Of a stretch of 64,000 bases of DNA, positions 1 through 64,000 are shown in pieces. Made by a program: the position numbers and the translations under genes. Under the pieces are notes generated by a model, which made no database searches, was not told the origin of the DNA, and saw nothing but the letters and a program-made list of their open reading frames with translations. The number at the start of each line of letters is the position of its first letter. Positions within the stretch are counted from its first letter, which is position 1. Source of the DNA: Kudoa neothunni (taxonomy: Eukaryota > Animalia > Cnidaria); NCBI GenBank assembly GCA_964304625.1, contig OZ199838.1, forward strand, positions 1,437,158-1,501,157, written 5' to 3'.

Positions 1-1839
1 GAGCCACGCAATAACGCGACTTGAGTTATAGATAAAAAAATTTATTTTTAATGTTAACCATGTTTACGAAATGATAAAATAATAATACCAAAAAACTATG
101 TTTCTCTCCAGAAAGAATAACGTCGAAATTGAGCAGTATCCAATCTCGACTGCATTTGTGAGTTTTTTTAGTTTTAACACTTAATTCACGTTTGACAACT
201 GCTGCCAATTTATTTTTCCTATTTAAAACAGCGCAGTGTAATATTGCGACGAAAAACACAAAATAATGGCAAACCGTTGAATAATTATATCATGTTTTTT
301 TGAATGCTCTCTACAACGCAGAACTAAGCAAAATAAGGAAGAGTCTTTATATTTTGAATAACTGGTATAAGAATAATGGGAAAATAAGGAGTTATCGTTT
401 TATTAAGAAGAGGACAACATGTTTATATAGATTTTGCGCATGCGGGCTGGCATCGCATGTATAGTGTTACGTTATTTATTCAATATTTACTCGATAGAAT
501 TTCTGTAAATTTTAAGAAATGACATCGATGAATATTTTAAATAATTTTATTCTGAAGATGTTTTTACATTAACTATTTTGGTATATAGCAAAAATAATTT
601 CAATTCATTTTTCAAAAAACTTTCATAAAGATAGAAGAATACAAAAACTGGTGAGGAGTTACATTCCATTAACACTCTACAATATTGTTGGCAAAATTCA
701 CTTGGGGTGGAAATCCACCCCATTTTACTTAGAAGCTTAAAGTTATGCTAACCAAAATTAATTACGGTAGATGAGAAAAATTCTCAAATCCCCTGGGGAT
801 AGAAAATTATGTGAATTTATAAATCAACTCCCAGAAATTTCTTGGTTTATGTGAGGAGCGCATTTAATAATTTTACGCTATTAGGCCAGTGAGCCGCTCA
901 TTCATAATCCCCTCAGGTCCCAATAGAAAGTACGAACTATTGATTAAAATCGTTAGGTTAGTGATTTATTGATTGGGGAAATGAGTAATAAATTTATTTT
1001 TAAAGCGTTGAGAAATATTGGCTTCAAATAATTTGTAATTTCAATAATGATGAATTATGTGAATTCCAAAAATACCTTCTTGCGTGCGCTTTTCTCGTTT
1101 TTTCTTTTATAATTGTTGATAATAAATCACATGAATATTAGGTGCAAAGATTTTGCTTAATCAGATTACTTTTAAATTTTGGCCTAATTCATATTCGTCT
1201 AGAGTCGGGTTAGCGTGTAATCTCGATCATTTTGCACCAAGCACCGAAAACAGCTAATTTTTTTCTTAATTTAACATAAGTATTAAAATTTCAATTTTCA
1301 GTTACATTTTTTTATCTCTGTTCCGAATCTAACGTAGTAAACCTAATACCTAATAGATAGGATTGCCTAAGACTCTGAAATAATGTGTTATTTTTTTCCT
1401 ATTTACAAATATCGCATAACCCTTTTTAATTCATATTCAATATAGTTTTTTTTAGTTTATAAATTTTTATTAGGACTTTTTGTTCAATGGAGAAGATTTT
1501 ATACTTCAATTATTAGCGAAATTCAAACTAATAATAATTATAGTCATCAAACAAGTATTTTAGAACATAAAATTAAAAAAAATATAAATAAAAAATATTC
1601 AGCTAAAAATTTTACTTACATGAATATATTAAATAGGAGAATTATTACCAATGAAAAACATGGATTTATTTGATATCGAATACATTATTACAACGTTTTA
1701 TGCAAACAATTTTGTATAACACAGATGTTTTTGTCCAACATAAAAAAGTGATATCATTATAATGGAACATAATAGAATATAACATAGGTTTTCACCGTTA
1801 GCTACTATAAACATAAATGATGATTGTCGGTGTGTGTAT

Positions 1840-2855
1840 CAGCAAATATTCTAATAATTGTTTAGGAAATAGTGATTTTGTCGATTTAAAGTTTGTTAAG
1901 TGGATTACGCGGTTTCAATAATAGGATAATATAGGCTTATGTCATGGTTATGATCGGTTGAGGTTACCATTCCTCTTTATATGCTCCATCAAATGTTAAT
2001 TTAACGGTGTCGTCTATCTTTGTGTATAAAGTTAGCGTGCCTCTTTGAGTGTTTTCTCGAATACACACCTTATGTCGGGAGTTTTAATGTGTTTGAATTG
2101 ATAAGGAAACTTTAGAGGTTCTATTAATGATTTTAGAAATGGCAACAAATCTATATTTGCTCCTTTAATATCGAATTGTCAGGATATACTATATTCAGAT
2201 ATATTTAAGCTTTAAGATACAAGGACTGTGTCCGTAGATTTCATTGAAATTTCCCGCTCTGTTAAACTTTCAGTGATTAAAATCAATGCATGTAGTTGTA
2301 CTTTTATTTCATCCAATTATTTAAATTATTTACGATGATATAGACACGATTTGTAGCTGTTTAAGGAGAATAACGCATTAAAGTTTATTCAGGGCCAAAC
2401 GACAACAATTGGAATGATAAAAATTAAAGTTCGTAAATTTTATTTTTCTATATCTTTTTCATTTTTTATCTCTCTTGAATTGTGATTGATCAACTTCTTG
2501 AGTCGGGCCAGAATTAGACTTTGAAAGAATCAAGGGAAAAATATAACCTCTCAAATAACACTTTAAACGAATTTAAATAATTTGGGAATGAATAAAAATA
2601 TGACAATGACCTAAAATTATTTAGCGTAGGTGACGGATCACGAACTTATTAATTGAACGCTAGGATTGGCACACCCTTGCACAGAAATGATCATAATTCA
2701 AAATTTAAAATCAAAATCTTTAAAGTATGATGATTTAAAAGAATATTAGTTTGACTGCTTTTATAGATAAATTTTGAACATTATTAAATTTTTTTAATGC
2801 TAATAATAAACACAGTGCAAAGTATTCCTAAGTAAAGCTGGGTATTTCGCGAGAG
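1840..2855 (+). mobile_element. Decayed copy of the non-autonomous Helitron-like element at 46486-47593
   Basis: Colinear similarity to 46630-47593, e.g. gtgattttgtcgatt(t/c)aaagttt and ggttga(g/a)gtta...tttatatgctc. The 3' end cctaagtaaagctgggtatttcgcgagagt matches ccaagcaacgctgggtagttcgcgCTAGt, with the terminal CTAG degenerated. Confidence 0.65.
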
Positions 2856-2972
2856 TATGTGATAAAGTGAATTTTTCATCATTTTTAAGGACAAAACCAA
2901 AGATAAAATTGGAAAAAATTTTTATTATTTATAATTTTTTTGCTATAAATGATTTTTTTATTGTATAATTAA

Positions 2973-4116
2973 CCCTCTAATGTACTAAAAATTGATTACA
3001 CTCCGACGAATTCTGAGTAAAAAATTACTTAGATTTTTATTTCTCTATTCGAACAAAAAAAAAATATTTGATTTCAGAAAATAAAAATAGGAAAAATTCC
3101 ACCGCTAGATTCAGCTGTAAAACAACTAACATATCTATTAGTAATCATAATCCTACGAAAACTGTATTCGTTAGAATCCACCATGGCAATTTTCGATTAA
3201 GGGCTTTATGTTTGAGCAGATTTCACATTTATATCATGTAATAAATATTTTTATTATTATATGTGAAAAAAAGAAGAACATTCAATGAGAATAAGGTTTG
3301 CAACAGTTTCATACATCTGAAACAAGTAGTAGTGGGTTTCTTATCAATTTTCCGTAAAAACATTCAAACCTTGAATATATTGTTCATTTATTTTGTGTGA
3401 TGAGTTGTAGCAGAATATATAAGGTCGAACTCTTAGTATTTTGAGCGTCAAGGATGTATCTTTCCATTAATGGAAAGATATAATAACTTTGCCTAATTTT
3501 CAAAAACTTTCTCCTAACCATATTATCTCCCAAGTTTTATTTATATATGGAAACCGTATTTATAAATAATAAATCCATTAAATGGAAAAACAACACCATT
3601 GGCCGTCACTATTAATTGTGGGTTGACCCGAATTCTCGGTTTTCGATCTCGTAAGATTCTTCCGATATATCGGATTTAAAATATTCGTAACCATTTTAAA
3701 AGAATTTGACTAATAATTATAACTACTATCGGCTGGATCCATTCCTATTATCACAACAAAAAAGTTTAGTTGAAAGTCACGTGACCGCTCGTAGAAGTAA
3801 TAGTGGTATAACTTCAAATTTATCCATTAGAAAAACTTAAAATTTGTTATATATAATAATAATTATTTTATCTCTCAATTGGTGCGAACAAAATCTGTGG
3901 TAATTTTTTACCCCAAAAATTAATTGGAGTATAATCTTATTATAATTTATTTGATTTTATATTTTTAGTCGTACTATTTTAATATCATATATTATTCGCC
4001 TTTTTGGAAGACTAGAAAAAAATTCATATCCTATGAAGATCAAACAAATCACGTATACAACCAATAACTTCTTGTTGGGGTGAAAATTTACCCCAAATTC
4101 ATTATTCACTAGAGGG
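2973..4116. mobile_element. piggyBac-type non-autonomous element
   Basis: TTAA|CCCTCTAATG at the left end and CACTAGAGGG|TTTAA at the right end. Subterminal ggggtgaaaatttacccc palindrome near 4077-4094. No intact ORF. Confidence 0.65.
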
Positions 4117-4297
4117 TTTAACTATTTATTCCATATTTTGAAATTTTTCTATTTTAAATTGTTCAAAAACTTTTATTTGTCACATTCTAATAATTTATTA
4201 CTGTGTCATGTAATTTTCGATTTAAACCGTCGATTTTATCAGGATGGTTGGACATTACATTTTTTGGATTGTTTCGGAAAATTCGCCTTAATACGAA

Positions 4298-4800
4298 TTG
4301 ACAGAAATGATGTGTTTTGGGTTATTATATCAAGGATTGAATTGGTTAGATGAATCTGTTTTAAAAAACTGCAAGTTAAGGTTACCTAAAAAACAAAACC
4401 ATATGCAGAAACATTTTGCATTATCGAAGCATCGTACAGCCATAGAATCGTTAAAGGATGTCTCCCCAAGGCGATTTCGTTATTTAGAAATGATAAAAAG
4501 AAAAACACAAAGATTTATCTTGTTTCGGCTGTAGTGTATGACAGATTACAATATAATATAATATATAATCACACAAGACCTATAGGTTGTTCCTAAAAAT
4601 ATTGTCCAACAGCACCTTCATATTCTAACGTTAAAACTTTTGTTGATAAGCACTTTCCTACCTTGTTTGAAAAAAAATATTTTGGCAATGTCAATTTTTC
4701 CGACAGTATTTTTTAGACAAACCGTTGTTTGCAATTGCAATAAATTTTTTCGGAGATACGATAAACATGTTCTTTCAGATGAGAGAAAATCTATTTTGAG
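4298..4800 (+). pseudogene. Possible Merlin/ISXO2-like transposase remnant
   Basis: ORF fragment with LDES and 'MIKRKTQRFILF', loosely like ISXO2 DDE motifs; many stops. Weak. Confidence 0.25.
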
Positions 4801-5851
4801 TGGAAAATAGTGTAATTAAAAGCTAATTTTATTACATTCTGTGTATAATCTCGTTTATGTATGAAAGCGTCGAAGATTGCATGCTCTACCAATAACTAAT
4901 TCATACTCTTACATTTATTTCCTTTTTGATTAATAGATTCATAAGAATACGATTGGGTGATCTCGTAAGTAGATACTACGTAAAAATACATTTCTGCCAT
5001 GCAAGGAACCACAATGTTGGACGAATAATTATAAACGGATATTAAAATATTATCATATTTTTATTCTTCAAATTTTGCTAGCTAGTAAATAACACGCCGT
5101 TTTTGAGATTTTTGATGTAACGATTTGTAAAATTGCCATTGTACAAAAAATATTAAAATCATTATTTCGAATTATATCGCCTATTTTAGTATGGAAAAAT
5201 ATCCACATAAAAGGACTCATATTTCCTATTGGCTCATTACTACAGATGAACATTGGTCACCTATAACTATTGTATTTTACTGTAATAACGATACCATTTA
5301 ATCATCCTGTTACGCAAAACCATGTTAGCGACAAAAATATTTCCAAAAGTAATTAAATAACAATAAGAAATTATGGCATCTAAAATGAAAATAATTAATA
5401 TATAAAAAATGAAAAATAAATAGTAAAAAAATTTAAATTCCAAAGGCACACACACACACACGCTCAATAATAATTTTTAATCAAGAAAACTTCTATTCAC
5501 AGCCGTACCCAGCTTTAGTTATTTAGAATCTGTTATATTTAATTGTTTATGAATAACCGATCAACCCTTAAGAATTAGAAAAAATTATAGTCAAAACCAG
5601 TGACACCTTGAATATTATTACCCCAAAAATAGCAACTTCCAAAATATACTTAATCACTAATTAATTTATAATTTGTTGAGAGAAAATATTAATTTTTTTC
5701 AAAATAAATAAAAACTATTAACGACTAATAAGGAATGATTGATTTGAATAATTATTTTAGTCATCTCAAGATAACTACTGAGAGATAGTACGAATTCCGA
5801 GAAAAATCGAAGGGCGCTGACCTATGCCATTTAAGGCCTGAGTCAAGACTC

Positions 5852-5863
5852 CACACATGCGTA
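5852..5863. promoter_or_regulatory. NRF1/Ewg-type motif (degenerate) upstream of RFC1
   Basis: CACACATGCGTA, 35 nt before the ATG at 5899. Confidence 0.4.
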
Positions 5864-5898
5864 CTTAGAATCGATTACTGATATACCGATAAGATCTT

Positions 5899-8651
5899 AT
5901 GCCAAGTATATTTATTTGTTACAAGCTATTTTTAGATGATATAGGACATTTTGATGATAATGACGACAATGATGATGGTTTGGAAATTGCGCCGAAGTAG
6001 ATGAGACAATTTTTAATCCCAACACCTAATTATGGTTTTAACTTAAAATTTAAAAATTCTAGATCATCAATCGCAAGGAAACGTAAAGTGATGATTCTGG
6101 AAGATTCGGATCAATCCAATGAACACTTTCCTCCACTTCAATTTGATGACCAACCTGCCAAATCTACCTCTGATTCCAAGAAAACCACTTCAAAGTATCT
6201 CTTTTTCATCCTAAAGTTAGCACTAAATCAAATATTATTAATGAAGATCTGGGGATAAGAGTGATTCGAATAAACCCACCAAAACGATAAATAACTACTT
6301 TATGGCATTACATCGGGAACCACCCAAAAAATTAGGATCTAGACCTTTACCTAGAGTAGATGATTATTTTTTGCTTTATTTCCAAATTCAATCGATTTAT
6401 TTATTAGGGTAGAGATGATTGTTTGGAAGGTTTGACTTTTGTAATCACTGGAGTTTTGGATTCGATTGAACGTGATGATGCAGTAAATCTAATCAAGAGG
6501 CATGGTGGTAAGGTGACTTCGGCGGTAAGTGGAAAAACATCGTACGTGGTGTTGGGACGCGAAGCTGGTCCTGCAAAGTTGGAAAAAGTGATTTCTGCGG
6601 TTGAATTTTTTTGAACAAAAATTGGTAATAGATTAAAAAATTTAAAACTCCAACTATCGATGACGAAGGTTTGTATAAAATGATTGAAGAACATCCCATT
6701 AGTGCTGATAATGTGGAAGAAAAACAACCACAAAAAGTTAACGATAGTAATACTGTCAAGATTGAATCACAGCCAACAACCGAAATAACTCCAATAAGTG
6801 GCGATTCAAAAACACCAGACACTATAGATATTAAAGCGCCAATATCTACTATTAATTCAAACACATCAGGGTCTAGATCCAGATCAATATCTAGATTGTG
6901 GGTTGACAAATACAAACCTACTACGTTAAAAAATTTGGTGGGTCAACATGGCCCCAGTAGTCCTGCTAACAAACTAGTAGCATGGCTTAATAATTGGTAT
7001 TCTCAGAAAAATAGCGATTCAAAAAAGTCCGGATCGTTTGGAAGGGATGACGGTTCGCAATACAGAGCTGCTTTACTGTCTGGTAAGCCTGGTGTCGGAA
7101 AAACCACAACAGCCATTCTTTGTTGTAAGGAGTTGAACCTGGATTATATTGAGTTGAACGCTAGTGACACACGCAATGGATCTCTACTGAAGAACACCAT
7201 AAAAGAGTCTGCAAAGGGAGGATCGTTTTCTTTTTTTCTCAAACCCCAAAACTCATTGACAAATAACGACCAAAATAAGAACATGCATGTTATAATAATG
7301 GATGAAGTGGACGGGATAAGTGGAAATCAAGATAGAGGGGGTTTAACTGAGTTGGTGGCAACTATAAAAAATACTCGTGTTCCCATTATTTGTATATGTA
7401 ACGATCGATCCAATCCAAAAATAAGAACGTTGGCCAATTATTGCTATGATTTGAGATTTCAACGTCCACGGGTAGAACAAATCAAAGCATTCTGCTCGAC
7501 AATAGCCTTCAAAGAGCAACTATCAATTCAACCTCAAGCACTAAGCGAAATTATTTCTGGTGCCGATCAAGATATTCGTCAAGTGATCAATCGACTGCAG
7601 ATGTGGACAGCCACAAACAACTCACTCAACTTTGATCAAGTTCTCGAGGAAAACAAACACAGCTACAAAGACTCCACACAGAATGTTTTCGAGGCGGTGA
7701 GAAAGTTGATGAGCTCCACCGAATCACATAAAATGTCTACCAACGATAAAATGGATCAGTTTTTCGTTGACTATTCGATTATGCCGTTGTTTGTGGAAGA
7801 AAACTATGTTTTGGTTCAACCAACCTCGTTCAACAACCAACACTCGCACAAAAATCCCAAAATACAAACTCTCAACACATTCACTGATGTCTGCGATCTT
7901 ATGGCATTGTCCACTATCGCCGACAAACTCATACGATCAAAGCAGGCGTGGAATTTACTTCCAGTACAAGGAATGTTGTCGTGTGTTTTACCGTCGGATT
8001 TGGTTAACGGCCACTTACAAGGGATGATAAACTTTCCACAGTGGCTTGGCAAAAACTCCACCCAGGGTAAAAATGAACGTTATCTCGATCAGCTCAATCT
8101 ACACACACGTGTCTCAACCCACTCCAATAGAAAAGATCTCATCCTGGACACTCTACCGTTTGTGCATCGTTATATGGTGGGCAATCTGTGCGACCACAAT
8201 TGTGTTGAGGATGGCTCGTTAGACAGCGTTGTTCAATTGATGAAACATTACAATCTCACCCGCGAAGATTGGGATCTAATACGAGAACTTCAAATGTACG
8301 ATTTGTTAGAGAGTAATAGTTCTAGGAAAATCCCATCAAAAGTTATTTGAATATTAGGGTATGTGTTGATATGTAGATGTATTTTAGACGCTGACTTCAT
8401 TCACGAGATCCCTAAATAAAGTAAAAAGAATAATGCCCTACAACCAATCAAAACCAAATAAAAAAAGTATCAAGGCAGTCGCCGAGGAATTGTTAAAAAT
8501 GAGTATTGATGACAGTGTGGAGGGAGATGAGGAATCCTCGGATGAACTACCAACTCCTGTGTTGGTCAGTAGTGACACCAAAGTTGTAGCTCGAAAACGC
8601 GCCGCCGGTTCTACCACCAGCAGAGCGACAAAAAAGTCCAAAATTATCTAA
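5899..8651 (+). CDS. RFC1: Replication factor C subunit 1 (multi-exon)
   Basis: BRCT domain (CLEGLTFVITGVLDSIERDDA...SAVSGKTSYVVLGREAGPAKLEK). RFC box LWVDKYKP, Walker A GKPGVGKT, ELNASDTR, Walker B MDEVDG, and C-terminal FPQWLGKNST. The ATG at 5899 splices in frame through short GT-AG introns. Confidence 0.97.
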
Positions 8652-10585
8652 CCACAATAAAATTGTTAGTGTGAATGTGTCTATTTTGTTCTCTCTATAT
8701 ATCTTATTTGGATTTTTTGCCGATGAGCTTCTTAGGAGATAAATTAGATATTATATTATTTTCACTTTTTCTAAGCAATTAATTTAGTTCATTAATAAAA
8801 GATTGAATGAATAGCTTTAAATGATTTTTTTCTTCAATTTCTAATTCATCAACTTATTTACCGCAGTTTGTTTTACGTTACCTAATTTTTGAAAGCTAGA
8901 TTTTTTCTATCTTGATCGTTCTTAGCCTGTTGCGGGTTTTGTTAGTTTCGACTTTCTTTATCCTTTCAGGTGCCCCGAATAAGATAATTTCTTCCTAATT
9001 CCTAACAGACGCAATTTATTCAATTGAAATTTCGTGAATTCTTCAATATTTATTTAGCACACCTGTAGACAACAATTTTAATTTATATTTAACTTTTACA
9101 AGAAGCATGGCTTGAAATTTTTAATTGGTTCGATGGTTTCGTTCATAATAATCATTTTTGCGACTGCGAAATATTCATTTATATTTCTTTGAGTATTTAA
9201 ATCGAATATATCTCATTAATTTTAATTTGGGCTAGATATTCTCAAATTTAAATTATGAGATAAGGAATAACGAAGATTAATACAAAACAATCGTGGTCTG
9301 GTGAATGTTGTTTCGTTGTAGAGTTGAGAGTTTCAACGTAATTTAATCATGTAATGGGGTTTGAGGGAAGTTTAATGAATAACATGGAGTAGAGCCTGAT
9401 TTTGAGATCATGACGTTGTCATAACCTGAGGATGATCTCGTGTGCCCTTGTTGTCCGTATATTTTGATGTGTTGATAGGTTTGTGTGTACTCCTCTCCAT
9501 AAATTTAGACGTTTTATTCGAAATTAGACTTTTTTCGTACTTGCAACTCTATAATATCGACAAGAAGTTTATACAAGGTTTATTTTGGCCCAGGTTGATG
9601 TTTAAATTGTAGAATACCTATCGATTAATCGGGTTTCATGGCCGATTGTAATCAATAATATCTTAGAAATATGTTTTAAGTAGTGTTGAGTCGTTTAAAT
9701 AATAAAAAAATAATTTCTAAATTGATTTCTACTGGGATCTCTCAGGGACCCCATGGGTACACAAGGAATTTTTTTGAGCTCGGTATGGGAAGGGTTAAAG
9801 GATGAAACTATCTTATAATTGGAATTATTTGTTTAAAATTAACGCAGTAAATTGTTACATTTTGAATCTTTAGGAATATTAACATTTTTAAGGAGGAAAC
9901 AAGTTGTTAGTAACATTAGATAGCCATTTATTAGATTAAATGTGGACTTATTCAGTGTTCGTAAAAATTAAAAGAGTTGGATTAAAATGAGCGCAAAGTT
10001 TATAAAAGTTGTCGTACGATGATTATCCATTATATCATAATGTTTAATACTGATATACTTACCTTGACTAAGTTTTACTGTTTGTTCGTCCGATATATAT
10101 TTGCAAAAGTCAAGAAAAAAATTTTACGGCCGAGCATGCCTCACCTCGAATGCACGAATTCTACGTAGGCAGCATATCTCGCCAAAGTGTATTATATTTG
10201 ATTTGTGCATAATTGAAGTTATAGTAGGTCTGTAAAATTAATAAAGTCAATTAATTTAATTTTCAATATATTATTTTCTCTTCATAAATATAATAAATTT
10301 AAGCTATTTATTAAGTTATAGCTGTTTACAACAATCCCCAAATTTGCTCTTTAATTCACATATCACATTCCGGATAATTAAGATCCATTGTAATACTTTT
10401 AATTTAAAGAATAATTTCTTCAAAATATTTTCGCTGATATTTTTTCTATTATCAAATTCATAAAATTCTCTCATAGTTCGTATTCGGTAAAATACGAGAT
10501 TTCCATGATCATTAATCAATTTTTAATTCATACCCCTTCGATTAGACGATTATCTTATTGGTGCATTAATTAACATAACCCTCAA

Positions 10586-10652
10586 CAAATAAATAAATAA
10601 GTAAATAAGTAAGTAAATAAATAAATAAATAAACAAATAATTAATTAATTAA
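10586..10652. repeat. (AAAT)n/(AAGT)n/(AATT)n microsatellite
   Basis: Directly visible tetranucleotide repeats. Confidence 0.85.
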
Positions 10653-10904
10653 TTTCTCTCATAAATAAAAATATTTGCATTTGTAATTTATCAAATAAGG
10701 CAAGAAAAATAGAATGTATGACAATAACCTACATTTTGCAGCTTATGATAATCACGCGCAAGCGAGTCGCTTTGCAATTTTTTACCACAAATCAGTTTTA
10801 TTCTTATAATTATCAACCGAAATAAACAGATAATTCTCCTTACGCATATAGATTGTTATTTACTATTGGAAAACAATATACTACCTATTGGGAAAGGTTT
10901 TTAT

Positions 10905-10916
10905 CCCGCATGCGTG
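10905..10916. promoter_or_regulatory. NRF1/Ewg-type motif upstream of the KGD4-like gene
   Basis: CCCGCATGCGTG, ~140 nt before the ATG at 11058. Confidence 0.45.
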
Positions 10917-11057
10917 TATCTAGGAATAATTCGGATTATACATTAGAAAACAAAACTTTCTCTTCATTCTCCTCATTTATCAAACTCACACATTTAACAA
11001 GGTGTTACCTAGCTGTATAGCGGTGTGAGATACAAGGTGGCGTTATTGCTGGAACTC

Positions 11058-11369
11058 ATGCCAACGAGAGTACCACGAATAAAGTTTCCTGTGAGAAAAC
11101 AAAAACTCACACCAAATACAATAACATCTAATTTCCAAAATCCTATAAGCAGAGAAATCCACCCAAGTACTCCAACTAAAACATCTATCCCAATCAATCC
11201 AAATACTCGATCAAAAATCGTTAACGAAGCTGTTACCCCCCTTAAAATACCAACGATTACATATAAGCGATGTTGAAATATCGGTGATAAATGTAAATAA
11301 TTTCGGTCATACATTAAATCTAACTTATTTAAATAGAATGGTGGCTATATTGAAAAAAGAACAAAATGA
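11058..11369 (+). CDS. KGD4: KGD4/MRPS36-like small mitochondrial protein (2-oxoglutarate dehydrogenase adaptor); needs a 1-nt correction at the C6 run 11236-11241
   Basis: N-terminal PRIKFP, a low-complexity P/T/S linker, and C-terminal PLKYQRLHISDVEISVIN|NGGY (intron ~11293-11336). This matches the family pattern P.IKF...RR..(I/L)S..EI..I..GG. Confidence 0.7.
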
Positions 11370-11629
11370 ATTTAATCTAATTCGCCTTTAATCGATAGCT
11401 ATCGTTGATTTTTATCACGTGTATGCGTTGTGCGCGTGTTGAACACACGTTAAGTCTGCGATACTGAGATTTTTCATCTATTGAGAAATGTAATCGGACG
11501 TAGACAATATCAACTATAAGAGGTTGGTAGTAGCTAGCAATTAAAGTTATTAGTTGCATATGCTTCAACCTTACAGTGCTTTAATGTGTGTTATAATATT
11601 GACACGATAGTTGTTGGGTTTTGTGTTGG

Positions 11630-13187
11630 CTAGGAGTCATCGGAGTTGGGCACATTTAGGATTTCAATTGAGTCCTCTTCGGTGGATTCGGTTTTGTCGA
11701 TTCGACGAAATCTTGTAGGGTCCGGTTGGGTTACACCGATATGAAGGCTCTCTAATAGTTCAACTGTTTTCCAGGCCTGTTCCTCACTTTCATTTTCCGC
11801 TACAATGTAGTTTAGGATTAGAGAAAAGCTTGTTATTTGATAATATGACAGGAATAAAAATAGTTTACGTTTGCAATCGGCGATAGCTTCATGTAGATCC
11901 CACACCTAAATATATTGTTTTTATGGTTGTTGAATCAGAGAGATTTATGGATTGGCGTGTGGTAATTTAAGTCTAATAAAATGACAACTTGAACACTTCC
12001 GTTGGCGTGACCTGTGAGGAGTATTCGCGTGTGATTCCTGTTGCCGCCGATGTTGATAAAATCGTTGTATTCAGCAAAAGTTGTGATAGGGGAGCCATCA
12101 ACACTTTTAATGGTGCACAACCTATAATACACAAAGTAATAATTGTAGATAATTGTTGAGATTGGCCATCATACAGAGTTCCGTCTGCAGCGTTAATAAC
12201 TCGTAACGAATTTCCGTTGGGATGTATTCGTTGAATGAAAACATGGAAATCTCTGTTATGTCCATAGGGTCCTTGAGTAAATTTTTTCACAAAATTATCT
12301 CATGTTGTAATAGTTATCAAATCACCGATTTTAACATGATTTCTGTGGTCATCATCGTAGCGCAAAGTAGTAACATTGAAGGAAGCGTGAGCGATGGGGC
12401 CAGGCTGGGTGGAGATTATATCCCTAAATCTGGTCACTGTCCAGGTTTTCACATGATTCGAGTGGCAACACACTGACAACAAATTTTCAAATTAATATCT
12501 GAATTAAACCATAAAAAAATCCAACCTGAAATCAAATGTTTTCTGGTGAGAGAGATTATGGTGATGGGGTGATTATGTACAAAAAAGGATTTGTAGGAGA
12601 TATTTCCTATTCCCACAGTTTCAGGACGATAGACAAGAATTTTTATAAATCCACAAATAGTCCCGTATGCCAGCTCGATCCAATTATCAACATCTATCGA
12701 ATACGCGACATAATTTGTTTATTCACAACAACACACACGGAGAAATCACTTTGAGAGTTCTCTTTGAAGTAATAGGAAAGCGCGGTGATTTCTTCTCTAT
12801 CGGTATCTGTGATGAGATCGGTAAGAAGTATGTCTTGATTGCAGATGTTTACCGGGAATTTTTCAACATCTATACAACAGAATACATGCAACTTGGGGGT
12901 GGTTTAGAATTTCCAAATCAATTACCCATGTATTTGATGGAGCCATTTTTATAGCCGATAAATATCATTTTCTCGGATACTTCTATGCAAGAGATAGCAG
13001 TTGTACTTTGTTGCTGTAGATGATTGGAATTAATGTAAATACATTTTATAGTGTTATCACATTACTTTGATGACGTGAGTAGATGTATTCCAAAAGTTGA
13101 TTTGTCCGATTTTATTGGCAAAAAACAATTGGTTGCTAATAAAATACAACCAGGAGCAATTTGTGAATTCGAATGTCTCTATTATTA

Positions 13188-13220
<33 letters not shown>

Positions 13221-14522
13221 GATCATTTCAATCCACATAAACACAATGAGTAAATTAAACAGATGACGTTTGAGATATATTATAGCAGAAAAATAAATTC
13301 TTACGGGACGGTTTCGGATTGGAAGTATTATCAGATAGGTTATACACATATACAGTATTGGCTGGTTATCAAGAAATATTAGATTCAAATAAGTTATTGA
13401 TTACCTGTTGAAAAAGCCAAAATCTCATTTCCTTGAGCAGATAAACCGATATCCAAAAGTTGAATTGATCCATCTTGTACGGTGCTCATAGTGGTGAGAA
13501 TTTTGGTTGGTCTTGGCTCAATACTCAATCTAAACCGACAAACAATGACACAAATGTCCCAACACCAAATCTGCTCATAACAACACATACAAATAACATT
13601 CGACAACAAATGTCGAAACCACAGCGACGGTAGATTTGTAAGCTTTCATCGCGGTGACTTCACAAGTGAGCAAATTATTCAATGAACTCTTTTGAGAAAT
13701 CTAAAAGAGACCCCATCAAATTCTAGACTAACAATCCATCAGCGTATTGGTAGAAAATACTATGGAACAATTTTCAAAGTATTGATCGGTAAAATTGGCC
13801 GTCAAACTGGACATGTTCATCACATAATGCTGATGTGTGTTTTCTAATTGGGTGAAGGCTAAACGTGGGTATATTTTTAGATCACACTCAACCAACCATC
13901 CAACTCTATCACATACGAGCAATTCTGAGAAACCCTTTAAAAAATACCGGGCCACATATTGGAGATTTGATGTGGTTGCTGAATTTTATCAGCTCAACTA
14001 CAAAATTATAATGTAATCACTAAGTTGCGTATATTTGCTTATATTCTCGTATACTTAATGGTTGAATGTTGTAGAAATAGGCTTCGTTTAATAGATTTTT
14101 CAAATAGACATTGTTTCTACGAATTGATTGATTTTAGTAGATCACCAAAAATATCAACTGTCGTTGGACATGCTGTGTCCGCATATAATTGAGTATGATA
14201 TTAAATAACGCTGGGTCTCTATCGATGAAATAAGCACCACTGCTATCCAACAAAGGTTCAAAATGTCCATTTAACAACCTAGATATCGTTTTGTGAAATT
14301 AGATTATCATCATCAACATCGTTGAAAATACCCAGTAAAAAATGTATCCGGAATTCGAGTTAGAGTTTCGTATGATGTAGCAAACCTACACAAATCAGTT
14401 ACTCTCGTCACCTTACTTAAATTTTATGCTATAAACTATCACCTTTTACCACCTACATTTAAAAAAATTATTCTCAAATCTTTGGATCCTTTTTTATGGA
14501 CAGTTTCAAGATTTTCTACCAT
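11630..14522 (-). CDS. KCTD3: BTB/POZ + WD40-like protein of the KCTD3/SHKBP1 family (multi-exon; start may extend to the ATG at 14599)
   Basis: [74 protein letters not shown], IGPYG...VFIQR, and LLTGHANGSVQ|VWDL. These are hallmark KCTD3/SHKBP1 motifs; the two paralogues cannot be told apart here. Confidence 0.9.
13180..13220. repeat. (TTA)n microsatellite in a KCTD3 intron
   Basis: Visible trinucleotide run. Confidence 0.85.
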
Positions 14523-15860
14523 ATTTTTTCCGTAATAACTTAATAGGCTTAGATCGTGCTAAACCTTATGTTTTCTTTCGTTAATACATCAATCGGCATG
14601 ATATTTATTTGATTTTTGTTTATCCAACCTAGCTCTTAATTTTCACCAATAAATATTCAATTAAGCAAATCAAATAAATTCCAATACTTATATGTTTGCT
14701 CTTACGCAATGAAGTGCCATGAGATTTTAATCTTATAATATTCAAGATATTTTAATCCTTCAATTGATTTCTGTGTAAAAAACATTCTCTAAACCTTTTT
14801 TTATTTGTTTATATAACTTTATCTGTTTCTTTTCATCTTAAGATGCAGGTTATTTGCCTATCTTTATTGTTGTTATTATTTTTAGTAATTTTATGTAAAA
14901 AATTATTTTAAAGTTTGGACAAAGAAAATCTAGCCTGATTTTCTTTTTTGGACCCGAAAATTAATCAAAGCCTTCTAGTTTATATTTTCGAACAGTCCAA
15001 GTTATATAATTTCAATCTGATTTTGACAGTGATTATTCTTACCTATCCATGTAATCACCTCTTCTGCACAGGCTACTCTTACGATAACAAATATATTCTA
15101 CTGTAATTAAGATATTAAAAAATTAATTTAATCAATGAGTAGAACCATTTTTATCTTCCAATTGGAAAAATTTTATTCAGTTATTTATTAATTGAAAATT
15201 ACCAATGGATTTTAACTCAAAATCTTACTACAACGCTTAAATAATTTAAAAATCAGTTTTTGATAATGGTGCTTAGTGAAGGTTTTAATTTGAGGACATA
15301 ACCCTTCATTCTGATTGTTCATATTCGCTGACTTAGAGATGCTCACACATTTGTTATCTTACTTTCCAATAATCTCATCAATTAAATTTTTTTATAAATA
15401 TAATCGAATCCCCTTTATCCGAAAATGTTAAGGGGTTTATAATGTTCCTTTCGAATATTGAAATTTCGGTTAAACGAAGTTCATAGTGTACTCATGTGGA
15501 AACCAAAACAAATAATTATTGTTTAAACATATTCACTAATTTCATGGGATTTCTCAGTTTTTGGACCATTTTGTATGAGAATTGCAACCAAAATTACCAT
15601 GCGTAATCAGCGGCAGAAGGGTATGACAACACCCCCTTTAATCCATGGTCCGAACCCTACCCACGACTATTCATTACACTATAATTAATTTATAAATTAT
15701 AATGTTTGTTTATTTTGAATTGATCTTCAATATTTCTCTGATAACGAGTTATTTTCCGATTTTATTGTAAAGCATTTTGAAGATTAAAAGGATAGAAATC
15801 ATCAATTTAAGTTACACAATTGTAAGACCATCAATCTTTCCTATTTTTTACATCTTTAAA

Positions 15861-15891
<31 letters not shown>

Positions 15892-15927
15892 TGATATTTA
15901 TTGGAAAAGAAATAATGTTTTTAATAA

Positions 15928-15939
15928 CGCGCATGCGCA
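15928..15939. promoter_or_regulatory. Consensus NRF1-type palindrome between divergent KCTD3 and PFKFB
   Basis: CGCGCATGCGCA in very AT-rich flanks. Confidence 0.5.
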
Positions 15940-16255
15940 GAATTTAGCATTAATAAGAAATATATTTTGTTTAAATTATGTGTATATATTTAAATTTCTG
16001 TATGTGTTGTTAAATTCTATTGTATTTTATAAATATAATTTTAGAAAAATTAAAATGATGTTTTATTTCTTTTATCGTCTAACAACATTAATTAGTAAGA
16101 ATCATTATATTTTAATAAATTGAATTATTATTGAGGCGAGATTTAGATATATTTTTTAATTTATAATCTAAAAAGTTAATAGTGCTTTTGACCTCAAGTC
16201 CTTACATTTTAATTAATTCACCAGAGCATTACGAATAATCAGAATTTTTGATTAA

Positions 16256-17139
16256 CCTTCGAACACCCGAGGATAAAAGTTAGACGAATGCCTGGATGAG
16301 GCCACACGAAAAAATGTATTAAATAATCAAAATCGTTGCATTTAATGTTAATAATATAATTATGTACGTTATTTTTTACATTTTAAAATATCATAAACGT
16401 CACAAAAATGAATCAATGATGCATTTTTATGACGTTTATTCGCGCTAGTGCGAAGACCAGGAATAATTATGCTTGTATATACTTTGAATAGCGTGAAAAA
16501 TTAGAGATTAACTGTTTTATCATTGTTTCATATTTTCTTCTTCTTCTTCTTCGTCTTAATATTATTATTTATTATTATTATTATTATTATAACAGCTAAG
16601 GTTTTGTTTTATTATTAATCTTTTCCTCTGTTGGCAGAAATACGTTAAATAGATAAATTCGTACTTTATAAATTAACTTATTATGAATAAGGAATATATA
16701 TATATATATATTTATATAGATATAGATATAGTCTGGGGATTTTTAGATTTTGAATTTTTAAGTTATGATAAGATGATCTGAGTTAAACTTTAAACAACTA
16801 TACTTAACTTGGTACTTTTTGTTGATGTAAAATTTAACTAAATTATTATATTACGTGCGATTGACAGGCCAGATTAAATTAGTTAACAAAGTCAAGTTGT
16901 TATGGAAACAAAAAAATGAATTTTAAAAAAATCCCTTGCTTCAAAGTACATTTATAATTTTTATTTTACTGCAGAATAACTTTTTATATATTTAAACTTA
17001 AAATTACATTATTTAAATATCTTTAAAAGCACAATCATACAATAAAATACACGTATGGAAAAAGGAAATAAAATATATTGTAAAAGTTGGTGATATAATA
17101 AGAGCTGATTGGCCACCTTCAGGCTCAGGCATTCGAGGG
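16256..17139. mobile_element. piggyBac-type MITE
   Basis: TTAA|CCTTCGAACACCCGAG ... CTCAGGCATTCGAGGG|TTAA: imperfect 16-bp TIRs with a TTAA target duplication. Confidence 0.7.
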
Positions 17140-18193
17140 TTAAATTAGCAATATGATAACCAACGAATTCTAGGTATACCAACTTTGAATCACCTGCTGC
17201 GCTTATTATTTCGAATATGTTATGAAATTGAGGTCATCAAATGATAGTTATTTTACATATTAAGAGCTCCAATAAATATAAACGACTAATTTTAAATATT
17301 TAAAGCGTCACTGCCTCTAATTTAAAAATTTAAAAGCTTAGAAGTTTTAAATATTGCCAATAGACACAAATTTACATTTCTATTCATTTATAAAGTTAAA
17401 TGCTATTCATTCGATCTCATTATAAAGATATATAACAAAAAGCTTTAATAAATAGATTTGCTTTTTATTCAGAGCATAATCACATATCGTAAATTGCGCC
17501 CACAATATGGAACCTATCGGTTTAAATGTAACATACTTTTAAGCAAAACATTGTATTTGTCCGAGGGCATTAGGACACTCGAAAACAGGATTTGGGCGTT
17601 ACCCTATTTGACTGCGCATATGTGATGTCACCAAGGTATGTTTGTTCTGATTAATGAAACAATTTTAGATAAATTATTAGGATAATGTAAATTTATTTAA
17701 ACAAATTGGGGTTTTTATTTATTTCCATGAATACGGGTGTCAGGGTGATTTCACATTAGGGAGAAATCCTCTAAATCAAATCATTGAGCCTTATAATTAG
17801 TTTCGACTGACTCTGTCATTTTATACGATCCAAGTATTTCTCGGTTATACACCTAAAACATTTCTTATAAATTTTTCCACCTATCAATACTATTTAGAAT
17901 CGAGAATTTTGACGATTTTTGTTAATGAAAAATCGCCGCAGGGATTTTATATTTTTCCATATTACATTTATTAAATTTATTACATTTAATTAGCCATATT
18001 GTCATATAAATGTAATTTGGATGACTTTTTATTTTAAATGTGTAATTTTAAGTTTGGGGGAGGGTTGGTTCAACACATTGGATCTGGATTTTCCTACGGG
18101 ACAAGGATTTTTAAATGATTATAAAAAATCACCTTAGATCGATTTGAAACTAGCAGATTAATTTTAACGATTATTTTAATTATAACAAGTATT

Positions 18194-20281
18194 ATGGAAG
18201 AATTTTTCATAGATAATCATAATGAGCATAGGTATCAATATTGTTATCTTTTTCCATCTTAACACTTTTGTCGAATGTGTAACACAAGTGTTGTTATCCT
18301 CAATTTAGACCCGACTCAATGTATATGTATTCATCCGGAAGGTGTAGCTATAAGGAACCCATCAAGAAGGAGTGTATAGCCCTTGTTGGTTTGCCAGCAA
18401 GAGGAAAAAGCTACATATCTAGAATGTTGTGCAGGTACTTGAATTGGAATGGTCATTCCACTAAAAGTATTTCAATGCTATTAATATCCAATTATTGTTC
18501 TACTTTTTAGTATTTAATGTGGGGAATTATAGAAGAAACTATTCGGACAGTAAATGTGACAGCAATTTTAACTTTTTCGATCCTACCAATCCAGAGTTTA
18601 GTCTATTGAGACAGTAGGATGATGATGATGATGTGTTCGCTCAAGATTACTTGTTTGAAATAGGAAATTTGCTGAAATGGCTCTCAACGACCTAATCGAG
18701 TGGTTGAAGTTACCATCATCGAGAGTTGCGGTGATTCTCGTTTATTACATTTCTTTAAAAACTCACTTGGGATCATTAAAATTATTACTGTAGATATACG
18801 ATGCCACCAATACAACCATCGAAAGAAGAAAATGGATTTATGAAACCTGTGAAAGACACAATATAAGAGTTTTCTTTATCGAGTCCATTTGCAATGATGA
18901 AGCCATAATCGAACGAATAATACTGGTATACATCTTCACAACTGCCTTTTTATTATAAACAATTAATGTGCACTCTCTGTAGGAAGTCAAGTTAGACTCG
19001 CCGGATTATGTTGATAAAAGTGCTAATGAGGCATTGGAAGATTTTAAGGATAGAATTAAAAACTATGAAAAAATATACAAAGAAATAAGCACTCAATCCG
19101 AATCTCATTACTCTTTTGTCAAAATTATAAACACAGGAATCAACTATTTCATAAACAATCTGACAGGTATCTTCAAATCGCTGAACTTAGGTTCTAATCT
19201 GTCTTATGTTCATATAATATTTTTCTACTACCCTCGTTTTTCCTCTGATTTATACCGGTTGTAGGGTTTCTCCAACCTAAAGTAGTTTACTATCTCATGC
19301 ACACACATCTCATGGATAAAACAATCTACATCACGCGAGTATAATATTTGGAGGGAGTGTTTAATGAATTAGCCCTATTGCATTAGCATGGAGAAAGTCA
19401 ATACAATGTTGAAGGAAAAATCGGAGGCGACCCTGATCTAACTGAAATCGGTCAAAAAGTGCACAATTCATTTATGATCCACCATGTTGAATCTATGCTT
19501 AGTATGCAGAACTGCTAGGAAAATTTATCAACAACGAAGAAAAATCCGACCTACGAGTCTTGACCAGCAATCTTAAAAGAACCATTCAAACCGCTCAATT
19601 TGTATCGGCTAGACATTACCAAATAAAAGCTCTAGATGAAATTGATGCGGTATCCTTACATTGATTTTTTTATTTATCCTGGAGCTAATTTTCTAATCAT
19701 TATGTGATATTAGGGGGAATGTGAAGGAATGACCTACTCGGAAATAGCAGAAAAATATCCAGACGAATACAGTGCAAGACTCTGCAATAAATTCTACTAT
19801 CGATATCCAAGAGGTGAAGTAAGATTAACCAGCTTGTTTGTGTGTTTTTACCACACTACGCTTTAGTCTTATATTGATGTGATAAATCGACTAGAAACGG
19901 TTATATTGGAACTTGAACGTCTAAAAAATGTACTGATAGTGACCCATCAGGCTGTTGCTCGATGTATTCTAGCGTATTTCTGTGATTTCAACTCCGAACG
20001 TATTCCATATATTAATGTACCATTACACACTGTTTTCGCCATAACTCCAAAATCCTACGGTAATATCTATCTTCAATATCTTCAATATATTCGTTATGTG
20101 ATATTTATTGATTTTAATTATAACTATGATAATATTAGGCTGTAAAGTTGTCATCCATACTTTCGATCCTACCGAACCAACAGCTGAAATCAAAGTTGAT
20201 AATGCCTATCCAGCTCTTATAACATCCTATTCGGATAACTCTTCCGGCCATTTTTCATCTAAAGAAGGCTCATCAGTTTGA
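18194..20281 (+). CDS. PFKFB: 6-phosphofructo-2-kinase/fructose-2,6-bisphosphatase (multi-exon)
   Basis: Kinase P-loop [42 protein letters not shown], and SPDY. Phosphatase motifs IYITR|HGES, LDEIDA|GECEG, YRYPRGE|SY, and THQAVARC. Confidence 0.97.
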
Positions 20282-20995
20282 TTGGTTAACGACCTATGTT
20301 TGTCAATAACCAACCTCATTTTTAACTGTTATCTACTAGATTTTATAAGTTTGTTTTCTATGTTGAAATCTATTTATTTACTTATGAAGCGTTTCATTAA
20401 TTTTTTTCTATACTCAGAAAAAATAACTTTTAATTATTACATAATTTGGAGATTATGTAATATTGAAGTTAAAGTCACAAAATCTGATTTAAATATAGCC
20501 AAAACACGTATTCAATGTCTAATCCTTTATTTGACTATCTGTTTGTCTATCCAATTGTCTCGGTGCGAGGGCTGCCAGCGGGATTTAAAAAAATCTAAGT
20601 CGATAAAAATGTTAGTTTAAAGTACAGAAAAATATATAATCGTATCCATTAAAGTTGATTAATCTTTTTCCGATTTGATAGTTACGTGTTCAGATATTAA
20701 ATTTAAATTTATCGTCGTATTATTGCAATTTTTTGCCGCGAACATTCACTCACAATTAATTATTTCACAGTTCAAGATGTATTTTAAAATAACGTTTAAA
20801 TTTTCTAATAATGTGCGGTAATGTTTGCTGAGTAACTTAAAAAGATAACTATTAATGATGCACATAAAAAATTGTTTTATTTTTCAATGTTTACAGGTTT
20901 TAAATAAGAGCCTAAGATTTCGTAAAAAATGAAAAAACCCCCAAGAACTTAAGACGACCATAAGAAACCAAAGCTCTAGCAGCTGTGCTCTGTGT

Positions 20996-21803
20996 CAAGG
21001 CGTCAAATGAGACTAATGGTGAATACCCAAGGTCGCAAAGAAAACATAGTAGTATTATTAAAATAACAACATTTTTTATTTTAAACTCGTTTACTAATTA
21101 CTGTCGTCAATTGAATTGTCTTATTCATCTTCACAACCCTCAGCTAAGAAACATGATCTATTTTTCAAGCGTCCAAGGTATCGTTGATGTAAGCAACGGT
21201 GCTGCTTACATCATGTATTAGTTTATTTGTTGGATGCGTCGTCAAACATGTATTATTATTTCCTCTGATCAACTGCTTTGCGATAAGTTTACGTTTTACA
21301 GTTTTAACCTTTAATGAGTTGGTTTGCTTCGTTTTTACTGCGTTCGTTAGTGAATAAATTCATTCAACAATTGCAGTAACTGGAATTTCTGTCCTTAGCA
21401 TATTGATCATGCCAATCTTGATTGAAGTACGTATTATACCACGCTCTTTTTGAGCTCCGTTTGAATTTTCACGCATACTTTAAAGTAATATACATCTATT
21501 ACTTCAAAATATGATATTAAAAAAACTAGAAAATTTTAAGAAGACGTTGAAATAACCGAATAAAATCACAGAATAGTAAGAACAATTGATTAAATAACAA
21601 TTATCCAGGGTTGAAAAACAGCATGTTGCCGTCGACCGTGATATATTTTTAAAATTTCGAATAATTTTGTCTCCATTATAAAAACAATAAATATGATTAT
21701 TTTACCCAATTCTAAAACTTATTATTTATAAAATGGCCTCAAATAATTTAATAATCTAAAAGTTTTGTAAATAAATAAAAAACCCCAAGGTTTAGACGCC
21801 CTG
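20996..21803. mobile_element. hAT-family non-autonomous element
   Basis: Perfect 8-bp target duplication CTCTGTGT (20988-20995 and 21804-21811) flanking TIRs CAAGGCGTCAAA / TTTAGACGCCCTG. Confidence 0.85.
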
Positions 21804-22379
21804 CTCTGTGTCCTAAGTTCGTATGTGCGACATAATTAATGTCTTATAGAAAAATATTAATGGAACTCAAAAATCCCAAATATTAAAAACTTTTTATTTA
21901 TTTATTTATTATATAAACTTCAAAAGTCACCTTAACCTTGTAATTTTAAAGCAGATTGCATTATTTCAATAATAGGATTAATTTCCACGAATTTCAGGGT
22001 GATGTTCCTATGAAGTTAAAATTAATTTTTCGAAGAAAAAAATCATCTGTTAATATAATTGTATTATCAAATAATATGAGGTTATACTGTGTGCGAATGT
22101 TTTTAAAATGATCGTATTAATAGTTATTTAAATTCAAGAAAGATTAATCCTAAAGGCTAAATTAATTTTTGTAAATTTTCAACAAGTTATAAGTAGGGTT
22201 GATAATTTTCGATGTTTATTTTTTTTCAAATCGACGGTTTTTATCGATCGAAATAAAAAAAATTTAATTCGAGTTTTATTGACTTTTATTTTGGAAAAAA
22301 GTGTTTATTTTAGAAAAAAACTGATTTTAGAATTTTATTTTAGTTACAATGGCCATTAAAATCTAATATTTAGAGCTTT

Positions 22380-23119
22380 GTTAGACAACCATCACAAAGA
22401 TTGATCCTTTCTTTTCCAAATATATTTCGGAATCTTAAGAAACTCCTTTCAACGTCAATTGAGGAAACTGGTAGCATCAATATATCTTGAAGAATTCTCG
22501 AAAGAATGGGACAAGCATTTCACACTTTATTCCCCCAATGAATATCTGAGGGTCGAGTTGAATCTTTTATCATTTTACATAACATGTAGTACTCATTATT
22601 AACCTCAATCTTCTCTTCACCTTCAACCAAGTAATGTAGATAATCAACATTTAATTTGTCAATAATAATAGTAATTAGAGTGTGTGGATTAATATATTTC
22701 ACCGTTTGAAAAAGTTGATTTAAAATTTCGGTGTATTGCTTGATTAATTTCTTCATTTCTAGCATCACACGAATTTTTACACTTAAATATCAGATTGTTT
22801 CTATTAATTTTGAGAGATCATACAACGCAGTAAGAGCGTCTATCAAAAGATTTAATGATAAGTAAAGCATATTAAGACTAACAGATTGTATCTCCAACAA
22901 TTCGTTAAGTCCTTTGCAATACATACCAACCGATGAATCCTCAACGATTTCGAAATGGATCCGAATGGATCCGTTCCACCAAATAATAAATCAATTCACG
23001 TCTTTTCCTTCCAATTTTCAAACGTTCCATTTCGGCGGAAACCGTTTTTTTGATAAAAAATCCGTATATTTTCCTAAAATTCTACGCTTTAAATCGATCA
23101 CATTCGAAGATTTCATGCT
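22380..23119 (-). pseudogene. Decayed hAT transposase, C-terminal part
   Basis: Minus strand reads HWGNKV*NACPILSRILQDILMLPVSSIDVERSF, the hAT dimerisation-domain signature, with in-frame stops and frameshifts. Confidence 0.75.
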
Positions 23120-23123
23120 CTAA

Positions 23124-24614
23124 TCTATATATAAAGTCCTTATGTCTGTCACTGTGTGTGTCACGGGAAACTTTTTTTGAATACAGCTTTTAGTATAAAT
23201 TTAGAAGGATGATTCTATTAAAAAATCACTAATTCACTTACAATTGCTTACATAATAAATATCGCAGTCAAAAACAAGGAATTTACTGGTTGTCTTTGTT
23301 AATTTACAAATTAAAAAGTACCTGAATAATATTGAAGTTTGTTTACTTCAGAGTGATAATCAATTAGAATGAGCTATTACTCACTGCATACAAAGAGAAT
23401 CTGTTAAGTATGATGTATAATGTTTTAGAAATGTCACATATACCTGTTTGGAGTAATTTTAAGACAAACAGAATTAATAACGTCATATTTACAAGAGATG
23501 TAGCATTTCCCTTGAAATTTAAAGCATAACCAAATTATTTAGAATGTATTTTCACTTTTCAAGCATTATAGATACATTGTAAGCAAAAAGATTTATGATA
23601 ATTTTAAATGAAACACATAATTTGAGATTATAAGTTGTTGCCATCAATTAATAATTGGGTAGTTCTATAAGCATTCTAAAAACGATGTAATATGTGTATA
23701 GAGTTTTCAAATAATTAAATTTTTGTGATAATTTCTTAAATGGAAATTTCATTTTATCAAATATATCGATTAAGACTGAAACTATATTCGTCTTTTCGAT
23801 AAGTTTTTACTCATCTCATATTTTGGTTTTCCTGAACTTTCTTGAGAAACAGCTGATATAACTAATTCGATAAATTTCTATATTTGATGGGATAATTTTT
23901 AAATAATGTTTAAACACCCATAAACCTGATTATTTCCTACATTTAGACTTTAACGTTAATATTAAAATCAATATATAATTTTCTTTCGCTAAAAATAATT
24001 CATTATGAAAATATGCGACAACGCATTCTATACGTAGTTTAAGAATTTATATTCACGTTTACTTTTGCACAAAATACAGTCCCCTCTAAACCTCAACACG
24101 TGTCATGTAAGTTAATAAGAAATTATTGGTCTATTCGATCTAACCGATATTTTCATCAATTTTTCCTTAATCTAAGAATAGTTCAAAACAAAGAAATTTT
24201 TTAGGGCAATCAAACAAATTTCATTTTTAAAAGGACGCACACCTTCGAGGGAACCAGTTGATATTTAAGTATTTTAGCATTACTGTAATTTTTCAAACCG
24301 AAAACACCTTTACATTTTACATTTTAGAGTTGATAGTATTTTGATAATTAAATTAGTATATTTTTGAAAAAATAAGTATTTTTGTTAAGAAGAAAGGTTA
24401 TATTTATTTAAAAATCGGAGAATTATATTAAAATAGTGAATACGTAAGTTGCCACTCACAGATTATTAATCCATCATTAAAATCCTTTATAAAATAATAA
24501 AATTGCAAAAATAATGACAAGCTTTAAAATGCATCAATTACAATAGAAAAATAAAAGTTAAAATTTTCCATCACGCAATAACACAGACCAGACAAGGCTG
24601 GACATCAGCGCTAG
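23124..24614 (+). mobile_element. Non-autonomous Helitron-like element
   Basis: 5' A|TCTATATATAAAG...tgtctgtc. 3' hairpin CCAG-acaagg-CTGG followed by CTAG|T. Insertion is between A and T with no TSD. Confidence 0.75.
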
Positions 24615-24744
24615 TTTATAAATTATAATACACAACAATAATATGATTTTTGAGCCGAAAAAATACAATCCAATAAACTCACAAAAAATACATATTCAAT
24701 CTACTATAGCCTGATTAAAAAACTTTACATAATCAATCATCTAC

Positions 24745-25442
24745 TCAGTCGGAATTATTGTGGTTGAATTCATGTTGTAGCAGACTTTCAATTGTTTCAA
24801 GATTCAGAATATTAAGATTGCTCTCGATCTCATTCTTCAAATCAGAAACGAAAGACTCTTGTTGAGATTGTGAGTTGATACCGAAGGCGTTTAACGACGC
24901 GCTGAAATCAATCCAAAATTGTTCAGGATTCTCCACGTAATCACTGTTCGGATTGATAAGTTTGGGTATAGTTTTTGGGAGTATAACAGCCACAGAAACC
25001 GGCCCATGATTGTTGACACTTGCAATTTCGTTCAACTCTCGGTTGGCTTAATAAACAACAACGAATAATTCTGAATTCTAAATTCTGAATCTATTCCATA
25101 AATTACCCAATAGAACAAATCCTTTCGATAGTATTTTAACTTGATTCCTTTCCAGGCAACCATAATTGATATCGGATTTGATAAGCTCTTCTAATATCAT
25201 TCCTTGTAGTTCGCCAATTTTCATATCCGAAGATAAATTCTTAACACACACACACAGTTAATAATTTCCAATAAAATCAACCCAAATATATGCTGAATTG
25301 ACAACTGTAACTCATGACTCAGTCATTGCTGGTGTCAGTTGTTAATCAATTTTCATATATTTCACTTATTAAATACAGTAAACGAATAGAGTTGATTCCC
25401 AATAACTCTAGCATTAACTTCAGGAATCACCCAATTAGCCAT
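24745..25442 (-). CDS. Protein with an N-terminal ubiquitin-like domain (3 exons), function unknown
   Basis: Spliced translation MANWVIPEVNARVIGNQLYSF...NLSSDMKIGELQGMILEEL...NQVKILSKGFVL resembles a beta-grasp/Ubl pattern (IGEL..I ... Q.KI..KG.VL). An NRF1-type motif lies 28 nt upstream of the ATG. Confidence 0.55.
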
Positions 25443-25470
25443 TTCAGAAAACGCAGTAATTAATCTTACC

Positions 25471-25486
25471 CGCGCATGCGCATGCA
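25471..25486. promoter_or_regulatory. NRF1-type palindrome upstream of the Ubl gene
   Basis: CGCGCATGCGCATGCA, 28 nt before the ATG at 25442. Confidence 0.6.
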
Positions 25487-25792
25487 TAAATAAAACAATT
25501 TTTTCTCTGTTTTGTCATTTAACTCCAAAAAAAGGAATAATATTGAAATAAAAATTTTTTAAAAACAAATCTTAACCATGATGAAATTCTTATTTATTTA
25601 ATAAATATATATATATATATATATGGAAGAAAGATAACTATAATATTATAGAGTAGAAACAAAAAACAGAAAAAATTGAAATAAAGACATTGTACACGAA
25701 AAAAATCAAAAAATATAAACAAAATTAATCATCGTTGTGATTGATTGGAGTCAAAATTATTCATAATTATCGGAATGATTCAGAGTTCGTTT

Positions 25793-27582
25793 TCAAATAA
25801 GCCTTTCAACAATATCTAAATAGGAAATAACACCAACTACAATATGCAAATTCATCCAGCCTCGTATTATTGATAGATCGAGCAATATGCTGTTAGGACA
25901 CTTAATAGGATTACTCGAATAATAGAAATTAATATATCGTATTATTGTTGATAAATAATTAAAAAAATATTAATTTATTATTAGACTTGAGAAATAAATT
26001 ATAAAATTGGTCAATAAATATAAAAATATTGTTTGCGGATAAACTTAAAATAATCTGACAATTAAAACTAGATATAAGCTAATAATGGATAGATTTAACT
26101 ATCAGCCAAAACAAATAAGGAGACTTTGACGATGAATTTAATATCAACGTACCCTTAAGAGACATTCCTGAGGAATTGATCTTTGAACTAGAATTTACAA
26201 ACTTTGTAAAGGCATACTTCAATGAGCGTGCATTTTCAAACCTATACCGCAATTTATATTATAATGAAAAATGAGTGTGTAAAAACGGCACCTCGGTAAT
26301 AAATTTAGTATCTTTTCAAATTCTACATCATTTATCATGTTGTAGTTGTTGTGAAGAATACTATAAGAGAAGATTGGAAAAGAGAGATTGGAAATAGAGT
26401 ACAATTTTTTTAATATAATAAGCTCTGCAGGAATGAGTTTGATCTTGTCATCGTGTAAGGCGGTGACTGCGCCTTTACTCTTCAGCTTTTTTCCAATGCT
26501 TATGCTATACCTAAAATAACGGAGGTGGATAAAATGGAAGAGGTGAGCATAGATCAATAGCCATATTTCAACTACCAGCGATCACAACAATTGGGCGCAC
26601 TTCGATTTCGCATTTGTTCTGCAACCCATGTCCAACATACGGGTTTATCACCGTGGGTTTTTTTGAAATCCTCCACCAACTGTGTGAGCTTTGCTACATC
26701 CTTATCAGTCCATCCTTTTTGAACTTGCGTTTTACGAATATTCTCTAATGATGGACCAGGATTTGCATACGCCTCACGTTGCTCTATCGTCATATTACAA
26801 TATTTCGCATTACAAGATCGATTTGATCTATTCAACTCGTTGGCAATAATCGTCCATTTTGGACCATGAAGAGCGTACAACCTAATACACAAAATTGATC
26901 TGAAAATAAAAATCCAATCAATTACTGCATTAATTTTATTATTTCAGTATCACTCCATTCACCTTTCTGCTCGTATTGACAAAAATATCTCTTAGCTTTA
27001 AGAGATGCTGAACGAAGGGGGACATTTAATCCCACACCTTTTCATTGTAAAATATTTATACATTCAATCTAATATAGTCATCAAATAATACATAATCGAG
27101 CGGGGTATTCAGTTTTTTTACGAAACTCCAAAGACTGTGGATCAACTTTTCTTAAGAACTCACTAAAGTCTTTAATGTTATAGTCCTAAGATTTAACAAT
27201 GAATGGTAATAATAATGAGTAGTAATAATGAATAATAATAATAATAATAATAATAAAGTGGAATTAATGCTCGATTTATTGAGAAACATGTAGAGACTGT
27301 ATTACCTTGCAATAATTTTTTATATTTTTTCTTAGCTGTTTCATTTCTTCATAGGTCCAAAATTTCCTTTTTTTAGGAGGTCTCCTAAATGTCACTCTCA
27401 TCTTTGTTTGTGTGTTCTCTCCCTGTGGTTTTCTTCTATCTTTTCTTATATAGTTATCGCCACTGTAACTAGTTTCCTCATCTATATTCATATATCGAGT
27501 GTTTGAAGAGGGGAGATTTTTTAAAACTATAAATACCGGTATAAGCGCACTCGTCTGATGAACTTGCACTACTTCGACCCAT
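25793..27582 (-). CDS. Myb/SANT-repeat DNA-binding protein, TTF1/DMTF1/Reb1-like (multi-exon)
   Basis: Repeats KFWTYEEMKQLRKNI, KGEWSDTE..LYALHGPKWTIIANELNRS...C, and KGWTDKDVAKL...VCWTWVAEQMRNRSAPNCCDRW. The splice path ends ...MSLK|DIVERLI*. Confidence 0.8.
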
Positions 27583-27590
27583 TATTAGAA

Positions 27591-27602
27591 TGCACGTGCG
27601 CA
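27591..27602. promoter_or_regulatory. NRF1-type motif upstream of the Myb gene
   Basis: TGCACGTGCGCA, 8 nt before the ATG at 27582. Confidence 0.5.
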
Positions 27603-27851
27603 TTGCTTATGTTATGTTTAGTCAATCTAGCAATGGTGATTTATCTAACTTTTTTTGTGATTATATTGGGTAGTTTTTGACAATTTTTAATTAATTTTTA
27701 TATTGAAGCTCCAAGGAAACAATTTAACTAATAATCTTCAATTAATCCTCTATGCGAGATTAACAAAATTTTACAACAAATATTTTATTATAATAACCTC
27801 TTAGATGCATTTATTCAATAAAAATTAATTAAAATCGAGTTATTTTGGTAA

Positions 27852-28712
27852 TGGTATAATGTGTAGCTGCCAAAATATTGCCTCTAAGGCGACTCTAATT
27901 TTCCTCTTTTTATTGAAAATTAAATAATCGCAATTTTTAAATATGGACCAGCCATAAATTAGCTTCAAATCACAATAATAAAATGTTTGCACTAATCTTC
28001 GTTCGGCTCATATCGAGACACGCGCATTAGAATGCGCATGCAACCCTAACGTAGTTTTCTACTTGTAATTTAATTAATAATAACTTTTTAACTTACGTTT
28101 CATTAAATTATTATTTTTTTAATGACACTTTTATCTTTTGGTAATATCATTCGAGTGATTTATAATAAAAAATCTCTTTTGACAAAAATAAGTCGATAGG
28201 TGTAACTTTTATTTCACATACCTATATATAACATTCATTTATAAAATTATCTAGCTTATGAATTTTTTAATTCCTTATACAATGTGTCTACAGTAAGTTA
28301 TGCAATAAACAATTGATCACGTATAGTTTCTTACGTTATTGATACAATTTACTGAAGCAATAATAAAGAAAAACGATTTTTGCAATAAAAATAAAATTAA
28401 TAATGTATTGTTGAATGATTTTAATCAAACATATAACGTTACGTTTGTATCTCGACATTATTATCTTGATTAAGTGTACACATGTTGACTTATTTTTATT
28501 GAAGCTCTCGATAAATGGTCGTTTATGATTTTAAAAGTACTCATAAATTTTGTAGATATATCCCATAGAATATTGTGTTTACACAAAAAACGATTACGAA
28601 ATTAATTTATAGTTGGTCCATATTTAAAAATTACGATTTTTCAATTTTTAATAAGAGGGGGAAGATTAGAGTTACGCAACAGGCTTTATTTGGGGAGCTA
28701 CACACTATACCG
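27852..28712. mobile_element. MITE with ~115-bp terminal inverted repeats
   Basis: 27852-27966 (tggtataatgtgtagctgccaaaata...taaatatggaccagccataaattagcttc) is the reverse complement of ~28598-28712. It is flanked by TAA/TTA. Confidence 0.8.
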
Positions 28713-28751
28713 TTATTTTATTTTCGTAAATAACATTCAAAAATTCCTTAA

Positions 28752-30896
28752 CCCTCTAACTAACAATGATCCGAAAATCGATACCCTATCCCATTATGAT
28801 TTTTGAGGTGTAATTAACCCCACATTTTGATTAACCGAACATATATACAAAATTGTAAAAACTTTATTTGTAAATTATAAAACAAATCCTTTGGGAGGAA
28901 CCCTAATAAACAGAAAAGAATATACGCGCGTTAATCCAACTTTAATAACTTTGTAGACGAAAGTTGTATATGATCGGTTATTGAGATGTAATGTTTCTTT
29001 CTAAGAAAAATAGTTTATTATATGATTCCAAAAAATTGTTCAAATAAATAAGATCCGCAAGTTTTCACATTTAAAACGAGTGTTAGATGGATGTTGGGAG
29101 CAGTAAAGTTTGAAATTTGATTTCTACCATTGTGACGTTTCGCTGTCTTTTTTCTTCCACAGATCTCACTTCTAAATCGACTCAGATTGCTATCGTCCGC
29201 TTTCTTCGCAGTGCGGTCCTTTTCTGGTATACTTTTTATGATTTTAGTGGACAATTTTCTGGAGAGAAAGAGGATCGTGGAGACATTGAGAAATTTGCTT
29301 CAGAAATATAGACCTGTTTTTCTTCATATCACCGTAGATATTCTTATATAATGCCAAATTATTAATTTAATGATGAGTTAATAATATTAAAAGTCATCAT
29401 GGACATCCCATCGTAAGCCAGCGCGCCGCTGAAACTGGTTCAAGCATTCGATCTGTTATCAATTCTATCTTGAGTTCGATTATAGTTCATGATATACGTA
29501 GTCTTCAATTTTTATTTTTCATCAGATACAGACGGAACCATCACATAATTTAATAAAATACAAAATTGTTGTCATAAATATGTCTTCTCTCAGAAGGAAG
29601 ATAGCAGCTCGGAATTTCCCTTCTCCACCATTGTAGAGATAAAAAAAGAGTTTTTTATCTATCCATTTTTCGACGAATGTAGATGAAGATAAAAAAACGG
29701 GGTCGATAGGGAAAGAACTATGCTTTTGCCAATCTTAAATTGTCTCGTACTGTCAGAATTATTCCTCCTCAAATAGATATTGATGTTCAAGCCATAGTTA
29801 GATTTCTTGTCAACCAATAAGAAAAATTCCAGACAATATTTCGTCATTTTCATTGACATATATTGTATATACGGATATCTTCACCAAAATGATGCAAGAT
29901 GTTCGTCTATCGTAACTTCTTGATTGGGAATAATAAATCTGTGCAATACATTTATCCATGTATTCCATATCTCACATCGCTAAAAAAATTTATGTGCCTC
30001 CTTCAGCTTAACTCTGGTTTCAAAATCATCAAAATGGATTTATCGATTAATCTGTGAGAATTAACAAAGTGAAAAATTTCTTGTGGACATTTTTTCGCCT
30101 TCCTTGACACTGAAAAATAATCTAAAAAGTCCACGTAAAAGCTCTCGTCGATCCTTATGCGTTCCCATAGGTATAATAAGACTAAAGTAACCCATGAATT
30201 TAACGCTGTCCACATCAAATTATTAATGTTTAAAATATTTTCCGCAAGACAAGTTAATGTATCTTATGATTGTTGTACATAATTCTTTATTGAAGAAAAC
30301 AAAACAATCGTCAAATTTTTTAATTTTCAATCGAGTGTATTAATTAGAGCAAAGAGTAGATTTCATAACGTCTGCGGTGATGGCTCTTGTTGCAGATGAT
30401 CTTATATTGCTAATGTATCACTGTGAGTTGAATAGTATTAGATGGTATCTTCATTGTCTTAAAAATCTTCGTTGATAAAATCATGATCATTACCATATAA
30501 GCAACACTCATCACTAAAATAGCGGAAACCAATCGTGCCAAATATTCAACAACTCGTTGCATGCAAACTCACTCAAAAAACTATTATTTCAAGCATAATT
30601 TTTGTAGTCATCTGTTCGTTTAAAACAACCGGAACTTTAAATTTCTGTTTAAAATAATATACTTGTCTTTCCGAAAGAAAAAAAATCTGGGGTTAAATAC
30701 ACCTCAAAAATCCTAGAAGATAATCTTTCGATAAAAATATATATTTTCAGGAAATTTTTATATTTCAAGTATTATCATGTATTACAGATGTTTTTACAGG
30801 AATAACATGAGTTAAAAGTTGTTCAGTTGTTTATAACGGATGGTATGCTTGTTTTAAAGTCTTTTTGGGGCGTATTACACCCCAAAAACCTTGGAA
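28752..30896 (-). mobile_element. Decayed piggyBac transposon with transposase pseudogene
   Basis: TTAA|CCCTCTAAC terminus. Inverted subterminal repeats at ~28798-28822 and ~30688-30712. The minus strand reads NQEVTIDEHLASFW*RYPYIQYMSMKMTKYCLEFFLLVDKKSNY, the piggyBac DDD core (TIDE...GR.P..QYI..K..KYG). The far end is interrupted by a hAT element. Confidence 0.85.
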
Positions 30897-31620
30897 CAGT
30901 GTTTCCCAACCTTTTTTCTATCGCGCCCCACTTTTTCTTGAAAATAAGTTCCACTCCCCACCTTTCTCAAATGTAGGGGTTAATATAAATTAGCTTTTAT
31001 TATTAATTGATACAGTCTTAAATAAGTAAACGCGTTTTTAAAATAGTAAAAGGACAAAAAATATTGTTGAATGACGTGTTTTAACAGGGAACAAATTTTG
31101 TATTTAGTATTACAAGAATTGTATCTGATATTTGGAACTGTTTAGTTCGGTTTTCTAATAAAAGAGCACTAGATGATAAATATGACTTCATACTCACCAA
31201 TTCAATTGAAGATTTATCGCATATTGACGGAACCATTTCAGAAATTTTAAAAATTAAATTTATCAAACGTTGCTTTGATTTACGCATCATTTGGTCCAAT
31301 ATATTTATGTTTTTAAGATCCAATCCAAACATTCGTATAAAGAATATTTTCTACAAAAGACTATAAATTAGGAGTTATAAAACGCAATTAATTTAATTGA
31401 ATTGGATGATCAAATCTAAAATTATGAACCTTCCGAATCATCTGACATTAATTTAGACAATTTGATCAATTTCGTATCCAGACCAAGCAGAACAAAATAT
31501 TTTTCTCATTTAATGAAAAATGTGGTGTATTAAAGGAACATAATTTGAAGCGGCGTCACCAAACGAAACATGTGGAACTTAGTGAGAAAATCAACGATAA
31601 AAATAAAAAATAATCGGTCT
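30897..31620. mobile_element. hAT (Buster/SPIN/GTF2IRD2-like) fragments
   Basis: TIR CAGTGTTTCCCAACCTTTT at 30897. Minus-strand ICDKSSIELVSMKS resembles the hAT C-terminus. Plus-strand VLKEHNLKRRHQTKH at ~31525-31570 resembles the Buster/GTF2IRD2 zinc finger. Confidence 0.6.
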
Positions 31621-32274
31621 TAAAATACCTTGAAAGTTATAAAAGAAAACCAACCCCAATCAATTATAGGTTCGAGCCTTAAGATCAAAATATTTTCTAC
31701 TTGCCATTGATATAATTAAGTGAAGTTATAATAAATGATTAAATATAACAAATAATAATTCATGTTAATTTTTTTTCTGAAGAATCTTTTTACAAAGCTT
31801 TAAAAAATATAAAGTTTACATTTATACCCATTAAAAATTTCGATCTTTATAATTTCATGTTATTTAAATCATATTTTGGTATTGAAATATTTCGTCAAAA
31901 TTTCAAGATAATTACTTCTATTCGTTGATGATATTTAAGCCAAAAAAATTAGTTGTAGTCTGAAATATCATAAATATAATTAATTTTGATTATATTAATC
32001 ATATTTATAAGTCAGGTCTCTTGTTAAAGTATGATATAATATATTGAATGTCATGTTTAAAATAACTATGAAATAATTCTATCAGAGTTATTGTTTAAAT
32101 ATTTCATATCCACTTAATGAGTAATATTAACTTTTCATAATTTCTGTATTTAAAAAAATCTATAATTCCTTATTAAATTAATCTAATTGGAAGCGATTTT
32201 AAATTAATTTATATACATAATTTCTAATTGTACCAAACATGTTAGAAAAGCCACCAATAGGTATTTAATTTTCT

Positions 32275-33076
32275 AACCAACTTGGGGTCTTTTGGATCTC
32301 AGGTTTTTATTTTACGATATTTAATAAAAAAATATTTCAAAATGTCACACAAACTCTAAGAAATTTCTACCGGCTGAATTTTGAGAAAAAGATGATTCAT
32401 TGGCAAATTAATCCTCTCGAAGTCGATTCGGCAAGCTAATATAACACTTCGTACGCGTTCGCTGAACGATAAAATCAAACGTATTAGATGTTGCATGTTT
32501 AGAATGCGAATTCTTAGGCTTTTAATCAATTTGGATGTTTAAAATTAAACAGAATAATATTTATTATGTTTCTACCAACCATTACTTGTTAACAATCAAA
32601 GGAGCAGAATGTAACGAAAACACCCGATTCATATTGTTCCTGAGAAATTGAAATAATGGAGTCAAACATTAAGAAAGTATTCTGAAAATGTTTACTCACC
32701 AAAATGATAAATAATAAACACTCTATTCATTACATTAGTCATTAGTTATTCGAATAAGTGTAATCGGTGTTCAAAATAAAAATCTGCTAGCTTCGATATT
32801 CAAAATTTTTATTTCTTTCTCTATAACATTAGAGATTGTTGATTTATTTAAACGAAGATTTACGAAACGTTATATAATCCTACCGAATAGGATTATATAT
32901 GATTAACTGGCTCAATTACCAGATTTTTCTCAAAATTCTGTCGGTTGAAATTTGTTAGAATTTGTGTGGCATTTTGAAATATTTTTTTATTAAATATCGT
33001 AAAATAAAAACCTGGGATCCAAAAGACTCCAAGTTGGTTGGAGTTGGAGTGAAGTCGTTTTTGTGTACTTAGAGGG
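32275..33076. mobile_element. piggyBac-derived MITE with ~115-bp inverted repeats
   Basis: 32275-32390 is the reverse complement of 32924-33039. CTTAGAGGG|TTAA ends at 33076-33080. Confidence 0.75.
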
Positions 33077-33709
33077 TTAAGTTCCCAAAAAAAGCGTAAT
33101 CAATAATGTGGCCCTCCGAGCTTCTGTAATGCGCCAATTTGACTCGCACACTAAAAAGTTGTGCCCACCACTGCCTTAAACATATCAAAATGTTTGACAT
33201 TTTCGCTCACATGCGTAGTCCTCATTTTCAAATGTGGGTCGTTATAAACAAGGGGATTAATGGTAATGTACATGTGTACATGTGTTCATGTTAATTGCTG
33301 TTAAAAAGTTCTCTATTGCCAATACACATACAGTTACCCTATATACATTATGTAACAGAGCGGGTGAGAAAGTTTTGACCTGGTTAATATGAGAATTTCG
33401 GCAGTTATATGCTTATTCCATTAATACCATTGCATTTTATATTTTGGATCCTAATTAACCTATCTAAATATATTCACTCAGTTTACCAGCAAGTATTTTT
33501 ATATGTAGGCAACAAGTATGATTACATAATGGGAAGTGATTATTGGCACGGTAAATAATAATCAGGTTTCACTAGTTTGGACTATATTTAATTATTCTGA
33601 TCTATAAAAGCAAAGTGGCAAGCCATAAATAACTATTTATAGTAGATTCTAATAAATCCAATATGTATATAGATTGTGAGAGGGGGTTTCTGGTATTAAA
33701 AATATTAAT

Positions 33710-33721
33710 TGCGCATGCGTA
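33710..33721. promoter_or_regulatory. NRF1-type motif ~0.8 kb upstream of the globin
   Basis: TGCGCATGCGTA. Confidence 0.4.
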
Positions 33722-34497
33722 TATGACATTTAAGATTAAGGTTTACTATTCAAATAGCCTCCTGCCATTATAATTTATGAATTATCGCTATCATTAAATT
33801 CCGCCCAACCTAATACCTTCATAATTCAATGTAGTTAATATAAATTTATAATCGGCGACATAATACACTCAAGATGACTAAAAATACGCAAACCTTAAGT
33901 TATACTTTTCGTTAATCATGGAACAATCAGATTTACGTTGGGATGTTGCCGACAGAATTCTTTTATTGTTAAAGTGCGGTGGTTAGGCATGACAAGAAAT
34001 TTAACGACGCATAGATGTGATCATGCATGTTGGTTTAATGGTCCAAAATGCATGAACGAGCAGAGAAAGCATTGCTAATGACCAAATATTTTAATCTATG
34101 CAACCGATAGGTTGACCAGATTTATTAAATCTTTAATGACTTTATAGGTAAATAATAATCTTTAAAGCCAACAAAATTAATATCAGTCAACAAGATACAT
34201 TAACATCAATATTAACTTGAAAACGCTGATACAATCTATGGCACGCAATCAAGCTACTTAAAATGTGTTTCCGTACAATACTTATTAATATAATCGTTTC
34301 GATAATGATTATACCCCTAACAAACAGTGGTAAAAACTATTTCCCACGTATAATCTAAGTAAAATATACGTTCATTGAAAATCTATCGTTGAACAATTGA
34401 AATATCAAAAAAATCTGAACAACGTAGTTTCTAATCTCAATACCATTTAAGTCTCTATCTGTCAGGCAGTCTTATCTATAAATTCAAAGATAATACC

Positions 34498-35321
34498 ATG
34501 GACGATGAGGTCACTCCAAAAAAAGGAAGATTTAGACTATGGCTTCAAAGCCTGGGTTCGAATAAACGCAAGAAGCAAGTGCTCACCAAAGAGGAAATTG
34601 TTGTTATTCAAAGCTCGTGGTTTCGCCTCCAACACAATTGTAAACTTAAATCAGCCAACTTTCCTGTTCTACTATTCGGGGCGTAAGAATATTCAGTACG
34701 ATACGACAAACCATCGTACTAAAACTATATTTTAGTATTAACATTTTTTGTTCGGTTGGTACCACACTAAAATAGTTGTTTCTTTCGGGTTCTTTTGGAT
34801 CAATTGAAATGGTGTTAACCTGCAGAAAATTTGTGTTTTTAGCCATCCAGTTGATATCTAATAATATAACTTTAGTTTCGATGGTTACATTGTTGCTTTT
34901 TGTGATTTCTGACAACCCTATTTATAGTTTATCCATTGAGACCGAGCATATGCAAGCAATTTTTGATTTTCACTTCCCCGATAAACAAATTCTCTTTACT
35001 CATGCTGCTAAAGTGATTGACGAACTTAACAACATAATCTACAATTTGAACGAAAAAACAGTAATCGATAAATTTTGTAAACGAGTCGGAATAGCTCACG
35101 CTAAAACCTTCATAAGACCCTCCAATTTCACGGTAAATTACAAACACCCTCCGATCTTGGAGTCTTATTTATTTTTGTGTTGTTAATAGGAATTCGAAAA
35201 TGTTTTTTTCCGCACTGTTATCACTATCATGGGTGATGATATTGATAGGTCCTTCAAGAAAGCATGGAAAAAATTTTTCTTGTATCTATGGAAAAGTATC
35301 GCATCTTATATGGAGGTGTAG
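34498..35321 (+). CDS. Single-domain globin with basic N-terminal extension (3 exons: 34498-34682, ~34928-35131, ~35190-35321)
   Basis: A-helix LTKEEIVVIQSSW, CD1 Phe (MQAIF), E7 His (LFTHAAKV), F8 His (GIAHAK), G5 Phe (PSNF), and H-helix KKAWKKFF. Introns fall at B12.2 and G7.0. Confidence 0.92.
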
Positions 35322-35845
35322 ATGCGACTCTTCAAATCTTCTAACAAATAACCCATCATTCTATTCGTAATTCGGTTGGAAATCATACATGACTCACTCA
35401 AAACTCACCTATTGATTTCTACTTACGAATATTTAAAAATTGCGTTTAGCATTTTTTGTGCATTTTAGTTTTTTAGAGAACTTTTATGCGTTTCAGATAT
35501 ACAATTTGTCATAATTCTTTTTTATAAAGTTAGAGAAATCATACTATGGCTTTTTACGTTTAAATGATGCTCGATAGATCTTATGCAAAATAGATGCAAG
35601 TCAATATGAATAATCTCCATTATGAATAGGGGGTTAAAACAGCGAATCTTTCCCCGTAAAATTGAGACTTTTTGATTCCCATATTGAATATTTTATGAAT
35701 TGAGCCACTGGATCGAAATAATATCTGGAATTTTGTTTACTATAGCTTCCTCTTGTTTACATTAAATATTATAATTAAATTATTTCTAAAGTACGTGATA
35801 AATTTTAAAACTAAGGAGTTTAGATTGGCAAATCCACTATACATA

Positions 35846-37481
35846 CAGTAGTAGGTAGCCGATTTTCCTTAATCCCCTCGGGACCATGGAAAAGTTATTG
35901 AAAATGCGTTAGTGACGTGTTTTCCGTAACTTTCTTGGCGCACACAAATAAAAAAATATACATCTATTTTAATGAAACCAATTTCATTTATACAATCATC
36001 TACTTTTATTGAAACAATATGTTATTTGTAATTATATTTTTAAATGTGTATGTCGTAATTTTATGATGTTAATTCATTATTTCGTTTAGATAATCAATTC
36101 CTCTCTATCGTATATTTATTATGCTTGTTTAAACATTTAAATGAATCTTTTTATGATATAAATTCTACCACTCGTTCATCTTTAATTTCAAAATTAGCAG
36201 ATTCAACAATCAAAAGAGTAAGCTCGTCAAAATGTTTTAATGTAGGCATATGGGCATCCTTTTGAATAGCCTCGGAATTTCCAGCTGAGAATTCTTTATT
36301 GTTTAAAGTAATATTTAATGAATGCTCGTACTTATCGGCTGCAGGAAACTCATATTTTCTGAATCAATTAAATACAATATCCTTTGAAACACCTCCCATG
36401 ATTTTTTAATTAGGAACAATGTTTGACGCATACCTTGGGAGGATGTATTTATATTACTGCTATCTGCAGCAATATGGCTTTCTATTAAATTATTTTTGTA
36501 ATTTGATTTGAATGAGAAAATTATTTCATGTTATAATAGTTGAAAAACGCTAGTTGAATTTTTTGTGAGGAATATAAGAGAGATACTCGATAAATGAATT
36601 TTGTCGTGGCAAATAGCATTACTAAGAAATAGCAAAACTTTCTTTGTACGTCGTTTTGAATTCATTCTTAAAATTAGGAAGATATTTCTTAAATGATTCC
36701 CTAGTCATCCATTCTTTCCTGTTTGATTTGTATTTTACTATGAATTTTTTAGCATTTTTAAAACAACGTGGTCTTTGTGATTTCCAATCACAAGAGATTC
36801 AATTCAATCTCCAGGCATAGGTGCATGTCGCAAAACAGTAATTATTTTTTAGATTTTTTTCTCTCGACGAAACATAGCGTTAAAAATAATGCAGTTTCGT
36901 CATGGTTACAGATACAGCCATCGTTGTTATCTTTGACTTAGTCATTCGATTTAGGTTACCATTTTTCTACAAAACTTTAGTCAACATAAACAGCATCACC
37001 GTGGGCAGTGATATTTTTTAATTAAATCGTGATTTAAAACTAAGAAATCAATCTTAAGTCATTACTACGTTTAGGTTCAATTCGTTTGTTAATTGGTTTC
37101 TTTCATGTATGTTATTATGATCAGATGGTTCAATTTTTTTATCTCAAATAATTCACCCAATCATACTATAGTATCGATGTCGTCATTTGAACATTGTTTA
37201 AAATTTTTTCCCTCTGAAGAAGCCAAGACAGTTTATAAGATAAAATTATATCTTTCTTCCTAATCAAGATAATGTCTAGAGTAGAAATTGAAGGGAGCTT
37301 AAATTTACTAAAAGTAGTATTTTTTCACTCCTGTTAAGTATATCTAAAAAAATCAATAAATTTATATTTTAGTTTTATTATTTTCTCATTTTTAACTTTT
37401 CCAGACATTACAAATGTAAAATAAGGCTCATCACTAAATCCGCCTAGAGCTGAAAAGTTACGGAAAATCGGTTACCTACTG
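35846..37481 (-). mobile_element. pogo/Tigger DNA transposon with decayed DDE_1 transposase
   Basis: TA|CAGTAG(TAG)GTAGCCGATTTTCC ... GGAAAATCGGTTACCTACTG|TA. The minus strand reads IGKSQRPRCFKN...KYKSNRKEWMTRESF, typical of pogo/TIGD transposases. Confidence 0.9.
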
Positions 37482-38563
37482 TATATAAAATCTGTTATCA
37501 TTAGATTATTTCATTAGCTAAATATCCTATTATAGGATATTTAATTAAATACGGTAGCTTCAAACTCAATTTCTGAATTCAAATTATTTCTTTCAGTCGT
37601 ACAATCAGGCTTAAATTCTTAATTCATCATAGGGTGCTCCCGCACCCCAATGATTGCTTCATGCACCCCCTATAGGGAAACCCTGCTCTAAGGCGTATGT
37701 TAAAAGGAAAATCCCTTTTGTATGTTGTGGTTTTTCGTTCACCGCTGCGCCCTTAACAGACAGGAATAATTAGATAGAGCAGGTTCTAAACAATTAAATC
37801 TGTATTACTCTTGTGAGCAAGTGTCATTGAGATTAAAAATTTCCATCGCATAAGCGCATAATGGCGTTTAGGACTAAATTTTGCCATGTCTATAGCCTCT
37901 GCTTAATAAAATTTGGAAAATAATAAGGATCAAAATTGGAAAATAGAAGTCGTCCCTCGTATGACGTAATAATGATTGATCAAAGCGGCTATCACATCAA
38001 ACACCCATTAATTACGGCCTCATCTACTTTTACCGAGAAGCGATGAGCATTTAGTTGTTGCGATAGTCATGATTTTGTCGAATTATTCATAATATTTTGA
38101 TAATTAGTCTTCCAAATAGCCTGTTTTGATATAAAAATGATGATATATGCTATTTATGTCATATTTTGATGCATTTGTATCATTATTTTTGCTATGGTTT
38201 TCGTCATGAACAAAATGATTTATATATAGATCAAATGACAAAAACTAATCTTATTGGGCATAAATGATCATTTTTGTGTCTTTAATTTGTGGGTGAAATA
38301 GTTGTGAACAAATTTAAGATATATTTCGGTTGGGGTACGTTAGTGACCCTAGTTGGTCATCCGCGTTCTGTTATTGTAGTTGGTACAGGAAGGATTAAGC
38401 ACTTTTATATTTTTAGAAATAAATAAATAAATCTAAGTTTAATATGAAAAGATACTAATAGTTATCAACTAGAATTATTTTTATTAAAATAAAATAATAA
38501 CGAATTCGTTAGCTGAATTATATAATAATATAGGTTATTGATGTAATGAATGTATCATAGACT

Positions 38564-41500
38564 TTATAGATCATAAGAAATGTCCTTAGAATTTTTTCTG
38601 TAAACAGCTATACCTATCACTACCAAAAGTGAAGCCACGATGGGTATTATTGCATATAATCTAAAAGAGATTATGTATAACAGATATATTTTCCGTTACA
38701 TGTAACTTCCAACAGACCTATCTAATGTCAAACATGAAAATATAAATTTAAGTTACGAATAACTATTCTTTGCAGCATCAAAATTGTGATTTTCTTTATT
38801 ATCTACAATTTTTCATATTTTTTATATAATTAAATTATAATAATTTTACTATATATAATGCTATAAATATGGCATAAAAAATTATTTTACCCTTTCCCAA
38901 CCTTTTCTATTACTTTCTGAACGATATCCTCTACTACAATGTTGGCATACTCGCTCCTTATGTTTTCTCCTTCTATAAATTCTTATTTCCACAAACTATT
39001 TGATTTAATTTACTAAAAATATATCATTATAATTATACAGTAAATAATTGGAATTTTATTACCCTTTCATTTTACCAATTTTGGAGTCTTCGTCAAATAT
39101 ATTATTAGAAAATAAAGATTATTTAATAATTTAAACGAAATATATTTACATTGAATACTATATTTGTTATAGAGTGAGTAATCTTTTGCTTTTAATTTCA
39201 TAATGTAATCTTTTTCCCTCGACAAATTATTGATGTTAACGATACACTTATTGGAAGAACATTCTTCATCATCATTACACCATGTAACAATTTTCCCCTC
39301 CTGGGTGTCTCCGATTTTTTCCTGAATCATAAACGGACATCTTGAATTGTCATCTTTTCCTGTGAAATCCACTTCAATTGTCAAGTCATTATCTCCATTC
39401 AACGAATGCTTAATTGAAATAGCACCATTTACTAAAAAATATAATTAAACATAAGTTAATAGATTCGGAATACTTGTGACAACAGAATAATCCTTTTGTT
39501 TTTTGCCGTCAGATGGTTCGACGATCACCTCGTAAGTCACTCCTAATTCTAGGTTGACAATTTTGAACATAGCATCACATTTATTCTCGCATGCTCCCAT
39601 TCCATCACACGAAGCCATATATTTTGGATCTGAGGCCCTAGTTTTCTTAACATAAATCCTACAGACCGGCAAGTAAGTATCGGTGCCAAATGGTGTTATT
39701 GTAGCGGTGGAACCCTTTTTGATTGGATCTGAATTATTCGCAGTTAAAGTTTCTCCCCCAGCTAAATATATTGTTAATATTTGATGTCCAAATAATATGT
39801 TACTTGTTCGGAATGTTATTTTCTTTATATAATTTTCGATTCCAACGTTGGTTATCGTTACAGAAACTAAGTAATTTGTGCCGGCCAGAAGCTCCTTAAT
39901 AGGATATGACTCTTCACAGCTAGTGTCGCATTCACCACCGTTATCACAAATAGCCCTTGCGTCAGTCGAAAAAGTAGTTGCTCGGCGTATTTTAATTGTG
40001 CACTCTATATTAGACTGACCTGTCTTCATAGTCTTATACACGTTAAGTCCATTAACGGTGACCTCCGTGCCCGTAATATCGCTTATATTTATGCCACTGT
40101 CATTTGCTATAAGACATTATTTTTAAAGTTAAATCCAATATTACTTTTAAAGTATTGTTTGAATCCTTCTCTATCAAACCTTCGTTTTACAATTATTCCA
40201 ATATTCTCATTTTCTTCCGTCAAATTGATAACACCATCTTGACAAAGATGGAAACACTCTTTTTTCTCCTCAGTACATCCATTCAGGACATCGTTTTCTT
40301 GATCTGAGCCATTTCCGTCTATCTTAAATACTTTTATATGACAAATCTCGTCATTGTATGGACCAGGAGAAAATTTTATCTGAAGTTTTCTATTGTCATT
40401 AGCAACCCTTGAAACAGAATAAATGATTTGAGATTTTAGGGGGGTACCAGATTTCAAATAAGTATTATTTATGTAATATAATATTCCAGGCCATAACAGT
40501 GTTGAACTGACATTATAATAACTTATGTATCTATCAAGTGGGAGAGAAGCGGATTTATTTTGTGGAGTCTCAGAATTGGCTCCCATTTTCAAGCTAGTCT
40601 TCATTGTGTCATTATGTGGATCATCCTCCCCATCATATTGTATATTCCATTCAGTTATTGAGTTTGATTTGTAAGAGAAACTAACTTTTCCAGCAGCATA
40701 AGATATTGCATAAGTGTTATCTTGTTTGTAATCTATAAAAAATATCGTTGAAAACTATATTATATAAATATTATTATTTTTAATTACTCATTATTATTGG
40801 GAACACTTGCATCTTTTTACATCTTCTGGCTTCTGCGTCGTCTGCGCCGTAACAAACTGATATATATCGATCAACTTTTGAATTAATGTATCCTACTTTA
40901 AGATCACTTCTATCGCAGTTCACTAAACAATCGCCTCCATCTTCGTCTGCGCAGAGTTGTGGCTTGTTAAATGCATTTTCCCTAAAATCAGCGATTTTTA
41001 TCACACACTTAGTCGCGGAAAAATCTTTCAGTGTAATTGAGAATTTTTCAGCTTCATCACCCGAGGATTTTATAAACTTTTGTTCAAGTTTTCCACTTCG
41101 AATAAAAGCTATAAATGTATGTCAACTTAAACTTCTCTGTAAATGTTACCTGGTATCGATAGTTTTGATGGTGATGATTTTTTGTCTGCGTAAATCATCA
41201 ACCTGTAGTTATACTTATTATCGTATATATCATCAAATACAATTTTGTCGCATTTTTTAATATCAGCCTCTTTCTTACAGTCAATGCAAGACTTAATTAT
41301 TCTCGTGGATGAAGCTATTTAAAGATAATAAAAGTAATATGACATTATTACTTCCGTCATTTTCATGTTTATATAGCTGATAGTAACAGATTGTATCCTC
41401 TGCTTTGTCGAAAGGTTGTTTTGTTTGTAGTAGGAGCTTGTTCTTCTTGGTATCAGTTGAAATTTCAAATTCAATTTGTTCTCCATCTATTTATTATTAA

Positions 41501-44500
41501 TTAATTAAATATGTAAATAATTCCCATTACTGGTTTTTTTGTTAATAATTTGAGTGTCATACGTTCCACTAGGAACAATTTTCAGTTCATACGAAGTATC
41601 GGAATTAAGCCCAATGATGTCGAACTTTGAATTGCACGGTTTTACACACAACTCCTTTACTGCACAAATTGCAGGATAATATAAATCACTTTTCTCTTTT
41701 ATGTAGATGGTACAAATTTTTTCTATAGTCGTTGAAATTTGGGTTATTGTGATTCTATTCGCACTGGTAGAGATTGAATCCTCTTCAATTGAAAGTTGTT
41801 GGTTTTGAGCTAAGAATATATTTAAAATAACTTTCAATCTTATTAAATACTTATTTTATGAAAAAAATATTTTCTTGGTGAGTAATTAGGTATACCCGTT
41901 ATGGTTACCATAACATCGTTATGTAAATGAGTTGGTTCAGGAGTAATTTGAATCTCCCCAAAGCTACAAGCGGGCGATGGATTATTTAAATTTTTCCTCT
42001 CATTTTCAGTAACTAATGGAGCGTATGTGTTCCAAAACTTTATTGAGCATGAAGCGATTGGAGGGGTAATTTCCTCACCATTTTCGTTTTTATTTTTGCC
42101 ATTAATGTCGATTTTAATGTTTGTTTTAGCTGTTGTCGCAGAAGCATCGTCTCCATGTTTCACTAAAAATTTTTGTTATTTAATAAATGGATCTAAATCT
42201 TACATATGTATATATTATTTTGATAACCGATACTGGGTTTCATTCCTAGTTTTAGGACCCTTATTTTAACCGCCTTTACATTCGATTTCATGTTTCCAAA
42301 TTTGTAGTTGTTGCAAATGCTGATAAAACAATTTTCCTTATTATCACATTCATTCGAAAAAAAACTGTTTGAATTTGACGCTGTGGCGTCTATCCACTCG
42401 AATGTGCACATTTCATATGGTTCTGAATTAATCAGTTGAACTGTGAATCTGTTTTGTTCATCATTTTTTATTTCGTAATAAAATCTACTGAACACTGGGG
42501 CATGATTTTTAACAAATGTATTGTCATAGAAATAATGAAAGTCAAAATATTCTGGGCAGCTTATATAATAATCTTTTATGAGCTCATCGAATTGAATTGA
42601 ATAACTTTCAAATTCACAATGGGAGTTGTCAGTTTGTTGTTTATCCGTCGTATAAGTTGGCTTTTCGGTATCCTTGAATGCATTGCACTCTAATGAACAT
42701 TTATTTAAACCCAAGTTTATTTTATCTTCTTTTAATTCAGCTATGTGAGTAAGTTCTTTGAAATGATCTACAAAAATTGTTAAATTTTTTAAGAACTTAT
42801 ATATTACCTATGTAGTATGAATAGACCTTTCCTGCATTAAAAGTAATTGTTTGCGTTTTTGATTGTGACGGTTGTCCTGAGCCAGATGACTCAGATGGAA
42901 GAGGGGAACCTGTTTTTCTCTCACCACTGTTGTCACCTTCATGAGATAGTCCTGCATTATCTGATTGCGATTTTGCAATAATTTCTCTGTTAATACCTGA
43001 TTTTTGGGCATCCGTGTTGATAGTTTTAGTGTTTTGATAAACGACAGAAATATAATTTGGTTTATTCGGACTATTAAGATCAATGGCAAATTTTGTTAAC
43101 AGTTCGTTGCATTTTGTTGAAGTTTTTCCGCTAGGTTTAACAACGGAATAACTCAAAAGGTTATCATTAGATTTTTGGACTGTGCAGTCTTTATCGACCT
43201 TACCAGTTAGATCATTATCTTTGAATTTTATCATGTGCTTTGATTCTGATTTATTGTAATATAGAACCATATTCTGATCACCTTCATCGCTACCACCTAT
43301 AAATGTAAAATTAATATTTCTATAAAAAGAAATTACATTCTATGTTTTTATCTGTCGGTTTAGAGTGGTCTAAATTTATAACCAATAGTTTATATGTAAT
43401 TTCACAGTTGAGAGAATCTAATGAGAAATCTAGGGTGTTAGATCCACTCGTTTGGGCAAGTTTGCAACTTCCGTTCAAACAATCCTTGATAATTTTGTTA
43501 GATCCTTGCTCCAGTAGAATGTATGCCCAAGAAGTTCCTAATGTTTGACCTGCAGCAGCAGTTAATGTAACCGTTGTTATCTTCCCCCGATCATTATCTG
43601 AGGTTCCTATTGTAATATCGATTCCGGTAGCTATTTAAATTCATTATTATTAGAATAATAAAAATAAATTACTCAATTTTGTAATGCTGTTAACGCAGTT
43701 ATATCCTTTCGGACAAACACTTATTTTATAGCTTGTTTTAGGATCAAGGTTAATAATATTGAAATCACCATTACAAGCATCAGAACAAAATTCATTAGCT
43801 TCACCTTTTTTACATGTAGCAGGATACATCGATGTATCGCTTTCAGCAACTGAATAATAGAGTTCACATTTTACTCCGTTCCTGTTTTCATCGGAAAATA
43901 AATTGGATAAATTTAGATTTAGTTTGGTATGTTGATTAGGAATTGTTTTTGGAGTAAGATTACCACGATTATTCGCTAAGTCATCCCCTATTTGAAATTA
44001 TAGATATAGACGTAATATGTACCGTTACCTTTAGTTTTGAAATAAAAATAACGGTGATAATGATTAACTTCAGGAGAATCTAATGTTGTGAGTCCTTTTA
44101 TCTTAAATTTTAAAATGTATTCTGTTAGTGGCATAAGCGACTTCAAACTAATAGACGTGAAGGCCATACACCCTCCGTCACACGTAAGATTTTCCCAATT
44201 ATCTTTAATTCCAAGATTCTTCTCAATTATTTTAACTTCTACGATAGCCGCTCCTTGTTTTACATCATTGTCGCCCTCATTTTTACCTAGACTATTTAAA
44301 TTTATAGTTGTTGAATCTTTGCCGATAGAAGTAACAGTAGGTTGACTGGTAGCGACTATAGAATCGATATGAAACATTAGATAAACTTCAATTTACATGT
44401 GATAGTTTGAATAAACTCTTTTGGTGTTATCTTATCAAAGGGTTTAACGAGTACTTGGGCGAACTTGAAATCTGTCTTATGGTATAAGGTCGCTTTGTAG

Positions 44501-45434
44501 CAAGGCTGAAGACAGGGCCCAGCTCTATTCATAGCTGAGCAACTAGAGGAAAAATGAGAGTCATTAATATCTTTAATTCCAAAATAGCAAATTTGCGAAG
44601 GTTTTGGATTTTGGAGTGTAATTGTGTAATAATAATTTGTATTTTTTGACCCAGTTGCAATAAACCAATCCTCATCAGGTTTTTTTGGATTCAATAAAAT
44701 TCCTGGTGAGCAACTACCTAGTTCAATCACATACGTAGGTTGATATGACTTAGAATATAATGTAATAGATTTGGCTGTATAAAATGCAGGCGACGATCCT
44801 TGTCTTTCTTTTGACACAGAATCTTCTTTGTCTTTCAATTCGCCGCTTTCTTTACTTTGAACTGAAAGAGTGAATGTAGTATTTGCTTTGGTTGCGGTCA
44901 ACGAACTCTTTATGTAAAGATCTATTTTATTATATTAAAATATTACCAAATAAGTTAATATACCTTTTATAGAAAAAACCTTATTGGCCGGACAGTTTTT
45001 CACATCAGTATCATCCTTACCTTGACACCATTTTATGTATTTGATGGTTTTGAACTCTTGACCACTGAGATTTAATTCGGTTTTTATACATTTGTAAATA
45101 CACATCTTTGAATCATCATCCATTGTCGTACCACCTATGTCTTTAGTGCACGTAGAGACGCCAATCTTCGCCCTATTTTGTCCATAGTATTGGAGAGCGC
45201 AATGTTTGAAACTATTCTCAATATTATATCCAGAAAATGAAATAATATAGTTCCCTTTACTACGTGAAAAATTCACTTTCATTATGTTATTATCAATATT
45301 ATCAGTGATCACATTTTTCGAATATAACACTAATAACGTTTAATATACATATAATCTCAAAGAAAACTACAAGTAAAAATGACGAGATATATTATAGAAG
45401 CATATCGTTGTCTCGAAGACAATTTCATCATCAT
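38564..45434 (-). CDS. Orphan type I transmembrane protein with ~18 Cys-rich FN3-like extracellular modules (~20 exons)
   Basis: Signal peptide MMMKLSSRQRYASIIYLVIFT|LLYSK. Successive ~270-550 nt exons, mostly with phase-1 introns, carry C-x-I-Y...C-x5-8-C-x3-C...I-x-NL-x3-T-x-Y motifs. TM segment LYAIIPIVASLLVVIGIAVY and tail RKNSKDISYDL*. Confidence 0.85.
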
Positions 45435-46485
45435 TAGCTTACTAATTGTAAATTAACAAAAAATGTTTTATCTAAATTTGTATCGATACGAATAGAGGAT
45501 TCGTCTTGTTAATTATTCGTACACTCAATTCAATAATAAAATAACCAGCTTCGATCTTACGAAAAGATATTAACTATTCAACTGTGAAAAAATTTTATGT
45601 GAATAGACGATCATCTTTTCGAGTATTATTGATTGTTTCTGATGTCCCAAGTATCACGTTCTTCGTTTACTCAAATGATTTCTATAATATATATAGGAAA
45701 TAGTATTTTAATATTATAAAACGTATAGAATTTTTTGTTAAAATTTCATATCACCGATTTGCGATCAATCAATAAGAATAATGAAAACTAACTGTCAATT
45801 GTATGATTGATTAAATTTAGGCTCAAATAATTTCCATGATAAAATTTAATCCTAAATATCGAGTAAGCACTCGCAATGGGATTTTTAGTTCCAGCAACTA
45901 TTACTCACAAACTGTACATAGATTTAATTAAATATAATCAAAACTAGTGACATCTGCATGGTATTTACCATGCCAATAGCAACTTCTTTTATTTTAGGAC
46001 TATCGTTAATAGTATTTTTAGTTATTATATGATAGAGTTTCATGATGTTAAATTAAAATTTCACTTATACTATTCAATAATGTCTAATTTCTAATAAAAT
46101 AAAAAATATTTGTGTTTTCTAAGAATATGATTAAAACGAAAAAATATTTACATTATTTTACAAATTTTTATATGAAATTTTTTGTTGAAATAAAGAAATT
46201 ATGTAGTTATTTTCCTAAATCAGACAACCATTATTACCTGGCGTTATTGTTAAAAATTGTTAATTTAAATTGCATATTTAATATAATAAAATTACCTAAT
46301 TAAATGTTTTTTCATGTACATTAAACAAAAATATGCATGATTCCTGAAATTTACAACATAAAAAATTGAATACTAAAGTTTAACATTTACAAAAACTATT
46401 CATCTGTTTCATTAAAAAAAATTCTTTATTAAGAAACAAGTTTACGTGAATTTATAATATTATAGTGACATCTATCCATCTACCA

Positions 46486-47593
46486 TCTACTATATACATA
46501 AAGCTGAAGTGTCCGTGTGTCAACAAGTACGCATATGTGTCAAAATTTTTTCCTTATAGAGAGACATATGAAACTTTTTAAAAATCACAATGTTTAAAAA
46601 AATCTTTAAACCGTCTTCACACGATCAAATTTTCCTCAAAGTGTTTAGAAAATGGTGATTTTGTCGATTCAAAGTTTATTTATCGAATTACGTGTGTTCA
46701 CCAATTGGATTAACACCTGCCTATGACCTGCTGATGGTCGGTTGAAGTTAATTTTCTCCTTTATATGCTCTATTAAATGTCGATTAAATGCTGCTATCTG
46801 ACTTTGTATATAAATTTAGTTTTTCATGCAGATACATTCCTTATTTGAGGCGTTTTAACATATATGACTTGATAAGTATATTCTAAAGGTTCTATTAATG
46901 GTTTTAAATAAAATGAAAAATCTATATATGTTTCAGTAATAACGATTTGGTAAGGAATTCTATAATCAGATAGATTGAAGCATTATAATGGAAATATTGT
47001 GTCCGAGGATAATTTCAACGAAATTATCCTCAATGTTGAGCTTTTAGTTATTAGATTCAATGCAGATAGTTGTACTCTGACTTTATCTAATTATATAAAT
47101 TATATTTATGTAGATATTGAAGCTATTTTTAGCTGTTTTTTGGGGGAAAAATGCACTAATGTTTATTCCGGGCCAAGCAATGCTAATTTTAGCAATATCA
47201 ATTAATTTTCATATTTTTTCTATTTTTTTATCTCAAAAGAAGTTAGTGGTGCACATAGTTACCGATTCGGGCCATGAAATAACGTTCTAGATAACACATT
47301 AACGGGATGATTTAAATAATTTAGAATGAAAAAAATACGACGCTGACCGTAACTTTTTAGTGTTGGTACAGAGCCACGAAATTTTTAAATGAACGCCGGG
47401 ATTGGAACACTCCATTAAAGAAATGATCATAATTTAAATTTCATAATCCAAATCGTTAGAGTTTGTTGCTTAAAACTTTTTAGTTATTTTATTTCTATGG
47501 GTTAATTCGAAATTTCAATATATTTTTTGGACGCTATTAAAAAACGTCTTTAGGCAAAATGTTCCCCAAGCAACGCTGGGTAGTTCGCGCTAG
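46486..47593 (+). mobile_element. Non-autonomous Helitron-like element
   Basis: 5' A|TCTACTATATACATAAAG...gtgtccgtgtgt. 3' imperfect hairpin ccca-agcaacgc-tggg followed by CTAG|T. A second copy lies at 1840-2855. Confidence 0.8.
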
Positions 47594-47767
47594 TTTATTT
47601 AAAAGACACTAACGTAAGAGAATAAAATCCGAGTAATATTTTAAAAAATTACACTTTTTGCAGTGATACGATCAACCACTCTTGTAAAGAGATGTTAACT
47701 CACAGTCTTATTACAAAAGAAATGAAAATCAAAATTAAATACATCATCACAAAATACAAAAAAAACA

Positions 47768-48416
47768 TTAAAAACGTTCGGTTTTTGCAATAAAATAAAT
47801 TTCAGCCATAAAAACCACAGTCATGATAGTCAGCGCCACCATCACACGATAGGACTCCGATTTAAACGCTACAACGGAACCATAATAACCAAACACAAAC
47901 GACCCAGCCAACGTAACCGTTAGCCCGATAAAAGACCAAAATATTTTGGACAGCTGAGATAATTCATGCCGAAAATCACCATAATGACTATTCGCTCCAT
48001 TACGCGAACGGCCCCAAACAATCAGTATTTCTTATCATATGCTCGTATACAGCCCTGTCTTTCATTTCCCTCAAACGCTCCATTCGTGGATTTGATAATG
48101 GGGAATCGTTTTCAACATTGGATTCGAGATCCAAAGATTCCTTCAACAAATCAGTTGGCTCCATTTTATTATCGAACAGCTCCTCCGTAACAAAGCTACA
48201 GTCTTTAATAATATCACAAAATGTTATTTCTCTTTGCAGATCGTCTACGACCAACTGATTGATTATGTTCTTCAGATCTTCAATGGAATTACAATTAGCT
48301 ATAAGCTGATCGTATTTTTCTTTTGAAGAAGAATCAGATGATAGCGCATGGTTCTCATTCGCCAATTTTGATAAACTCTCTTTTGCCGATGATCCTACAA
48401 CAATCCCAACCTTCAT
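47768..48416 (-). CDS. TMEM199: V-ATPase assembly factor TMEM199/VMA12; needs a 1-nt correction at the run 48012-48015
   Basis: RMERLREMKDRAVYEHMIRN, then in the shifted frame two TM helices IFWSFIGLTVTLAGSFVFGYY and RVMVALTIMTVVFMAEIYFI. This matches the Vma12 pattern R...L......Y..M..N ... AE.Y. Confidence 0.85.
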
Positions 48417-50710
48417 TCAACTGGGCCGGAACAGCTCGAGGCCATTCGTTGAATTTTTATTTAATTCAATGAACCCCTTGTTTCTGCGAGTGATTCACTT
48501 AACCGCTTTCTGTGAATATTGAAAAGAGCGTATAAAATAAATACCTTTAAAAATGGGCTCATATCATTCAATTACTAATTTTTTAGTATTATTTGGAATT
48601 AATAGTAATATATGTATAATTTAAAAAAGTAATAAAATGCTAAGTTCATACAAAATTTATAATACTAATAAATAGTATATGCATCGATGATAATACTCCC
48701 ATTATAAGTTTGATCCGATTTGAGTACTAAATTTTATTTAATGCAGAGCTTCTCAAACCTCCAAAGGATTCTAGAAACACTTATTGGAGATCTGAGACTC
48801 ATTCCTTGGGTCAACGAAAAAATTTTACCACCTATCATGTATCATGCTTTGTGCGTAATCAGAATCGTTCTCGAAGGTATATCATATGGGATTCATGTGT
48901 GATCGGTGCTGAAATAAGCCTGATAAATAATGGTCATTCGATGAATTTTAGTGAAAACTAATTTTATTTTTCAATTCACTATTTTTTATATTTATAAAGC
49001 AATTATTTAATTTATATCATATATAATCCAGAGTAAAAAAATACGATATATTCACTCATTAATTGAAACGATAAAAGCTGTAAATAATAGTACAATAAAT
49101 TTTATTTTCAAGAATAGTATTGTATATTTTTTAAGTAACCTAAAAGCCAAGTAGGAATTAAAATTAGTGTCAAAATTGAGTTTTTTAGATTTTTTCTGTT
49201 GAATTATTTTAAATTCTTTTCCTTAGAATGAAAATTAATTTACATCCAAAAAATTAATAAACCAAAACTTTACATTCATGATTTGGTCGTGTATTTTTTC
49301 ATCATTCAATTGTTAGATTTATAATTATAACAACAAGATTTGACATTCAGCGCGTGCGCGAATTTCTCATCAATATATTAAATATATCATCCATTTGTAA
49401 ATTGTGATATGTTCATAGCATTATCTAATGAAGAGCTTCGTTTCGACTTAATGATTCCCCCAAAAGAAATAAATAAAAGTCAAAACGATTAATTGATTTT
49501 CATTTGTATCTATTTTATTTGCATTTGTTCTCTCTTTGGGTAGATTACATTTTCTTTAACATATAATTTAAGTAGAAAAATTTAACTTATTTAAAAATAA
49601 ATCCGTTTTATAATTTATTTTCGAGTTGGAAGGAGTTCTAAATGATGGCCTTATTCCTTTAAAAATACAATCGAAAATGTAAAACACTCAAGTTTTTTAT
49701 CTGAAAGAGAATTTTTAATTTCTGAAAATTTTCTGAGAGAAAAAGAATATAGATCGAGCTGAATTACTCGATACACTTATGATATCTTCCAACGACACTT
49801 AATATTTATATAAAGGATCAAACAAATCCAGAAAACTCAATATTTTATTTGTTTACGTTTAGTGTAAATATAATTCTACGTTACTCTTGTTTTATTCCAA
49901 ATTTCCGCTTTTGTATATTGTATATAATGGGAAAGTGTTTATTCACAGAAAAGAAGGAAGGGTATTGGATTTAGGCTATTAAACGACCGAGGTACTGATG
50001 GAAAGTCGACGTTTTTACAAGTAATATTACAAATAAAATGTTACCTTCATCTTATAGCGTACTATTAATATAAATTAAATATAAAAAAGTATGGAGAAAT
50101 TATGTTATTTTTAGGGTCGAGATTATACTGAAGTAAGGTTTTCTTAATCAGTTCGAGCTCTGAAGATCGCAGTTATCTAACGAATGTCTTAATCGATTCT
50201 TATTTTTGATTCAGAAAATATCATGTTCAGCTTATTAGAAACTCTTCATTTCATGCCATATCACGAATTAGTCTTCAAGTAAACGCTTGTTAGAAATTCT
50301 AGCTCCAAAATATCGTTGAAGATAAGTCATTTTTCTGATAGTTAGCTGGTTAAGATAATGCTAATGGATTTGAATCCCGACATTACAATTCATTACACAT
50401 CTACTACAACTTCAATAGAGCACGATTATACGTTCTAATGTTTATACGATATATCGTATACATATTAGAACAGCAACAGTCACATGCTACATATTCTATT
50501 TACAGTTAAACGGTGAAGACGCTCTGAGATACAGTCATAACTATTAAATATATGTTTTAGGTTAGGTCAATTTAAAAAAAAATCTAAACTCCTCCGCGAT
50601 ATAATATTATTATTATCATTTAAATCTAATTTCTGAGGGGTGTCTACAAAATCCCAATCCCTATGCATTTTACAAAAACATTTTGCGTGTAAACCCAAAA
50701 TAAAAAATAT

Positions 50711-57932
<7,222 letters not shown>

Positions 57933-57948
57933 GTCCCGCTTTGGTATA

Positions 57949-57960
57949 TGCGCTTGCGCA
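57949..57960. promoter_or_regulatory. NRF1-type motif upstream of SMC5
   Basis: TGCGCTTGCGCA, 16 nt before the ATG at 57932. Confidence 0.55.
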
Positions 57961-58245
57961 TTATTGATCAATGATAGAACTTTTTTCAACGTGTGCACTC
58001 TTTTCGAGAATTAATAGTGTAAAATTCAGGATTACTATAGCCATTATCAAATTCGGGTTTAAAATTTGTTTAGTGAGAATTTATGGTTGTGTATTAGATC
58101 AAGTTGATTTTTAGTTTAGTCACAAACTATTCCTTTAACCAAAAAAATCATTATATTGTATGTTCGTAATAATTAGAAAAATCTTTATATCAAGAAAACA
58201 TCGACTATCTTCTTTAGCGCTAGTTTGGGGAATTTTTAATTTAAC

Positions 58246-59415
58246 CAGTGGTTCTCAACTCTTCTTCCGTGCGGACTCCTAATGTGTTCAATAGTTTTAT
58301 CACTCAGCCCATCTTACTTTAATGCATAAACCAATCATACGTATAAATGTTTTGACCTTTTCGTTCCCATCGTCCACCTTAGTTTTTTTAAAAAAATATT
58401 TTAATTATTTATATTTAAAAAAATAAAATTCAAGTTGTATATAATGTTAATATTAGGTTAATTTAAAAAATTATAGATGCAATAAAAAAATTGGGAACTA
58501 AAGGATCATCTTAAATTATTTATCCAACATCCCCAATTTTATTTATATTTATTAAAATATTAATTATGCATATTAATTATGTGTACTAATTATGTATACT
58601 AATTATGTAGGGGTTTTATTTTAAAATATATACTAACAATTTATAATTAACAACTATGAAATCCTTCGCGGTAATTTTTTTAGAAATTATTATAACCCTC
58701 ATCAAGTATAGACAATGACGTATAATATTTCAACATAAAAAATTTTAAAGTGTACATGTCCCTTATAATATTCGAATTATTTGTTCTATATAAAGTCTCT
58801 ATTTTTGTTAATTATTGCGTTAATTAAAATAAATAATTATCAAAGGAGGAATTATTATAAAATAGAAGGCGATATTAATACATTAAAATATTTTTTATAC
58901 AAGTAATAGAATATTTAATGAGAATTTTGTAATTGCCTTTCACCATTAAGTTCACAGAACTCTGACAAAATATTTGAAAGAACAATACGCATATAAACGA
59001 GCTTGTGACTTTTGCATGGTAGTCAGCATGGAAATCTCGTTTCGCAATATTAGGCTGTTGTACACTGGGTAATCAAGATAATTGCATATTCTGCAGCATT
59101 AAGCAATTTTGTTGGAAATTTTTGGTTTTTATCGAATAACCTACCTACTGATTAACTTTTGTTTCGATAGATTTATTTACAAAATAAAGTATAACAAAAG
59201 GAAATTTTGTAATGAATATAAAATATTCATAAGAAACAATAATGCTGGGGCATATCTGATAATTTTAATAGTTACGCTAATATTAAAAAATTCCTAATTA
59301 TCATTAATGTATGATGACAAAAATGGATTCAGATTTCATTGAAATCACTCGCGGACCACTTAGATTCGCCCTCAGACCCCTTAGGGGTCCGTGAACCCCA
59401 GATTAAGAAACGTTG
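58246..59415 (-). mobile_element. hAT (Charlie/Buster-like) element retaining the transposase 3' end
   Basis: TIR CAGTGGTTCTCAAC and right end ...ccccagattaagaaacgttg, with near-matching 8-bp flanks aatttaac/atttaaac. Minus-strand TTA*YCETRF...MRIVLSNI...RQLQNSH* is the Buster/ZBED5-type C-terminus. Confidence 0.8.
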
Positions 59416-59444
59416 ATTTAAACTATCATTGACTTTACTTTAAC

Positions 59445-59890
59445 GTGCATAAGAGTGACGTTGGGATACAAGAAACCGAGGATAGATAACACATTGGTGT
59501 GACATTCGGGCTAAGAACCATGGGGTAATAGGTCTTTACCCAACAATGGTCAGACTATTACTTCCGTGTCGGTGGGTTTCTATCCCATATTTGGGAGCTG
59601 TGGTTAAAGTGTACGCTCGATGTGAGGTGGGGTGCAACATCAACCAATTTCGCGTGAATAGGAGTTGGAATCTCCAGATTCCATCGCAAGACAAGTAATT
59701 TGCAGGCCTCACAAAGCCAACATCTTTAAAGGGATAGGGTGTGGGGTGATAGTCGCCCTGATACGAGGATGTTTAGTGGGTTAAAGTCCTACACTACCAC
59801 ATAAAGATAAGAGATATGGGGTTTCATATTACGTCCTGCGGTGCCTACAGCGTTAATGGAAGAGTTCTGACCAACCAGAATTTCACAACC
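59445..59890. other. GC-rich, strongly base-paired island (candidate structured ncRNA, SINE or retroelement UTR)
   Basis: Nested inverted repeats tgggata/tatccca, agaaacc/ggtttct, gtaatag-gtct/agac-tattac, tgtgagg/cctcaca and ggaatct/agattcc. No long ORF. Confidence 0.4.
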
Positions 59891-59929
59891 TAATAAGTTG
59901 CGTCAGAGGTTTTACCTTGTAAACAAAAA

Positions 59930-60640
59930 ATGGGGATACAAGGAAATATTGGAAGATGAAAATAAAAAAATTTTCCATTTAATGGTAGATGAGGGTAAAA
60001 GGCAAACGTTAATCAAAACATTTTATGAGCATTTCAACCGTTTATGATGTAAATAAATAACGCGAAACCGAAATAATATCACCAGTTAAAGGGGGACGTA
60101 AGTTAATGATGTGATAAAGAAATTACTTGAGCTCATCAATGAGAATTACACCTTTTCTATTTTCCTTATGATCGAAAAACTACAATTATCAATAAAACAA
60201 TAGTTGAGAGGTGGTCTAAAATTAAGAATATTGCATTCAAATTAATATGGAGTGCTCTAGCGATCCGAAATTCTGATTTAGCCAAGGTCTAGCGAAAAGA
60301 TTTTGTTGAACGGTGTGGTAATCTTTCAATTCAAACAAGGCACCAAAAAATTGTTTTTACTGATGAAAACTCCTTTAATTTTTGCAAGATCTGCACTCAA
60401 GGCCAAACTTTTAGAGTTGTTACACCCAATCCTATTGTGTAGAATAGCAGGGGGGGGGGGGGGACAAAAAATCACTATGATTTTAGATGTTTCTGCAATG
60501 GGTGTTGTTCAATGCGAAATTAGTTTTTTGAAATAAATACTGATGCTGCCTAAGGCTTTCTTACTATGATAAAGTCTGTTAATGGGGATGACGATTTTAT
60601 CGTAGTAATGGAAAATTCCACCGTATTGAAAATATAGTTC
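59930..60640 (+). pseudogene. Tc1/IS630-like (DDE_3) transposase remnant
   Basis: KIVFTDENSFN, ITMILDVSAMGVV and FIVVMENST (degenerate DE...DN motifs) spread across frames with stops. Confidence 0.6.
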
Positions 60641-60995
60641 GAGAAAAATGCTATTTTTTTTGTTTTGTTTTATGTTGTTTTTATGCAATTTCCGAAATTA
60701 AAAATAAAGTTTCCGAAAATAGAAGTAAACCCGGCAAAAGAAGAATTAGAATTTTCTAACTTAAAATATAAAATATAAATTAGAACGTGAATGTTATTAA
60801 CATTATATTCAGTTTTTAAGCTTAATTCTAAGTTAAACAGAGTGTATATTATTTTAAAAAAAATTCAATATTTTATATAAAAAGTAGATTTTATTGAGAA
60901 AACAAACGATAACTGTGAAAAGATTGATAAATAAATTTTTGGTAACGAGTTAAGCACATTTATAAAACAAGTATTACTAAATTTTATTATTGATA

Positions 60996-62325
60996 TTAAA
61001 CATCAATAACTGAGTCGGAATCATATTCATCGGATAGCAACTGATTTTTGGTGTACATATCGTCGGGGGCTTTGCAATAGTGTTTGTTGTGATATTCGTT
61101 GAGGAGAAGATTGTGATTCATTGATTTCAGGGTCAATACTAAGTGATAGCTGTTGGCCGAAATCATTTCACACACCTATAAAAATAATTATTAAAGCTCG
61201 AGATGATTCAAAAAAACTCACTTGGTTTATAGATCTTGATATAACATCGATGCCATTCACTTCGAGGATTTGATCGTTTACTTGCATTATTCCTGTCAAA
61301 AAAGCCAATCCGTTTGGAACTATTCTCGAAATATAGATTCCACTAGAATTAACGTCGTCAGGAATGCCTTCTCTATAATAGAAAATTTCAGATTTCCAAT
61401 TCCACCTATGATTAAAAACCTCAAATAGAAACCAAGAGGACGATCTTCGTCGTTGTTTTTGTAAATTTTCACTCGAATAATCGAGGTTGGTAAATGTTCA
61501 CTGTCGATCACAGATGAAACATGCTTGAATTGATCTGGTGCACTTATCACCATTCTTCCTGGTTTACATTCAGTGTAATCCCTCAACTTGACCGATTGAA
61601 GTGTCGACTTTTGCGACCTTTTTAGGAAAGAAAACTTCTTTGTGGGTGTGTAGGGTACATAATTTTTTAAGCAACCATTCAAAATAATAATTAGATACAA
61701 AGGCTTGTTATTGGAGTGAGCATGATCGATAGCCCTTTTACAGTTGGCATCGTTGGTTATCTCCAAATAGCTGTTCTTCACAGTATCAATATACCAAATC
61801 TAAATTTATACTACAATATTGTTGGAGAATTTTATTTTAAATTCACATGTAGGGTTCTGTATTTGTTACAATCGTTGTTGGTGGAATATTGTGGTTGGAC
61901 AACCAACTCTCTGCTTTTACCCAAATATTCTCCCTCTTGCTTATTATCATCAGCTGTGGCGTCGTATAATTTTATAACAATCGATCGCTGAAATTCAAAA
62001 TTAGGTGATTACTTGTAAATGGCTGAACAGAATGTGGAAACGGATGCTTTTTTTCTGCCCCCTTTTCCAAATCCCAAATAGTTTGAGAGGTGAAGTTCAA
62101 CATTTTCTCATCCAGCATCTTCTCATAATCGTACAAAGATTTCAAATTGGATTTATCCAACAAATTTATTTCTTTCATTGCCATAAAACGCATTCGATTC
62201 ATTGTTTCAGCAAATATCTTTGGTATTGTCACTCTCTTGTACGTATCCTCATACTATAACAGTAAAAAAATCACATCTCCGATTTCTCGTAAATCTACAA
62301 CTACTCTTATTTTGATTGTCAACAT
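60996..62325 (-). CDS. PARD6: Partitioning-defective 6 homologue (PB1, semi-CRIB, PDZ); needs a 1-nt correction near 62058-62062
   Basis: PB1 start MLTIKIR|YEDTYKRV and OPCA-like IWYID...LEITNDANCKRAI. Semi-CRIB ISAPDQFKHVSSVIDSEHLP. PDZ RPLGFYLR...GIYISRIVPNGLA..TGIMQVNDQILEVNGIDV...V.EMISANSYHLVLT. Confidence 0.92.
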
Positions 62326-64000
62326 AACTCAGTAATAAATGTGGCAAATACACCAAAACTGTCTATGTGGTTTCCTTGACGACGCTGGTTATCAGCCACA
62401 ACAAAGATAAAATCCACTGGGAGTCTTTGGAAATTCGGTATCAATACAATAGAGTGCAACGATGCTCCCGATAAAATTCAATAAATTACGTAATTTTGCA
62501 ACTATTATTAATTAATATTTATAAACACCTAGCTTAGTATTAATAGAAAATTTTAATATTTTAATAATATGAATTACAAAACGGTCGTAAAGGCGTCAAT
62601 TTATTTCCCGCTATTTACTTCGATGAGATAAGCCAAACAAAACACACTGACTCTTATTTTGATCATTATTAAGTTGAAGCGGACATTATACATTATTAGT
62701 AAAGAATGAACTGCAAAAAAACAAAAATGTATTTCAAATACCTGGTTTATTATCGAAAAATACATAAAAAATAAGCTAAAATTATTTAAATTGTTAAGCA
62801 TAAATCTAATAAAATATTTAATTTTATATTGCAGATTAGGCAAAACCAATAAGTTGGTCAACTAGTTCCCCGGCTTTTTCTGGTCTTTCTTTTGCTTTAG
62901 AGAGGGTACAGATCAGATATCAGATCGTTGGACTGCGGTGGGACCACTGCGCCTTTATTTCGTAAAGAACGTTGTGGTTGGATTATACGTTTACTAATTG
63001 GTATGAAGTATTGAAAATTATAGTTCGATCCAGGCGTAATGCGAATAAAAATCTTGCAGCTTTAACACATCTAATAGCTATCGACGATGTAATATTTAAG
63101 GCGCAGTAAGATAAGACTCACATGGATAGAAGATATTTGTTTACTCGGTTAGATTTTCACGTTTTCCGCTATAGGACTAGGCAACAAACTACATGTAAAT
63201 CTCCACTATGCCTACAACGTTCATAGAGTCTGATTGAACTTCAATGTCTAAACAGATGCTCCAGAGGGTTTAACTTGAGAAATAACAAATGTGGAATATT
63301 TTTACATTTGTGATGTGAGAAAAATTTCATCTCATTTTTCGCATAAGAATAATTTTGACAAAAATAGTATTAATATATAATTTAAGGTCATATTAGTCAT
63401 AAGATTATTTTATAGCTGTAAAATATTTTTATCACCAATAATACATGCAATTAATTAGCGAGTGACGATTAGATTTAAAAAGTGGAATATAGTTTTTTAC
63501 TGCGTAAATAGTTGTTAAATTTCTAGATTGCTTAAAATATATGTGTTAATATATTGATTTAATTCAGAATTTTATAGGAACATAAATATCAATTTAATTA
63601 CAAAATAGTCATTGAGGTAGTAGTCCATATGAGATATTGCTTATACGCACAGAATACATCCCAATTATAATTTAAAAACTCTTAATTTTACCATTATTAT
63701 TTGATGGATCAAAGCGTGAATCACCTTGAAAAAATATCCTACGGTACAAAACAGCTTCAAACGTTAATAATATAATGCCGCAATTTGTCAATATGAATCG
63801 TACATAAACTATTACATAATAAATAAGAATATAGAAACTTCAACTTTATACAATTGCAAGTTATATAGTTTTTGGTTTGTTGCCATTGCCACCATTTTAA
63901 AAATTAAATTTAAGAATTTATCTAGAAACCAAATTTTTTACCATATTATTGATCAATTAAATTTAATTCTGATTGAATATTAATTCTATATCCTACCATT

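What the first reader, a model, noticed from the sequence alone, without database searches (positions are those of the whole stretch)
38564..45434. Large orphan surface protein built from a Cys-rich FN3-like module
Seen: a signal peptide, ~18 modules of ~90-110 aa, one TM helix and an 11-residue tail, roughly 1,800-2,000 aa after splicing. Several modules keep the FN3 E-F strand motif (NLDPKTSY, NLELGVTY, GLNSDTSY, ELLAGTNY, SLMPLTEY). They lack the usual strand-B Trp and carry an insert C-x-I-Y-x8-12-Y-P-A-x-C-x5-8-C-x3-C. Known: canonical FN3 domains are normally disulfide-free. Inference: a lineage-specific, disulfide-stabilised FN3 variant forming a long adhesin, coat protein or receptor, possibly host-facing. 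I do not recognise it as any named family.
Basis: partly seen in the sequence, partly recalled or inferred. Interest (0 to 1): 0.85.

Follow-up and report, generated by a model that had tools for sequence, protein, structure and literature searches.

The report
Variable fibronectin-like coat family, fish parasite
This gene from a tuna-infecting parasitic cnidarian encodes a long cell-surface rod of 18 fibronectin-like domains with extra cysteine staples, and it is one of about 65 reshuffled copies, the pattern other parasites use to vary their surface, so it is a testable candidate for how these parasites evade fish immunity.

Summary
The gene is real, but it is not a lone orphan. The genome matches the published Kudoa neothunni (myxozoan) assembly. 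The minus-strand gene has 22 exons and 1,960 codons: signal peptide, 18 modules arranged as three repeats of six, a 56-residue stalk, one TM helix and an 11-residue tail. One module was predicted as an FN3 fold and one exon as two FN3-like sandwiches. Eleven modules carry four cysteines (inferred pairs C1-C4, C2-C3). About 65 colinear paralogues and at least 70 more distant matches lie on all three chromosomes. They are under purifying selection (dN/dS 0.2-0.7) but mosaic, with near-identical membrane ends, a hypervariable insert, and about half of the sampled copies broken. Full-module matches elsewhere came from only two samples; no named family matched. The TM exon stays in frame only if two nested [D1,2] twin introns are removed, a layout the papers I found describe only in fungi. 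Best reading: a variant surface coat or adhesin repertoire (about 50%). No RNA was available. This scan had already noted the family and the twin introns on other DNA of this genome.

The parts
45371..45434 (-). exon 1, start codon and most of the signal peptide
   Evidence: basic n-region plus hydrophobic stretch in paralogues; cleavage not predicted with a dedicated tool
44964..45329 (-). exon 2, module 1 (unit 1, position 1; 6 Cys)
   Evidence: similar to exon 13, hhalign 95.7%
44397..44921 (-). exon 3, modules 2-3 (second has 4 Cys)
44029..44355 (-). exon 4, module 4 (2 Cys, SLMPLTEY)
43673..43987 (-). exon 5, module 5 (6 Cys, NLDPKTSY)
43337..43630 (-). exon 6, module 6
42808..43296 (-). 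exon 7, module 7 with a hypervariable, length-polymorphic Ser/Gly/Lys/Glu-rich insert (about 43030-42870)
42204..42767 (-). exon 8, modules 8-9 (8 Cys)
41851..42162 (-). exon 9, module 10 (keeps C1 and C4 only)
41531..41809 (-). exon 10, module 11 (4 Cys, GLNSDTSY)
41150..41486 (-). exons 11 (41486-41352) and 12 (41314-41150), together module 12
40788..41108 (-). exon 13, module 13 (6 Cys)
40145..40732 (-). exon 14, modules 14-15; predicted as two tandem FN3-like beta-sandwiches
39804..40106 (-). exon 15, module 16 (4 Cys, ELLAGTNY)
39762..39803 (-). 42-nt in-frame intron without a stop in this copy
   Evidence: GT and AG in 19 of 19 paralogues, most of which carry stops here
39474..39761 (-). 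exon 16, module 17 (4 Cys, NLELGVTY); predicted FN3 fold
39150..39431 (-). exon 17, module 18 (4 Cys)
39064..39087 (-). exon 18, 24-nt stalk micro-exon
   Evidence: same length in the distant relative
38973..39063 (-). first [D1,2] twin intron: inner intron 39062-39013 (50 nt) splits the outer donor G|TAAAT; outer intron 41 nt
   Evidence: 20 of 20 copies and distant locus L039; not shown by RNA
38892..38972 (-). exon 19, stalk
   Evidence: dN/dS 0.19-0.20 in this frame
38803..38891 (-). second [D1,2] twin intron: inner 38890-38849 (42 nt), outer 47 nt
   Evidence: 20 of 20 copies and L039; not shown by RNA
38700..38802 (-). exons 20 (38802-38757) and 21 (38717-38700), stalk micro-exons
38564..38660 (-). 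exon 22: TM helix, 11-residue tail, stop codon
45435..46470 (-). upstream block co-duplicated with the gene in close paralogues (72-84% identity; about 280 nt in all close copies, up to 1 kb in some); candidate promoter

Best explanation
Shown or computed: a type I membrane protein of Kudoa neothunni whose ectodomain is 18 FN3-type modules (a six-module unit, triplicated), most with extra cysteines, encoded by a family of about 65 colinear genes that exchange sequence, keep their membrane ends nearly identical within subfamilies, vary their ectodomains and often decay. Inferred: cysteines pair C1-C4 and C2-C3, the first bond perhaps standing in for the lost strand-B Trp; the protein stands as a long, glycosylated (20 sequons), protease-resistant rod on the parasite surface; the 11-residue tail anchors rather than signals. 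Most likely working: a variant surface coat or adhesin repertoire facing the host, with different members shown by different stages or cells and new mosaics made by gene conversion, so that antibodies to one member miss others. The twin introns must be removed in order for the anchor to be made; mis-splicing would give an anchorless form (inferred). Architecture about 90% sure; the confidence given is for the function.
For: Fold. Family size and colinearity. Purifying selection: dN/dS 0.2-0.7 per exon. Mosaicism: the nearest paralogue changes from exon to exon; the last exons are mostly 94-100% identical to the nearest close copy against 69-90% over most of the ectodomain; neighbouring informative sites are more compatible than in any of 1000 shuffles (0.503 vs 0.581). 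Sites with omega above 1 in exons 6, 7, 10, 12 (p 5e-7 to 2e-3; 3-10% of sites). About half of 21 copies broken. Myxozoans change antigens during development and antigenic variation has been suggested (PMC8481699); its molecular basis is called unknown (10.64898/2026.02.11.705288).
Against: No RNA, so expression, stage, one-at-a-time expression and localisation are untested. Most sites are conserved and paralogues stay 45-80% identical, mild for an antigen under antibody attack. The positive-selection test is home-made and inflated by recombination, pseudogenes and the hard-to-align insert. Loci are dispersed and clustered internally, not confined to chromosome ends. The exact architecture is kept in a relative at about 30% identity, which fits a conserved binding or structural job equally well.
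Confidence: 0.5

Rival explanations
1. A repertoire of adhesins or receptors, each binding a different host ligand or tissue (fish mucus, muscle, annelid gut); diversity reflects specificity, not immune escape.
For: Tandem FN3 rods are typical adhesion ectodomains (own knowledge); strong purifying selection; fixed 18-module order kept in a distant relative.
Against: Frequent mosaicism and about half broken copies fit poorly with many dedicated receptors; no RGD motif.
Confidence: 0.25
2. Self or cell-cell recognition inside the parasite (cell-in-cell development, gamete or strain matching), working like Hydractinia Alr proteins by isoform-specific homophilic binding.
For: Myxozoans are cnidarians; Alr proteins are a variable single-pass family with a Cys-bearing Fn3-like domain (PMC9546547).
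Against: No Ig domain seen in the parts folded, cysteines not on strands B and E as in Alr, no ITIM or ITAM in an 11-residue tail, genes spread over all three chromosomes.
Confidence: 0.12
3. Structural component of a spore valve, plasmodial envelope or polar-capsule membrane, cross-linked by its cysteines; copy number supplies dosage.
For: Cysteine-rich and glycosylated; cnidarian capsule walls are disulfide polymers (own knowledge).
Against: Cysteines are kept or lost in pairs within modules, as for internal bonds; dosage predicts near-identical copies, not 45-80% identity.
Confidence: 0.08
4. Decoy or mimic of host cytokine receptors that soaks up immune signals.
For: Exon 14 model aligns to EPOR, gp130 and IL-12 receptor FN3 pairs.
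Against: Those matches tie with dozens of other FN3 proteins (Z 6.7-7.8); no WSxWS motif; no sequence match.
Confidence: 0.05

Closest known systems
FN3-repeat type I membrane proteins (R3 receptor phosphatases such as PTPRJ/PTPRQ, CD45, DSCAM and LAR FN3 regions)
   Same: Long tandem FN3 ectodomain, one TM, phase-1 module exons, E-F Leu/Tyr motif; these fill the fold and profile searches.
   Different: No catalytic or signalling tail; no strand-B Trp in the best modules; four-Cys pattern; outside the two related samples no domain scores above 20 bits against 42-83; a 65-copy recombining family.
Giardia/Spironucleus VSPs and the VSP-like genes of the myxozoan Sphaerospora molnari
   Same: Multigene family of Cys-bearing type I membrane proteins with a short conserved tail in a parasite.
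   Different: Cys 3.3% (VSP over 10%), one CXXC and no CXC (VSP over 5), 1,960 aa against 300-700, FN3 fold (criteria from 10.64898/2026.02.11.705288).
Hydractinia Alr family
   Same: Cnidarian, variable, single-pass, Fn3-like domain with unusual disulfides (PMC9546547).
   Different: Alr has 1-3 Ig domains plus one Fn3-like domain, a B-E bond and an inter-domain bond, and some tails with ITAM/ITIM; here 18 modules with Cys at strand C, C' and the C'-E loop, and no such tail.
Class I/II cytokine receptor ectodomains
   Same: Tandem FN3 domains with disulfides near strands C'-E (own knowledge); structural ties.
   Different: No WSxWS, no signalling tail, no sequence match.
Fungal [D1,2] stwintrons
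   Same: [quoted passage not shown]
   Different: In an animal, at fixed positions in a whole family, and not yet shown by splicing intermediates.

Membership tests
FN3 superfamily | Beta-sandwich of FN3 topology | tested here: met
   Exon 16 model: top matches nearly all FN3, Z 8.0-8.9, TM 0.65-0.72; exon 14: two sandwiches, Z up to 7.8. 3 of 18 modules folded.
FN3 superfamily | E-F loop Leu and strand-F Tyr corner | tested here: met
   Y76 invariant and L70 at least 90% in 72 modules of four exon types; absent or unclear in the other module types.
FN3 superfamily | Strand-B Trp | tested here: not met
   No conserved Trp in exons 5, 10, 15, 16.
FN3 superfamily | Pfam fn3 above the curated cut-off | tested here: inconclusive
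   This gene 18.4 bits, below 25; 23 of 72 modules match weakly, best E 3.6e-5; several other family matches in the genome reach 25-26.8.
VSP (diplomonad / S. molnari type) | Over 10% Cys and over 5 CXC/CXXC motifs in 300-700 aa | tested here: not met
   3.3% Cys, 1 CXXC, 0 CXC, 1,960 aa.
VSP (diplomonad / S. molnari type) | Signal peptide, single TM, short conserved tail | tested here: met
Variant surface antigen system (functional class) | Multigene family with recombination, pseudogenes and conserved anchor | tested here: met
Variant surface antigen system (functional class) | Surface exposure, mutually exclusive expression, switching, antibody recognition | not testable with these tools
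   No RNA holder; 0 reads laid from two RNA runs.
Hydractinia Alr | Ig domains plus one Fn3-like domain with six invariant Cys (B-E and inter-domain bonds) | tested here: not met
   Cys at start of strand C, end of C' and C'-E loop against PMC9546547; no direct profile comparison with Alr sequences was run.
Class I cytokine receptor | WSxWS motif | tested here: not met
[D1,2] stwintron | Inner GT-AG intron between nucleotides 1 and 2 of the outer donor; removal restores a GT donor and the frame | tested here: met
   40 of 40 positions in 20 copies (10% in shuffles), 2 of 2 in L039; TM reached in 19 of 20 copies against 0 of 20 by single long introns.
[D1,2] stwintron | Splicing intermediate seen in RNA | not testable with these tools
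   No RNA reads.

The most novel reading that the evidence does not exclude
Kudoa has built a true antigenic-variation system, like var or vsp but in an animal parasite, from an animal FN3 module: about 65 genes plus more distant relatives are expressed a few at a time and reshuffled by gene conversion, and ordered twin-intron splicing switches the product between anchored coat and shed decoy.
Probability: 0.15. Interest if true: 0.92.

Novelty: new variant of a known kind. Interest (0 to 1): 0.68.

Why it matters
How myxozoans vary their surface is an open question, and no vaccine or treatment is on the market (PMC8481699). This names a concrete family, about 1% of the genome and of its predicted genes, that the genome paper does not mention (no hit for fibronectin, transmembrane, surface or gene family in PMC12239612) and that Pfam and standard splice rules miss. 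It gives direct tests (per-plasmodium RNA-seq, serology) and a conserved stalk as a possible diagnostic or vaccine antigen. It also adds an FN3 variant with an apparently undescribed cysteine pattern and a clean animal candidate for [D1,2] twin-intron splicing.

Tried and rejected
RNA check: no RNA run holds the gene; two metatranscriptome runs gave 0 reads, which is no test. Pfam on single exons: nothing above cut-off. PDB sequence search: only the generic E-F motif, nothing for the exon 3/8/14 type. Atlas feature search: unnamed or fn3 leads at 0.90 or below. Word-indexed homologue searches: one hit each. Plain GT-AG readings of the 3' end were rejected because they end before the TM in all 20 copies; skipping both exons 18 and 19 does keep the TM in frame (18 of 20) and cannot be excluded as an isoform, but exon 19 is under purifying selection in the twin-intron frame. 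Several separate genes: rejected by 20 colinear copies and conserved splice sites. A hidden intron in exon 7 of this copy: not conserved, rejected. Host contamination: rejected (30% GC, about 41-nt introns, embedded among RFC1, SMC5-like and Vma12-like genes, no fish match). One search failed and one search had a shared-file bug; only one search is used.

Full report
Source. The window lies on the largest of three chromosomes (17.15, 12.04 and 11.05 Mb) of a 40.26 Mb genome with an 18 kb fourth contig carrying a very divergent cox1. An earlier scan note named Kudoa neothunni. I checked this against the genome paper: span 40.2 Mb, N50 12.0 Mb, GC 30.4%, a circular mitochondrial contig and short introns all agree (PMC12239612; window GC about 30%). 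So this is almost certainly a myxozoan, a parasitic cnidarian assembled from an infected tuna. RFC1 in the window is at most 48% identical to named animal proteins and 54% to two unnamed runs.

Gene model. The gene runs on the minus strand from 45434 to 38564. Twenty-two exons join into 1,960 codons without a stop, with 65 Cys, 9 Trp, 20 N-glycosylation sequons, one TM helix at 1929-1949 and the tail RKNSKDISYDL. Ordinary introns are 37-62 nt, mostly about 41; 19 of 21 are phase 1. Splice dinucleotides are conserved in 14-19 of 19 paralogues. A 42-nt intron at 39803-39762 has no stop in this copy but is marked by GT and AG in 19 of 19 paralogues. No RNA supports the model: none holds the stretch, and two RNA runs gave no reads; the genome paper also found too few parasite reads. 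The model was searched exon by exon; the joined protein was not sent to any search or folding tool.

The 3' end. Between exons 18 and 19 and between 19 and 20 the gaps are about 90 nt, twice the usual intron. Removing each as one GT-AG intron shifts the frame and never reaches the TM (0 of 20 copies). Each gap has a conserved midpoint YAG followed by T[AG], and the base before the gap is always G. Removing the first half joins that G to TAAAT and makes a new donor; removing the second half restores the frame and reaches the TM in 19 of 20 copies (the other is broken upstream). The midpoint is present at 40 of 40 positions against 10% in shuffles, inner and outer introns are 38-54 nt, and both are kept in a relative at about 30% protein identity. 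This fits the definition of a [D1,2] stwintron (PMC12403724); the seven papers devoted to stwintrons that my search found all concern fungi. I noted it before seeing the scan's earlier notes, but the scan had reported it on other copies.

Modules. Exon profiles show a six-module unit repeated three times: exons 2~13 (95.7%), 3~8~14 (84.5, 68.0), 5~10~16 (97), 4~9 and 4~15 (32, 50); positions held by exons 7, 6, 11-12 and 17 are only weakly linked, and exon 15 also resembles 10 and 16. The alignment of exons 3, 8 and 14 shares three invariant Cys. That gives 18 modules. AlphaFold2 on a 72-sequence alignment gave the exon-16 module pLDDT 81; its best matches are nearly all FN3 domains (Z 8.0-8.9, rmsd 2.1-3.6 over 74-84 residues; Foldseek TM 0.65-0.72, E 0.01). 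Exon 14 came out as two tandem sandwiches (pLDDT 73) matching FN3 domains at Z up to 7.8, a weaker result. Only these three modules were folded. Sequence agrees: invariant strand-F Tyr and E-F Leu, weak fn3 hits in 23 of 72 modules, and more distant matches in this genome just above the fn3 cut-off. Eleven modules have four Cys. The two-Cys modules keep either the outer pair (exons 7, 9) or, by my reading of the spacing, the inner pair (exon 6; exon 4 is ambiguous), and in exons 4, 7 and 9 the pair is lost together in odd copies, so I infer C1-C4 and C2-C3; exons 2, 5 and 13 add a third pair near strands F-G. I could not read bond geometry from the models.

Family. Exon 2 matches 65 loci, exon 8 about 67 and the TM exon 55, on all three chromosomes, singly and in tandem clusters (my counts from the tables). 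That is about 0.45 Mb, 1.1% of the genome. All 20 fetched copies have the same exon order. A further 70 or more matches at 20-34% identity, a lower bound, often show the same neighbouring exon types. Per-exon dN/dS is 0.2-0.7, so the ectodomain is constrained. Yet the nearest paralogue changes from exon to exon, the last exons are mostly 94-100% identical to the nearest close copy, and site incompatibility rises with distance (0.46 within 50 nt, 0.59 beyond 500; 0 of 1000 shuffles as low), which points to gene conversion. Exon 7 holds an insert that varies in length and sequence. A simple M1a/M2a test finds 3-10% of sites with omega above 1 in exons 6, 7, 10 and 12; recombination and alignment noise make this weak evidence. 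About 10 of 21 copies look intact; the rest have frameshifts, stops or, in one case, a 3 kb transposon. At the published QV of 48.5 few of these should be assembly errors.

Range. In 1.84 billion representatives the only full-module matches were four gene calls from two samples, scoring 42-83 bits per domain against 20 or less for all other listed FN3 proteins. One sample (ERZ28624939) is a close relative, mostly 40-70% identical by exon. The other (SRR33849685) is about 30% identical, has the same exon order, stalk, TM and short tail, and also gave the best RFC1 match. Neither organism is named; I infer related myxozoans. No named myxozoan or free-living cnidarian protein with the module appeared, but the list was cut at 150 and crowded by generic FN3 proteins, so absence is not shown.

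How it likely works. The anatomy is a long, glycosylated, disulfide-stapled rod with almost no cytoplasmic part, so it is a coat or adhesin rather than a signalling receptor (inference). A large, mosaic, part-decayed family with a conserved anchor is the pattern of variant surface antigens in other parasites (own knowledge), and myxozoans are reported to change antigens through development (PMC8481699) by means called unknown (10.64898/2026.02.11.705288). I put this at 0.5. A ligand-specific adhesin repertoire (0.25), Alr-like self-recognition (0.12), a spore or envelope structure (0.08) and cytokine decoy (0.05) remain.

Comparison and verdict. It is an FN3-fold protein lacking the strand-B Trp. 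It fails the tests for VSPs (3.3% Cys, one CXXC), class I cytokine receptors (no WSxWS) and Alr (other Cys positions). The genome paper does not mention it and two literature searches found no description. It is a new variant of a known kind: an undescribed family from a familiar fold. The scan has noted the family many times on other DNA of this genome. Interest 0.68: it makes an open question testable, but the function is wholly inferred.

Noticed in passing
L033, about 3 kb inside exon 14 (about 3790-6780 counted along the gene's strand; locus G000:C2:6327900-6337800): A DNA transposon with about 259-nt terminal inverted repeats (95% alike) and transposase-like frames, by eye Mutator-like, interrupts this paralogue.
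   Followed up: partly
window:46541-47603, second copy window:1843-2866: An interspersed repeat of about 1 kb lies upstream of this gene and beside at least seven paralogues, in either orientation; no long ORF.
   Followed up: partly
L029 and L032, exon 7 insert: Where other copies have the coding hypervariable insert, these two have an AT-rich GT...AG stretch that looks like an intron, so the insert may be an exonised intron or a new intron.
   Followed up: partly
window:39149-39088: This 62-nt intron is longer than usual, often ends in AAG, and is unusually conserved among close copies (distance 0.05); it is 41 nt in the distant relative.
   Followed up: no
window:40787-40733: Intron 13 varies from 46 to 120 nt among paralogues, unlike the other tightly sized introns.
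   Followed up: no
window:6671-8350 (+): RFC1 has a 1.7 kb uninterrupted coding stretch in an otherwise intron-dense genome; its closest matches (54%) are also long open frames.
   Followed up: partly
window:50833-57492 (-), 48000-48416 (-), 61320-62232 (-), 26572-27569 (-): Neighbours look like SMC5, a Vma12/TMEM199-like gene, Par6 and a Myb-repeat gene (by eye; only a weak Vma12 Pfam hint).
   Followed up: no
window:32272-33042 and 27849-28715: Two pairs of inverted repeats (183 nt at 84%, 113 nt at 81%), probably small non-autonomous transposons.
   Followed up: no
G000 C3:78000-460000, C2:7.9-8.8 Mb, C1:16.4-16.9 Mb: Clusters of distant matches to exons 8 and 15-16; they include most of the genome's best Pfam fn3 matches, suggesting a much larger superfamily.
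   Followed up: partly
window:38400-44399, runs X1 and X2: About 40 variant positions in the DNA contigs, densest near the 3' end; alleles and near-identical paralogue ends cannot be told apart.
   Followed up: no
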